This document shows positions 1 to 64,000 of a DNA stretch of 64,000 bases, in pieces. Each line of letters starts with the position of its first letter. Positions within the stretch are counted from its first letter, which is position 1. The notes beneath the pieces are model-generated. The model saw only the letters and a list, made by a program, of their open reading frames with translations. It was not told where the DNA came from and made no database searches. The position numbers were made by a program, and so were the translations under genes. The stretch comes from Raja brachyura (taxonomy: Eukaryota). The stretch is from the NCBI GenBank assembly GCA_963514005.1, contig OY740781.1, positions 160,022,001 through 160,086,000 of the forward strand, given 5' to 3'.

Positions 1-999
1 GGATGCAGTCCTCCACACATTTCTTAATGAACTGAGATGCTGGTTTAAACTGAAGGTAGACGCAAAATGCCGGAGTAACTCAGCGGGACAGGCAGCATCT
101 CTGGTGAGAAGGAATAGGTGATGTTTTGGGTCAAGACCCTTCTTCAGACTGGATTCATGTTCAATATCCATGTTCAAGCTCACCCCCTTGCCCTGCAAGT
201 CGAACTCTCTTCCTTTTGAGACCACAACAGCCTACTTGCAACCTTGCCGTCATATTTAGTTTCCAGATCGAATATTTGTTTATTTCACCTTCATAACATT
301 ATTCGGCATCTTCCACATTGTTGAAACCATTATCCATTTGTTATGTGTAAGAAGGAACTGCAGATGCTGGTTTAAACTGAAGATAGGCACAAAAAGCTGG
401 AGTGACTTAACGGGACAAGCAGCATCTCTGGAGAGAAGGGTCTCGACCCGAAACATCACCCATTCCTTCTCTCCAGAGATGCTGCCGGTCCGGCTGAGTT
501 ACTCCAGCACTTTGTGTCTATCTTCGGTCCATCCATCTTTATATTTCCCCATTCTAGTCTACTTCAAGCTGACATTCTCAGTTCTGCACATGGGGTCACC
601 TAAAACACTTGCTAAGTGGCATCAAGATCCATCATCCCTGTGCTTACTAACTTACAAGGGCCCTCAGTTACCAGTATCTCCTGTGTAAGATGCGCATTGC
701 AATTTTTAATTCCCTCCCTATGGCTTTGTGTTTCCCTGGCTCTCGAACCTTTCCCAACTCTACAGCAACCTGAGATATTGTAGTGGCTCCAGTTCTGGCT
801 TCTTGATCTGTATTACTCTGAAAGAAATAAAACAGACCTGTACACAGAAACATAGAAATAGAAAATAGGTGGAGGAGGAGGCCATTTGGCCCTTCAAGCC
901 AGCACCGCCATTCATTTTTATCATGGCTGATCATCCACAATCAGTAACCCGTGGCCTGCCTTCTCCCCATATCCCTTGATTCTGCTAGCCCCTAGAGTT

Positions 1000-2015
1000 A
1001 ACCATATAACCTCATAACCATATAACAATTACAGCACGGAAACAGGCCTTCTCGGCCCTTCCAGCCCGTGCCGACCATTTATTTTCCCCTAGTCCCATCT
1101 ACCTGCACTCAGACCATACCCCTCCATTCCCTTCCCGTCCATATACCTATCCACTTTACTTTTAAATGTTAAAATCGATCCTGCCTCCGCCACTTCTGCG
1201 GGAAGATCATTCCACACAGCCACCACTCTCTGAGTAAAGAAGTTCCACCTCATGTTACCCCTAAACTTCTGTCCCTTAATTCTCATGTCATGCCCTCTTG
1301 TTTGAATCTTCCCTACCCTCAATGGGAAAAGCTTAGCCACGTCAACTCTGTCTATCCCTTTCATCATTTTAAAGACCTCAATCAAGTCCCCCCTTAACCT
1401 TCTGCGCTCCAAAGAATAAAGACCTAACTTGTTCAACCTTTCTCTGTAACTTAGTTGCTGGAACCCAGGCAACATTCTAGTAAACCTCCTCTGTACTCTC
1501 TCTATTTTGTTGACATCCTTCCTATAATTAGGCGACCAAAATTGTACACCATACTCCAGAATTGGTCTCACCAATGCCTTGTACAATTTTAACATTACTT
1601 CCCTACTCCTATATTCAATGTTCTGATTTATAAAGGCCAGCACACCAAAAGCTTTCTTTACCACCCTATCTACATGCGATTCAACCTTCAGGGAACTATG
1701 CACAGTTATTCCTAGATCCCTCTGTTCCACAGCATTCCTCAATTCCCTACCATTTACCATGTACTTCCTATTTTGATTTGTCCTGCCAAGATGTAGCACC
1801 TCACACTTATCAGCATTAAACTCCATCTGCCATCTTTCAGCCCACTCTTCCAAATGTCCCAAATCTCTCTGTAGACTTTGAATATCGACCTCATTATCCA
1901 CAGCACCACCTATCTTAGTATCATCTGCATACTTACTTATCCAATTTTCCACCCCATCATCTAGATCATTGATGTACATGAAAAACAACAGTAAACCCAA
2001 CACAGATCCCTGAGA
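1000..2015 (-). mobile_element. CR1 LINE 3' end, young (RT C-terminus intact)
   Basis: ORF 1089..2018: QGSVLGLLLF, YADDTK, LERRRLRGDLIEVFK, RGH, FFTQRVV; (TTATATGG)n tail. Confidence 0.93.
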
Positions 2016-4933
2016 CATAGAAACATACAGCAGAAGAACACGCCTTCAGGCCCACAATGTCTGCGCCGAACATGATGCCAAGGCAAAATCTTATCCTATT
2101 GCACATATGCCATATCCGTATATTCATTGCAAAATTGTACACCATACTCCAGAATTGGTCTTACCAATCAAGTTAATCAATTAACTCACAGTTATGGAGT
2201 GATCATACTTTTTAGTCGTAAAGAAGCAGTAGTCCGATTTAAAAGAAGGAAACATAAGCATGAATCAGTGCTCAGTGCTTTTCAAGTGTAAAGGTGACAA
2301 GCGATTATGATTAAAAGGCTTTGCTATTTATCTTTGTGAAGTCAGTGATAAGGTTAGGAGCTCAGACCGCAAACATGCAATAACATTGTTCATGGAATGT
2401 GGGTTTATAATTTTCTCAGTTGAGGGTACACTGCAGTTTTCGATGCTTTCAGGTGTGTTTCAGATTGATGGCTGTCTCCACATTGTCACCTTCCCCTCGG
2501 CTAACAGTGAACTGTTCTACATTCCCTCAACCGCTTTGATCGCTCGTTTTCGCACCTTACCCTTCCATATCTCTAGTCTCCCTTTCTCCTGACTCTCAGT
2601 CTGAAGAAGGGTCTCGACCTGAAACATCACCAATTCCTTCTCTCCAGAGATGATGCCTGTCCCGCTGAGTTACTCCAGCATTTTGGTATTCCTACTTCAG
2701 CATTAAAGGATGTTCCTTCGGGAAGGAGATGAGCAGGAATTTATTTAGGCAGAGGGTGGAATTCATTGCCACAGAAGGCTGTGGAGGCCTAGTCAATGGA
2801 TATTTCTACGGCAGAGATAGTGTAGATAGATTCTTGATTAATAAGGGTGACAGGGGTTATGGGGAGAAGGCAGGAGAATGGGGTTAGGAGGGAGAGATAG
2901 ATCAGCCATGATTGATTGGGGGAGTAGACTGGATGGGCAGAATGGGTCCAATTCTGCTCCGAGAACCTATGACCTTATGATCGTAATCGAAGGAGCAGAG
3001 ACCAGACTCCTTGCCTGGGTGAGTTTGCACCTTGACTGCATCTTGCTGTCCCTCTGTACATTCATTTCAGGCAGCTTCTGCATTCTGTGATGCACCCTCA
3101 GTGTGGCCCATCAACTGCTTGGCTTCCGGCAAAGGGAGTCTGGAACCTGGTCACCAGTAGCCAGTGGTAGACACAAAATGCTGGGGCAACTCAGCGGGAC
3201 AGGCAGCATTATATAGTCATTCATGTGCTGCACCTGTTGATGACAGCCTGGCTCTATTGTGGAATGTAATTAGGTATGTAATTTAGCCTAACCTTATTCA
3301 TACCTAATCCAATTTAAAGCATAAATGGTGCATTCAAGTGTAAGTTAAAAGACTCGCTACAGTATGCACCAGATTGCATAATTTCAAGCTGAAAAATGTA
3401 AAAGCTCCTTACCGTGGGAGGTTTTCCACGCAGCTATTATTCAGAACATTGGCACAAAAGCATTCCCGCTTTTTCAAGTGGGTTAGCTCCAGCTGCCCTG
3501 GAGAAATACTCCAGCATTTTGTTATTCCTACCTCAGAATTAAAGGATGTTCCTCCAGGAAGGAGATGAGCAGGAATTTTTTTAGGCAGAGGGTGGAATTC
3601 ATTGCCACAGAAAGCTGTGGAGGCCTAGTCAATGGATATTTATACGGCAGAGATAGTGTAGATGGACACTTGATTAGTACGGGTGACTCCTTGCCTGGGT
3701 GAGTTTGCACCTTTAGTGCATCTTGCTGTCCCTCCGTACATTCATTTCAGGCAGATTCTGCATTCTGTGATGCACCCTCAGGGTGGCCCATCAACTGCTG
3801 GGCTTCTGGCAAAGGGAGTCTGAAACCAGTGGTAGACACAAAATGCTGGGGTAACTCAGCGGGACAGGCAGCATCTCTGGAGAGAAGGAATGGGTGACTT
3901 TTCGGGTCGAGGCCCTTCTTCAGTTTAAACCAGCATCTGCAGTTCCTTCCTACACACTCCTGTACCCAGAGTCAGGTGGCAGGCATTCACTAATGTGAGA
4001 GTGGTCTGAAGGGTGGGAGAGGCCAAGCCACTGGCAATGAATGGAGGGAAGAGGGGGGAGGGGTCTGGAGTCTGATGGAACAGCCGAGGACATATTTGAG
4101 ACCAGGGCAATCCCACAGTCCTGTACCCGGACCTCCCCATATACAATGCGGACACCCAACCTATCTGATCCACTCTGCCAGATAAGTAGACTAGCCAATC
4201 TTGCATCTACCATGAATGGCAGAGCAGACTTGATGGGCCAAATGGACTAATTCTGCTCCTGTAATTTATGATACGTCAGCCCATGTAGAAGCAAGGATTG
4301 TGGAAGAACAGCGGACAGGTGGTAAGGGGTTGGGGAACGGAAACGGACGTGGATATCTTCTCTCCCACTTCCCGACTGCAGGGGCCAAAAGAAACGGGTC
4401 AATCTGGGTAAAATGGAACAGGTTGGAATCCTATTCTCCGAACAGCGGATCTGATTTTCTTGTTTAAATTGACAGAACCGTTGAATGAATGAAAATCCAA
4501 ATTGCCATTGAATTCAGAGTCCCTCAAATGAAGAAGAAACTTGGCACGGATGAGAATGTCATTGGCCTTTGTGTTACTTCCTTTAGAATTGCAAGGGAAG
4601 GGAATCTAACAAAGAGGTACAAACTGCTGCTGGAAGGCACGGGCTGGAAATGTGCCCAGGCTGTGGCACAAAGGGAGCAGATCGCAAAAGTATTTCATCT
4701 TGTTTGAAAATGGTTTTGTATTTGTGTTTTTTGCATTTGCCTTGTGGTGCTTCTGTGCAAAAATCTGTGTTTATGCGATTGCAACTACAAACTGCATGAA
4801 GTTGCACCTACGTAATATCTTTAAGACAGGAAACATGCTTTATGGAGAATCATTGGGTTGCTGTTGCTGCAAGACCTGGATGGATCCGGAATAGTGTTTG
4901 AAAGCTTGGTCAAAGACTCGGGCAGTGGTAAAA

Positions 4934-5124
4934 GAAAGGAAAAGACGTGCATTTACTGAGCACTTAACATGACCAAGACCTCCCAAAGCCAGTGAAGTAC
5001 TTTGTAGTCACTGTTGTATAGGCAGGCAGCTGCTAATTTGCATGCAGTACGGACTCATAAATAGCAAGGTGATAATGGCCAGATCATCCTTGCTTCATTG
5101 TGTGAGCTGACGGGGATATATATC
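4934..5124 (-). mobile_element. Ancient Deu-SINE (SacSINE1/AmnSINE1-like) 3' half
   Basis: tcccaaagc..agtgaagtacttt-gtagtcactgttgta...gcagc...aatttgc...agcaa.gtgataatg.ccagat matches the reverse complement of the recalled SacSINE1/AmnSINE1 3' region. Confidence 0.6.
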
Positions 5125-5290
5125 AAACTTAAATATATATATATAAAACTTAAAGGCAGTGAAGCAGGTACAGAAAGAGAAAAAAATACTGCGAGGTGAT
5201 GCAGGAGAAAGTAGCGAGGTCAAAGATAGGAACCTAGAAGGAGATACAATTGTCAAATGTGGCAATGTTATGTGACAATGTTATGTGTAA

Positions 5291-5779
5291 AGGGCCTGTC
5301 CTACCAGCATCCAACTCCATGCGATGAGCGCGATCAAACTAGAAGCGGGGGCCGCGCGGAGGTCAGGTGAGTGACGCAACGCGGCGCAAAGAGAGGCGAA
5401 CTTGGAGCGAAGTCTTAAAGGTAAGTTCGCCAGGACAGAGAGGGGCACACAGAGAGGGGCACAGAGGCACACACACAGAGGGCCGCGGAGCCACACACAC
5501 ACAGAGTCACGGAGGCACCTACAGAGAGGGTCACGGAGGCACGACGTCGAGGCGGTGTGTAATGCGTCGAGGCGACTGCGAGCCGACAAGCCGTTGCCGC
5601 GCGGAATTTTTTTACATAGTCAGTTTTTCGGAGCCCAGCGCGATGTCGGGACGAACTCTGCACAATTCCGCACGGCTCCGCCGATCGAAATGGGACCGGC
5701 CCCGCGACGCCGTACGGCTCAAGCGACCACGTTAGGTCGCGCTCATCGCATGGAGTTGCATGCTGGTGGGACAGGCCCT
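5291..5779. mobile_element. PIF/Harbinger-type MITE
   Basis: ~45-bp TIR AGGGCCTGTCC(T/C)ACCAGCAT...; TAA TSD at 5288-5290 / 5780-5782. Confidence 0.88.
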
Positions 5780-6445
5780 TAAAGGGCAAAGATACTGCCT
5801 GAGGTGCTGGTGCAGAGCAGGAGTGCTATGGAACTGAAAGGGCAGCTTTCTTAGAGTGATATGATGAAGCATTGTTGATGGGGTCTGCCCTAATTATCCA
5901 TGATAGACTTCTCAGTCATGATAGACTACGTCTGTTCATTCTTCCATATCTCTTCTGGGTTCTCAGGGGCAACATTGCTGAGATTCAGATCCAGAGACCG
6001 TTTCTCATGATTCTGGTATCAGGCAACTGAACCATCCTACCACAACCAGAGAGCAGTGCTGAACTACTAGCTACCTCTTTGATGACCCTCGGACGATCCT
6101 TGATCGGACTTTGCTAACTTTACCTCGCACTAAACGCTATGCCCTTACACACTGTAAATGGCTGGATTGTCTTTCTACTGACTGGTTAGCACGCAGCAAA
6201 AGCTTTTCACTGTACCTCGGTACACGTGACAATAAGCTAAAGTGAAATTGACCAAAAATCCCCTGGAAAGTCAACCGTATGGTAGTTATTCCAGAATAGG
6301 GGAGACACGGGTGAGAGGGTGGTTTCAGATGAGATTTGCTCTGGAAAAGAAGGTTCTAGATTAAAATAAAGGCAGTAAGCTTCTATCAAATGATATCTGT
6401 AACTTCCCAACCGGGACATGGTGAATCTTTGGTGTTACTCTTGTT

Positions 6446-7145
6446 AGAAACATAGAAACATAGAAAATAGGTGTGGGAGTAGGCCATTCGGCCCTTCGAG
6501 CCTGCACCGCCATTCAATATAATCATGGCTGATCATCCAACTCTGCATCCTGTACCTGCCTTCTCTCCATACCCCCTGATCTCTTTAGCCACAAGGGCCA
6601 CATCTAACTCCCTCTTAAATATAGCCAATGAACTGGCCTCAACTACCTTCTGTGGCAGAGAATTCCACAGATTCACCACTCTCTGTGTGAAAAATGATTT
6701 TCTCATCTCGGTCCTAAGAGACTTTCCTCTTATCCTTAAACTGTGACCCCTTGTTCCGGAGTTCCCCAACATCGGCAACAATCTTCCTGCATCTAGCCTG
6801 TCCAACCCCTTAAGAATTTTGTAAGTCTCTATGAGATCCCCCCTCAATCTTCTAAATTCCAGCGAGTACAAGCTGAGTCTATCCAGTCTTTCTTCATATG
6901 GAAGTCCTGCCATCCCAGGAATCAGTCTGGTGAACCTGGTAAAAGATCCAGGAATCGTGGACGATGTGGAGACCATGTCAATGGATATTTTTAAGGCAGA
7001 GATAGATTCTTGATTAGTACGGGTGTCAGGGGTCATGGGGAGAAGGCAGGAGAATGGGGTTAGGAGGGAGAGATAGATCATCCATGATAGAATGGTGGAG
7101 TAGACTTGATGGGCCGAATGGCCTAATTCTGCTCCTATCACTTCT
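6446..7145. mobile_element. Two opposed CR1 3' fragments
   Basis: Minus: RFTRLIPGMAGLPYEERL...FFTQRVVNLWNSLP with (agaaacat)n tail; plus-strand CR1 tail from ~6975. Confidence 0.85.
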
Positions 7146-7559
7146 GAACATGAACATATTTGCTTTGGTACTATTGATCATCTCTTCACATGATGTGGTG
7201 TGTGTGATAACTAAAATATTGCAGAGGATGCAGCGATGATTGAGAGAGGGGCTGAAGATGCGTGGCAACACTAAATAATTTCACATTCCTGTGCCCAGAA
7301 AGGGCGGGAGAGGGATTCTTCCTGATTCTCTCGGGTTTCTCTCCATATGGGATGAGTATGTGTGCAATACAAAGTCAAACACTTGCAAATGGTGAAGCGT
7401 CACATTTTATTCTTATTCTTCGGTGACCGGCTGAATTTAAAGAGGGGCCATCCTTTTGTCTTGGAGCCAGTTTACCCGTCTATAGACAGACAAACACTGT
7501 TTACTTGGCTTTCTTCTCAGTTGTTTGCTTATGGAAAAGAGGGGTGTGAGCTAGTCCCA

Positions 7560-7665
7560 TTCAAAGAAAGAGGCCCTCCCGACTAGAGCTAATAACCAAT
7601 AACCTCGTCTGATGTGATCATTAACCTTGTTAGTAAAAGCAGCAGCTCTTGTCCGCTCAGTTCGA
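7560..7665 (+). promoter_or_regulatory. Putative apela core promoter
   Basis: TCF/LEF-like TTCAAAG 7560-7566, CCAAT 7596-7600, HNF1-like TGTGATCATTAAC ~7612-7624, TATA-like TAGTAAAA 7631-7638 and Inr-like TCAGTTC ~7657-7663 at suitable spacing; no ATG between here and 7801. Motif-level evidence only. Confidence 0.45.
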
Positions 7666-7800
7666 GGAGCTTGGCACTAGAGTGTGACACCGTTGGCCAA
7701 ACCTGGGGCTTTCCTCTCAACTGGCGGCGCTGTGAATTTAATCCTGTGTTCTGCCTTCGTCAGCTCAAACTCCCTACTGTTTGAAAAAAAATAATTCAAG

Positions 7801-7876
7801 ATGAGATTCCAGCACCTCTTGCACATTATTCTCATTGTGTGTACAGGTTTCCTGTTGATCAGCGGGCAGAAACCAG
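7801..7876 (+). CDS. apela: apela (ELABELA/Toddler, apelin receptor ligand) coding exon 1: signal peptide MRFQHLLHIILIVCTGFLLISG + QKP
   Basis: ATG at 7801 with A at -3; translates MRFQHLLHIILIVCTGFLLISGQKP(G), similar to human MRFQQFLFAFFIFIMSLLLISGQRP; phase-1 donor CCAG|GTAAGC at 7877. Confidence 0.96.
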
Positions 7877-8370
7877 GTAAGCCGTTCAAATAGTTTTTAA
7901 TCCAAGGCCGCTGAGTCTAGAGCAGTCCTGTATCATTCCTCTACAGCCTTTGTAAGGTGTGCTGTGTTTTGTCTAGGTCAAGTCATTCGAAGTGTAACTG
8001 GAGTGAATTGTATTGCAATACCTAGTTTATAAAACTCGCTGGGACTTAAGGGAGTCCACGTGCAATGTTTACCACAGTTACGCTTTGAGAAAACAATTGT
8101 TTAGTCATTAAAATCTTTGCACATCTGCAGAGCTCAAAAGTTAGAAAAATCACCTCTAACGGTGTCTTTGAGAAATTGTGACAGAGGTTTAGTTGGCTGA
8201 ACAGGTGCACTAGTCACCTCTTCAAGCTAACTCGGAAGGAACTTCAAAAAGCCACAATGCAAATTTAACACTTCTCGTTACAGAATTCCTGAGTTCCCTG
8301 CTTCGGAGAATGTCAAATCAATTTCATATCAGATGGCAAACAACCAATTTGATTCAATTCTTACTTTCAG

Positions 8371-8456
8371 GTAAAAAATGGAAAAGAAAACTGCAAAGGC
8401 ACAATTGTTTGCAAAGAAGATGTATGCCTCTCCACTCCAGAGTTCCCTTTCCTTGA
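8371..8456 (+). CDS. apela: apela coding exon 2: (G)KKWKRKLQRHNCLQRRCMPLHSRVPFP*
   Basis: Acceptor ttactttcag at 8361-8370 with phase matching exon 1; the last 18 residues HNCLQRRCMPLHSRVPFP equal the human ELABELA C-terminus; TGA at 8454-8456; likely donor G|GTTTGT at 8458. Confidence 0.97.
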
Positions 8457-9986
8457 GGTTTGTAATTGTAAGGTCAATTGTATTGCTTGCAACTGATCAA
8501 ACATCACTGTTTATTGTATGTATTATGGTACTGAAATATGTACAAAAGAACTGCAGATGCTGGTTTAAATCGAAGGTAGACACAAAATGCTGGAGTTACA
8601 AAATGCTGGAGCTGTGAGTTGTGGAATTCTCTGCCATGAGAGTGGTGGAGGCCGGTTCTCTGGATACTTTCAAGAGAGAGCTAGATAGGGCTCGTAAAGA
8701 TAGCGGAGTCAGGGGGTATGGGGAGAAGGCAGGAACGGGGTACTGATTGGGGATGATCAGCCACGATCACTTTGAATGGCGGTGCTGGCTAGAAGGGCCG
8801 AATGGCCTACTCCTGCACCTATTGTCTATTGTAACTCAGCGGGTGAGGCAGCATCTCTGGAGAAAAAGGAATAAGCGACATTTCAGGTCGAGACCTTTCT
8901 TCAGATGGGATTCGAATAACTAGTTGTGCACGTAGCAGGCAAAGCAAGTTGCATGTAGGTTGGTTAGTCGTTTGCAATCTCAGAGTTTCATGGTTTTGCT
9001 TTTTTTCTGTTCCAATTCTGCCTTGCCCAGATTCATTGAGTTACTCCAGCATTTTTATGTTTATCTTCGGTATAAACCAGCATCAGCAGTTCCTTCCGAC
9101 ACGGAACAGATTCATTAGACGTTTTTACATTTACTGTCAATTTGAGCTACTGTATTCCCAAAACGCAAACCAATACTCTTGCCCAGAATCAGGGAATCGA
9201 GGACCAGAGGATATGGGTTCAAGGTGAAGGGGAAAGGGTTTAATAGGAATCTGAGGAGTAACCTTTTCACACAAAGGGTGGTGGGTGTATGGAACAAGCT
9301 GCCAGAGGAGGTAGTTGAGGCTGGGACTACCCCAAATTTTCAGAAAGAGTTAGACAGGTACAAGGATAGGACAGGTTTGGAGGGATATTGACCAAGAACA
9401 GGCAAGTGGGACTAGTGTAGCTGGGACACGTTGGCCTGGTGTGGGCAAGTTGGGCCGAAGGGCCTGTTTCCACGCTGCATCACTCTATGACTCTAATATA
9501 AACCTACATTGAAATGATGTGTGGATAATCATCTCCCACCAACAGCCATTACACCTATTTATTCTGAAGGTGTTTTTGTGACAATGACTAACTGTGCTAC
9601 CCACTACAGCACAGAGGGGGAATGGCAGCTCAGTGGCACAGTGTGTAAAGTTGCTGTCTCACAGTGCCAGAGTTCAATCCTGACGTTCGGTGCTGCCTGT
9701 GTGGAGTCTGCACGTTCTCCCTGTGACCGCGTGGGTTTCCTGCCTGTGCTTTGGTTTCCTCCCACATCCCAAAGATGTGCAGGCTTATAGGTTAATTGGC
9801 CCCCGTGCAATTGTCCCTATTGTGTCGGGCATGGGTAAGATGGCGGAATAACTTATTATAATATGTGACTAGTGTGACAGATGATTGATGGGACTCAATG
9901 GGCTGAAGGGCCTCAAGCAAGTAGTCATCTCACGGACAGAAGAGAGAGCAGATTCTGTGGGAGCGCTGGAGGAAGTCAGCGTGTAA

Positions 9987-10152
9987 AGGGCCTGTCCCAC
10001 TTTGCCGTCGCTTGCTCGTCACGCAGATGGCGCTCGAAGATTTTGTACATCACAAAATCCTGCGACGCAGCGCCAATGTCATTGCGCACCACGCACGTGT
10101 CACGACGCGTAAATGATGACGCGTAAATTACGTGCCAAGTGGGACAGACCCT
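9987..10152. mobile_element. PIF/Harbinger-type MITE
   Basis: AGGGCCTGTCCCACTT...AAGTGGGACAGACCCT; TAA on both sides. Confidence 0.82.
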
Positions 10153-10977
10153 TAAAGGCAACATCTGTGGAAGGAGGTGGACAGACAACGTTTCGAGTCT
10201 AGGCGTTTCTTCAAGACGAGTAGAGGGGAGAGAGCAGATAGAAAGATGTGGTCTGTTCATTTCTCTCCACAGATGCTGCCTGACTCAGAGTTCCTCCCGA
10301 GGTTTGTGTAAGAAGGAACTGCAGTTGCTGGGTTCAACCAAAGATACACACAAAATGCTGGAGTAACTCAGTGGGACAGGCAGCATCTCTGGAGAGAAGG
10401 AATGGGCGACGTTTTGGGTCGAGACCCTTCAATTGTCAGATTAGTTATGACTTCCAATGTAATGTAATAAATGCATAGTCACAGAAGCAGGCCCTTCAGC
10501 CCACTTTGACCATGCCAGCCATCAAATAGCTATCAATACTGTTTCCATTTTCCAGTATTCGGCCCATAACCCAGATACTTAAAAGTTATGAAAGCACTGC
10601 TGCCCCACTATCTCTTCAGGCAGTACTTTTTAGATTTCAACCATTTCCTGGGTGAACATATTATTTCCCTAGTCCACGCAAATTCTTCTACCTCTTAAAA
10701 TAAATCAGTGTCCTTTGGCCTCTGCTAACAGGATTGGCTTCTCGCTACCTCCCCTATCTGGACCTCTATATCTTCGTCAGTCTATCTGCCCAACATATCC
10801 ATTCTATCTTCAAACCCGGAACCAAAATGACGAATCTCTTCTGCACCTTCTCCAGTGCATTTGTATCCTTCAGACCACAAAGCAAACTGCTGGAAGAACT
10901 CCGTCTGAGGAAGGTAGACACAAAATGCTGGAATAACTCAGCGGGTGAGGCAGCATCTCAGAGGAGAAGGAATGGGC

Positions 10978-11005
10978 GACGTTTCGGGTCAAGACCCTTC
11001 TTCAG
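10978..11005 (-). ncRNA. Minimal hammerhead ribozyme core (Penelope-derived unit)
   Basis: CTGAAGA AGGGTC TT GACCC GAAAC GTC on minus; an opposite-strand partner core is at 11117-11144. Confidence 0.7.
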
Positions 11006-11641
11006 ACTGATGTTAGGAGAGGGGGCGGAATGTAGGCAGAGGCAGTAAGACTAGTGGGAGAACTGGGAAGGGGAAGGGGATGGGGAGAGAAAACATGGAC
11101 TCTGTGACAGTTCCGCCTGAAGAAGGGTCTCGACCCGAAACGTTACCTGTCCAGAGATGCTGCCTGTCCCGCTGAGCTGCTCCAGCATTTTTAGTCTATG
11201 CTGGAAGAACTCAGAGGGTCAGGCAGAAGGAAATGGACAGATTGGGTTTGGACCCTTCTTCAGACTGATCGATTGCAGCTCAAATAACATCTTAAGCAGT
11301 TGTGCAATAACTTCCATACATTTATATTCTATGCCCTACCTAATGAAGACAGGGCATAGAATTATTAATGGAGTCTTGTATGTCTTCTTACCCACCTTAT
11401 CGACCCATTCAGGAGCCCCTGGACATGGACCAAGGCTCCTCTGTACATCGTGGTGGCCTATCAATCAATGCCTGATTAGTCTTCTCAAAATGCATCATTT
11501 CAGGGTTTAATACCATCTAGTATGGTATGGCATGGAACTTTATTTGTGACCTGTTTCAAGGTACAGTGAAATTCATTTTTGTATACAGTTCAGCACAAGT
11601 ATCACTATACATAAGCATTTAGATACATGTTAGACGAGTAT

Positions 11642-12238
11642 AAAATTGTACAAGGCATTGGTGAGACCAATTCTGGAGTATGGTGTACAATTTTGGTCGC
11701 CTAATTATAGGAAGGATGTCAACAAAACAGAGAGAGTACAGAGGAGATTTACTAGAATGTTGCCTGGGTTCCAGCAACTAAGTTACAGAGAAAGGTTGAA
11801 CAAGTTAGGTCTTTATTCTTTGGAGCGCAGAAGGTTAAGGGGGGACTTGATTGAGGACTTTAAAATGATGAAAGGGATAGACAGAGTTGACGTGGATAAG
11901 CTTTTCCCATTGAGGGTAGGGAAGATTCAAACAAGAGGGCATGACATGAGAATTAAGGGACAGAAGTTTAGGGGTAACGTGAGGGGGAACTTCTTTACTC
12001 AGAGAGTGGTGGCTGTGTGGAATGAGCTTCCAGCAGAAGTGGTGGAGGCAGGATCGATTTTAACATTTAAAAGTAAAATGGATAGGTATATGGACGGGAA
12101 GGGAATGGAGGGGTATGGTCTGAGTGCAGGTAGATGGGACTAGGGGAAAATAAATGTTTGGCACGGACTGGAAGGGCCGAGAAGGCCTGTTTCCGTGCTG
12201 TAATTGTTATATGGTTATATGTTATATGGTTATATGGT
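11642..12238 (+). mobile_element. CR1 LINE 3' end, same young family as 1000-2015
   Basis: ORF 11646..12143 nearly identical in protein; same (TTATATGG)n tail. Confidence 0.93.
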
Positions 12239-13719
12239 ATCTCAGATACATTACAAGTGTATAACAGTAGTGCATTGAGACAGTGTACAGAGTCGCCAAT
12301 TTGGCACCATTGTCAAGTCCCAGTTGTTGTAGGTGCAGGGATATTGATCTGACCATGAAGGTCTGTTGTCCTGGTGGCGTTGCAGGGCCGGCCTGGCCAA
12401 GCGTGGCCTCGGTGTCCCCCGCCGCTGCTCCACCGCTGCGGGCCGCGTCAGGTCCACGTGCTCCGGCTCCGTCCGACGCAGGCCCCCAAAGTGTGCGTCC
12501 GCCACCACCAATCCCATCGGTCTCCTCGGTAGCAAATTCAATGACAGCGCTTGTATCAAGAGGACTGGAGTAGAAAAACAAGAGATGTAATACCGAGGCG
12601 CTGGTCGGGCCGCATCTGGAGCAAATGTGGGCCCCGTATCTGAGGAAGGATGTGCTGGCTCTGGAGAGGGTCTAGAGGAGGTTTACACGAATTATTCCAG
12701 GAATGAGTGGGTTGGCAAATGATGAGCGTCTGACAGCACTGGGAAAAGGAGGTGAGGAGGAACTTCTTTAGTCGGAGGGTAGTGAATCTGTGGAACTCAT
12801 TGCCACAGAGGGCCGTGGAGGCCAAGTCAGTGGATGTTTTTAAGGCAGAGGTAGACACATTCTTGATTAGAACGGGTGTCAAGGGTTATAGGGAGAAGGC
12901 AGGAAAATGGGATTAGGAGGCAGAGATCAGCCATGATTGAATGGCGGAGTAGACTCGATAATCCTACTCGTATAACGTGGTCTTGTACCCGTCCAGCTCT
13001 CACTGAGACCAACGTGCCTGGATGAGGCCTCCTTCCGGGTTCCCGATCCATAGCCGTGGCTCGGCGGGAAGCGGGCTAATCTTACCAATTTACCAGAATT
13101 ATTCTATCGCCTCAATGTCAAAAAACACTGCTAATTCTAATGCAATTTCCTTCAACCTGCTTTGAACAAAATTAAATGTTTTGATTGTTGGTAAAATGGT
13201 GCAAAACAAAGATAACTAACATATTTTTACATCCAATACATTAAATGTCGTAAATTGTACAATCTTATTTATTTTGAAACACTACATACAGATTTTGGCC
13301 TCGTGTACTTTGTAGAAGCAGGAAGTTGGGGAGGGGGTGGTGAGGGGATGGGGGGGGGGGGGGGGAAGGGGTGGTGAGGGAGTCAGTGGTGACCTGGACA
13401 ATAAAGATGGGGAGTAAGTGATGCTCATGTCCCTAACACAGCCTTGAGGGCAGCTCAAAGTGGCATTGAGATTCTGAGTATGGTGTGCGACTGAACATGG
13501 AGGCATCCCCTCACCATTCCCCTCACCATCAACACGATGTAGATGTAGGATTTTTAATTTTTTTAAATTTTATTCGTATGACTGTATGGGAAATAGCATT
13601 TTGTTGTCTCTTACTTGAAGACAATGACAATAAATTGTATTTTTTTTTTAAATCACATACTCTTGCCCATTGGACAGTTCAGGGGTAACATCAGCTTGAG
13701 AAAATGCCCAACCTTCACT

Positions 13720-14020
13720 TCTCTTCTCCCCTCTCCTCTCCTCTCCTTTCCATCCCCTCCCACTTCCCCCCACTCTCCTCTCCTATCCCCTCTTCTCCCC
13801 ACCCCTTCCCCCCCACCCTCCTCTTCGCCAACCCTTACCCTTCCCCACTCCCCCCCACTCCTCTCCTCCCCCCCCCCACTCTCCTCTCCTCCCCTCTCCT
13901 CTCCATCCCCTTCCCCACCTCCTACCTTTCCCCCACTCTCCTCTCCTCCCCCCCCCCCCCACTCCTCTCCTCTCCTCCCCCCCCCCCCCCCCCCCCACTC
14001 CTCTCCTCCCCCTCCCCCCA
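13720..14020. repeat. C/T-rich low-complexity tract
   Basis: Degenerate (CCTCT)n and poly-C; source of spurious Pro/Ser and Gly ORFs. Confidence 0.9.
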
Positions 14021-14172
14021 GATGAACTGCAGACTACTACCATGCACTATAGAACCTTGTAGATTCCTCAAGTCTACATTCAGGGAACAGGAAACTTTAT
14101 CCTGAAGATAGACACTAAATGCCTGGAGTATCTCAGCGGGACAGGCAGCATCTCTGGTGAGAAGGAGTGGGT

Positions 14173-14200
14173 GACGTTTCGGGTCGAGACCCTTCTTCAG
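14173..14200 (-). ncRNA. Minimal type I hammerhead ribozyme core in a Penelope-derived unit (consensus-like copy)
   Basis: Minus strand CTGAAGA-AGGGTC TC GACCC-GAAAC-GTC: both catalytic boxes, a helix II, a loop-less palindromic helix III (ACGT) and a GUC cleavage triplet. Confidence 0.75.
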
Positions 14201-15467
14201 ACTGAGAGTCAGGAGAGAGGGTGTATAGAGATATAGACAGGTAAGGTGTGAAAAGACAGTGTGAAGGGAGATTTGGATCTTGGACTGACCTTAATATTGA
14301 TATCACGTACCTGAAGGTGCTTCTGTTTGCTTGGTGGGTTAGTTCAAATCTGGACTGGCTCAATGCCAGTAAAGTACTCTTCCCTCAGCGAAAGGCAGTC
14401 CAAATTAAAGCATTCCAGCCAAGCTAAGATTAAATTAAGACGTAGACACAATACACTGCAGATGCTGGTTTACACAAGAAGACACAATGCTGCCTGTGCT
14501 ACTACAGCTCTTGGTGTCTTTCTTTAAGATTAAATTAAAATGCCCTTTAGTTTATTTAAATAGGGAGTGTGAGTTCATGTGTTAGATATCCAGCCTTACA
14601 TACCACATACCTTTCCCAGTAGGTCCAATCATTACACATTGGATATAACTGATGGATAGACAATTGCTGTTGGCTCCACTGCAATAAACACCAGGTGTCT
14701 TCACATTCACTATCACAAAAGTGCATCTCGTCCACATTCACAAGCTTTAAAGACATTAGCACCTTATCAGCCAGTCTCATCAGCTGAGTGTGGTCACCAT
14801 TACTTAATCACATCTACTGACTAATCCTTCAGGATACTTTTTCTGTTTCAAGACACATAAACAAAAAAAATATCATTAAGGCAGCAGACCTATATTCACT
14901 GGTTTAGTTTAGCTTGAAGATACAGTGGGGAAACAGTCACTTCGGCCCACCCAGTCCGCGCCGACCGGCGATCCACGCACGTTAACACTATCCCACACAC
15001 ACAAGGGACAATTTACACTTATACCAAACCCATTCACCTACAAACTTGTACGTCTTTGGAGTGCGAGAGGAAACCGAAGATCTCGGAGAAAACCCAAACT
15101 GTCACGGGGACCAAGGTACAAATTTCATATAGACAATAGACAATAGGTGCAGGAGTAGGCCATTCGGCCCTTCGAGCCAGTGCCCGTAGTAAGCGCTGTA
15201 AAGCATCAACTCGACCGCTGTGCCACCGTGCCGCACGGTTGTGAGCTGAGGCCACAAGGAACTGCAGAAGCTGGTTGGTCTCTTGAGCAAAATATAAAGG
15301 TCTGAAGGGAATCAGTGGGTCAGGTGGCATCTGTGGATGGAATGACAACTTTAATGCTTACAAAGATCTTTCTTCACCCTGAGCATGTTATGAGAGTATC
15401 AGAGCAGTTCTACATCACACTGTCCTACCATAATCTGCAGCACTGTTTTAAATCACAGTAAATCAAG

Positions 15468-16345
15468 TCACTTTTGCCTAGACCACGGGATGTTCAGTAA
15501 CCCCAAGTCGGCCGATCTGAGGGACCTGGAGGTGGTGTGGTGGGTGAGCAGACTATTGATGTAGGTGGGGGCAAGCCCATTGAGGGCTTTGTAGACATAA
15601 AGAAGGATCTTGAAATTTATTCGGAACCGCACAGGGAGCCAGTGGAGAGTGGCCAGGATCGGGGTGATGTGGTCCCTTTTTCGGGTGCCCGTCAGGAGTC
15701 TCGCTGCGGCGTTTTGGACCAGTGGCAGGCGGGACAGGGATGATTGGCTAATGCCAGTGTAAAGGGAGTTGCAGTAATCGGGGCAGGAGGAGATAAATGT
15801 GTGGCTGATCTTTTCGAGGACATCAAACTGGAGGAATTGTTTTATTTTAGCTGTAGTCCGAAGCTGGACAAAGCTAGCTTTTACCACGGCATTGACTTGT
15901 TTGTCAAACTTCAATGCTGAGTCAAATATCACACCAAGGTTTTTGACGTGAGGTTTGAGTAGTGGGGTAAGGCTTCCAAGGCTGCCTGCTATCATTTTGA
16001 TTGAGTCCGAGGGGCCGAGAAGGATGACTTACTCTCTTTTAGTTCTGGGCCATCCAACACTTTATATCCTCGGGGCGATGGATATTAAGTAGATTTGATT
16101 GTTTTTTGGGCTTCTGGGGGAGGTACAGTTGTGTATCGTCTGTGTAGCAATGGAAGGAAATGCCGTGCTTTTCAATGACTTGGCCTAAGGGGAGCATGTA
16201 CAGGGAGAAGAGAATGGGTCCAAGGATGGAGCCTTGTGGAACCCCACAGCAGAGGCTAGCTGGGGAGGAAAAAGAGTTGCCTATGTTAGTAGAGAAACTC
16301 CTACCTTTGAGGTAGGAGATGAACCAGCTCAGGGCAGTGCCATCA
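15468..16345 (-). mobile_element. L2-clade LINE RT fragment
   Basis: GVPQGSILGPILFSLYMLPLG and YTDDTQLY-like motifs upstream; ORF 15468..15995 KNLGVIFD...DYCNSL...QNAAARLLT...HITPILATLHWLPVRFRINFKILL. Confidence 0.9.
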
Positions 16346-17541
16346 GTATATACTGATGCTTATATATTCAGCGATTTACAGTATGTTCTAGATAGCAAAA
16401 CAAAAGCACTGGAGGAACTCAGCAAGTCAGGCAACATATGTGAGGGGAGGGGAAAGGTCTGAAGAAGGATCCCAACGCAACGTGTCGTCTGTTCATTCAC
16501 TGCACGGACGCTGACTGACCTGCTGATTTCTCCAGCACTTTGAATTGTATTGTCTGGTCAACGGATATTTTTAAGGCAGAGATAGATAGATTCTTGATTA
16601 GTGTGGGTGTTAGGTTATGGGGAGAAGGCAGGAGAATAGGGTAGAGAGGGAGAGATACATCAGGCAAGGGTGAATGGTGGAGTAGGCTTGATGGACTGAA
16701 TGGCCTAAGTCTGCTCTTATCACTTATGAACTTATGAGAGAAGTGTTAAATATTGCAGGTGCCTTTTCTGAGTTTGTAGATTGTACAGTAGGTTCAATCC
16801 TCCTCCAGAAGCTCAAAATTTTTTTTAATCACGAGTATTTTTTTACTCGTGGACATTTGTCAGTGTTGAAAAAACGTCACGAGTTTACTGGATGTCCCGA
16901 GTACCTACCGTTACTCGTACGAGCCGCTACGGGACATCCACGAACTCCTACGGACCCGCTACGGACATTCTCCGGGTTCGAATCAGGGGAAAACTCGGGA
17001 GAACTCTTGAATTACCTCGTAGAGTGGGACAGGCTCTGATTTATTGTCATGTGTCCCAGATAGGACAATGAAATTCTTGCTTGCTGCAGCACAACAGAAC
17101 ATGTAAACATAGTACATAATGAGAGAAGAAAACAAGTTCAGTGTGTGTATATACATGCGCACACACTCAATAAATAACAAATATAGTGCAATAATAATGA
17201 TAGACTGTTGCAGTTCAGACATAAGATCTTATGTTAAATCTTGAGACATGAGAACCAGTAGATACTGAGCGGGTCAGGCAGCATCTGTGGAGGGAACTGA
17301 CAGATGGCGTTTCATGTCGGGACGCTTCTCGTTTATATTAAATCTCCGCTGTTCTGGTAGAATCCAAAATATATTGCTGGGTAATTTCACAAAGAAAAGC
17401 AGGGTCTTACTGGGAGCGAGCAAGTGTCTTCTTGCTTGGAACAGATGATCGGACCATTTATCAGATTGTTATTGCAAAATACATTTCATTGACAGTGCAA
17501 AGAATTCTACAAAGAATTCACCACCTTCTCACTAAAGCCTG

Positions 17542-17890
17542 TTCACGACCAGTCACCGCTACCGTTAGATTGTAAGCTACTCAAGCGGAATATGAGGTGC
17601 TGTTCCTCCAGTTTGTGTGTCTCCCCACTCTGGCAACGGAGGAGGTCCAGAATGGAACGATCAGCATGGGAATGGGAAGGGGAGTTAAAATGGTTAGCAA
17701 CAGGCCTTGGTAGACCGAGCGAGCGCAAGTGTTGGGAGAGGATAGTCCATTCTTGTCTCGCCGATGTAAAGGAGGCCACGTTGGGAACACTAACTGCAGT
17801 AGATGAGGTCGGAGGAGTTGCAGTCTGTATCACGGGAAGGACTGCTAAGGGTCCCTGGATGAATGTGAGGGAGGTGTAGGAACAGGTGTC
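17542..17890 (-). mobile_element. Penelope-like GIY-YIG endonuclease fragment
   Basis: ORF 17543..17833 contains PVANHFNSPSH...KLEEQHLIFRLSSLQ; a neighbouring frame has an LLYIGET-like motif. Confidence 0.75.
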
Positions 17891-18718
17891 TTGGACTTGC
17901 TTGACCAGAGGTGAAGATGGCTCTTAGCACAGGTCTTCGTTACTGGCAGATGGAGTACAATGTGCAAAATTGTGAAATCGCCCATTTTAGCATAGAGTCA
18001 TAGAGTGATACAGTGTGGAAACAGGCCCTTCGGCCCAACTTGCCCACACCAGACAACAATGTCCCAGTTACACTAGTCCCACTAGCCCGGGCTTGGTCCA
18101 TATCCCTCCAAACCTGTCCTATCCATGTACCTGTCTAACTGTTTCTTAAACAGTCCCAGCCTCAACTACCTCCTCTGGCAACTTGTTCCATACACCCACC
18201 ACCCTTTGTGTGAAAAAGATACCCCTCAGATTCCTATAAAATCTTGTCCCCTTCACCTTGAACCTACGTCCTCTGGTCCTCGATTCCCCCTATTCTGGGC
18301 AAGAGAGTCTGTGCATCTATTCCTCGCACGAAAACAATATTAAAAAACAACATATTGGATAAACAATGAGGAATTGCAGAACCCGGATTCAGAGAGTAGA
18401 AACAAGGAACTGCAGAAGTTTTCAACAAAAAAAAAGACACAAAGTGCTGGAGTAACTCAGTGGGTCAGGCAACATTAGTTTTGGATCCTTACAATATGAT
18501 AGGACTTTATTTATCCCAGGGGTGAAATTGATCTGCCACCAGTCATAAAACACAAAATACATGAAGCATGAAATTAAAGTGACGAGTGGAAAGGACTTCT
18601 CCAGATATGGAGGGTTTTGGGTATCCTAGTGCACAAATTGAGAAAGGCCTGTATGCAGGTACTGTGAGTAGTTAAGAAAGCAAGCAGAACTCAAATTATT
18701 ACGAGGGAAATTGAGTAA

Positions 18719-18934
18719 AAGGCCTGTCCCGCTTACGCGTTTTTTTTCGGCAACTGCCGGCCACCCGTCATAGTCGCAGCAGGTCGCCGAACATTTTCAA
18801 CATGCTGAAAATCCAGCGGCAACCAGAAAATGGTTGGACTCTTTGGGTGACTACTCACGACCGTACAGGTGTCACCCCGCGACATGTTGCGATTAATGAC
18901 GGGTACCGGCTGTCGCGTAATTAGGACAGGCCCT
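18719..18934. mobile_element. PIF/Harbinger-type MITE
   Basis: AAGGCCTGTCCCGCTTACGCG...CGCGTAATTAGGACAGGCCCT; TAA/TGA flanks. Confidence 0.75.
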
Positions 18935-19046
18935 TGAGGAGTTTGTGTTTCATTAGTGTAAGACATTGGTAGGAACATGTTTGAGGCACTGTTGACAGTA
19001 TTGTTCTCATTAATTAAGTATGCTAATGCGCGTGAGCAGTTCAGAT

Positions 19047-19446
19047 CAAAGTTCCTATAGTGAGCAAGATAGATCACTCGACGAGAAAGACGTAGTACGG
19101 TCATGGGCAGATTCATGGGTAATTTTCGGCCCCATTTCCGTAACCGGCTTCCGTCTCCGCACCAAAGATCCCGTAGCGGAGCAAAGATAACTAGTGCGGA
19201 GATGGAAGCCGTTTACGGAAACATCCTCGTAAAAATAAAAGTTCTTTGATAAAAATCGTCTCCTTATTTTCAGAATTATAATTTATTAACAAAAACTGTT
19301 CCCCCGCAACGGTGATTACACTGCGGGTCGGGTCGGGTTACTGAAATGGATGAAAAAAAGGCCCACATTCCGCTCCATTGCGTACTACACGTCAGCCCAT
19401 TGCATTTAGCAGGAGTGGTCTATCTTGCCCCGCTATAGGATCTTTG
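19047..19446. mobile_element. Non-autonomous hAT-type element
   Basis: ~30-bp TIR CAAAG.TCCTATAG..GAGCAAGATAGA.CACTC; 8-bp TSD gttcagat (19039-19046) / gttcagac (19447-19454); internal TIR-like copy near 19163. Confidence 0.75.
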
Positions 19447-19914
19447 GTTCAGACTGAGAAGGTCTACTAGAATATTATCTGGTGTGGACAGGTTGCCTTG
19501 TGAGGAAACGTTGGACTGGCTAGGCTTGCTTCCACTGGAACTTGGAGCGGTGATTATCGATGGAGATCCCAAATAATCTTTTCAGGTGGATGTGGAGAAT
19601 ATGGGTCTTTTCAAGGGAGAATCTGGAAATAAGGGACATTTAAAAAATAGTCATCTAATTAAGACAAAGATGAAGCATTTTCCCCCTCCGATGGTTATGA
19701 AGCCTGTTCCTCAATGGGCAGTGGAAGCAATCTTTGAATATTTTTTAAAATAGACAGATATTTGAGAAGAGGGTGAAGGGTAACCGCATGCAAACAGTAA
19801 CAGTGCTGAGATTACAATCTGATAAGGCGGATCATGCTCTAGCGGCCGAGTTGCCTACTCTTGCCCCAAATCGTATGTCAAATCAAATCAGATGTTCCAC
19901 AGCTGGGATCCAGT

Positions 19915-20455
19915 CATAGAAACATAGAATTAAAAAAAAAGTGCAGGAGTAGGCCATTCCGCCCTTCGAGCCCGCACCAACATTCAATATGATCATGGCT
20001 GATCATCCAAAATCAGTACCCCGTTCCTGCTTTTACCCCATATCCCTTGATTCCATTAGCTCTAAGAGCTATATCTAACTCTCTCTTGAAAACATCTAGT
20101 GAATTGGCCTCCACTGCCTTCTGTGGCAGAGAATGCCACAAATTCACAACTCTCTGGGTGAAGAGGTTTCTCATCTCAGTCCCAAAGATGCCATTTAGAA
20201 CGGAGATGAGGAAACACTATTTCACACAGAGTCGCGAGTCTGTGGAATTCTCTGACTCAGAGAGCGGTGGAGGCCGGTTCTCTGGAAACTTTCCCAAGAG
20301 AGCTAGATAGGGCTCTTGAAGATAGTGGAGTCAGGGGATATGGGGAGGAGGCAGGAACGGGGTACTGATTGGGGATGATCAGCCATGATCACATTGAATG
20401 GCGGTGCTGGTTTGAAGGGCCGAATGGCCTACTCCTGCACCTATTGTCTATTGTC
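19915..20455. mobile_element. Opposed CR1 3' ends
   Basis: Minus CR1 tail 19915-20185 joined to plus CR1 tail 20190-20455. Confidence 0.8.
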
Positions 20456-20974
20456 AGTCGTTTCGGGTTGAGACTCTTTTTCAGACTGATGTCACATTAG
20501 TCTGAAGAAGGGTCTCAAAACGTCATCCATTCCTTCTCTCCAGAGATGCTGCCTGTCCCGCTGAGTTACTCCAGCTTTTTGTGTGTGTATCTTTGGGATG
20601 TAGTCCTGTTTGTTTCTTTTTATTACATGGAGTGAGTTGAATAGGCTGATGACTTACTTCTGTGATGGTTGGGATCTCAGAGGGGGGTGACAAGATGGAT
20701 CATCTATTCTATTGAGTTGTACATGGTTGCAAATACTTTTGCCTGGTCTTTAGCACTCACGTGTAAGGTCTGCCACCATTGAAGACAGAGAGGGTCTTAG
20801 AACCTCCTCTTCCTGTTAGCTCTTTCATTGTCCATCAATATCAATAAGTGTATAATTCCCTGAAAGTCGCCACCCAAGTAGATCAGAGTGGTAAAGAAGG
20901 CATCTGGCATGTAGAAACAAAGAACTGGAGATGCTTGGGACTATACCAAAGATAGACACAAAGTGCTGGAGTAA

Positions 20975-21529
20975 AGGGCCTGTCCCACCAGCATGCAACT
21001 CTATGCGACCTAATGTGGTCGCTTGAGCCGTCCAGGGTTGCGGGGCCGGACCCACTTCGATTGCCAGAGCCGTGCGGAATTGTGCGGAGTTCGTCCCAAC
21101 ATCGCGCGGGGCTCTGAAAAACTGACTATGTTCAAAAATTCCGCGCGGCAACGACTTGTCGGCTCGCAGTCGCCTCGACGCATTACACACCGCCCCGACA
21201 TCGTGCCTCCGTGACCCTCTCTGTAGTTGCCTCCGTGACCCTCTATCTGTGTGGCTCCGTGGCCCTCTCTGTGTGTGCCTCTGTGCCCCTCTCTGTCTTG
21301 GCGAACTTACCTTTAAGACTTCGCTCCAAGTTCGCCTCACTTTGCGCCGCGTTGCGCCTCTCACCCGACCTCCGCGCGGCCCTCGCTGCCGATTTGGTCG
21401 CGCTTGCCGCATGCAGGCGCATGCTGGTGGGAACGGCCCTGTACAGGGATCACCCGACCTCTGCGTGGCCCCCGCTTCTAGTTTGATCGCGCTCATCGCA
21501 TGGAGTCAGATGCTGGTAGGACAGGCACT
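20975..21529. mobile_element. PIF/Harbinger-type MITE, same family as 5291-5779 (inverted)
   Basis: Splits the host repeat gctggagTAA|ctcagcgg and duplicates TAA (20972-20974 / 21530-21532). Confidence 0.9.
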
Positions 21530-22341
21530 TAACTCAGCGGAACAGGCAGCATTTGTAGAGAAAAGGGATGGGTGACGTTTCGGGTCAGATTCTGAAGCTG
21601 GGTCCTCTCCTGAAACGTCACCCATCCTTTTTCACCAGAGATGCTGCCTGACCCGCTGAGTTACTCCAGCACTTTGTGTCTACCTTTGGCGTATAGCATG
21701 CCTGCCTTCATTGCTCGGGGCAATGAGTATAAGAGCCAGGAAGTCATGATGCAGTTTTATAGGACATTGGTTTGGCAGCATTTGGTGTGTTGCGTATGGA
21801 GGGAGGGGGGGTGGGGGGGTGATGGATGTATGTTAAAAATATTAGCAGCATATATAGGGTAGTCAGAATCTTTTTCCCAGGATGGAAAAATAAAAAACTC
21901 AAGGGCATAGCTTAAAGATGAGAGGGGCAAAGTTTAAAAGAAATGTGTGGTGCAAATATTTTTGTGTTGAGCGTTTAGAACGTGTTGCCTGGGGTGGTGG
22001 TTGAAGCAGGTAAGTTAGTGGCATTTAAAGGACTTTTGAATAGGCACATGGATATGCAGGGGATGGGTGGATATGGGTTATTTGCAGTAGATGAACAATG
22101 GCCTTGGCATCATATTTGGCACAGACATTGTGGACCAAAGGGTCTGATCTTGTGCTGTACTGTTCTATGTCCCAGGAACGTCAAGCTTTGATTTCATTTG
22201 TTGGTTGTGAGATTGCTTTGGACTGTCTGATGCATTCTGTCTTTGTTGTCTAGCATGCATGTAGTCCCAATTGCACTGGGATGGCACCTCATCTTCTCTC
22301 AATTTGCCTCCGCATTGAACAAGATTTGATCCTTTGACTTA

Positions 22342-22779
22342 AGGGGCTGTCTCACTGCGGCGACCTAATTGGCGAGTTTAGGAGAGTTTGAAAAAAATGT
22401 CATGTTGAAGACCTCCTTCGGCTATGTAGAAGACCGCCTTCGACTATGTTGAAGACTATCTACGACTACCTTCAACTACCTTCGAGTACCCTCGACTACC
22501 CTCGATTACCTACGACTAACATGCCGACCTACTTCGACTAAACCTACGAGAAAAAAAAGTATCGATTTTTTCCATGGCGACCTTTTTTTACTCACGGGCA
22601 GTTTTCAACATGTTGAAAAAAGCGCCGCGACCTAGCTTAGTCCTCGAGTACGCGGGGACCACTCTCGAGCATGAAGGAGAGTTACAAAGACCTCCTAGGA
22701 CCTCGTGTCGACCATGAGTCGAGGGCAAACTCGCCAGAACTCGCAGATTAGGTCGCCGCAGTGGTAAAGGACAGCCCCT
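22342..22779. mobile_element. PIF/Harbinger-type MITE with internal CGACTA repeats
   Basis: AGGGGCTGTC.CACTGCGGCGACCTAAT...ATTAGGTCGCCGCAGTG..GACAGCCCCT; TTA TSD. Confidence 0.85.
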
Positions 22780-22914
22780 TTAACAGTAGTGACAGAGTGG
22801 GAGATACAAAATTACAGGTAATGATGGTGTACTTTCCTGTGGCTGCTGATAGTCCAAAAATGATGGCGCCAAATTTCAGCTGCCGGAAATGTTGTGATTT
22901 ACCGTACACTATTC

Positions 22915-23820
22915 CTTGGAGCGCAGGAGGATGAGGGGTGATCTTATTGAGGTGTACAAAATCATGAGGGGAATAGATTGGGTAAATGCCCAGAGTCTCT
23001 TGCCCAGTAGGGCAGTCGAGAATCAGAGGACATAGGTTTAAGGTGATGGGGGAAGGATTTAATAGGAACCTGAGGGATAATTTACACAGAGGGCAATGAG
23101 TGTATGGAATGATGCTGCTGGAAGAGGAAGTTGAGGCAGGTACTATCGCTACATTTAAGAAACATTTAGACAGGTACATGGATAGGTTAGGTTTAGAGGA
23201 TATGGACCAAGTGTGGCAGGTGGGACTGGTCTAGATAACACACTTTGTTCGGTGTGGACAAGTTGGGCCGAAGGGTCTGATTGCACGCAGTATCGCTTTA
23301 TGAGATGGAGACCATACACTCACCACCGTTTGTGTAAAGAAAGTTACCCCTCAGGTTCCTATTAAACCTTTCTCTCTTCACTTTAAACCTATGTCCTCTG
23401 ATTCTCAACTCCCCTACTGCTTCTTCCGTGTGGCGTGCACAGCCTAAAGTTGTTGGACAACTTGTTCTATTTGATCTTCCGTTTGTGCACGTTGAGTTGA
23501 TTGCATTAATCGGAACAGGGTGGGCCACGTGAAGGTTGGAATCTTCCACTCCGACTCCCCTACTCTGGGCAAGACACTCTGTGCGTTTACCCAATCTAAT
23601 ACCCTCATGATTTTTTACACCTCTAAGATCACCCCTCGTCCTCCTGCGCTCCAGGGAATAGAGCTCCAGCCTGTTTAATCCTTCCCCATCGCACAGCCCC
23701 CCCAGTCCTGTCTCCATCCCGGTAAATCTTCTCTGCACCCTTTCCAACTTGACAACATCATTCCTACAACATGGTGCCCAAAACTGAACACAATGAGGCC
23801 TCACCAACATCTTATATAAA
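22915..23820. mobile_element. CR1 fragments (+ 22915-23295; - 23320-23820)
   Basis: LERRRMRGDLIEVYKIM and LERVQRRFT motifs. Confidence 0.85.
23419..23552 (-). mobile_element. Same HDV-ribozyme-headed retroposon, copy B (decayed), inserted in a CR1
   Basis: Minus strand GGAGTGG AAG ATTCCA ACC TTCACGT GGC CCACCCT GT TCCGA T TAA TGCAAT ... CGCCACACGGAAGAAG; TSD aactcccctact (23407-23418) / gactcccctact (23553-23564). Confidence 0.78.
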
Positions 23821-24903
23821 CTCCAATATTGTCTCCATAAGGACTGTGGAGTGATGCCATTGCAATCATGGACTAACGCATCCATCATGTATAAATTGTT
23901 GATGAAGAACTACTTGCTGTATGGAACAGAGGATTGTGAGCAGGCCCTTCGGCCCAAGGTGTCTAAACCAACAATTATATCATTTTAAACTAATCCCATC
24001 CACCTGCGACTAGAGAGCAGTCCTGAACTACTATCTTCCTCATTGTTGACCCCCCGGGCTATCTTCGATCGGACGTCACTGGCTTTACCTTGCAGTAAAC
24101 ATTATTCCCTGTGTAAGGCTCGATTGTAACCATGTATTGTCTTTCCGCTGACTGTTTAGCACGCAAACAACAGCTTTTCACTGTACCTCGGTACACGTGA
24201 CAATAAACTCAAACTGAACGCTAAAAACAAAAATTGAAAACAGCACATTGTAAGATCCAGTGAGACAGCTATCCCCTTCAGAGCTCTGCCGGCTTGGCCT
24301 TTGGTGGTGTTATCAACCACTCTCAACCCAAGGGTACATTCTGCACCCTTGCTGTTTTCAGTGCACCTTCCGAGAGGCAGAAATCAGGAGGCGGTTTCCT
24401 AGTCTATTTTTTTTACTCCTTGCCATGAGATTACATGGCATCTGGAGTTGGCGATGAGAACTATAAAGTCCATTCTCTCCGTCTCTCTCTCACTGTGCCA
24501 CTGATGGGTCTGTCCTGTTCGCACCAACCAGCGATCCCCGCACATTAACATTGTCCCACACACACTGGGGACAACTTACATTTATGTCAACCCAATTTGC
24601 CTACAGACCCTGTACGTCTTTGGAGTGTGGGAGGAAACTGCAGTACTCGGGGAAAACCCAAGCAGTTCACAGGGGGAACGTACAAACTCCGTACAGACAG
24701 CACCCGTATCAGGATCGAACCTGGGTCTGTGGCGCTGTAATGCAGTACCTCTAACCGCTATGCCACCGTGCTGCCCAGAGATTGAATGGTCCACTGCTAT
24801 CTCTATTGGAAATGAAACTAATGGACTCTGTGTAGGGTCATGTTCACATCCTAGTAGCTTGCGGTGTACTCTTGGTTAGACATCCCACGATCTTGCCTAA
24901 TGA

Positions 24904-25935
24904 TGGCCCTGTCCCACGGTACCAGTTCATTCCAAGCGCTCTCCCGAGTTTGCCCTGATTCGAACTCGGAGATTTACGGTAATGGCCACTCGTCAGTACT
25001 CGGGGCTCTCGTGGACATTTTTCAACATGTTGAAAAATCTTCACGAGCTTACCTGCCGTTAGCGAGTCTTCCCCAGTACCTGCCGTTAGCGTTACGAGCC
25101 GCTAAGAGACGTCCCCGAGCTCTGACGTACCCGCTACGTTCATTCTCCGTGCTTACCACGAGTTTGATTTTTTTTAAACTCGTGAGAGCTCTTGGAATGA
25201 ACTCGTACCGTGGGACCAGGGGCGGAAAACCCGGGGGGGGCGAGAGGGAACATGTCCCCCCCATGTTTTGAGAGGTGCGGGATATCCCTCCCAAGTTTTT
25301 GTAATCCAGATTTTAAAACCTCCGCTTTCCGCGAGACAGTGGAGGTGGGTCTGCTGATCGAGGGCGCCGATTGGACGAGAGAGACGTCGGTCAGCAGGTA
25401 ATGTGGGCGGGTCATGATGATTCAACGCAATGATTGGAGGAGTGAGTAGTAGGGGGGTGGGGGACTGAGGATAGAGTGCGGTGATTGGAGGAGGGAGACG
25501 TGGCACGGACCTGCGCCTCATCCGCAGCCAGGAACGATCCCGGCCGGGTCTCCGATGCTGTCCCCAGTGCCCCCCCCTCCCATAAGTGGCCAGAGACGTC
25601 GGCAGTCAGACGGGCGCGGCGTCCCCAGGCAGCGCAGAGAAGCAGCGCTAAACCCAGCTCAACTCTGCCAGGTTAACCTGCCTGGGCTTGCGGGAAATAT
25701 GGGCAGCGCGGAGAAGCAGCGCTGGTGTCCCGTCAGTCCAGTCAGGGCTGTAGTTAACCCGGCGAGACAGGCAGAGTTAAGCTGCATTTAGCGCTGGATT
25801 GAGCCTCCGAAGCCTCGTGCATGTGTGTGCGAGTGTGCGCATGCGCGCGCGGCCCCCAAAAAATTGCGTCCCCCCTGTCCCCCGGTCCCCTCCATGTTTT
25901 GATAGCGAGTTCCGCTCTTGCGTGGGACAGGGCCA
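24904..25935. mobile_element. PIF/Harbinger-type MITE interrupted by a hAT-type element
   Basis: TGGCCCTGTCCCACGGTAC...GTACCGTGGGAC[insert]CGTGGGACAGGGCCA; related to 57790-58099 and the partial copy ~16820-17037. Confidence 0.82.
25217..25920. mobile_element. Non-autonomous hAT-type DNA transposon
   Basis: Imperfect TIR CAGGGGCGGAA / TTCCGCTCTTG; perfect 8-bp TSD CGTGGGAC at 25209-25216 / 25921-25928. Confidence 0.8.
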
Positions 25936-26401
25936 TAACTTTTCTGCCGCTGTTCTGCCGATTTCAAGCAGCAACTCAAGTTTATTGTCACATGTATGAC
26001 TAAGGAGAGGTACAGATACAACAAACAATCTTGCTGGCAGCAAGCATCACAGACATATAGACTCAAACACACACAATATACATAAATTATACAAAATTCT
26101 AAAAGACAGTGCAAAAACCAAAAATGGTAGTGAAAAATCATAATTAGAAAAAAAACGTCCAAGGTGGTCCAGGAGGTGATCTGTTGTTTCGATAGGATTA
26201 GAGATATGTAGATTGGTTCAAGAACCTGCCAGATGTGAACCTTAAACCTAGTGGTGCGGAACGAGTCTTCTAAACTTCCTGCCCGATGGTAGCAGTGGGA
26301 AGAGGGTGGACGGCGGGGTTTGTTGGTGATAAATGTTGCCTACTTTTAGCAGTCAGCACCTCATGTAGTTGCTTTTGATGTGGGGAGGGCTACACCTGTA
26401 A

Positions 26402-26803
26402 AGGGCCTGTCCCACTCCGGCTATTTTTTGGCGCCTGTCAGTGTAGCAGGTCGCCGAAAAAACGGCGACTGGACCCCCCCTTGGACATAAAATTTGAAAT
26501 AGAATCATGACTTAACAACAATAAAAAACTGAAGTCAGCACCGGCGACAAGCTACTTCAACCTGGCGACAACCTACGATAGCACCTACGGCAGGAGAAGT
26601 CAAGCTACGCTCATTGGCGTCAAACCCACGGTCGCCGACTGTCCCCGAAAATGTTTCAACATGTTGAAAACCAGCGGGGACCAGAAAGACGCTACGGCTC
26701 TTTGGGTGACTGAGGAGACGACTCACGACCATACAGGCGAACCCCGGCGACCATGTGGCGGCAGCCTGGTCGCCTAAAACATAGCCTAAGTGGGACAGGC
26801 CCT
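26402..26803. mobile_element. PIF/Harbinger-type MITE
   Basis: AGGGCCTGTCCCACT...AGTGGGACAGGCCCT; TAA TSD. Confidence 0.87.
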
Positions 26804-26902
26804 TAATGAACCTGCATCAAACCCTGTACACGTCAAATCGCCTTTGCGGATTTGATCGCTGAACCATGCTGGATTTGCAAATCCCAACTAGGGAAAGAGT
26901 AC

Positions 26903-27518
26903 AGGGCCTGTCCCACTTGGCTGTCTTTCGCGCGCCATTTGTGCGACCTGCTAGCGTGTGGGTAGCGCGGGGACGGGTGCATGGAGTGGTGTGGAGTGGC
27001 GTGGAGGAGTTTGGACTTCGTTCTGTACTAAATCTTTGCGCGTCACCGGCCTGTCGCGTAACTGACGGCCAAAATGGGACAGGCCCAAGACACTGGCAAC
27101 GTCTCACCTCCAACAGCAGCAGAAGCAGACAAACGATCGCCAAGCTCAGCCTGGGGCTCGCGGCCGTTGCTGATCCGGATCCGCCCCCACTCCTACTCCC
27201 AGAGCGGGGCCAAGAAAATGAAGATGGTCACAAAATGCTGGGGTAACTCAGCGGGACCGGCAGCATCGCTGGAGAGAAGGAATGGATGCCGTTTCGTGTC
27301 AAGACCCTTCTTTCAGACTGAAGAAGGGTCTCGACCCGAAACATCACCCATTGCTTCCCTCCAGAGATGCTGCCGGTCCCGCTGAGTTACTCCAGCATTT
27401 TGTGTCCATCTTCAAATGACGTCACGCGCTCCCAGACGGCTGTGCGGGCGCATGATGACCCGCTCGACCGTCACTACCGGCCTGCCGCGGAAGTAACGGC
27501 CCAGGTGGGACAGGCCCT
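26903..27518. mobile_element. PIF/Harbinger-type MITE containing an inverted-dimer hammerhead unit (~27228-27410)
   Basis: AGGGCCTGTCCCAC...GTGGGACAGGCCCT followed by TAA; internal TIR-like GGGACAGGCCC near 27076. Confidence 0.75.
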
Positions 27519-27742
27519 TAAGGATACCTCACCACCCTCAAAGTATTGGGCTAGTGTTCACATCACTCTCGATTGTTGGTTCCAGCAGAAGATGCTGAAA
27601 ATGGGGTCTGTGGGTGAGGATACTCAGGATCTGATGAAGAATTCCTGATGTTATATAAGTAACCAAATCAAAAATATCACAGTCTTAACTAACATGAGTT
27701 ATTATAGATGTCTCAGTTATGTTTTTTTCCCTAAACCTACAG

Positions 27743-28270
27743 GACGAGTGAAAACACAAAGGACTTACAACACCCGCTACTGCCTCACTATCTCAGATTT
27801 GCAAGTCGAAGTGAAAACGGAGAAATCTATTTCAAAGAATTCAGATTGGAAAAACATGAGTTCTTGATGGGCGAGCACCTACTAACTCAAGACTTGGACT
27901 GAGAGTTTATGTTCCGAATGGAAACAAGGCAGAAAATCAGAAGCATGACTTTGAAGAAAACGTTGGTGAAAATTGTAAAAATAATTCTCCCCAGCTGACC
28001 GCCACTTCCCGAGGACAAAGGACAAGCAAAGGACAACTGTTTACTTTGTTGTAATCTCAATGAATCAAGTGCAGAATTAACACGTGGGTAGCTGTAATAT
28101 TGAAACTGCACGGCTAAGCACTCTACATTCCACTTAGACAAAGTTAACTCTTTGTCTCAACTTAAACATTCCACCATTGAGGATTTTTATTCAAAGTCCG
28201 CACTCTACATTCCACTTAAACTAAATCGTGCTATTGTAAAATAAAACTCTTTGTCTCAACTTAAGCATTC
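27743..28270 (+). other. apela: Probable non-coding terminal exon (3' UTR) of apela
   Basis: Pyrimidine tract and acceptor gtttttttccctaaacctacag ending 27742; start of a repeat-free stretch; AATAAA at 28240-28245. Human APELA has a distant non-coding third exon. The 3' end is approximate. Confidence 0.55.
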
Positions 28271-28293
28271 CACCATTGAGGATTTTTTTTCAA
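28118..28293 (+). repeat. Two-copy tandem duplication (~80-90 bp) in the putative apela 3' UTR
   Basis: gcactctacattccactta...aactctttgtctcaacttaa.cattccaccattgaggattttt occurs twice (from 28118 and from 28200). Confidence 0.88.
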
Positions 28294-28674
28294 TCTGGTA
28301 GAAATTGATGTGATGTAAGTACTCAAACTTATTTAACCTTATTTAAGATGTAAAAATTGGACCCCGATCAGTTCTGAAACAAGTTAAACGCATTGTGTCA
28401 GTGCACATTTCCTTTTTGAAAGTGAACTACCATTGCACAAGAAAACAACACGGGACATTGAAATCTAGGGTAACGGAGTTTATGATGAGTCAAAGAACCT
28501 CATGCTACCTTGGTTTCTGTTTTTTTGTTCATGCTCATTGTTCTCCATGTATCCTTCTGCCAGTTTCCCCCAATAATTCAACACACTCAGTGACATTATT
28601 CAGATTAATGTTACGAACCACTCTGGCACAGCAGATAATTTGACACTTTTTCATCCCCACAACCTTTGAAAATG

Positions 28675-28870
28675 TGAAGGTGGATAGACCCATAATGCTG
28701 GAGTAACTCGGCGGGACAGGTAGCATCTCTGGATAGAAGGAATAAGTGACGTCTGAAGAAGGATCTCGACCCGAAACGTCACCCATTCCTTCTCTCCAGA
28801 GATGCTGCCTGTTACTCCAGCATTCTGTGTCAAACTTTGGTGCAAACCAGCATTTGCTGTTCCTTCCCAC
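28675..28870. mobile_element. Inverted-dimer Penelope-derived unit with hammerhead core (28753-28780, +)
   Basis: Two opposed arms of gctggagtaactc.gcgggacagg.agcatctctgg; 13-bp TSD acctttgaaaatg at 28662-28674 / 28871-28883. Confidence 0.75.
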
Positions 28871-29470
28871 ACCTTTGAAAATGCAATGGTCTGATATATT
28901 ATCATGCAGGATAGACGCTAACCCTTTGGACCCACCACTTGAATGCTGACTTCCTTGCCCAGCGAGACATCTCGTGTGCCCATGTCAGGATCTTTGATGC
29001 TTTGCCCAATAAGTGTCTGTATAAATGCCTCTTAAGACCAGTGATTGTTTCTAATCCCACCACCTCTTCTGGCAACATGTTCCAGATATAAACTACTCTG
29101 TGTTTTTAAAAAAACCTTAAAACTCCCATCTCACTTTAAACCTGTGCCCTCTTGTTTCGATAACTTTACCATGCGAAAAATAATCTCATGATTTTGAACC
29201 AAATTATGAAAAAAATTCTCATAATTTTGAACTGTATCTTGAACTAAGTTTAGAGATACGGCACGGAGAAACAGGTCCATCGGACTACTAAATCTGTGCC
29301 AACCAGCAATCGCCACACGATATAGCACTATCCTACACACAAGGGATAATTTACAATTTTACTGAAGCTAATTAACCTGCAAACTGCACCGTGCTCCACA
29401 GAAAACAAGGCCAGCCTATCTCGCCCCCATAACTGAAGTTCTCCAATCTAAGCAACAGCCCAGTGAATCT

Positions 29471-29682
29471 GTAGGAAGGAACAGCAGATGCTGGTTTAAA
29501 CCGGAGATAGACACAAACTGTTGGAGTAACTCAGCGGGACAGGCAGCATCTCTGGAGAGAAGGCATGGGTGGCGTTTCGGATCGTGACCCGCCTTCAGCC
29601 TCGACCCGAAACGTCACCCATTCCTTCTCTCCAGAGATGCTGCCTGTCCCGCTGAGTTACTCCAGCAATTTGTGTCTATCCG
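29471..29682. mobile_element. Inverted-dimer Penelope-derived unit inserted in a CR1
   Basis: Opposed arms; 9-bp TSD agtgaatct at 29462-29470 / 29683-29691. Confidence 0.75.
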
Positions 29683-31500
29683 AGTGAATCTCCCCAGTGG
29701 ATTACAACGTCCCTAAAGTGGTGACCAGAACTGCACACAGTACTCCAAGTGGAGCCCGACTGGTGTCTTGCAATGTTTAAACATCACATCCCAATTCTTT
29801 TCATCTAAGCGCACCACTGTTCTTCATCACCGCCATCTCAATCTGCGTTGCTACTTTCAGAGAAGCATGGACTTGGAGTCCAAGGTCTCCCTGTTCATCA
29901 CCATTCCTCACTGCCCAACCATTTACTGATTTGTCCTCCTGGTATTGGACATCCCAAAATACATTACCTGACACTTATTAGTATTAAATTCCATCAGTGA
30001 ATGCTGCGCCTAACTTTCTAAATGATCTATATCCTGCTGCAGCCTTACACAGCTTTCCCTGAACACCACAATATCACCAATGTTTGCTTCATCAGCAAAC
30101 ATACTCCGCATTCCATCTTCATTCACATCCAAGTTGCTAAGGGTGGTGAAACTGTAGAATCATTTGCTACAGAAGGCTGTGGGAGCCAAGTCAATGGATA
30201 TTTTTAAGGCAGAGGTAGATTCTTGATTAGTACGGGTTTCAAGGGTTATGGGGAGAGGGCAGGAAAATGGGGTTAGGAGGGAGAGATAGATCAGCCATGA
30301 TTGAATGGTGGAGTAGACTCGATGGGCCGAATGGCATAATTCTGCTCCCATCACTTATTACCTAGCATACACTGCAAACAGCAGAGGTTCCTAGAAACAA
30401 TCGCTATGGAACACAAAGGACAAAGGACATTTATTGTCACATACACCAATTGGTGTGGTGAAATGTGTCTTGCCATGCAGCACATAGATAAACATAGGAC
30501 ATAACATTAAAGAATTTAACATAAACATAAAAAACATCCCCCCACAATGGTTCCCATTATGAGGGCAGGCACAAAGTCCAGACCCCATCCCCAGTTCACC
30601 CATAGTCGGGCCTATTGAGGCCCCAACAGTCGCCGCTATGAGGGCCGATGTTCCAGGCCCTTCACGCCGGGTGATGGTGCTCTGGCGACGGGAGAACCCT
30701 CTCAGCGGCTCAGGGTGCCTGTAATGGCCGCTTCCTTCCGGAACACAATGCCTGTGGTACAAATGCACAATTACCAAAGTATGTTTTTCAACAATGCTTT
30801 CTCCTTGTATTTTGTGGATTGCCAACCCTATTAAAAAAAAATGTATACAAAAAAACATTCTAAATATATATTAATACTTCAGTATCCAAGCATCATTGGC
30901 CAGGCAGCATCAAAATGCCCATTTCTCCAATTGCCATTGAATTGAACAGCATTTCATACAGCATTTTTAGGGTTGTTCACCCATTCCTTCTCTCCAAAGA
31001 TGCTGTCTGTCCCGCTGAGTTACCCCAACATTTTGTGTCTACCTTCAGACTGAAGAAAGGTGCTGACCAAAATGTCACCTATCCATTCCCTCATCAGATG
31101 TTTCCCGACCCATGGAGTTCCTCCAGCACTTTTCTTTTCGCTCAACATCCCAGCATGTGTCGTCTCTTGTGTCTCCCTGCTCCAAGAAACTGTCCGACAT
31201 CATCACTGTACACCACTATGGAAACTATATGTAGTCAATTCTGCTTCTAGAGTTGTCCAAATTCAAGAGACAATAGTCTGCATGCTGTTGAGAAAAAGCT
31301 TAAATAAATGGAAATTTGATTGTAATTATGTAAGTAACAATTTTACAAGAACACGGACAAAGCTTTCCCTTTTTAGGTTATTAACCTGTATTAATGAAAG
31401 GACTATAACTGCATTAGTTTTAATGAATAAGAGTAATTTCAGCTTGCATTATCCTATTGACGGCACAATAAATCTGCTAAATTGTTTCAAATACCTCAAC

Positions 31501-31640
31501 TTCTTCTTCTTCTTGCATATGGCGTGCACAGCCTAAAGTTGGACAACGTGTTCTATTTGATCTTATTTGATTGTGCATGCCAGGTTGATTGCTTTCGTCA
31601 AAACAGGGCGAACCACGTGAAGGTTGCAATCTCCCACCCC
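31501..31640 (-). mobile_element. Short non-autonomous retroposon with 5' HDV-like ribozyme and (GAA)n tail (Ingi/Vingi-like), copy A
   Basis: Minus strand starts GGGGTGG GAG ATTGCA ACC TTCACGT GGT TCGCCCT GT TTTGA C GAA AGCAAT and ends CGCCATATGC(AAG)n; 12-bp TSD aaatacctcaac (31489-31500) / aaagaccgcaac (31641-31652). Confidence 0.8.
31588..31640 (-). ncRNA. HDV-like self-cleaving ribozyme motif (minimal, almost no P4)
   Basis: P1 GGGGUGG/UCGCCCU with G1-U wobble, P2 AUUGC/GCAAU, P3 ACC/GGU, L3 UUCACGU, J4/2 C-GAA, in HDV order. Confidence 0.75.
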
Positions 31641-32139
31641 AAAGACCGCAACCATTGTGATTTACTTTTTTTTTTAAATACACATCTTTTCCAACCAGTA
31701 TGTAACATCTTAGGAATAGAGAAATAGTATCAGAAGCCTAGGTTTGTATGTTTTATGCCCCAGGCATTTCCACCAATATTTCCAAAGTTATTAATCATTG
31801 AAAACGGCCTTCTCAGAGACAGCTTCCAGCCTTTTCACAGTGATGATGTCCCAATGCCTCTCACAGTGCACCAATCACAATGGGCTCCCAAGCTGGCTGC
31901 CACAATGACATCACAATAGGTCATTGCCAACAATAACAATTGTTTGTAGTATGTTGTTTGTTTGTTTGTTTGGTTTTTTGCACAAAGTCCGCAGGCACGG
32001 CCACTTTTCATTTCACTGCACATCCCGTATGTGTATGTGATGAATAAACTTGACTTGACCCCTCAAGCTGGCTGCAAACTGCCACAATGACATCACAATG
32101 TCACGTCGCCAATGGTAACGTGGTTTCTGCCCCTCTACC

Positions 32140-32359
32140 AATATCTGAAGGGGCTGCTCATCAAGTTCTGGTTGTATGTTGGTCCCACAATCCTGGTGTT
32201 TGGGTACAAGGCAGGGAGTGGGGAGGGCCAATCGAGGAGGGGGGAGGAACTCTTACCGGCCCCCCTCCACCCCGGGGTGAGCGGCAACGCCGCAACCTCC
32301 CCCCCCCCCCCCCCGAATTGGGGGACGGGGCCCAACGGGTCCCACTTGGTCTGTCTAGT
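32140..32359 (+). mobile_element. Possible non-autonomous Helitron end
   Basis: GC-rich island in AT-rich DNA ending in hairpin GGG.CCC-AAC-GGGTCCC followed by CTAG|T; the 5' boundary is uncertain. Confidence 0.4.
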
Positions 32360-33202
32360 ATTAATTGTAATTAATATTATTATCATCCTTTAATATCATT
32401 TAATTATTTATATAAAAAGAAACCGAGGGGGTCTTCAAGTTCTTCAATCAGCACCAGTCTATTTTGCATGTGTTTAGGATGAAAGTCAACGAAAATGCCC
32501 AAGGATCAGACAGAATCTCATTTCACCACTGAATTACAGGAAGTTGACGAATAAAATGTCAAATTGCACAGAAGGATTAGAAAGTAGTCAGTGAGTTTTA
32601 TGCATAAATTGTATAATTATAATTAACATTAGTGTGTACAAATCATAGAATGCAAATCACAGCCTGGCACAGTGACTTACAGTATAGTCAGGTAACGAGA
32701 AGTTCATACAGCTTTGTATTGAAGTGACTAACATATCAGTTCAAATTTAACCAGGAATACTTAGCACAGTTCACAAGCGTGGCTTAACATCCTTAATATC
32801 TTCATAGCTTAAACAACATTTCTAAAGGAAGTCACTTTTAGAATATACATCTTCAAATCTGTTATAGGTAGCGAATGTCAAGATTTACAAAAGCAGGGAG
32901 GCAAATCTTTACTGGCTCAGACATGTAATTATTCTAGATTACAGTTCACAACAGACCTTTTACACAGGTTGGGCAAGTTAATCTTGCTGTCTTAATCTTG
33001 TCACATGATTGAATGGTACAACAGACGTTTTAAAAGGAAAACGTGAGTGCTTGTAGCAAACCTTGATTCACAACATACCTTTAAGCGATTATTTTAACCA
33101 AATTTCCATTTTAATTCCACATTTGAAATTGTCATACTGGTAGCAACATTCAAAGCACAAACCTCCCTTCTCTCTTTGGCTAGTTTATAAGCTTTCCAAA
33201 GC

Positions 33203-33326
33203 TCAGTCCTGGACTTGTTGAGATATTAAGGCCAGCAGTCTTCTACTTAACTGCACATTGTGCATTTTTAAGTAATCAATGAGGTCCGCTTGCTTTTCTA
33301 CCAGGTTTTCCAAGTTTGATCCATCC
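33203..33326 (-). CDS. tmem192: tmem192 last coding exon: [40 protein letters not shown]
   Basis: Acceptor tttttctcaag|G; matches human [29 protein letters not shown]; TGA at 33205-33203; followed by AT-rich unique sequence. Confidence 0.95.
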
Positions 33327-33579
33327 CTTGAGAAAAATAAATACATTTGTCGTATTTTCATCCGATATTTGTTGTATACCACACACCATTTTTATCAAAT
33401 CTTCGTTTCCCATCTCATAAAATACGTTTCAAGTGCATCAAATGAAATGTACAGACAGCATGAATTTTATGCCGTTAATCACACATATAACAACAGAATA
33501 TATACAAACAGCCTATCTTCAGGACTTTGATTAACAGAAAATCATTATCCAAGAACCAGGAGGGCTTCCAGTTCTTAAG

Positions 33580-34145
33580 AGTCATGGAGTGATATAGCAT
33601 GGAAACATGCCCTTTGGCCCAGCTACACTAGTCCCACCTGCCCGCATTTGGCCCATATCTCTCCAAGCCTGTCCTATCCATGCACCTGTCTGTTTCTTAA
33701 ACGTTGGGATAGTTCCTGCCTCAATTACCTCCTCTGGCAGCTTGTTCTAATACCCCCACCACTTTGTGTGTGAAAAAGTTACCCATCAGATTCCTATTAA
33801 ATCTTTTTCCCCTTCATGTTAAACGTATGTGCTCTGGTCCTCGAGTCACCTACTCTGGGCAAGAGACTCTATGCATCTACCCGATCTATTCCTGTCATGA
33901 TTTCATACAGCTCAATAAGATCACCCCTCATCCTCCTGCGCTCCAAGGAATAGAGTCCCAGCCTACTCAACCTCTCCCTATAGATCAGGCCCACTAGTCC
34001 TGGCAATATCCTCTTTAGGGATATCTTTGCTGCACCCTTTCCAGCTTGACACCATCTTCCTATAGCATGGTGCCTAGAACTGAACAAAATACTCTAAATG
34101 TGGCCTTACCAACATCTTAATACAATTGTAACGTGACCTCCCAAC
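33580..34145 (-). mobile_element. CR1 3' fragment
   Basis: ORF 33869..34087 YRERLSRLGLYSLERRRMRGDLIE. Confidence 0.85.
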
Positions 34146-34304
34146 TTATTTACTCATTAGATTTGATCATCCCAATCTTAGTTTATTTTTGTACAACTAT
34201 CTGAAATATTCCCTGGATCTACTGCTCTCTGGCTAATTTCCTTTACCCAAGCAGAAAACAGTTTCAGTGACTGGTCTTGCCTTCCAACACCCCAATCAAT
34301 TTGT

Positions 34305-34515
34305 GTGGGAAGGAACTGCAGATACTGGTTTAAACTGAAGATTGACGCAAAAAGCTGGAGTAACTCAGCGGGACAGGCAGCATCTCCGGAGAGAAGGAAT
34401 GGGTGGCGTTTCAGACTACCCAGTCTGAAGAAGGGTCTCGACCCAAAACGTCACCCATTCCTTCTCTCCAGAGATGCTGCCTGTCCCGCCGAGTTACTCC
34501 AGCTTTTTGCGTCTA
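34305..34515. mobile_element. Inverted-dimer Penelope-derived unit
   Basis: Opposed arms; perfect 16-bp TSD accccaatcaatttgt at 34289-34304 / 34516-34531; hammerhead-like core from 34425 with GAAA mutated to AAAA. Confidence 0.8.
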
Positions 34516-35301
34516 ACCCCAATCAATTTGTTGCACTGTCAAACCTCAGGAGGAGTAATTGGGTGTTGGTTGGCAGTGCTCAAGGTGCGCATGCGTGCAA
34601 GTGGCCAGCTGCGTTCCACCCTGCACGCTTTGTTCCACAGTTGTCGATGCAGACAAATGCACAGAGGTCACTGCAATCAGCAGCCAACACCATTGCATTC
34701 CGTGCTGGCATTCGTCCATATCGTATCATCTCTTTTCCACTGGGTCACAAGGGGAACTTAACCTGGACAAAGGGGAGCCAAGACAGGTCTCAGCATTTTT
34801 TCATTGCTGAAGTCAGCATAGCTTAACACTGCACAATGGTAATTTAAAACCTGGGATCTCTCATGGTTCGACAACTTCTGGATAAACTTAAGATAACAGA
34901 GAATGGGAAAACTATTTTTAGAAGCCTATAACTTAGAGGTCGCTGTTCAGAATTGGTTTTGTGTTTTTTTGAACTACATATAGAGTGGGTTTACTATGAG
35001 GATAAGACACAGAATGCTGGAGTAACTCGGTGGGACGGATAGCAACTCTGGAGAGAAGGATTGGGTACCGTTTCAGGTTGAGACCCTTCTTCAGACTCTG
35101 ATAGCAATGATAGTGCATGTCACCTAGAAGTGTGTTTGAATATTTTCTGTTTTATTCCTGAATTGAATAAATAGTTGCTCTTCCTCTTTAAAGCAATAAC
35201 CATAACAGTCTAGGTTATTTGAGCAGGGGAAAAAAAAAATGTTCTCATTGTTCTCAGTGGTAATATTCACAGGCGGTGGTTAAAATGATCGAGACATTCA
35301 C

Positions 35302-35410
35302 CTGAACCCAGTCTCTGACAGAATGTTAGTGCGATCAGGATATCGATGTCTTCTCTCTTCCTCTTGGATATCAGGACATGGTTTCTTCGCATTGAACTTT
35401 GCGATCTTCA
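35302..35410 (-). CDS. tmem192: tmem192 exon 5: (V)[35 protein letters not shown](R)
   Basis: 109 nt, ctcccacag|TG ... TTCAG|gtgaat; matches human VKIRRFNKAKPEPDILEEE...SETGFR. Confidence 0.95.
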
Positions 35411-35577
35411 CTGTGGGAGAAAAGCGAGTTATAATTTAGTTTGCTTCATAAAAAGGACATATCATTTGTCAATAAGACTTGACATTGGACAAAAAACAAA
35501 AAGTGCTGGAATAACTCCAGGCAGCATTTGTGCAGGGAAAATCGCCAGACTATTCTGGATTGGGATGGGAGAAAGCG

Positions 35578-35905
35578 TAAGTAAGTAAGTAAGTTTATTG
35601 GCCAAGTATTCACATACAAGGAATTTGCCTTGGTGCTCTGCCCACAAGTGACAGTCAGAATGAATCTGAAAACACTAAACATTAATAATAATAAAACATT
35701 AATGATAAAACACCATTGATCAAGCATGTGAACCAACACAATACCAGATCAAAGGGAGGCTACAGATTTTTGGCTGTTGAGTAGAGCAACTACTCTTGGA
35801 TAAAAACTGTTTTTATGTCTGGCTGTGGCAGCTTTGACAATCCGGAGTCGCCTTCCAGAGGGAAGTGACTCAAAGAGTTTGCGGCCAGGGTGAGAGGGGA
35901 AAAAG
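35578..35905 (-). mobile_element. Rex1/Babar-type LINE 3' end
   Basis: HPGRKLFESLPSGRRLR...RHKNSFYPRVVALLN plus a ggccaataaa(ctta)n tail; sister copy on + at ~53060-53325. Confidence 0.78.
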
Positions 35906-37878
35906 GGAGGTGGCGGTGGGAGCCTGGTAAATGATAGGTGTAGGAAGGAACTGCAGATGCTGAAGATAGACACAAAATGTTGGAGTAACTCAGCGGGACA
36001 GGCAGCATCTCCAGAGAGAAGGAATGGGTGACTTTTACGGGTTGAGAAAACAACCCGTCTGAGGAAGGGTCTCGACCAAAAACGTCACCTAATCCTGCTC
36101 ACAGCGATGCTGCCTGTCCCACTGAGTTACTCCAGCATCGTGTGTCTATAAATGGCAGGTGCATACAGGTGAGGAGGGAGTGATTGGCAGATGGATGGAA
36201 TAGGTGACAAAGGCTGGAGGCGAGATGGAGAAAAGGACGTCAGATAAAGGAGAGGAGGGGAGGAGCAAAATGTAAAGCTAGAGGAAGGAGAAAGAGAGGG
36301 ATACAAGGGAAATGTGGGAGTCGGGATGGGAGATGAGTTTAGGAAGTAAGGGAAAGGAGCAGTATGACTGGGGTAGTCGGAGCTGGTGGAAAAAATGAAC
36401 CCACGCTGGGTCGGGGATATTACTTGAAATTGGGGAATTTAAAGTACATACCGTTGGGTTGTAAGCTACCCAAACGGAACACAATGCAAGTGCTCGGCAA
36501 AACGGTCACTTAGTCCATACTTCTTCTCACCAATGTAAGAGAGTGTTCAATGTCTTTGGTGTCTTTCAAAGCGAACTGGGAAAACAGCACCCTATATTTT
36601 GCATGGATAGCTTACAACCCAACAGGGAGTACATTACACTCTCCAATTTCAGGTGATAATGCCCATATTCCCCCTCTCTTTCCCTTGCCTCCACCCCAGT
36701 GCACACATTTCTCCCACCATCTTTCTCGATCCTGGTCACCCCGATCCTTTCCCGTCCTTTGTACGCTCATCTCCTGTCCCAATTTCCTATGTTTCCCCCT
36801 TTTTCCACTCCCCCCCCCTTCCACCTTCATCCCTTCCTCCGGCTTTAAGTTTCTCTCTTCTCGGTTGGAGTAAGTGACAAAGGCTGGGGGTGAAAAATAA
36901 ACAAATGGGTGTCACACGAGAAATGAAGAAGGGAGAGACGCAATAGGAATGTGGGAGGAAATCGAAGCACCTGGAAAAAACCCACGCAGTCACAGCGAGC
37001 ACGTGCAAACTCCACACAGACAGTACCCGAGGGCAGGATTGAACCCGGGGCTCTGGCACTGAGACAGCAGGTCTACCAGCTGCGCCACTGTGCCGTCCAT
37101 TGGCAAATCTTTATTTTGTTTTAAATGCCTCCCTATCCCTCCTTTTTAAATGGCCCATAAACCACACACGAGGAAAGGTAGTACAGAGGGTGGAAAGGAG
37201 GGATCCATCAGAAAGGGTATTTACTCTATCACATGGTCCTAGATCTCCCAAAATACAAAAAACCCCCCAATAATTTTAAGATAAAAGTCAATTTAAATTA
37301 GATGATAAATGTGAAAAGTTAGACAAGTTTATCTCAGAACCAAAAATTGGTAATTAGTTGGATAAGTAAACTGACTAGAGCTGGGAGCTGATTTTAGCGC
37401 ACAGACCCAGATTTATGCAAGATACAGACAGCTCAATTTACGACTGCGGTACGGTGTTAGAGAGGGTCAGGCAAACATGTTCCTCTGGTAGATTAGTCTT
37501 CCCACCAGTGTTGTAACTATTGGTGAAAATAGCACTATTGAGAAGGCTGTGGACAAAAATAGCCAGGGACCACCAGAGTTGGAGGAAAATTGTGCAGCCA
37601 ATAAATAAACTTAAAAGAAATTGTTGCAGTGAGGTGCAAGATTGAAAATGGCACGTTATAAACTAATTCAGTCCATCATCAATCACCTCTTGACAGTCTG
37701 TTTATTCCAATTAAGTCAGACAGACCATGTTAGATACACAACAACCAATGTGGGGCCACAGACTCGATATTTTACGTAAAATCACTAATCTGTAGATTAA
37801 TTTACCTATTTGGAATTTAACAGCTCTTGATAATAAGGCAAGCCATTTTTTTTACTGGTTTAATTTCAGAAACATTCT

Positions 37879-38079
37879 TTTTTTTTAAAATATATATTTT
37901 TTTTATTAGAGTAGGTAAGCAGTGAATTAGCAAACACATTATGATAGCAATATTTTGTGTACAACAATCATACATTATTAATATTATCAAATGAATCATT
38001 TTGTCTCTAATAATTTTTTTTTATAAAGAGAGAAAAACAGAGAGAAAAATAAAGTAAAAATCAAAAAGAAATCATAAAG
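37879..38079 (-). mobile_element. Short poly(A)-tailed retro-insertion (L1-like 3' tail)
   Basis: AT-rich, with AATAAA and A-tail on minus; perfect 15-bp TSD tttcagaaacattct at 37864-37878 / 38080-38094. Confidence 0.75.
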
Positions 38080-38375
38080 TTTCAGAAACATTCTAAGGAA
38101 CAACACAGCAAATTTATTGTTCAAATTGAAACATGGAGCATCAGAAAATATGTGGTGACATTAACTAAAATGCTCCTAAAATGAGAAAAAAATCAATTTT
38201 AAATAAAATGTAGAGGATACCAGGTAGATTTTTAAATTGAATCAATTTGCTGCTAAAAGCAAGGTCATAAGAAGTAAACTTGGGTCTGTCTTTCAAAGAA
38301 AACAAGAACGAGAGATCCACAGAATCCAGAGGGTGAATGTGTAGCCAAGGAGTCTTTAGTACAACATTTTTCTTG

Positions 38376-38845
38376 TAGAAACATAGAAAATAGGTGCAGG
38401 AGTAGGCCATTTGGCCCTTCGAGCCTGCACCGCCATTCAATATGATCATGGCTGATCATCCAACTCAGTATCCTGTACCTGCCTTCTCTCCATACCCCCT
38501 GATCCCTTTAGCCACAAGGACCACATCTAACTTCCCGCTTAAATATAGCCAATGAACTGGCCTCAACTACCCTCTGTGGCAGAGAATTCCAGAGATTCAC
38601 CACTCTGCGTGAAAAATGCTTTTCTCATCTCGGTCCTAAAAGACTTCCCCCTTATCCTTAAACTGTGACCCCTTGTTCTGGACATCCCCAACATCGGGAA
38701 CAATCTTCCTACATCTAGCCTGTCCAACCCCTTAAGAATTTTGTACGTTTCTATAAATCCCCCCTCAATCTTCTAAATTCTAGCGAGCTGAGTCTCTCCA
38801 GTCTTTCTTCGTATGAAAGTCCTGACATCCCAGGAATCTGTCTGG
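38376..38845 (-). mobile_element. CR1 3' end, same family as 6446-6940
   Basis: Near-identical to the 6446 copy, with the agaaacatagaaaataggtg tail. Confidence 0.85.
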
Positions 38846-41151
38846 TACATCCCTTCATCCTAGTTTGTTAGGTTTTAATGGTGACTTACCAAGGTATTGG
38901 GTCTTTTCATGTTCGTAATAAATCAAACCTTCAGTTCAACAATCAAAGTGCTTTTTTGGCATTATAGAGTGAAGGTTGCCTTCACTAAGTGCAAATGTAT
39001 AAAACCAATTCAGTATACCACAAAATGCTGGAGTAACTCAGCAGGACAGGCAGCATTTCTGGAGAGAAGGAATGGGTGACGTTTCAGGTCGAGATCCTTC
39101 TTCAGACTGCAAAGTACACCATACGTCTTTGTCTGGATGGATTTAACCCAGCCTCTTCCAGGAGGAAGCTGTTATTCCCGAAGATCAACATTTATATTTT
39201 ACAGAAATATGTCAAGATTTGTATTTAAAATCTGTGAAATTCTTAAAATCTAAACATGGATAGAATTAAACTAAGTTACTAGGTGGACCGGTCCTGGTAT
39301 TTTAAGAAATGTTTACACGTTGCCTCTGTTCTACCTTATCACCTCTGAAGATGAGATTGCAAATTACCTTTAAATTGCACACCAGTAATTCTAAAAATGA
39401 CAAAATTATTATGCAAAACATCAGAACCTAAATCACATCAAGAGGATCTTGCAGATTACAAAAGAAGAACCATCCCAAAGACAATGGAATTCAAATTGAC
39501 AATATCACTGCAACACAATGGAAAGAAGGACTTGCGGTTTTATCAATATCACTAACATCTGCAAATTCCAGATGGAAAATAAAAACAGAGACATCAAGAA
39601 AATTAATTTTAACACCTGCTCTGGACAGTGTGGGGGCAAGAAGGAATACGTAGTAAGTTGTTTAACCAAAAAAAAGACACAAAGTGCTGAAGTAACTTGG
39701 TCGGTCAAGCAGCATCTCTGAAGAACATGGATATGTGACGTTTTGGGTCTGGACCATTCTTCAGACCGAATTAATTAATTAAGGTTTATTTAAATAGGGA
39801 TAGATACAAAAACATAGATACACTTGAAACGGTCATCTGATGTATGCATCATAGAGTTTTTAGCCAAAGCTAATTCGCAACACTTGTCCCTAGTAGGGCT
39901 TTTGGTTAAAAATGATCATACAGATTAACATTATTAAAAATAGGAACACAGTGCAACACAGTGCATCAGGCAGCATATTGGGAGGACATGAATAGGAGAC
40001 ATTTCGGGTCAGGACAGGTCAGAAATGAAACATCCCCTATCCATGTCTCCAGAGATACTGCCTTACCCGCTGAGTTACACCAGCACTTTGTGATTTTTTT
40101 TTGTACACCAGCACCTGCACTTCCTTGTGTCAGGTTTCCATTAGAACAAATAAAACTGCAGAGTATTGCTAATTTTTCGGGTGAGTGGAGAATGTTTGGC
40201 TGGAAGATACGGACAAATGAAAAAACAATGTTCCACCTTCTCTTCAAGTTCGAATCATGTTAAAACAAAACATTCAAACAAGTATGGCATTAAACAAGGT
40301 TCATGAAATACCCACATTATTTAGGGTGTAAATTCATGTACATAGACATGGAAAGTATTTTAAGTTGCAGTATCAGCCAAGCCAACCATGTTAACATAAG
40401 AAGGGTCTCAACCCGAAACGTCACCCATTCCTTCTCTCCAGAGATGCTGCCTGTTGTGCTGAGTTACTCCAGCATTTTGTGTCCACCCACACTAACATAA
40501 GATGCCTATCAAAAGCCGGGAGAGAGAGAGAGAGAGAGAGGGATTGAACAAGGAGACAATGTCCCTCATCTGATATGCATGTGAATGGAACAGGTATGCA
40601 AACTATCTTATCCACACATGTTTGTGGTGAACTTTCAAATGCCAAGTCATTACTTTCCGTATATTCAGTTAACTGCCTGTCACACTAAAATGAATTTAAA
40701 GACAGATGTGAACACTACTGAATATGACACTAAAGAATGTACAGACACTGAAAATGTATACTTTTGGTTGAATTCTGAATTTGTTATTTTGAAATTTAAA
40801 AAATCCGAGGATGAGTTTTGTTCTTCACGTAGTTACAACTGTTGGACCGACTCTAATTTTAATCCTGGGCAGGTCAGTGGATTTAAGATTTTTCCTCTCA
40901 GCTGTTATACTAGTTTATGAATGGAATACAGGTGAATGGCTCTGGAAGGAGAAAAGGGGGGGGGGGCACCTATTCTTTCAAAAGCAACTGCTCTTGGTTT
41001 TAATTTAAAAAAGGCAGGAAAGGGTGAGGTTTAGGAAGGATGAGGACTATTCAATTGTAAACAGACGTGTTAAATCCATTGCAATGCCTATTGTAACTGC
41101 TGCTTTGCAAGTACACAGCAGGGAGGTTCTGGCTGTTTTTTTCCCCCTCAC

Positions 41152-41283
41152 CTGTGTAAATGAAGAGGCACACTGAAGAAAAGAACAGTTCCACTGTCAG
41201 CACTCCAAGAATAAGGTACATCATCAGGTCTTTCAGTTCAAAGGACAGCTGCGTGGCAAATATAAGCAGGATAACTACATTTC
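41152..41283 (-). CDS. tmem192: tmem192 exon 4: (G)NVVILLIFATQLSF...ELFFSSVCLFIYT
   Basis: 132 nt, phase 1-1, catatag|GA ... ACAG|gtgagg; matches human GNTVLLLIL...ELICSLICLLIYT. Confidence 0.93.
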
Positions 41284-44037
41284 CTATATGTAAAAAAAAA
41301 CCATACAAGTTTATTAGTGAATGTTCCCGAGAAGTTATCTATCACAATATTCTAATGCATTAAAAAAAAACCTTACAGAGTGAACGTAACATTGCATTTG
41401 CATTTTATTTCTGTCCATGAAAATTTACTGAGCTAGCCAGTAAAATGAAACATTTCAACCTCAAAGGAGAGACCTCTTTTTTCCTTTGCCACCCTTCTAA
41501 TTATGGAGCATGAATTTCTGAGCAGCAATAGTCCCGCTGCACTCTCTGGCGGTGGTTGGGGGAAGTAGGGGGGAGGGGGAAGTGGAGGGGAAAGGGGGTA
41601 ACTATGGAAACTTGTGTGCATCATTTACAGTTGCATTTATGCCAGCCCAGTTTACTGAGTGACCGTTGATCCCATCGGTCCCAATTAATTCCTGATCCCT
41701 TCCAAGGCTATGAGTGTTGTACTAGGAAGACCTAGTTGGACCTTGTCACCCAGTTAATTGTAAGGAGTATGCAAACATCCTCTGGTGTACAAGAAATCAA
41801 ACAAAATAAAAGCAAAACGCTGAACACATTCGGACAGTTTTTGCAAAATAAAATGAGTAAGAAGGAACCGCAGATGCTGGTTTACACCGAAGATAGACAT
41901 AAAATGCTGGAGTGACTCAGCGGGACAGGCAGATAGAGTCAGATGAAGGGTCTTCCCCCAAAATGTCACCTATACCTTTTCTCCAAGATGCTGTCTAACC
42001 AACCGAGTTACTCCAGCAATTTGTGTCTATCTTTGCAAACCAAAATAAGAATGACCTCTCGAAAGTAGATTGGTTAAAAGGAAATTGGCTTTAATAAGTT
42101 GAATTAATAATTTATTTTGTTTTAATTATTAGAAAACAAGACAGGCTCAAGAGAAGCGAGAACAGGTACTAGGCAAATCATCCCTTTCAGAAAGGAAATA
42201 AAAAAAGAAATTAGTCCAAGAGATAAACAGGATAAATGTGAAAAGATGAGGTGAAAGGGGAAATCAGGACAGAAACACATAGACTGGTTTAGTGTGGCAG
42301 GCACTGATAACATAAGCCGAGGCAGCCAAAGTGGTGAGATACGCACCCATGGAAATGAATGAAGGGAAGGTAGACACAAATGCTGGAGTAACTCAGTTGG
42401 ACAGGCAGCATCTCTGGAGAGAAGGAATGCGTGACGTTCCGGGTCAAAACCCATCTTAAGAAGGTCTTAAGAAGGGTCTCATCCAGAAACATCACCCATT
42501 CCTTCTCCCCAGGGATGCTGCCTGTCCCACTGAGTTACTCCAGCATTTTGTGTCTACCTTCGGTTTTAATCAGCATCTGCAGTTCCTTCCAACAAATAAA
42601 TGAAAGGGATCAGAATATCGGAAGGAAAGTTGACCTTCTCAGATCCTTCTGTAATAAATAAATCAGATGGTTTGATGGCAAAACCAAAAGATTTCCGCTT
42701 CCTTTGCAGATGTTACATCTCTGGTTTTCCAAAATGAGTGGTCAGAAAATCCTTGGAAGGTGTGGGGCTATAAGTTGTCAACAAAAGTCTTCTGACGTGG
42801 GAAGGCAGGCCAGAATGCAATGGGCTCGTTCTTTTTAATTAAAATTGATCCATTGAATAGTCTTTTGCCAGATTGCAAGGGGGAGGGGGGAGGAAAATCA
42901 CATACAAAGGATTCCAAGAGCAGATCTGATTACAAAGTGCAGCAGGGCTGGGAAGAAGCGATTGGTGAAATTGGAGCATTTCTTTCTTCTCAAATACAGG
43001 AGCAACACATATTTTTCGGCAACTGGTCATCCTCCAACTCCTTTAATTCGGACAGACTTACGAGAGCGGTCCGTAAATTTACGGAGATTTCAAATCCCCC
43101 CCCCCCCCCAATCGCAACCTCACTGGGACTTTCTCGCAGATCAGCGGGTTGAATTTGCCCCCCTGCGGCCGTGGCTTTGGGACCAGAGGCGACAGATCTG
43201 ACCCCAAAGCCAACTTCTGAGGACAACGTTGCAGACTGGCATCTCGGATCCATGGCTGCACCGGCAGACCGTCGCAGTACCGTTGGACTCCTCTCGGAGG
43301 CCATGACCTCTGTTGGTCCAGCAAAACGGATAACCCAGAAAGGCTCTGAAACCAAGACAGCGGAAAAATCACTGGTGGACCTGCACCTATGCATGGATTA
43401 TCGCAAAAAATACAATGAAGAAGGCACCAAATGAAGAATGGGATGTAGTTAGGCATCCAAAATGTTCATGCCGATTAGCTCTTTCTATGAACTGTAAGAC
43501 AAGTATAAAACGGTGAAGCTGCACTTGAAGAATTATTTATAGTTTTGGTTTACATTAAATATATGTTTAGCCGGAGTGTGCAAAGCAGATTTATAAGGAT
43601 GTTGCCAGGAATCGAGGGAGAGATTGGGCAGGCTATAACTTTATTGCTTGGAATGTAGGAGACTGAGAGGTGAACTTAGATTAATACAGTGTGGAAACAG
43701 GCCCTTCGGCCCAACTCGCCCACACCCGCCAACAATGTCCAAGCTACCTTCGTCCCACTTGTCTGCGCTTGGTCCATAACCCTCCAAACCTGTCCGATAC
43801 ATGTACCTGTCCAACTGTTTCTTAAACAATGGGATCTGTCCCAGCCTCAACTACCTCCACTGGCAGCTTGTTCCATACACCCACCACCCTCTGTGTGAAC
43901 AAGGTACCTCGGATCGAAACCTTCAGATTGAACGTTTCGGGTCAGGACCTTTCTTCAGGCTAGATGAGATGCCTAGATATCTTGACTGGCACGGATGCGT
44001 TGAGCTGAGAGACCAGTTTCTGTGTACTCCATGACTT

Positions 44038-44320
44038 GGGCGGCACAGTGGTAGAGTTGCTGACTTACAGCGCCAGAGACCTGAATTAGATCCTGACCAC
44101 AGATGCTGACTGTACGGAGTTTCCACTTTCTCCCTTTGACAGAGTGAGTTTCCTCTGGGTGCTCTGGTCTCTCTTACGCTCCAAAGACGTACAGGTTTGT
44201 AGCTTAATTGGCTTTGGTAAAATTGTAAATTGTCCCTAGTGTGTAGTACGGTGCTAGTGTATGAGGTCGGCATGGACTCGGTGTGCCAAAGGGCCTGTCT
44301 CCTCATTGTATCTCTAAAGT
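44038..44320 (+). mobile_element. tRNA-derived SINE (HE1/V-SINE-like)
   Basis: Same family, more diverged. Confidence 0.8.
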
Positions 44321-45399
44321 CGAACGACTTTTCATCTGGGGGCAGATGCGAGGAAATAGAAGCTTGCCATTGGCAAAACTGGGAGAGAGAAAAAAACCAC
44401 AGGAGACATGGAGGAGGCGAAAATGGAAATACAAAAGTACAGAGCACAATATGAAGTTAAAAAACACAAGAAAGAATATAGTGCATCTAAGGGGTTCTTT
44501 TTTTAATGTTAAAATTTTAGCTAAATTATAACTCGAGTGCAGTTTATTAGAACCGTTCACTGGGGCTAAATATCAGATGTCATAGCTATGAAAAATGAAA
44601 AATAGATAAAATAAGTTTTAAGAATCTTTTTTATGGATTGCTGGTGAATTAGCAAAAAGGAATTTCAGATTAATCACTGCATGGTGGAAATGTGAATAGA
44701 TGAGGTTTTTTCTTGCTTAAGAATGATGGATAGTAAATGGACTCAAAGCAGACATAGAAATAGATGCCCAATTTACAATGAAGTAGTTAGATATTTGAAA
44801 TTTTAAAAAGATAGGCACTAAATAGATTAGTCAGATCCACACACAGGCACAGTAGACCAACAGTTGTGATTTCTATGAATCCATGATGGCTGTGGCCCTC
44901 TTTCTGCTCTAGTATCTGCTTTCCACAGCGTTTCATATTCTGCCAGTCGCAGATATACTTCATAACCACCAGGTGGTGGCAAATTCATACTGTTGGCAGA
45001 ACAGTAGCTAGGCAATTAACTATTTAATATGAAAAAATGACAATGTCTAATCAGCTTATACATATTATCACACCAAACAGTTGGAAAAATAAATTAAGCT
45101 CTGTAGCTCAACTGTAGAGATACAATGCGGAAGCAGGCACTTGGGCCCGCCGAGGCCGCGCCGACCAGCACACTAACACCATTCTACACACACCAGGGAT
45201 GATATACACTTATCCAAGCCAATTAACCTACATACGTCTTTGGAGTGTGGGAGGAAACCGAATATCTCGGAGAAAACCCTCGCAGATCACGGGGGTACAA
45301 ACTCCGTACAGACAGCACCCACAGTCGGGATGGAACCCGGGTCTCCGGCGCTGCAAGCGTTGTAAGGCAGCAACTCTACCGCTGCACCACCGTGCCGCC

Positions 45400-47355
45400 C
45401 ATAGTTGTCCAGTCCTTTTATAATTTTATATGTTTCTATAAGATCCCCCCTCATCCTTCTAAACTCCAGTGAATACAAGCCTAGTCTTTTCAACCTTTCC
45501 TCATATGACAGACCCGCCATCCCAGGGATCAATCTCGTGAACCTACGCTGCACTGCCTCAATCACAAGGATGTCCTTCCTCAAATTAGGAGACCAAAACT
45601 GCACACAATACTCCAGATGTGGTTTCACCAGAGCCCTATACAACTGCAGAACCTCTTTACTCGTATACTGAGATCCTCTTGTTATGAAGGCCAACATTCC
45701 ATTAGCTTTCTTCACTGCCTGCTGTACCTGCACGCCAACTTTCAGTGACCGGTGTACAAGGACGCCCTGGTCTCGCTAACCTAACCTAACCCCATTGTTT
45801 TTGCCGCCAAAGTGGATAACCTCACATTTATCTCATTGTTGCTTTGCTTTGATCACAACTATGCTGAGCAGTTGCAAGCATATTGACAATAGTTGCAGGA
45901 GCAGGCCATTTGGCCCTTCGAACTAGCACCGCCATTCAATGTGATCATGGCTGACCATCCACAATCAGTATCCCATTCCTCCACCCTCTGAGGCAGAGAA
46001 TTCCACAGACTCCCAACTCTCTGTGAGAAAAAGTGTTTCCTCATCTCCGTTCTAAATGGCTTAGCCCTTATTCTTAAACTGTGGCCGCTGGTTCTGGACT
46101 CCCCCAACATTGGGAACATGTTTCCTGCCTCTAGTGTGTCCTATTCCTTAATAACCTTATATGTTTCAATAAGATCTCCTCTCATACTTCTAAACTCCAG
46201 AGTATACAAGCCCAGTCTCTCCATTCTCTCAGCATATGACAGTCCCGCCATCCCGGGGATTAACCTTGTAAATCAAGGAGGCCGTAGCCTTAGATGATGA
46301 TTAGATACAATAAATTGCTAAATCATATTATTTTGCAGAAGCTTAAAAATCAGGAGTGACATGGTGCATTTGAGCTTGGAGCCAAGCGATTAGAATCAAT
46401 GGCATACAAGCCCAAATTGGTTATATGGTCAATGTCGGCAGAGCACAGTTTTAAAAAAAAGACACAACTTATTAATTACAACTGCAAGTGGACAAGTAAC
46501 TCCAATCGATTTCAACAAAAAAATCAGTGCATGGATAACCCTGACTTCAAGACAAGCTTGGAAATCCTTTAGAATATTATTTTTCAATGTTCCACTAATG
46601 GGAGAGTCTAGGACCAGAGGGCACAGCCTCAGAATAAAAGGAAGTACTTTTAGAAAGCAGATGAGGAGGAATTTCTTTAGTCAGAGGGTCGTGAATCTGT
46701 GGAATTCATTGCTACAGACGGCTGTGGGGGCCGTAATTGGGCAATTCTAAGGCAGAGATTGACAAATTCTTGATTAGTACGGGTGTCAAGGGTTATGAGA
46801 AAATAACCAGGAGAATCGGGTTGAAAGGGAAGATAGATCAGCCATGATTAGATGGCTGAGTAAACTCAATGGGCCGAATGGCCTAATTCTGTCCCTATGA
46901 CTCATGAACTTTCCATAAGACCACCCGTCATCCTCCTGCACACCAAGGAATAGAGTCCCAGCCTACCCAACCTTACCAGATAGCTCAGACCCTCGAGTCC
47001 AGGCAAGATCCTCGAAAATCTTCTCTGGACTCTTTCCAGCTTGACAATATCTTTCCTAAATCATGCTGCCCAGAACCGAACACAATACTCTACATGCCGC
47101 CTCACCAACATCTCATATTAACTACAACATGACCTTCCAACTTCTATATGCAATATCCTGACTGATGGCCAAAGTGCCAAAAGCCTTTTTGACCACCCCA
47201 TCTACCTGTGATGCCACCTTCAAGGAACTATGTACCTGCATTCATAGATCCCTTTGCCCTACAACACTCCCCAGAGCCATGCCATTCACTGTGAAAGTCC
47301 TGCCCATGTTAGACCTCCCAAAATACAACACCTCACGTTTCTCTGTATTGAATCC
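45400..47355. mobile_element. Cluster of CR1 fragments
   Basis: ORF 45287..45733 VKKANGMLAFITRG...LEYCVQFWSP...RGDLIETYKI; further CR1 pieces at 45885-46270 (-), 46585-46910 (+), 46915-47355 (-). Confidence 0.85.
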
Positions 47356-47819
47356 AATTAAAACTTAAGATTAAATTGAGTTTTTCCTCTTTCCAAGTTC
47401 TGATATGAACCTTAAGCCCAGAGTTTCTTTTGCCACAAACGCTGCTGGGCTTTTCCATCATTTTCTGGTTTTTATTTCAGTTTTCCCTCATCTGCAATTT
47501 AGAACAAAATCCTACCGTTTATAACTTTTGATGCATAGCTTATTTTGATCGGAGCACTAGCAAAAGAATAGAATGCAGATAGCCATCTCTCGGCATTGAC
47601 ACATATGGCAGTCACATTAGTGATCATTTTGGCTTGGTTGGCAGTCAATTATGAACAAGAATTTTCCAGCATTCAGCATTTCCAGACTAGAACCTGACAT
47701 TTTTCTTTCTGGGTCTGTGAACCAGTGCACAAGATGGTGCCCCTTATTCATTGCTACCATGTTCTCATTCTTTCGCTAACGGTCGGTTAAAATCTGTTTG
47801 TACAATTAGAAGTCAATTC

Positions 47820-49490
47820 AACCTTTTTTAAAAAAATTGATAATATTGTTAATAGTTTTATCTGGGATTATAAAAATCATAGAATAAGTAAAAAACATTT
47901 ATGTAAGTCAAAGATAAACGGAGGATTAGCACTTCCAAATTTTCTATACTACTTCTGGGCAGTACAGATTAAGAATATGAATTTTTGGTGGGTAAATACG
48001 GACCTGGAACCAACGTGGCTAAAGATAGAAAAGGAAGATTGTTTGCCTTTCAACGTAGATTCAATTATTTTTGCCCCAAAGGAAGTTCAAAAAAAAATTT
48101 ATAGGGACAATCCAATCATTTATAATAATAGACGTATTTGGAAACAAATAGTCAAGACTTTACAATTAGACAATCTTTCATTTAGATTACCAATTATGAA
48201 TAACCCATTATTTAAGCCCTCCACATTGGATGGAGGGTTCAGACATTGGGATAATTTAGGAATTACAAGGGTAGAGCACCTCTATAGAAATGGAAAATTT
48301 CTTTCATTTCAGGAATTACAAGATATCTACGGATTGTCTTCACAGCATTTGTTTAGGTATTTCCAAATTAGAGATTATATTAAATCTAATACACAGGATT
48401 TTAAAAATAAGGAACCAGGATTATTAGATGAATCGTTTAACTGGCATCCAACCACAGAAAAATTAATAGCTTATATATATAACATCATTATGGATAAGGA
48501 GAATCCAATAACTGAAACATATCGTCAAGCATGGGAAAATGAAATTGGATCACCTATAACCAAAGAAAATTGGGAAGAAAGTCTACAACGAATACACCGG
48601 TGCTCGTTAAATGCTAGACATATATTAATACAATTTAAAGTATTATACAGATTACAGTATTCAAAAACCAAATTAAATAGTATATTTCCTAATCTCTCCT
48701 CTATTTGTGACAAATGTAAGAATTTAGAAGCAAATTTAACACACAGTTTTGTTACATGTCCTAAATTGAATTATTATTGGACAGAAATTTTTAAAGTAAT
48801 TTCTGAAGTTCTTAAGGTTAAATTAGAACCTGACCCAAAGCTAATAATACTGGGAATTCCAGAGGCTAATTTGATATTTACACTAGATCAAAGAAATTTC
48901 CTTGATTATTGTTTGATATTAGGGAAAAAAATAATATTGAAATTTTGGAAGGGAACATTATCCCCAACAATTAAAATGTGGGCATCAGAGATGTTGGAGA
49001 CGTTGCAGTTGGAAAGAATCAGATTTGTCCTTTTGGACGAGTATAATTCTTTTCAACAGATATGGTCTCCATATATACAGTATTTAGAGAAGTAGCTGTT
49101 CTTGGCATCACGGCTCGACTGACACCCTGCGGGATTTGATGAAAATAATGTATTGGTATACCAGGATATATGCATGTCTTTACTGATATTATTATTTGTA
49201 GTTGTTTCATTTATAATATATTGTGTGGCTTTTAATTGATATATATACATAATATGTCTTTTTTCTTTTTCTTCATTTTTTCTTTTTCTTTTATACCAAA
49301 TAATTATTAAGGAATTATAATTTTATTGATTAATAATGGTATTTCTCTTTACCCACTTTTATTTAAAAAAAAAATAAGATAATAATCATTAGAGTACAAA
49401 TATTGATTTAAGTTGATGTTTATAACTCAGTTTTAAACATTGAGAATTGTTTATTGCTAATAAAAAAATTATTCAAAACAAAAAAAAAAA
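47820..49490 (+). mobile_element. 5'-truncated young L1-clade LINE (ORF2 C-terminal part, 3' UTR, poly(A))
   Basis: Stop-free frame 47821-49095 (FIW...GGLALPNF, CCHC finger CDKC...THSFVTC); AATAAA and A-tail; TSD aagtcaattc at 47810-47819 / 49489-49498. Confidence 0.9.
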
Positions 49491-49505
49491 GTCAATTCTG
49501 CTCAC

Positions 49506-49755
49506 CCATAGAATGAATGAAAAGAGGCAGGTGTTTCAAATGCCTCACGGATCGGTACAGTGCCAGATAGCCTCTGTTTCTGACTTTGGAGTGCTGAGCT
49601 TGCAGGTAAAATTCAAAGACAGCATACAGGATCCAAAGGACGACTTTTGCGATTATTATAATGGTCACAGGTTTGAAAGACCAGAGGACATTTTTACAAC
49701 TGTCAGATGTCACACATACAAAGCCCAAAGTGAATGCCAGAGCAACAAAAGCAAC
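49506..49755 (-). CDS. tmem192: tmem192 exon 3: VAFVALAFTLGFVC...AKVVLWIL...HSKVRNRGY...HSM
   Basis: 250 nt, ttgttctag|GTT ... ATGG|gtgagc; matches human GKVILWIL...HSKIRNRGY..YRSTRHLK. Confidence 0.95.
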
Positions 49756-50009
49756 CTAGAACAAAGAAGATAAATCGATTATTTTCTTTAGAAAAGGAAC
49801 TCATCAGCAGTGCCAATTATCATATCAATGAATCCATATGTTGCGTTAGGATCGGATCCTCATCATAGAGTGTGTTCATGCATTGGATAGAAACAAGGAA
49901 CTACAGATGCTTGTTTGTACAAAGGTACATATACTGCAGGAGTAACAAGACTGAAGAAGGGTCATAAGTGTAGGAAGGAACTGCTGATGCTGGTTTCAAC
50001 TGAAGATAG

Positions 50010-51250
50010 CCCGGTTCTCCGCACCTCCGCCCTTGCTCCCCCTCCTCCTAGTCACAACAGGGGCAGAGTCCTCCTAGTCCTTACCTTTTCACCCCATCGG
50101 CCGTCGCATACAAAACATAGTTCTCCGACATTTTTGCCACCTCCAACAGGATCGCACCACTTGTCACATTTTCCCATCTCCACCCCTTTCCGTCTAACGC
50201 AACTCCCTGGTTATCACATCCCTTCCCACCCAATCCACCCCCTCCCCAGGTATCTTCCCCTGCAACCGCAGGAGATGCAACACCCGTCCCTATACCTCCT
50301 CCCCCTTGACTCTGTCCACGGACCCAGACAGTCCTTTCAGAGTTAGGCAGAGGTTCACTTGCGCCTCCTCCAACCTCATCTACTGTATCAATTGTCAAGA
50401 TCAGTGAGACCTAACGTAACTGGGTGATCGTTTTGCTGAACACCTTCGCTCAGTCGGCCTGGACCTACCTGATCTCCCGGTTGCTAAACACTTTAATTGT
50501 TTAAACCCCCTGCATTCCCTCTCTCTCTCTCCATCCATCCCCCACCCATCACACCAGGTTTTCGTTCTCACCTCGCCACAGCTAACAATGACAGTTTCAG
50601 CCACCATTTTGACTCTTTGAATGCAACATAGAAATATGTTGCAACATAGAAATAAACATCCTCGAGACCAAACGTAGGCAGGCGATTGTTTCGCTGAACA
50701 CCTTGACTCAGTCCGCCTGGGCCTGCCTACCTGATCTACACTTCAATTCCCCTTCCCATTCCCACACTGACCTTTCTGTCCTGGGCCTCCTCCACTGTCA
50801 GAGTGAGTGCAAACGCAAATTAGAGGAACAGCACCTCATATTTTGCTTGGGCAGCTGACAGTCCATTATTGATTTCTCTAACTTCAAGTAACTCTTGCAT
50901 CCCCTCCCTCTCCGTTCCTCCCCCACCCTAATTGTTGTAATAGTTTCACTGTCGTCCTGGTGAGTTTCATTGTTTGTAACATGTTTTCACCTAGCCCACA
51001 GCTAACAATGGCCCGTTTCCATTATAATTGTTACCTTTTTGCACATCTTTCATTCTATATTTGTTCTATATTTCTCTATATCACTGTCTATCTCTCGTTT
51101 CCCTTTCCCCTGACTCTCAGTCTGAAAAAGGTCTCAACCTGAAACGTCACCTATTCCTTTTGTCCAGAGATGTATCTGACCCGTGAAGTTACTCCAGGAT
51201 TTTGCGTCTATCTTCGGTTTAAACCATCATCTGCAGTTCCTTCCTTCGCG
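50010..51250 (+). mobile_element. Penelope-like element 3' part (GIY-YIG region, 3' UTR, terminal repeat with hammerhead), fragmented
   Basis: Decayed PLE-type peptides (ALAPPPPSHNRGRVLLVLTF, SSNLIYCI, PVAKHFN, EEQHLIFCLGS) running directly into the CTGAA.A...GAAACGTC unit at ~51122-51148. Confidence 0.75.
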
Positions 51251-51563
51251 TTAAAACATGTACCAGTTTATCAAAAAATATTTGAAAATAGTTCGACAGA
51301 TCGAAAAATAATTTTTGTTGCTAACATTCTTTCCAATTCTATAAATACCGTTTTCAATGGAAAATAATATTTAACAAATTACTTAATTAAAAAAATTATC
51401 ATGTGGCCCATTAGCAAATATTGTACAAAAAACTGACCCATTCCATTTAAATTTGTTAGAAATTCAGGAAGCTCATACTAAATAACTTTTAAAATAGTTT
51501 TCTAATAGTTTTCTTCAAATAATCTCTATTTAGAGATATCCATATAGGAAATCCAAGACTCAC

Positions 51564-51713
51564 ATGCAGAAATGTTAACAGAATTCCCCACCACACTGTT
51601 GGCACACCTTTAAAGTAAGGTCTCACATCGCCAACCAAAGCATCAGCATATAGAAGGGGATGGTCTAGTGGTGTATCCTCTTCAACACTTTGAGTCACAT
51701 CAATGGAAGAATT
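51564..51713 (-). CDS. tmem192: tmem192 (lysosomal membrane protein) exon 2: NSSIDVTQSVEEDTPLDHPLL...GILLTFLH
   Basis: 150 nt, AG/GT boundaries (cccgcag|AAT ... CAT|gtgagt); aligns to human [20 protein letters not shown]...PTV. Confidence 0.93.
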
Positions 51714-52689
51714 CTGCGGGGATAGAAACAATGCATGAAGGATCTAAGACTCTCAAAGCATATATTTTATCTGGCAGCATCCGCAACGTGTTTGTTTACC
51801 TGTGCAAGTCACGCTAATTAGTGTCGTACTGTTAGTCTGCGATTTTCAGCTTCGTATCCAAAGGCACAAAGGAATCTTTCAGTGAGAAAAAAAACTTCAC
51901 ATCCTGCCATTCCACATTAAACCTTTCCACAGCCACACACATCTCGCAATGAATCTCACATGTCACAAGGGACGCACAGACACAAAGGATTACAAGTGCA
52001 TCTTGTGTCACATCTGACCAGGGCATGGGTTCCTTCTGAAGTGATGTTAAGAAACATACAACAAGTAGGTTGATAATAACACTGCAAATTAAGATCTCAA
52101 AAAACAAAAAGGTTTCGCTTTCATTGCAAAGTTAAAAAAAAAAGGCTAAGTTACATGATAATATATTTTGATTAACAAATTGCTGAAGCAGGACGAGCAT
52201 GCAAAGCTCACCAACAAAAATCAAGGCACATAATATGCTCAGAATTCAATTAACCCAAAATAAAATGAATGATGTTCCTCAGTGAAATAAATATTTAGTT
52301 ACATCCATGCAAAACTATTTCAACACAAACTTTGTTTTAAAATGTAGTTGGAAAATAGCAGATTTACATCTGGATGGTAACATTTAAAACTGCAGTTTAA
52401 TTGTTACGTTTTTTAATATAAACTATTTAGAAATAAATTTCAGCTGAAAACATAACATGCTCAAATCACCTATTATTTTCAGAATCAAAGCCAGTAGTCT
52501 TTGTTTCAAAACCGAAGGATTGCCAAGAGCTTTCACACTGGATCCTCAAAACGCTTATGTTTTTAGTTATTTTAAAATCAGTGGCTTTCATATCTCCCTC
52601 CCAAAAGTCCCACTTTAGCCAAATTCTTCACCCTTGTGCATCTACATGGTAGAACTACAAATATTATTAATGCAGTATTAGCAGTATTT

Positions 52690-54115
52690 CATAGTGGAAC
52701 CAGGCCCATCGATCCAACTGGCCCACAACGACCAGCATGCCCCATCTACACTCGTCCCACCTGCCTGCATTTCGCCCATATCCCTCCAAACCTACTTGTC
52801 CAAATGTTCTTTTTAAAATGTTGTGATAGTACTTGCCTCAACCAACTCCTCCCGCAGCTCGTTCCATATACCCACCACTCTTTGCGTAAAAAAATTGCCC
52901 CCCAAGTTCCTATTAAATCTTTCCCCCCTCACCTTAAACTTAGGCCCTCTCGTTCTCAATTTTCCCCAATCTGGGTAAAAGAATCTGTGCATTTACCTTA
53001 TCCGTTCTTCAAATGATCTTGTACATCTATGTAAAAATCACCCCTCATCCTCCTGCACTGTCAAAGCTGTCACACCCAGACATACAAACAGCTTTTTTCC
53101 ACGAGTAGTAGCTCTACTCAATAACCAAAAATCTGTTGCCTCTTTTTGCTCTAGTATTTTATTTAATTCACATGTTTAATCGATAATGTTTTATTATTAA
53201 TGTTTAATGTTTTATGTGTCATTCCTAACTGTCATTGTATGTCATGTTGTCACTTGCGGGCGGAGCACCAAGGCAAATTCCTTGTATGTGAATACTTGGC
53301 CAATAAACTTATTCATTCACTCATTCATTCCAAGGAATAAAGTCCTTGCTTGCTCAACCTTTTCCCTTTAGCTCAAGCACTTGACTCCTGGCAATATCCT
53401 CGTAATGGGCTTGCCCCACATAGGCGACTGCCACAACTTTTTCAACATATTGAACATTTTTCAGCGACAGTGGCGGCATCTTTTGCTGTTGTACGTTGTC
53501 GCAGGTGAATTCCATTAAAATTAGTCCCTGGCAGTCATCGAGAGAGTCGCCTACGTGGGACATGCCCATAAGTCTCTGCACCCTTTCCAGCTTACCAACA
53601 TCTTTCCTACAACAGGTTGACCAAAACTGAACACAAAACACATAATGTGGCTTCACAAATGCCTTGTACAACTGTCACACAACCTCCCAACTTCCATACT
53701 CAATACTGTCTGATGAGGGCCAATGTGCCGAAAGCTTTCTTGGCCACTCTACCTACCTGTGAGTGTAGGTACTTTCAAGGATCTAAATACCTACACTGCT
53801 AGATGCCTCTGCTCCACAACAATCCCAGAGCCCGACCATTCAGTATTGGTCCTGCCCTGGTTAGATGTCTCAAAATGCAACACCCTGCACTTCTCAGTAT
53901 TAAGCTTCATCAAACAATCCTGAGCCAACCTGCCCAACCGATTAAGATCATGCTGCAATTATTGGCAACCCTCTTTGCTATCTACAAAACCAACCACCTT
54001 TGTGTCATCTGCAAACTTAGTAATCATGCCATGTACATTCTCCTCCAAATCATTGATGTAGATGACAAACAGCAATGGGCCCAGCACCAAATCTTGGGGC
54101 ACATCACTGGTCACA
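52690..54115 (-). mobile_element. Decayed CR1 RT region with nested Rex/Babar tail and MITE
   Basis: VTSDVPQDLVLGPLLFVIYINDL...KFADDTK in ORF 53959..54291; nested pieces at ~53060-53325 and 53406-53568. Confidence 0.82.
53406..53568. mobile_element. PIF/Harbinger-type MITE in a CR1
   Basis: TGGGC.TG.CCCAC.TAGGCGACT...AGTCGCCTACGTGGGACATGCCCA; TAA TSD at 53403-53405 / 53569-53571. Confidence 0.82.
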
Positions 54116-54630
54116 ATTAGTATGATGTTGTATAATGTGTAGATAAGTCTACAGAAAGGAGTTATTGCATCAGATGATTTGGCATATATGATCAGTTTAT
54201 TTTTTGGCAAATACACCTCACTAGGACAGTTGTCTGGTTCTTCACTGCAGTTCGTTAAGAGAATAACTGAGGGTTCGTCCAACGAGGCCATATGGGTTGA
54301 ACGTAGATAGGGGAAATCATTTTGGTAGTGTTACATCCTAAGCCTGCCAATAGCAAGTGGGAATTACTGGAATAAATGAGCAAGCACATTGCTTAAAGGT
54401 GTAAAAGCAATAGGGTAATGGTCGCAGGGGGTTTTAACTTTCCTAACATTGACTACGATTGCCTCGGCGTAAGGGGCTGAGATGAGGTGGAGTTTGTTAA
54501 GTGCGTCCAGGTTTTTTGAGACAATGAGTAACCAGTCTTGAGAGAAAGGCCTGTGCTTTACTTCAGCTGACGAAATGAAACCGTACAGGTAGTGGAAGTG
54601 TGGATTGGGGAACACTTTGGTAACAGTGAT

Positions 54631-54925
54631 GGGCGGCACGGTGGTGCAGCCTTAGAGTTGCTGCCTCACAGCGCCAGAGACCCGGGTTCGATCCTGACAA
54701 CGGGTGCTTGTCTGTACGAAGTTTGTACACTCTCCCCGTATTCTCCAAAACCTTCGGTTTCCTCCCACACTCCAAAGACGTACAGGTTTGTTGGTTAATT
54801 GGCTTGATATAAATATAAATTGTCCCTAGTGTGTAGGGTCATGTTAATGTGGGGGGGAATCACTGGTCGGTGCAGACACGGTGGGCCGAAGGGCCTGTTT
54901 CCGTGCTGTATCTCTAAACTAAACA
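54631..54925 (+). mobile_element. tRNA-derived SINE (HE1/V-SINE-like)
   Basis: Same head (GGTTCGATCC B box) and tail as the 56280 copy. Confidence 0.85.
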
Positions 54926-55064
54926 ATTCTGCAAGTTTCAAACTAACGGTGGTCCTCAAATCAAGGTCTTAAACAGGAGGATGGCCAATTTTGATAGTAT
55001 GAGAGGTCCTGGAAAATGTAGACTGGGAAGATGGTGGTGGGTAAAACAACATCTAACAAGTGGG

Positions 55065-55274
55065 TAGACACAAATAGCTGGAGTAACTCAGCGGGACAGG
55101 TAGCATCTCTGGAGAGAAGGGAGACTCTTCTTCAGACTGATCAGTCTTCCTCAAGGATCTAGACCAGAAACGTCATCCATTCCTTCTCTCCAGAGATGCT
55201 GCCTGTCCTGCTGAGTTACTCCAGCATTTTGTGTCTATCTTCGGTTCAAACCAGCATCCGCAGTTCCTTCCTAC
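55065..55274. mobile_element. Inverted-dimer Penelope-derived unit inserted in a CR1
   Basis: Opposed arms; TSD acaagtggg at 55056-55064 / 55275-55283. Confidence 0.72.
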
Positions 55275-56279
55275 ACAAGTGGGAGTCTTTTAAATGAAAG
55301 TTGAGGGACAGCATGTAAAAGAGCAAAAGTAAAAGGTGCCAGCTTTGACAACTTTGTATGATAGAAGTTATTGATGATCTGGTCAGGAAGAAAATGGAAG
55401 CATGTGAGAGGTATAGCCACCTACTATAAGTGAGACCCTCGAGGAACAATAGAGGATAAGAGGGCAAAACAAGGTCATAAACCATCCTTGGCAGGAAGGC
55501 TTAAGGGGATCCCCAAGGTATTCTACACATATATCAATAATAGGAGAGAGGGCAGCTAGAAATGAAAGGGCCCCTTTAGAGAACATAGGGGCAATAAATC
55601 AGTTTAAAGAGATTTGGCACATCACCAAATAGACTAACAAACTTCTACTGTCTAGTTTTTAGTTTAGAGATACAGCACGGCCCACCGACCAGTGATCCCC
55701 GCACACTAACACTATCCTACACACACACTAGGGACAATTTACAATTTTACCAAGCCAATTAGCCTACAAACTGTATGTCTTTGGAGTGTGGGAGGCAACA
55801 GGAGCGTCTGGGGAAAACCCATGCAGGTCACGGGGAGAATGTACAAACTCTGTCCAGAGCACCAATAGTCAGGATCAAACCCGGGTCTCTGGCGCTATAG
55901 GGCAGCAACTCTACCGCTGCCGCACCATGCCGCCCAAACAACTGGCTGCACCAACACCTGGTACTGCAACTCCCTTGTACAGGAACGCAAGAAACTGGAG
56001 AGTAGTGGTCCCAGCTTTGTTCATCACAGGCTCAGTTCTCCCCACCACCAAAGGTACCTGCACGAGGCTCTGCTTTGAGATGGCGACAGTTATCAATAAG
56101 GATAATTGCTGGGCCCACTATCTGGGCCTTGTCCTCTTCTCACCGTTACCATCGGACAAGAGGTACAGAAGCCTCAAGTCCCACACTATCACACCAGCAG
56201 ATTCAGGAACAGTGAAAGGCAGAAGATCTACAGGGGATATTCACAGTGTAGTTCAATTCACAGAGTAGTTGATATCTTT

Positions 56280-56590
56280 GGGCGGCACGGTGGTGCAGCG
56301 GTAGAGTTGCTGCCTTACAGCGAATGCAGCGCCGGAGACCCGGGTTCCATCCCGACTATGGGTGCTGTCTGTACGGAGTTTGTACGTTCTCCCCTTGACC
56401 GGCGTGGGTTTTCTCCGAGATCTTCGGTTTCCTCCCACACTCCAAAACCGCACAGGTTTGTGGGTTAATTGGCTTGGTAAAAATTGCGCCTAGTGGATGT
56501 GGGATCGTGTTAATGTGTGGGGATTGCTGGTCGGGGCTGACCCAGTGGGCCGAAGGGCCTGTTATCGCGCTGTATCTCAAAACTAAACTA
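56280..56590 (+). mobile_element. tRNA-derived SINE (HE1/V-SINE-like), full length
   Basis: Pol III A/B-box head GGGCGGCACGGTGGTGCAGCGG...GGTTCCATCCC, central domain, CR1-like tail (taaac)n. Other copies: ~9620-9910 +, 14905-15235 -, 24515-24775 -, 36945-37095 -, 45115-45400 -, 55655-55935 -, 57055-57325 -, 60065-60330 -, 62375-62590 +. Confidence 0.85.
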
Positions 56591-57509
56591 TCTGAGACAC
56601 ATTGTCCAGGTAGGTGGTGAAATCAAATACAATTATGATATTTATATAATATGGGGTATTTAGACAGGCACTTAAATGGGTTGGGTTACAAGGATACAGT
56701 CCTAATGCAAGCAATGTAGATGGCCGGTAAGGATGATGGACTAAGGGGGTGCAGGAAGGAACTGCAGATGCTGGTTTAAACTGTAGACACAAAAAGCTGG
56801 AGTAACTCAGCAGGTCAGACAGCATCTCTGGAGAAAAGAAATAGGTGACGTTTCGGGTCAAGACCATTCTTGAGTGTATCTATGGTGGACCAAGGAGCTG
56901 GTTAATGAGCTGTACGACTTAATGACTACTATGTACAGTCCTTAACTGAAACTGCGGGTTTTCTCCAGGTTGCGAATGCCGGTCCTGTGGGCAGCCTGTA
57001 CAAATGAATGGGTGCTCGGGAGACCAGCAGGATGGATTTGCCAGCTGCTGCAGAGTTTAGTTTAGTTTAAAGATACAGCGCGGAAAACAGGCCCTTCGGC
57101 CGACCCAGTCCACACCGACCAGCGATCCCCGCACGTTAACACTATCCTACACACACTAGGGACAATTTACACATACACAAAGCCAATTAACCTACATACC
57201 TGTATGTCTTTGGAGTGTGGGAGGAAACCGAGGATCTCGGGGAGAGCGTACAAACAGCACCCGTAGTCGGGATCGAACCCGGGACTCCGGCGCTGTAAGG
57301 CAGCAACTCTACCGCTGCGCCACCGTGGAATTGTGCTGGGTTGGAAGGTTGGGATCTGATGGAAGGTTGGGATCATTGTACATGTTTCAACTTCATGTAG
57401 CATTAAATAAAACCAAGCAGTCCTTTATACTACAGAGCACCGTCATTGCAGAGTGTCGATAAGAATTTTCATGAAACAATATTTTGTATTAGGATATCAG
57501 ACATATTAT

Positions 57510-59495
57510 GGAGAAGGTGTCATTCTGGTTGGAGTCAATTACCAGTGGCGTTCAGCAGGGATCTGAACACCAGCAGGGATTACATATACAAGAACATAAA
57601 TTGTATGGTTACTAGTTTTGGCAGATGACACAGAAATCGGTGGAGTTGCAGACACTGAAGAATGTCAAAGGATACAACAGAATAAAGATCAGTTATTAAT
57701 ATGGGCGAAAATAAATGGCAGATAGAGTTTAATTCAAGTAAGCACGAGGTGTTGCAATTTGGGAGGTTGAAAGAAAGAGGAAAATATGATGGGGCTGTCC
57801 CACTGTACGAGCTCATTCAAGAGCTCTCCCGAGTTTAAAAAAAAAATTAAACTGGTGGTAAGCACCTAGAATGTACGTAGCGGGTACATCGGAGCTCAGG
57901 GACTTTCACTTAGTGACTCGTAACGCTAACGGCAGGCACTCGGGAAACGCGGTAAGCTCGGGAAGACTTTTCAACATGTTGAAAAATGTTCACGAGAGCC
58001 CCGAGTACCTACAAGCGACCATTACCGTAAATCTCCGCGTTCGACTCAGGCCAAACTCAGGAGAACTCTTGAATTAGCTCGTACAGTGGGACAGGCCCAT
58101 AAGGTTAATGCAAGACCCTTAACAGCATTGTTGGAGCCAGATCTGGGTGTCCAAATTATGTAATTCCCTGAAAATAACCACATATGGAGACAGGATGGTA
58201 TGCCTGCCTTCTGCAGTCGGGGCATTGAGTATAAGGGTCACAAAATCACTTTGCAGCTCTATAAAACTCCAGTTAGGCTGCATTTGAAACATTGTGTACA
58301 GTTCTGCTCACCCCATTACAGGAGATTTTGGAAAATGTGCAGAAGAGGAGGTTTGCCAGGATGCTGCCTGGATTAGAGGGTATTAGCTACAAGGAAAGAT
58401 GGGACCAGCTTGGAATGTTGTCTTTGATGCCCCGGAGGATGAGGGGGAGATCTAAAATAAGTATATAAAATTATGAGAGATAATAGATAGGGTAGATATT
58501 CACAACCCAATTCCCAAGGAGGAATTGTCAAAGAGAGGGGAGAGAAAAATGCTGGAGAAACTCAGCGGGTGAGGCAGCATCTATGGAGCGAAGGAAATAG
58601 GCAATGCTACGGGTCGGAACCCTTCTTCAGACTTCTACTTTGAAGAAGTTCTCCTCCTCCTTCCGTACCTACTTGGTCAAAGAGAGGGCACAGCTTTCAG
58701 GTCGGAGGGGGAACGTTTAAGTGAGATGTATGGAATGATTTATTTTTTAATTACAGAGTGTTAAGTGCGCGGAAAGCATTGCCAAGGGTGGTGAAAGTAG
58801 ACTGAGATTAGTTTAATTTGAAATCATGGGCCCAAGAGCCAGTTCCTGCGATGTATAGTCTTTCTTTCTTTACTAATTGTCTTTCTTTCTTTGATGCTGA
58901 TCTGCCAAGTGCTTCCAATATTTCCGAATTAAATATGCTTTATGGAGTAAATTTCCATATTCTATGAATGAATGGGTTAGCGATAATACAGGTCATTGAT
59001 AAGAGGATCAGTGATAAAGGTAATAAGTAAGCTGGAAAGGGTGCAGAGAAGATTTACGAATATGTTGCCAAGAGTAGGCGGCCAGAGCTATAGGGAGAGG
59101 TTGAGCAGACTGGGACATCATTCCGTGGAGTACAGGAGGCTGAGGCGTGATCTTTTGGAGGTGTACAAGATCATGAGAGAAATAGATAAGGTAAATGCAA
59201 AGTCTTTTACCCAGAGAAGGGGAAATCGAAAACCACAGGTGATAAGTTTAAGGTGAGAGGCGAAGATTTTATAGGGGCAACTTTTTTTTTAAACATAAAG
59301 CGTGGAAGGCGTATGGAACAAGCTGCCAGAAGAATTAGTTGAGATAGCTGCTATCACCACATTTAAAAAACATTTGGACAAATACATGGAAACGTTTAGA
59401 GGGATATGGGTCAAATGCAGGCAGGTGGGCCTAATGTAGTTGGTTGGCATGAACAAGTTGGGTTAAAGGGCCTGTTTCCACGTTGTGTGACTATG
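57510..59495 (+). mobile_element. Decayed CR1 fragments with nested MITE
   Basis: FADDT-like motif near 57618; ORF 58996..59256 LERVQRRFTNMLP...RRDLLEVYKIM. Confidence 0.75.
57790..58099. mobile_element. PIF/Harbinger-type MITE in a CR1
   Basis: TGGGGCTGTCCCACTGTACGAGCT.ATTCAAGAG...CTCTTGAATTAGCTCGTACAGTGGGACAGGCCCA; TGA/TAA flanks. Confidence 0.85.
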
Positions 59496-62400
59496 TCTAT
59501 TTTTAATCATCAGCATTTGATTTTTGGCCGACTTAGCAGAGCGTCAACATTTGGTATCAAAAGAAAAGTGACTGCAGTATTTTGCAACTGATGTGGGTCA
59601 CATTTTACCAGTGCAATTCAGGACCTTTTGAATTGCATGCATTGCAAAGTGGCCCTTTGCATACAGTTGCAAAGATATTGCAGAGATGAGTTATTTAATT
59701 AATTGTGGTACATTACCCGGCTTAAGTATTTTCCTTTCACATTTCAGATCTCCAGCATCTGCGGTTATTTTGTCTATGAATTCTATTTGATTCCTTATCT
59801 CTTCTCTAACAGGAAAACTTGAAGCAGGCGAAATGTGCAAGAAGGATCTGCAGACGCTGGCTTTAAACCGAAGATGGACATGAAATGGAGTAACTCAGCG
59901 GGACAGACAGCATCTCCTGAGAGAAGGAATGGGTGACGTTTTGATATCATGGGGTGATATCATGATATCACGAGACCCTTCTTCAGAAGCAGAATTTGGT
60001 TTCCATTCGATTTCCTCATGTTCTTTAATCCAGTTACTATCATTGCTTTTTTTTTATAAAGTTTATTTTAGAGGTACAGTGCGTGTTGGCACCGACCAGC
60101 GATCCAGCACATTTAACACTATCCTACACCCACTAGGGACAATTTTTACACTTACCAAACCTGTCCGTCTTTGGAGTGTGGGAGGAAACCGAAGCTCTCA
60201 GAGAAAACCCACGCAGGTCACGGGGAGCACGTACAAACTCCGTGCAGACAGCACCCGCAGTCGGGATCGAACCCGGGTCTCCAGCGCTGCATGCGCTGTA
60301 AGGCAGCAACTCTACCGCTGTGCCACCGTGACACTACTTCCTTATGTTTGCAAACTTATTGGAACTTTGATTTCCCTAGTGTCACGTTACCATATCATTG
60401 TCAGTGATTCTACTGCCCCCTGCCTTCCACTCAACCACCATTCCTCTGTTTCACCTCCGCACACTCTGACCTCAACTTACAGTTAAAATCTGCCACCTGT
60501 CACATCTTTCAGTTTGACAAAAGTTCACTGCCACCATTTTCTCAATTTCTCTCAGTGTACAAGTTATTTTTTTAAACTCCCTACATCGAATGTATTAGGT
60601 TATAATAACTGTGTCAAATTATTGGCTCAAGTGCCAGTTCTGTTTGATGGAAAACTATGGAGATTCAATGTGAGTGATCGAGCAATATTAATTAATGCTG
60701 CTGATGCAGAACTGAAGACAAAGTATAGATTGTCAAAAAAGGGCTTTTATCGATGTGGAACTAGTGTTTAATGTACAAACAATCACACATGTGCAAACAG
60801 AATTTTGAACATGACTCAGCATTGGAAAAGAGCCCTTTATGGTTTACTGCACGTACATAATGAGTGATATTCGACACAAAACGCTGGAGTAACTCAGCAG
60901 CACATGCAGCATCTCTGGAAAGAAGTAGTGGGAGACATTTCAGGTCAAGACCAGTCTTCAGACTACTGTCAGGAGTTATGGGGAGAAGGCAGGAGAATGG
61001 AATTAGGAGGGAAAGATAGATCAACCATGATTGAATAGCAGAGAAGACTTGATGGGCCGAATGGCCTAATTCTGCTCCTATCACTTATGACCTTATAAGG
61101 GTCTCAACCCAAAACGTCACCCATTCCTTCTTTCCAGAGATGCTGCTTGCCCTGCTGAGTTATTCCAGCATTTTGTGTCTATCTTTAGTGCAAACCAGCA
61201 TCTGCAGTTCCTTCCTACAGAATGAGCGATATTACTTATACAGGTGTTACAGGATGAAGTTAGCAATGTAGAAATTGATGCTTTTTTTTCACAACCCAGT
61301 GATATCTTGTACAACTGCACATGCAGATTGTACACCCATGCAGCAGACTCATTTGTCTTGCTCGCAACTTGCCACAGGCCCAACACCTCGTTCCATCAAC
61401 CCTTCGTGGTGGTCGGTGCCTTGCAGCAGCGCCATTGAAACTTAACTCACACAAAGGCAACCGCCACTCCAACTTTTAGAATTGGAGAGTCAGGGCATTT
61501 GTGAACAGCACAAACAGCGTCAGAACCAAACTCTGCTCTGCTACCATAGCCTGGGATCTCTGATGCTTTGTCATTGGCATCATTGTCCGAGTGAGATTAT
61601 AACAGCTGATCGGCATATCAAAGAACAAAGTGCAAGCGGGACGGGTTTCATCATTATGAGTGAATTATTCTGGCATCCCATTCTTGGTTTCTTGGTCCTC
61701 CAAAATATTCCAAATGGAATTTAAACGTGAGGTGGGAGTGACTCCCACATAGAACAAGTGCATGGCACATGACACTTCAACTCATGTCTTAATACATGTT
61801 TAATCACGTGGGGGACCGCCGTGAGGGACGGTGGGAGAAGGGGGACCCGGTGTGGGGGAGGGGACACACTCTAGTTTAGAATCCTCTGCCCAGGGGGATA
61901 CGTATACGTTTGTTTATTCGTTCTGGTGAAGGCGCTGTGTACACGGCAGCCAGACAACAGTCGTTTGTCATTTTTTGTTTGTTTTCACTTATAATTTCAA
62001 GTTTTCGTGTGCCTTGTTGTGTGTTGTGACCGTCGGCAGACCAACTTCCCTCCGGGGATGAATATAGTTTTATCGTATTGTCTTAATCATGTATTGTTTT
62101 TCGGCTGACTGGATAGCACGCAACAAAAGCTTTTCACTGTACATCGGTACACCTGACAATAAACTAAATTGGAACCAAGATGTTACAAAAACAGCAGTAA
62201 CTGGACTATAGTGCGCAATATTGGTTACCACACAATTACATTCGCCTATATGGAAGAATTACGTATGCACCCAAGTTTCATATAACTGCCCTTTTTATCT
62301 TGTATCTCTTATCATTTAAGACTCTTCCTTTAGTGTAAACCTTGCAACGTCTAACCCATTAATGCGACACAGTAAAGCAGCAGTACAGCTACTGCCTTAC

Positions 62401-63529
62401 AGCGCCAGAGACCCGGGTTCGATCCTGACTACAGGTGCTTGGCTGTATGGTGTTTGCACGTTCTCCCCGTGACCCGCGTGGGGTTTCTCCGAGATCTTCG
62501 GTTTCCTCCCACATTCCAAAGACGTACAGGTTTGCAGGTTAATGGGCTTGATTAAAAATGTACCAATTGTCCGGTATAAAATTGTCCAACTTCCAGTATA
62601 GTCCCGGGTGGACCCTTCGGAAGGTACAAGGTATTCAAAATAAAATGAAACCATTTTCATGGATCTACCATCCATCTCTAATCACATCTTCACTGTAACC
62701 TCTACTCAATTTGCCAAAATGTAGTTCAGTCTGGCTCCTGTCCTTGCCACAGTAAAAGAACAGTGCAATAGGCACAAATGAGATGTTTGCATAATTAGTG
62801 GAGGTGACTGTGTGTCAGTGTTCAATGGAGTTCATTGATAAATTCCTGCAGAGCTAGTAAGCCATCATCTCTAACAAATACGAGCCACGTTTACTGCTAA
62901 GCAAAACAGAAAGTGTTGGAGGAACTTAACGGGTCAGCCAGCATCTGTGGAGAGAATAGACAGATGGTGTTTCAAACTAGATCCATCTCATTTCACATTT
63001 GCATATAGGCAAAATGCTGGAGTAACTCCACGGGACAGGCAGCATATCTGGAGATAAGGAATGAGTGACATTTCAGGTCGAGACCATTCTTCAGACTGAG
63101 TCAGAGGAGGGGGAAACTAGAGACATGAACAAGCAGGGTGATACTCCAGCATTTTGTGTCTATCTTCGGGGTAAACCAACATCTACAGTTCCTTCCTACA
63201 CATTTCACAGTTTGGACTTGTATAAATATTTCCACCTCATTAAATAACCAGAGGAATGGTCAACATATCAGCAAAAACTCGGGCTACTGAACCTATAGAG
63301 AAATTGGGGTTGCAGGTGGATGCAGAGCATTATTAGCAAGGCTGAGAACATTCCTGAGTTCAATAGTCTGGAGGGTGCACCCGACCGGCGGTGATCGGCA
63401 GGCGGTGACCATCATCAGTCCGGAAAGTGGCCACGTCTACCTCCCTCCCTCCCTCCATGCCCCATCCCATCCATCCATCCATCCATCCCTCCCTCCCCAA
63501 CAGCCTTCCACTCCCTCCCTCCCCTTTAA

Positions 63530-64000
63530 ACCCCCCACCTCCTCTACTACCCCTCTCCCTCCTTCTACATCCCCACCTCCTCTGTAACCCCCCCACCCTT
63601 CCAACCCCTCACTCTCCATCCTCTGCTAACCCCCCCACCCTTCCTCCTCTACTACCCCCTCCCTCCTCTACTACCCTCCTCTACTACCCCCTCCCTCCTC
63701 TACTACCCCCTCCCCGCTCTAATACCCCCCTTCCTCCTCCACTACCCCCCTTCCCCCTCTACTACCCCCCTCCCTCCTCTACTACCCCCCTCCCTCCTCT
63801 ACTGCCGCCACTCCTACCCCCCTTCCCCCTCTACTACCCCCCTCCCTCCTCTGCTACCCCTCTTCCTCCTCTAATACCCTCTATTACCCCCCTTCCTCCT
63901 CTACTACCCCCTCCCTCCTCTACTACCCCCTCCCCCCTCTACTACTCCCTCCCCCCTCTACTACCCCCTTCCTCCTCTATTACCACCTCCCTCCTCTACT
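63530..64000. repeat. C-rich minisatellite, ~19-bp unit CCTCTACTACCCCCTCCCT
   Basis: Many tandem copies up to the window edge; preceded by (CCAT)n near 63467-63488. Confidence 0.9.

Follow-up and report, generated by a model that had tools for sequence, protein, structure and literature searches.

A 140-nt internally deleted derivative of a Vingi-type LINE with a predicted minimal HDV-like ribozyme head in Raja brachyura, and a likely link to the CPEB3 ribozyme

The DNA analysed here (the window) is a 64,000-nt stretch of the Raja brachyura genome, and its minus strand carries at 31501..31640 a 140-nt retroposon copy, assigned to subfamily A, which is made up of a LINE 5' end, a linker of ~20 nt, a LINE 3' end and a (GAA)4 tail (31501-31512). 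The element begins at G1 (31640), which abuts the upstream copy of a 12-bp target site duplication (TSD; 31641..31652, minus strand); the downstream copy (31489..31500) is identical to it at 10 of 12 positions. An earlier reading of the letters alone (the sequence-only reading) had described a ~140-nt element with this start, a 12-bp TSD and a (GAA)n tail, and both sequence and coordinates are as it gave them. Its description of the element as little more than a ribozyme plus a tail does not fit, because ~60% of the length is not ribozyme. Pfam searches of 81 of the 367 window ORFs (at least 60 aa, from the longest 140) returned two RT fragments only and placed no host gene. A ferritin of this genome is 90% identical to that of Amblyraja radiata and 85% to that of Rhinoraja longicauda, which points to a skate and agrees with the elasmobranch host proposed in the sequence-only reading.

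Sequence comparison indicates that the element consists of the first ~78 nt and the last ~41 nt of a Vingi-type LINE, V0, joined by the short linker. The segment homologous to the V0 5' end (~nt 1-78; 31561..31640, minus strand) is 81-89% identical to the heads of V0 copies L150, L191-L195, L201 and L204, and in L150 the element's first ~75 nt are followed by the APE ORF. The 3' segment (31501..31541, minus strand) corresponds to the last three codons of V0, the stop (TAG, 31535-31533), a short 3' UTR and (GAA)n, and is carried whole by 27 of the 30 V0 3' ends shown. The linker (31542..31560, minus strand), 3 nt shorter here than in the family, is absent from V0 copies, as judged from a motif scan of V0 loci and from junction letters in other organisms. 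It looks as if a short stretch was duplicated and the 3' segment folded back, the fold-back being a hairpin within a longer 5'/3' stem (z -4.07 in L023, -1.56 in L050 and -0.66 in the window copy). The element has no ORF, and since its 5' and 3' ends come from one LINE, it is a SIDE (short internally deleted LINE) and not a classical SINE; of the earlier proposal of a ribozyme-headed SINE family, the link to a Vingi-type LINE is retained and the SINE assignment is not.

V0 was reached through a search with the endonuclease family PF14529, which returned mostly the Nimb/I element, plus L098, a degenerate 3.15-kb APE-RT element whose protein retrieved several related families. V0 itself is a 3.1-kb LINE with a single ORF for APE and RT (PF14529 and PF00078 matches), and is the autonomous Vingi-type LINE with the same head and 3' end that the sequence-only reading had anticipated. 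Two copies, L193 and L195, are full-length, the former with an 11-bp TSD. An intact relative, P0001 (1019 aa), is 64-71% identical to V0 pieces and tiles L195 across residues 19-1019, ending at the shared stop. No RNase H was detected by Pfam in the C-terminal pieces of V0, V1, V4 and V5; it is present in Nimb L107. Vingi elements are defined by a compact single ORF with APE and RT and no RNase H (PMC13708176), a definition that V0 fits. In a quick-method APE tree, which contains no named Vingi protein, V0-V6 lie beside ~1000-aa APE-RT proteins, with Nimb in the same open fork. Named Vingi elements are connected with these families at the DNA level: the V6 and V8 heads resemble, by eye, those of Vingi-1_BF and Vingi-2_Gav (supplement of PMC5786205). 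The Nimb/I element, which accounted for the first 30 PF14529 loci and has no such head, was rejected as parent for its RNase H and its different 3' UTR; V1-V5 were rejected as direct parents, their heads and 3' ends differing from those of the element.

V0 is low-copy, with 50 first-look candidates for the 5' part of the ORF and 740 for the 3' part. Several of its heads align only from nt 8-10, and all copies sampled are broken; the family has therefore probably lost its mobility. DNA contigs from four other organisms cover all 30 V0 bins, with the strong 3' bias of a LINE, and head depth is more than 1000-fold internal LINE depth. Joints from LINE position ~420-443 to ~3405-3417 occur in the contigs of these same organisms, several of them with linker letters.

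The first 54 nt of the element (31587..31640, minus strand) are predicted to form a minimal HDV-like ribozyme that lacks P4, on the basis of a descriptor parse of family copies and covariation across families. In the window copy, P1 pairs 31640-31634 with 31611-31605, P2 pairs 31631-31625 with 31593-31587, and P3 (31624-31622/31614-31612) is capped by L3 (31621-31615); P1.1 is the pair C22-G37, a 5-nt loop lies where P4 would be, and J4/2 reads C-G-A-A. The predicted catalytic C is C44 (31597), the first base of J4/2, its position taken from the parse and its role from the literature on HDV-like ribozymes. Intact copies of the family parse perfectly, with a 7-bp P1 that includes the G1-U wobble, a 2-nt J1/2, a 7-bp P2 (GAUUGCA/UGCAAUC), a 3-bp P3, UUCACGU as L3, P1.1 as C-G with a U-U, and the 5-nt loop in place of P4. 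The HDV order of the fold, first read from the window copy, holds up in this parse against a background of zero. The 5-bp P2, the J1/2 of GAG and the tiny P4 of that reading do not: the shorter P2 reflects a private U48A change, which puts an A-A mismatch into P2, and the supposed P4 is a 5-nt loop only. The window copy also carries the private changes C30U and C41U, and its ribozyme is probably weakened by decay.

Applied to 900,460 bases of retrieved loci, a strict HDV descriptor gave 42 matches, every one at a head of the family or of a Vingi-type LINE, and 0 in five 400-kb shuffles even when one mismatch was allowed. The heads of V1, V2, V4, V6 and V8 give the same parse with different stem sequences and a longer P4. 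In an alignment of 12 Vingi-type heads, both partners have changed in 14 of 18 pairs and pairing is kept in 92.5% of cells, a level reached in 0 of 500 shuffles and compared with 35-48% in slid controls; the 12 heads are related, so the shuffle result is not a probability, and two rows are one column off in P1. P1.1 takes part in the covariation (C-G becomes U-A in V2). The covariation proposed as a check by the sequence-only reading is accordingly present across families, and within the short family no compensatory change was seen. G37-U38 could pair with A43-C44 around a UUCG loop, which would sequester the catalytic C.

In the proposed scan with Rfam models no family reaches its gathering cut-off in the window, and at E 10 the window copy gives chance snoRNA and riboswitch matches only. 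An intact copy has a weak in-register match to HDV-F-prausnitzii (E 1.8). The best HDV-type score is 14.4 bits against a cut-off of 44 for RF02682; these models include P4 along with sequence particular to each family. The pseudoknot does not emerge from plain MFE folding, and the z-score for the element as a whole (-1.33) is unremarkable.

A second copy, of subfamily B, lies at 23420..23552 on the minus strand, with a 12-bp TSD (23564-23553 and 23418-23407) identical at 11 of 12 positions. Its start at 23552, its TSD and its C44U change had all been correctly recognised. The changes G3A, G14C, U29C and C44U leave an A3-C34 mismatch in P1 and both P2 and P3 broken, and its ribozyme is, to judge from these letters, dead. 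Its altered P1 strand (CCACCCU), read earlier as still pairing, was rejected as evidence of covariation: that strand is the state of the parent LINE or CpG decay, and P1 contains the mismatch.

J4/2 in HDV-like ribozymes follows the pattern C-N-R-A, the catalytic C being followed by N-R-A. Subfamily A has C-G-A-A here, and subfamily B, like V0, has C-U-A-A. Within the 54-nt ribozyme the two subfamilies are separated by 2 changes, one in J1/2 and one at the N of C-N-R-A, neither site being constrained, versus ~10 changes in the next 79 nt, a modest contrast. C44 is kept in 34 of 37 A copies and in 31 of 36 copies of B. A search of subfamily B for an amplified C44U lineage found C44U in 94 copies versus 75 for a context-matched control C-to-T outside the ribozyme (p 0.17); with no excess, no dead-ribozyme lineage has visibly been amplified. 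U29C, which makes an A-C mismatch in P3, is found in 10 of 36 B copies, a sample chosen by likeness to a U29C-bearing copy, and could be a propagated weak variant. Non-CpG divergence is 2-5% for V0 3' ends (n=30), 0-5% for B (n=6) and 4-8% for A (n=7); the ranges overlap, the samples are small and the V0 set is biased low.

The family is large. First-look candidates in the 2.7-Gb genome number 3936 with the window copy as query and 2354 with the second copy, of which 40 were scored for each. Forty unselected 10-kb stretches (400 kb) contain 5 copies, which extrapolates to ~34,000 per genome (Poisson 95% range 11,000-79,000). All five begin at nt 1, in agreement with the high copy number and uniform 5' ends that had been expected; among incidental copies in other loci nine of ten begin at nt 1 and one at nt 3, and none of these 15 copies is 5'-truncated. 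TSDs were scored in 62 of 73 near-full-length copies, versus 11 of 359 mismatched flank pairs; 60 of the 73 were chosen by similarity, which biases the set toward full length. The TSD is 11-13 bp long in 46 of the 62, abuts G1 exactly in 48 and lies within one base of it in 14. The hallmarks of TPRT are thus present in TSDs, tail, many loci and a shared junction. The element is contained in 20 of 23 listed public runs, which stand under nine coded organisms or in unlabelled or metagenome rows. RNA-type runs (assembled contigs) also contain the family, as presence only: the flanks of the window locus are not covered, and neither ends nor strand can be read. The same genome holds another short family, independent of this one and with a similar head, so the route by which such families arise is repeatable.

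We hold with good confidence that the element is a V0 derivative whose predicted ribozyme head is likely cut at G1 from read-through RNA, which is then copied by the LINE protein. A copy inside a host transcription unit would be transcribed by read-through, and Mg2+-dependent cleavage 5' of G1 would release an RNA whose 5'-OH end is defined and shielded by the pseudoknot, so that no Pol III promoter would be needed; self-cleavage and Pol III independence are both inferred here. The ORF protein of the LINE would bind the common 3' end and start reverse transcription from a staggered nick and so produce TSDs mostly of 11-13 bp that often start with A/G to match the GAA tail. A 140-nt RNA would nearly always be copied whole and the 3.1-kb parent would mostly be 5'-truncated, by which the short form could have out-multiplied its parent. 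After insertion, copies would decay neutrally.

The main rival, an unlikely one on present evidence, is that the head acts as an internal Pol II promoter that fixes +1, with the fold inherited and cleavage not the source of the 5' end. There is a precedent in Pr77 of L1Tc, which is both promoter and ribozyme and whose transcripts start at +1 (PMC3185411); the uniform G1 starts fit both models, and U29C is frequent in the selected B sample. Against it speak the differences between the V0, A and B masters, which avoid every constrained ribozyme position, the conservation of fold rather than sequence across Vingi-type families, and the lack of an excess of C44U copies. Promoter activity may also coexist with cleavage. 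It is considerably less probable that the V0-derived element was mobilised mainly by another GAA-tailed LINE, either Nimb/I or one of V1, V3 and V4. Nimb copies L107 and L109 and those three families do end in (GAA)n, and V0 is low-copy with all sampled copies broken, but it is V0 that the last ~41 nt match, not the others; V0 and the short element have overlapping divergence ranges; and the TSD of a V0 copy is equal in size. A classical Pol III SINE with a head that is ribozyme-like by chance would also be short and high-copy with a simple tail, and a GTTCGA-like word near nt 37-43 presumably recalls a B box, but this reading has next to no probability left and is largely refuted by LINE homology, the head being the LINE's own 5' end, with Rfam giving no match to tRNA, 5S or 7SL at a threshold as loose as E 10, and with a descriptor background of zero.

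Predicted cleavage at the head of a V0-derived RNA thus remains the preferred reading for the short family, and other Vingi-type heads of this genome bear on the CPEB3 ribozyme. RF00622 gives 32 matches above its 35-bit cut-off among the 58 listed for Raja brachyura (best 65.8 bits), with 59 of 137,320 first-look candidates scored, and none over cut-off in 14 control genomes. The sister heads V6, V7 and V8 pass the cut-off, as do all eight rescanned loci, and the head of the window element has no RF00622 match even at E 10. By eye, L214 and L216 are identical to the CPEB3 consensus at 54 and 55 of 67 positions, P4 stem included. In L215 (56.3 bits) the head runs straight into a Vingi-type ORF (44% to P0078, E 1e-75); no ORF was tied to the V7 head, the closest to CPEB3 in P4, in its 13 matches, all short. 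These heads do not show the single-copy placement of the ribozyme in a CPEB3 intron: there are five CPEB-domain loci, and none of the matches listed lies near one, the nearest being 3.9 Mb away.

Named Vingi elements point in the same direction. In the supplement of PMC5786205 the 5' end is printed for Vingi-2_Gav, Vingi-4_Crp and Vingi-1_BF, and for Vingi-2_SPur an internal stretch (395-451). By eye, the 5' end of the gharial Vingi-2_Gav agrees with the Rfam CPEB3 consensus at 38 of the first 40 and all 14 of the last positions (52/54 outside distal P4), and alligator SINE2-1_AMi has a 7-bp P4 stem in common with Vingi-2_Gav. Subfamily A and the CPEB3 ribozyme have in common UUCACGU as L3, the G1-U wobble, P1.1 as C-G plus U-U, and C-G-A-A; the window head differs from it in P1, P2 and P3 and has no P4. 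Because stems vary freely in other Vingi-type heads, and the window head has the same fold with no RF00622 score, the match of V6, V7 and V8 to CPEB3 suggests common descent rather than convergence. The CPEB3 ribozyme has been reported as single-copy, intronic, conserved and not found outside mammals, and its deeper nodes were not reconstructed for lack of outgroups (Bendixsen 2021; PMC8233481). Its domestication has been suggested in general terms with no donor named (PMC7761336), and the human genome holds Vingi traces in X12_LINE (PMC5753468). The CPEB3 ribozyme is therefore likely, on the evidence of these alignments, to be a domesticated Vingi head, with direction and donor lineage inferred. 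Taking both lines together, we lean towards a joint reading in which a Vingi-type head allows P4-less 140-nt derivatives to multiply to tens of thousands in a vertebrate genome with no Pol III promoter, and the CPEB3 ribozyme is a Vingi 5' end inserted in a CPEB3 intron in an early mammal, Vingi heads being the missing outgroup.

These results would add a vertebrate example, numerous on the scale of a SINE and with a known parent LINE, to the ribozyme-headed retroposons, and make Vingi heads a concrete candidate source of the CPEB3 ribozyme. Inserts that may self-cleave number in the thousands, and those in sense orientation within introns could alter host transcripts. For Vingi-1, which is under development for gene writing, donor RNAs carry the native 5' UTR, and in a review of such platforms ribozymes come up for R2 only; if the Vingi 5' end self-cleaves, this would bear on donor design and full-length insertion.

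The sequence-only reading knew of no description of the family, and none of the Vingi ribozyme, the element's family or the Vingi-CPEB3 link was found in the literature searched, a scope that excludes Repbase/Dfam consensi and several primary papers. As a class, ribozyme-headed SIDEs are already known (R2 SIDEs, NARTc, RIME), and hedgehog Vingi derivatives are of related kind, which leaves the family, and not the kind of element, as what may be new. HDV-like ribozymes of lancelet, sea urchin and lamprey were reportedly described by Webb (2009), and Ruminski (2011) is said to have included 'Ingi' among ribozymes. Either set could correspond to Vingi heads, which bears on novelty.

Among the closest known counterparts are the R2 SIDEs of Drosophila and its R2/R1 hybrid SIDEs, whose ribozymes have been shown to cleave (PMC3414825). 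Like the element, R2 SIDEs are non-autonomous and combine a 5' HDV-like ribozyme with a LINE 3' end and an unrelated middle. They are, however, rDNA-targeted and low-copy, with a length of 529 bp in R2Dwi_SIDE and a full ribozyme with P4, whereas the element is dispersed in ~34,000 copies of 140 nt in a vertebrate host, derives from an APE-type Vingi parent and has no P4. Trypanosome NARTc and RIME are likewise internal-deletion derivatives of an Ingi-clade LINE with an HDV-like head and a single-pair P1.1 (PMC3185411, PMC4035085), and cleavage has been shown for the NARTc ribozyme (PMC3185411). Their parent in a protist host, L1Tc, has RNase H, and their 77-nt head doubles as a promoter; the element has a Vingi-type parent without RNase H and a predicted ribozyme of 54 nt.

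Within the Vingi group, internal-deletion derivatives have been described (PMC5786205, PMC4494074). Hedgehog Vingi-1_EE and the reptile SINE2-1_ACar and SINE2-1_AMi have the same bipartite 5'+3' Vingi structure as the element (PMC5786205); the reptile families have a tRNA head in front, in contrast to the LINE-derived head seen here. Vingi is absent from the ribozyme-bearing clades listed in that paper. Finally, HDV-like ribozymes without P4 (drz-Mtgn, theta) have been reported from gut metagenomes and phages, beside tRNAs (PMC10879173). These have in common with the element the lack of P4, a catalytic C placed first in J4/2, and cleavage at G1, which is predicted in the present case. The element differs in that its ribozyme is the head of a vertebrate LINE and of its derivative, so that a minimal P4-less type, previously described from metagenomes and phages, is predicted here in a vertebrate retroposon.

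The short element (140 nt; window 31640-31501, minus strand), a Vingi-derived SIDE whose first base, G1, lies at 31640, carries a stretch in its 5' part (nt ~60-69) that is complementary to its 3' end (nt ~115-124) over 9-10 bp. In subfamily A, the two complementary halves are GGCGUGCACA and UGUGCACGCC. The same halves are present in V0, the parent LINE of the short element, where they occupy the 5' UTR and the 3' end, 3 kb apart, a spacing in the sequence which suggests that the ends of the LINE RNA may pair with each other.

Heads from further Vingi-type families exceed the cut-off for the mammalian CPEB3 ribozyme, including, among the matches listed, L211-L231 and L233; examples are found at G000:C14:60648168-60648242, C31:29386599-29386673 and C4:64115344-64115421. 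In L215, an APE-RT ORF continues directly from the CPEB3-like head. A second, independent short family (L232, L234, L235 and L295-L305), with a length of ~160-185 nt and 2429 first-look candidates, also occurs in this genome. Its members have target site duplications (TSDs), a GAA tail and a P4-less HDV-type head, which in some copies passes the cut-off of the Rfam CPEB3 model, RF00622. Because P1 is just 6 bp in most copies, it is uncertain whether this predicted head would be active in cleavage. No parent element was found for this second family.

Among the other Vingi-type families, the decayed V3 copies L143 and L147 encode protein 85% identical to P0078, an annotated element of the cyprinid Siphateles boraxobius, and this sequence likeness points to a likely horizontal transfer between teleost and elasmobranch. 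The Nimb/I-type LINE (L107, L109 and L061-L090), which has RNase H, is abundant and also has a (GAA)n end. The ORFs in L206 presumably resemble those of a DIRS-type element, and a 434-aa open frame on the plus strand of the window (47791-49092) has no Pfam match. An intronless ferritin ORF (L191:2518-3033) adjoins or lies within a V0 copy.

At the 5' junctions of 73 short-element copies, the base directly preceding G1 is T in 43, A in 14, C in 13 and G in 3, and of 48 TSDs, 32 end in T and none ends in G. T directly before G1 likewise appears in a loose-end consensus from four other organisms. Contigs of three RNA-type runs contain a double head, in which the first 68 nt are repeated in tandem, with a joint of 31640 to 31573. 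In six otherwise 5'-complete V0 copies (L191, L194, L195, L201, L185 and L183), the alignment begins only at nt 8-12, and the 5' strand of P1 is missing. These LINE copies therein differ from the short element, in which that strand is present.
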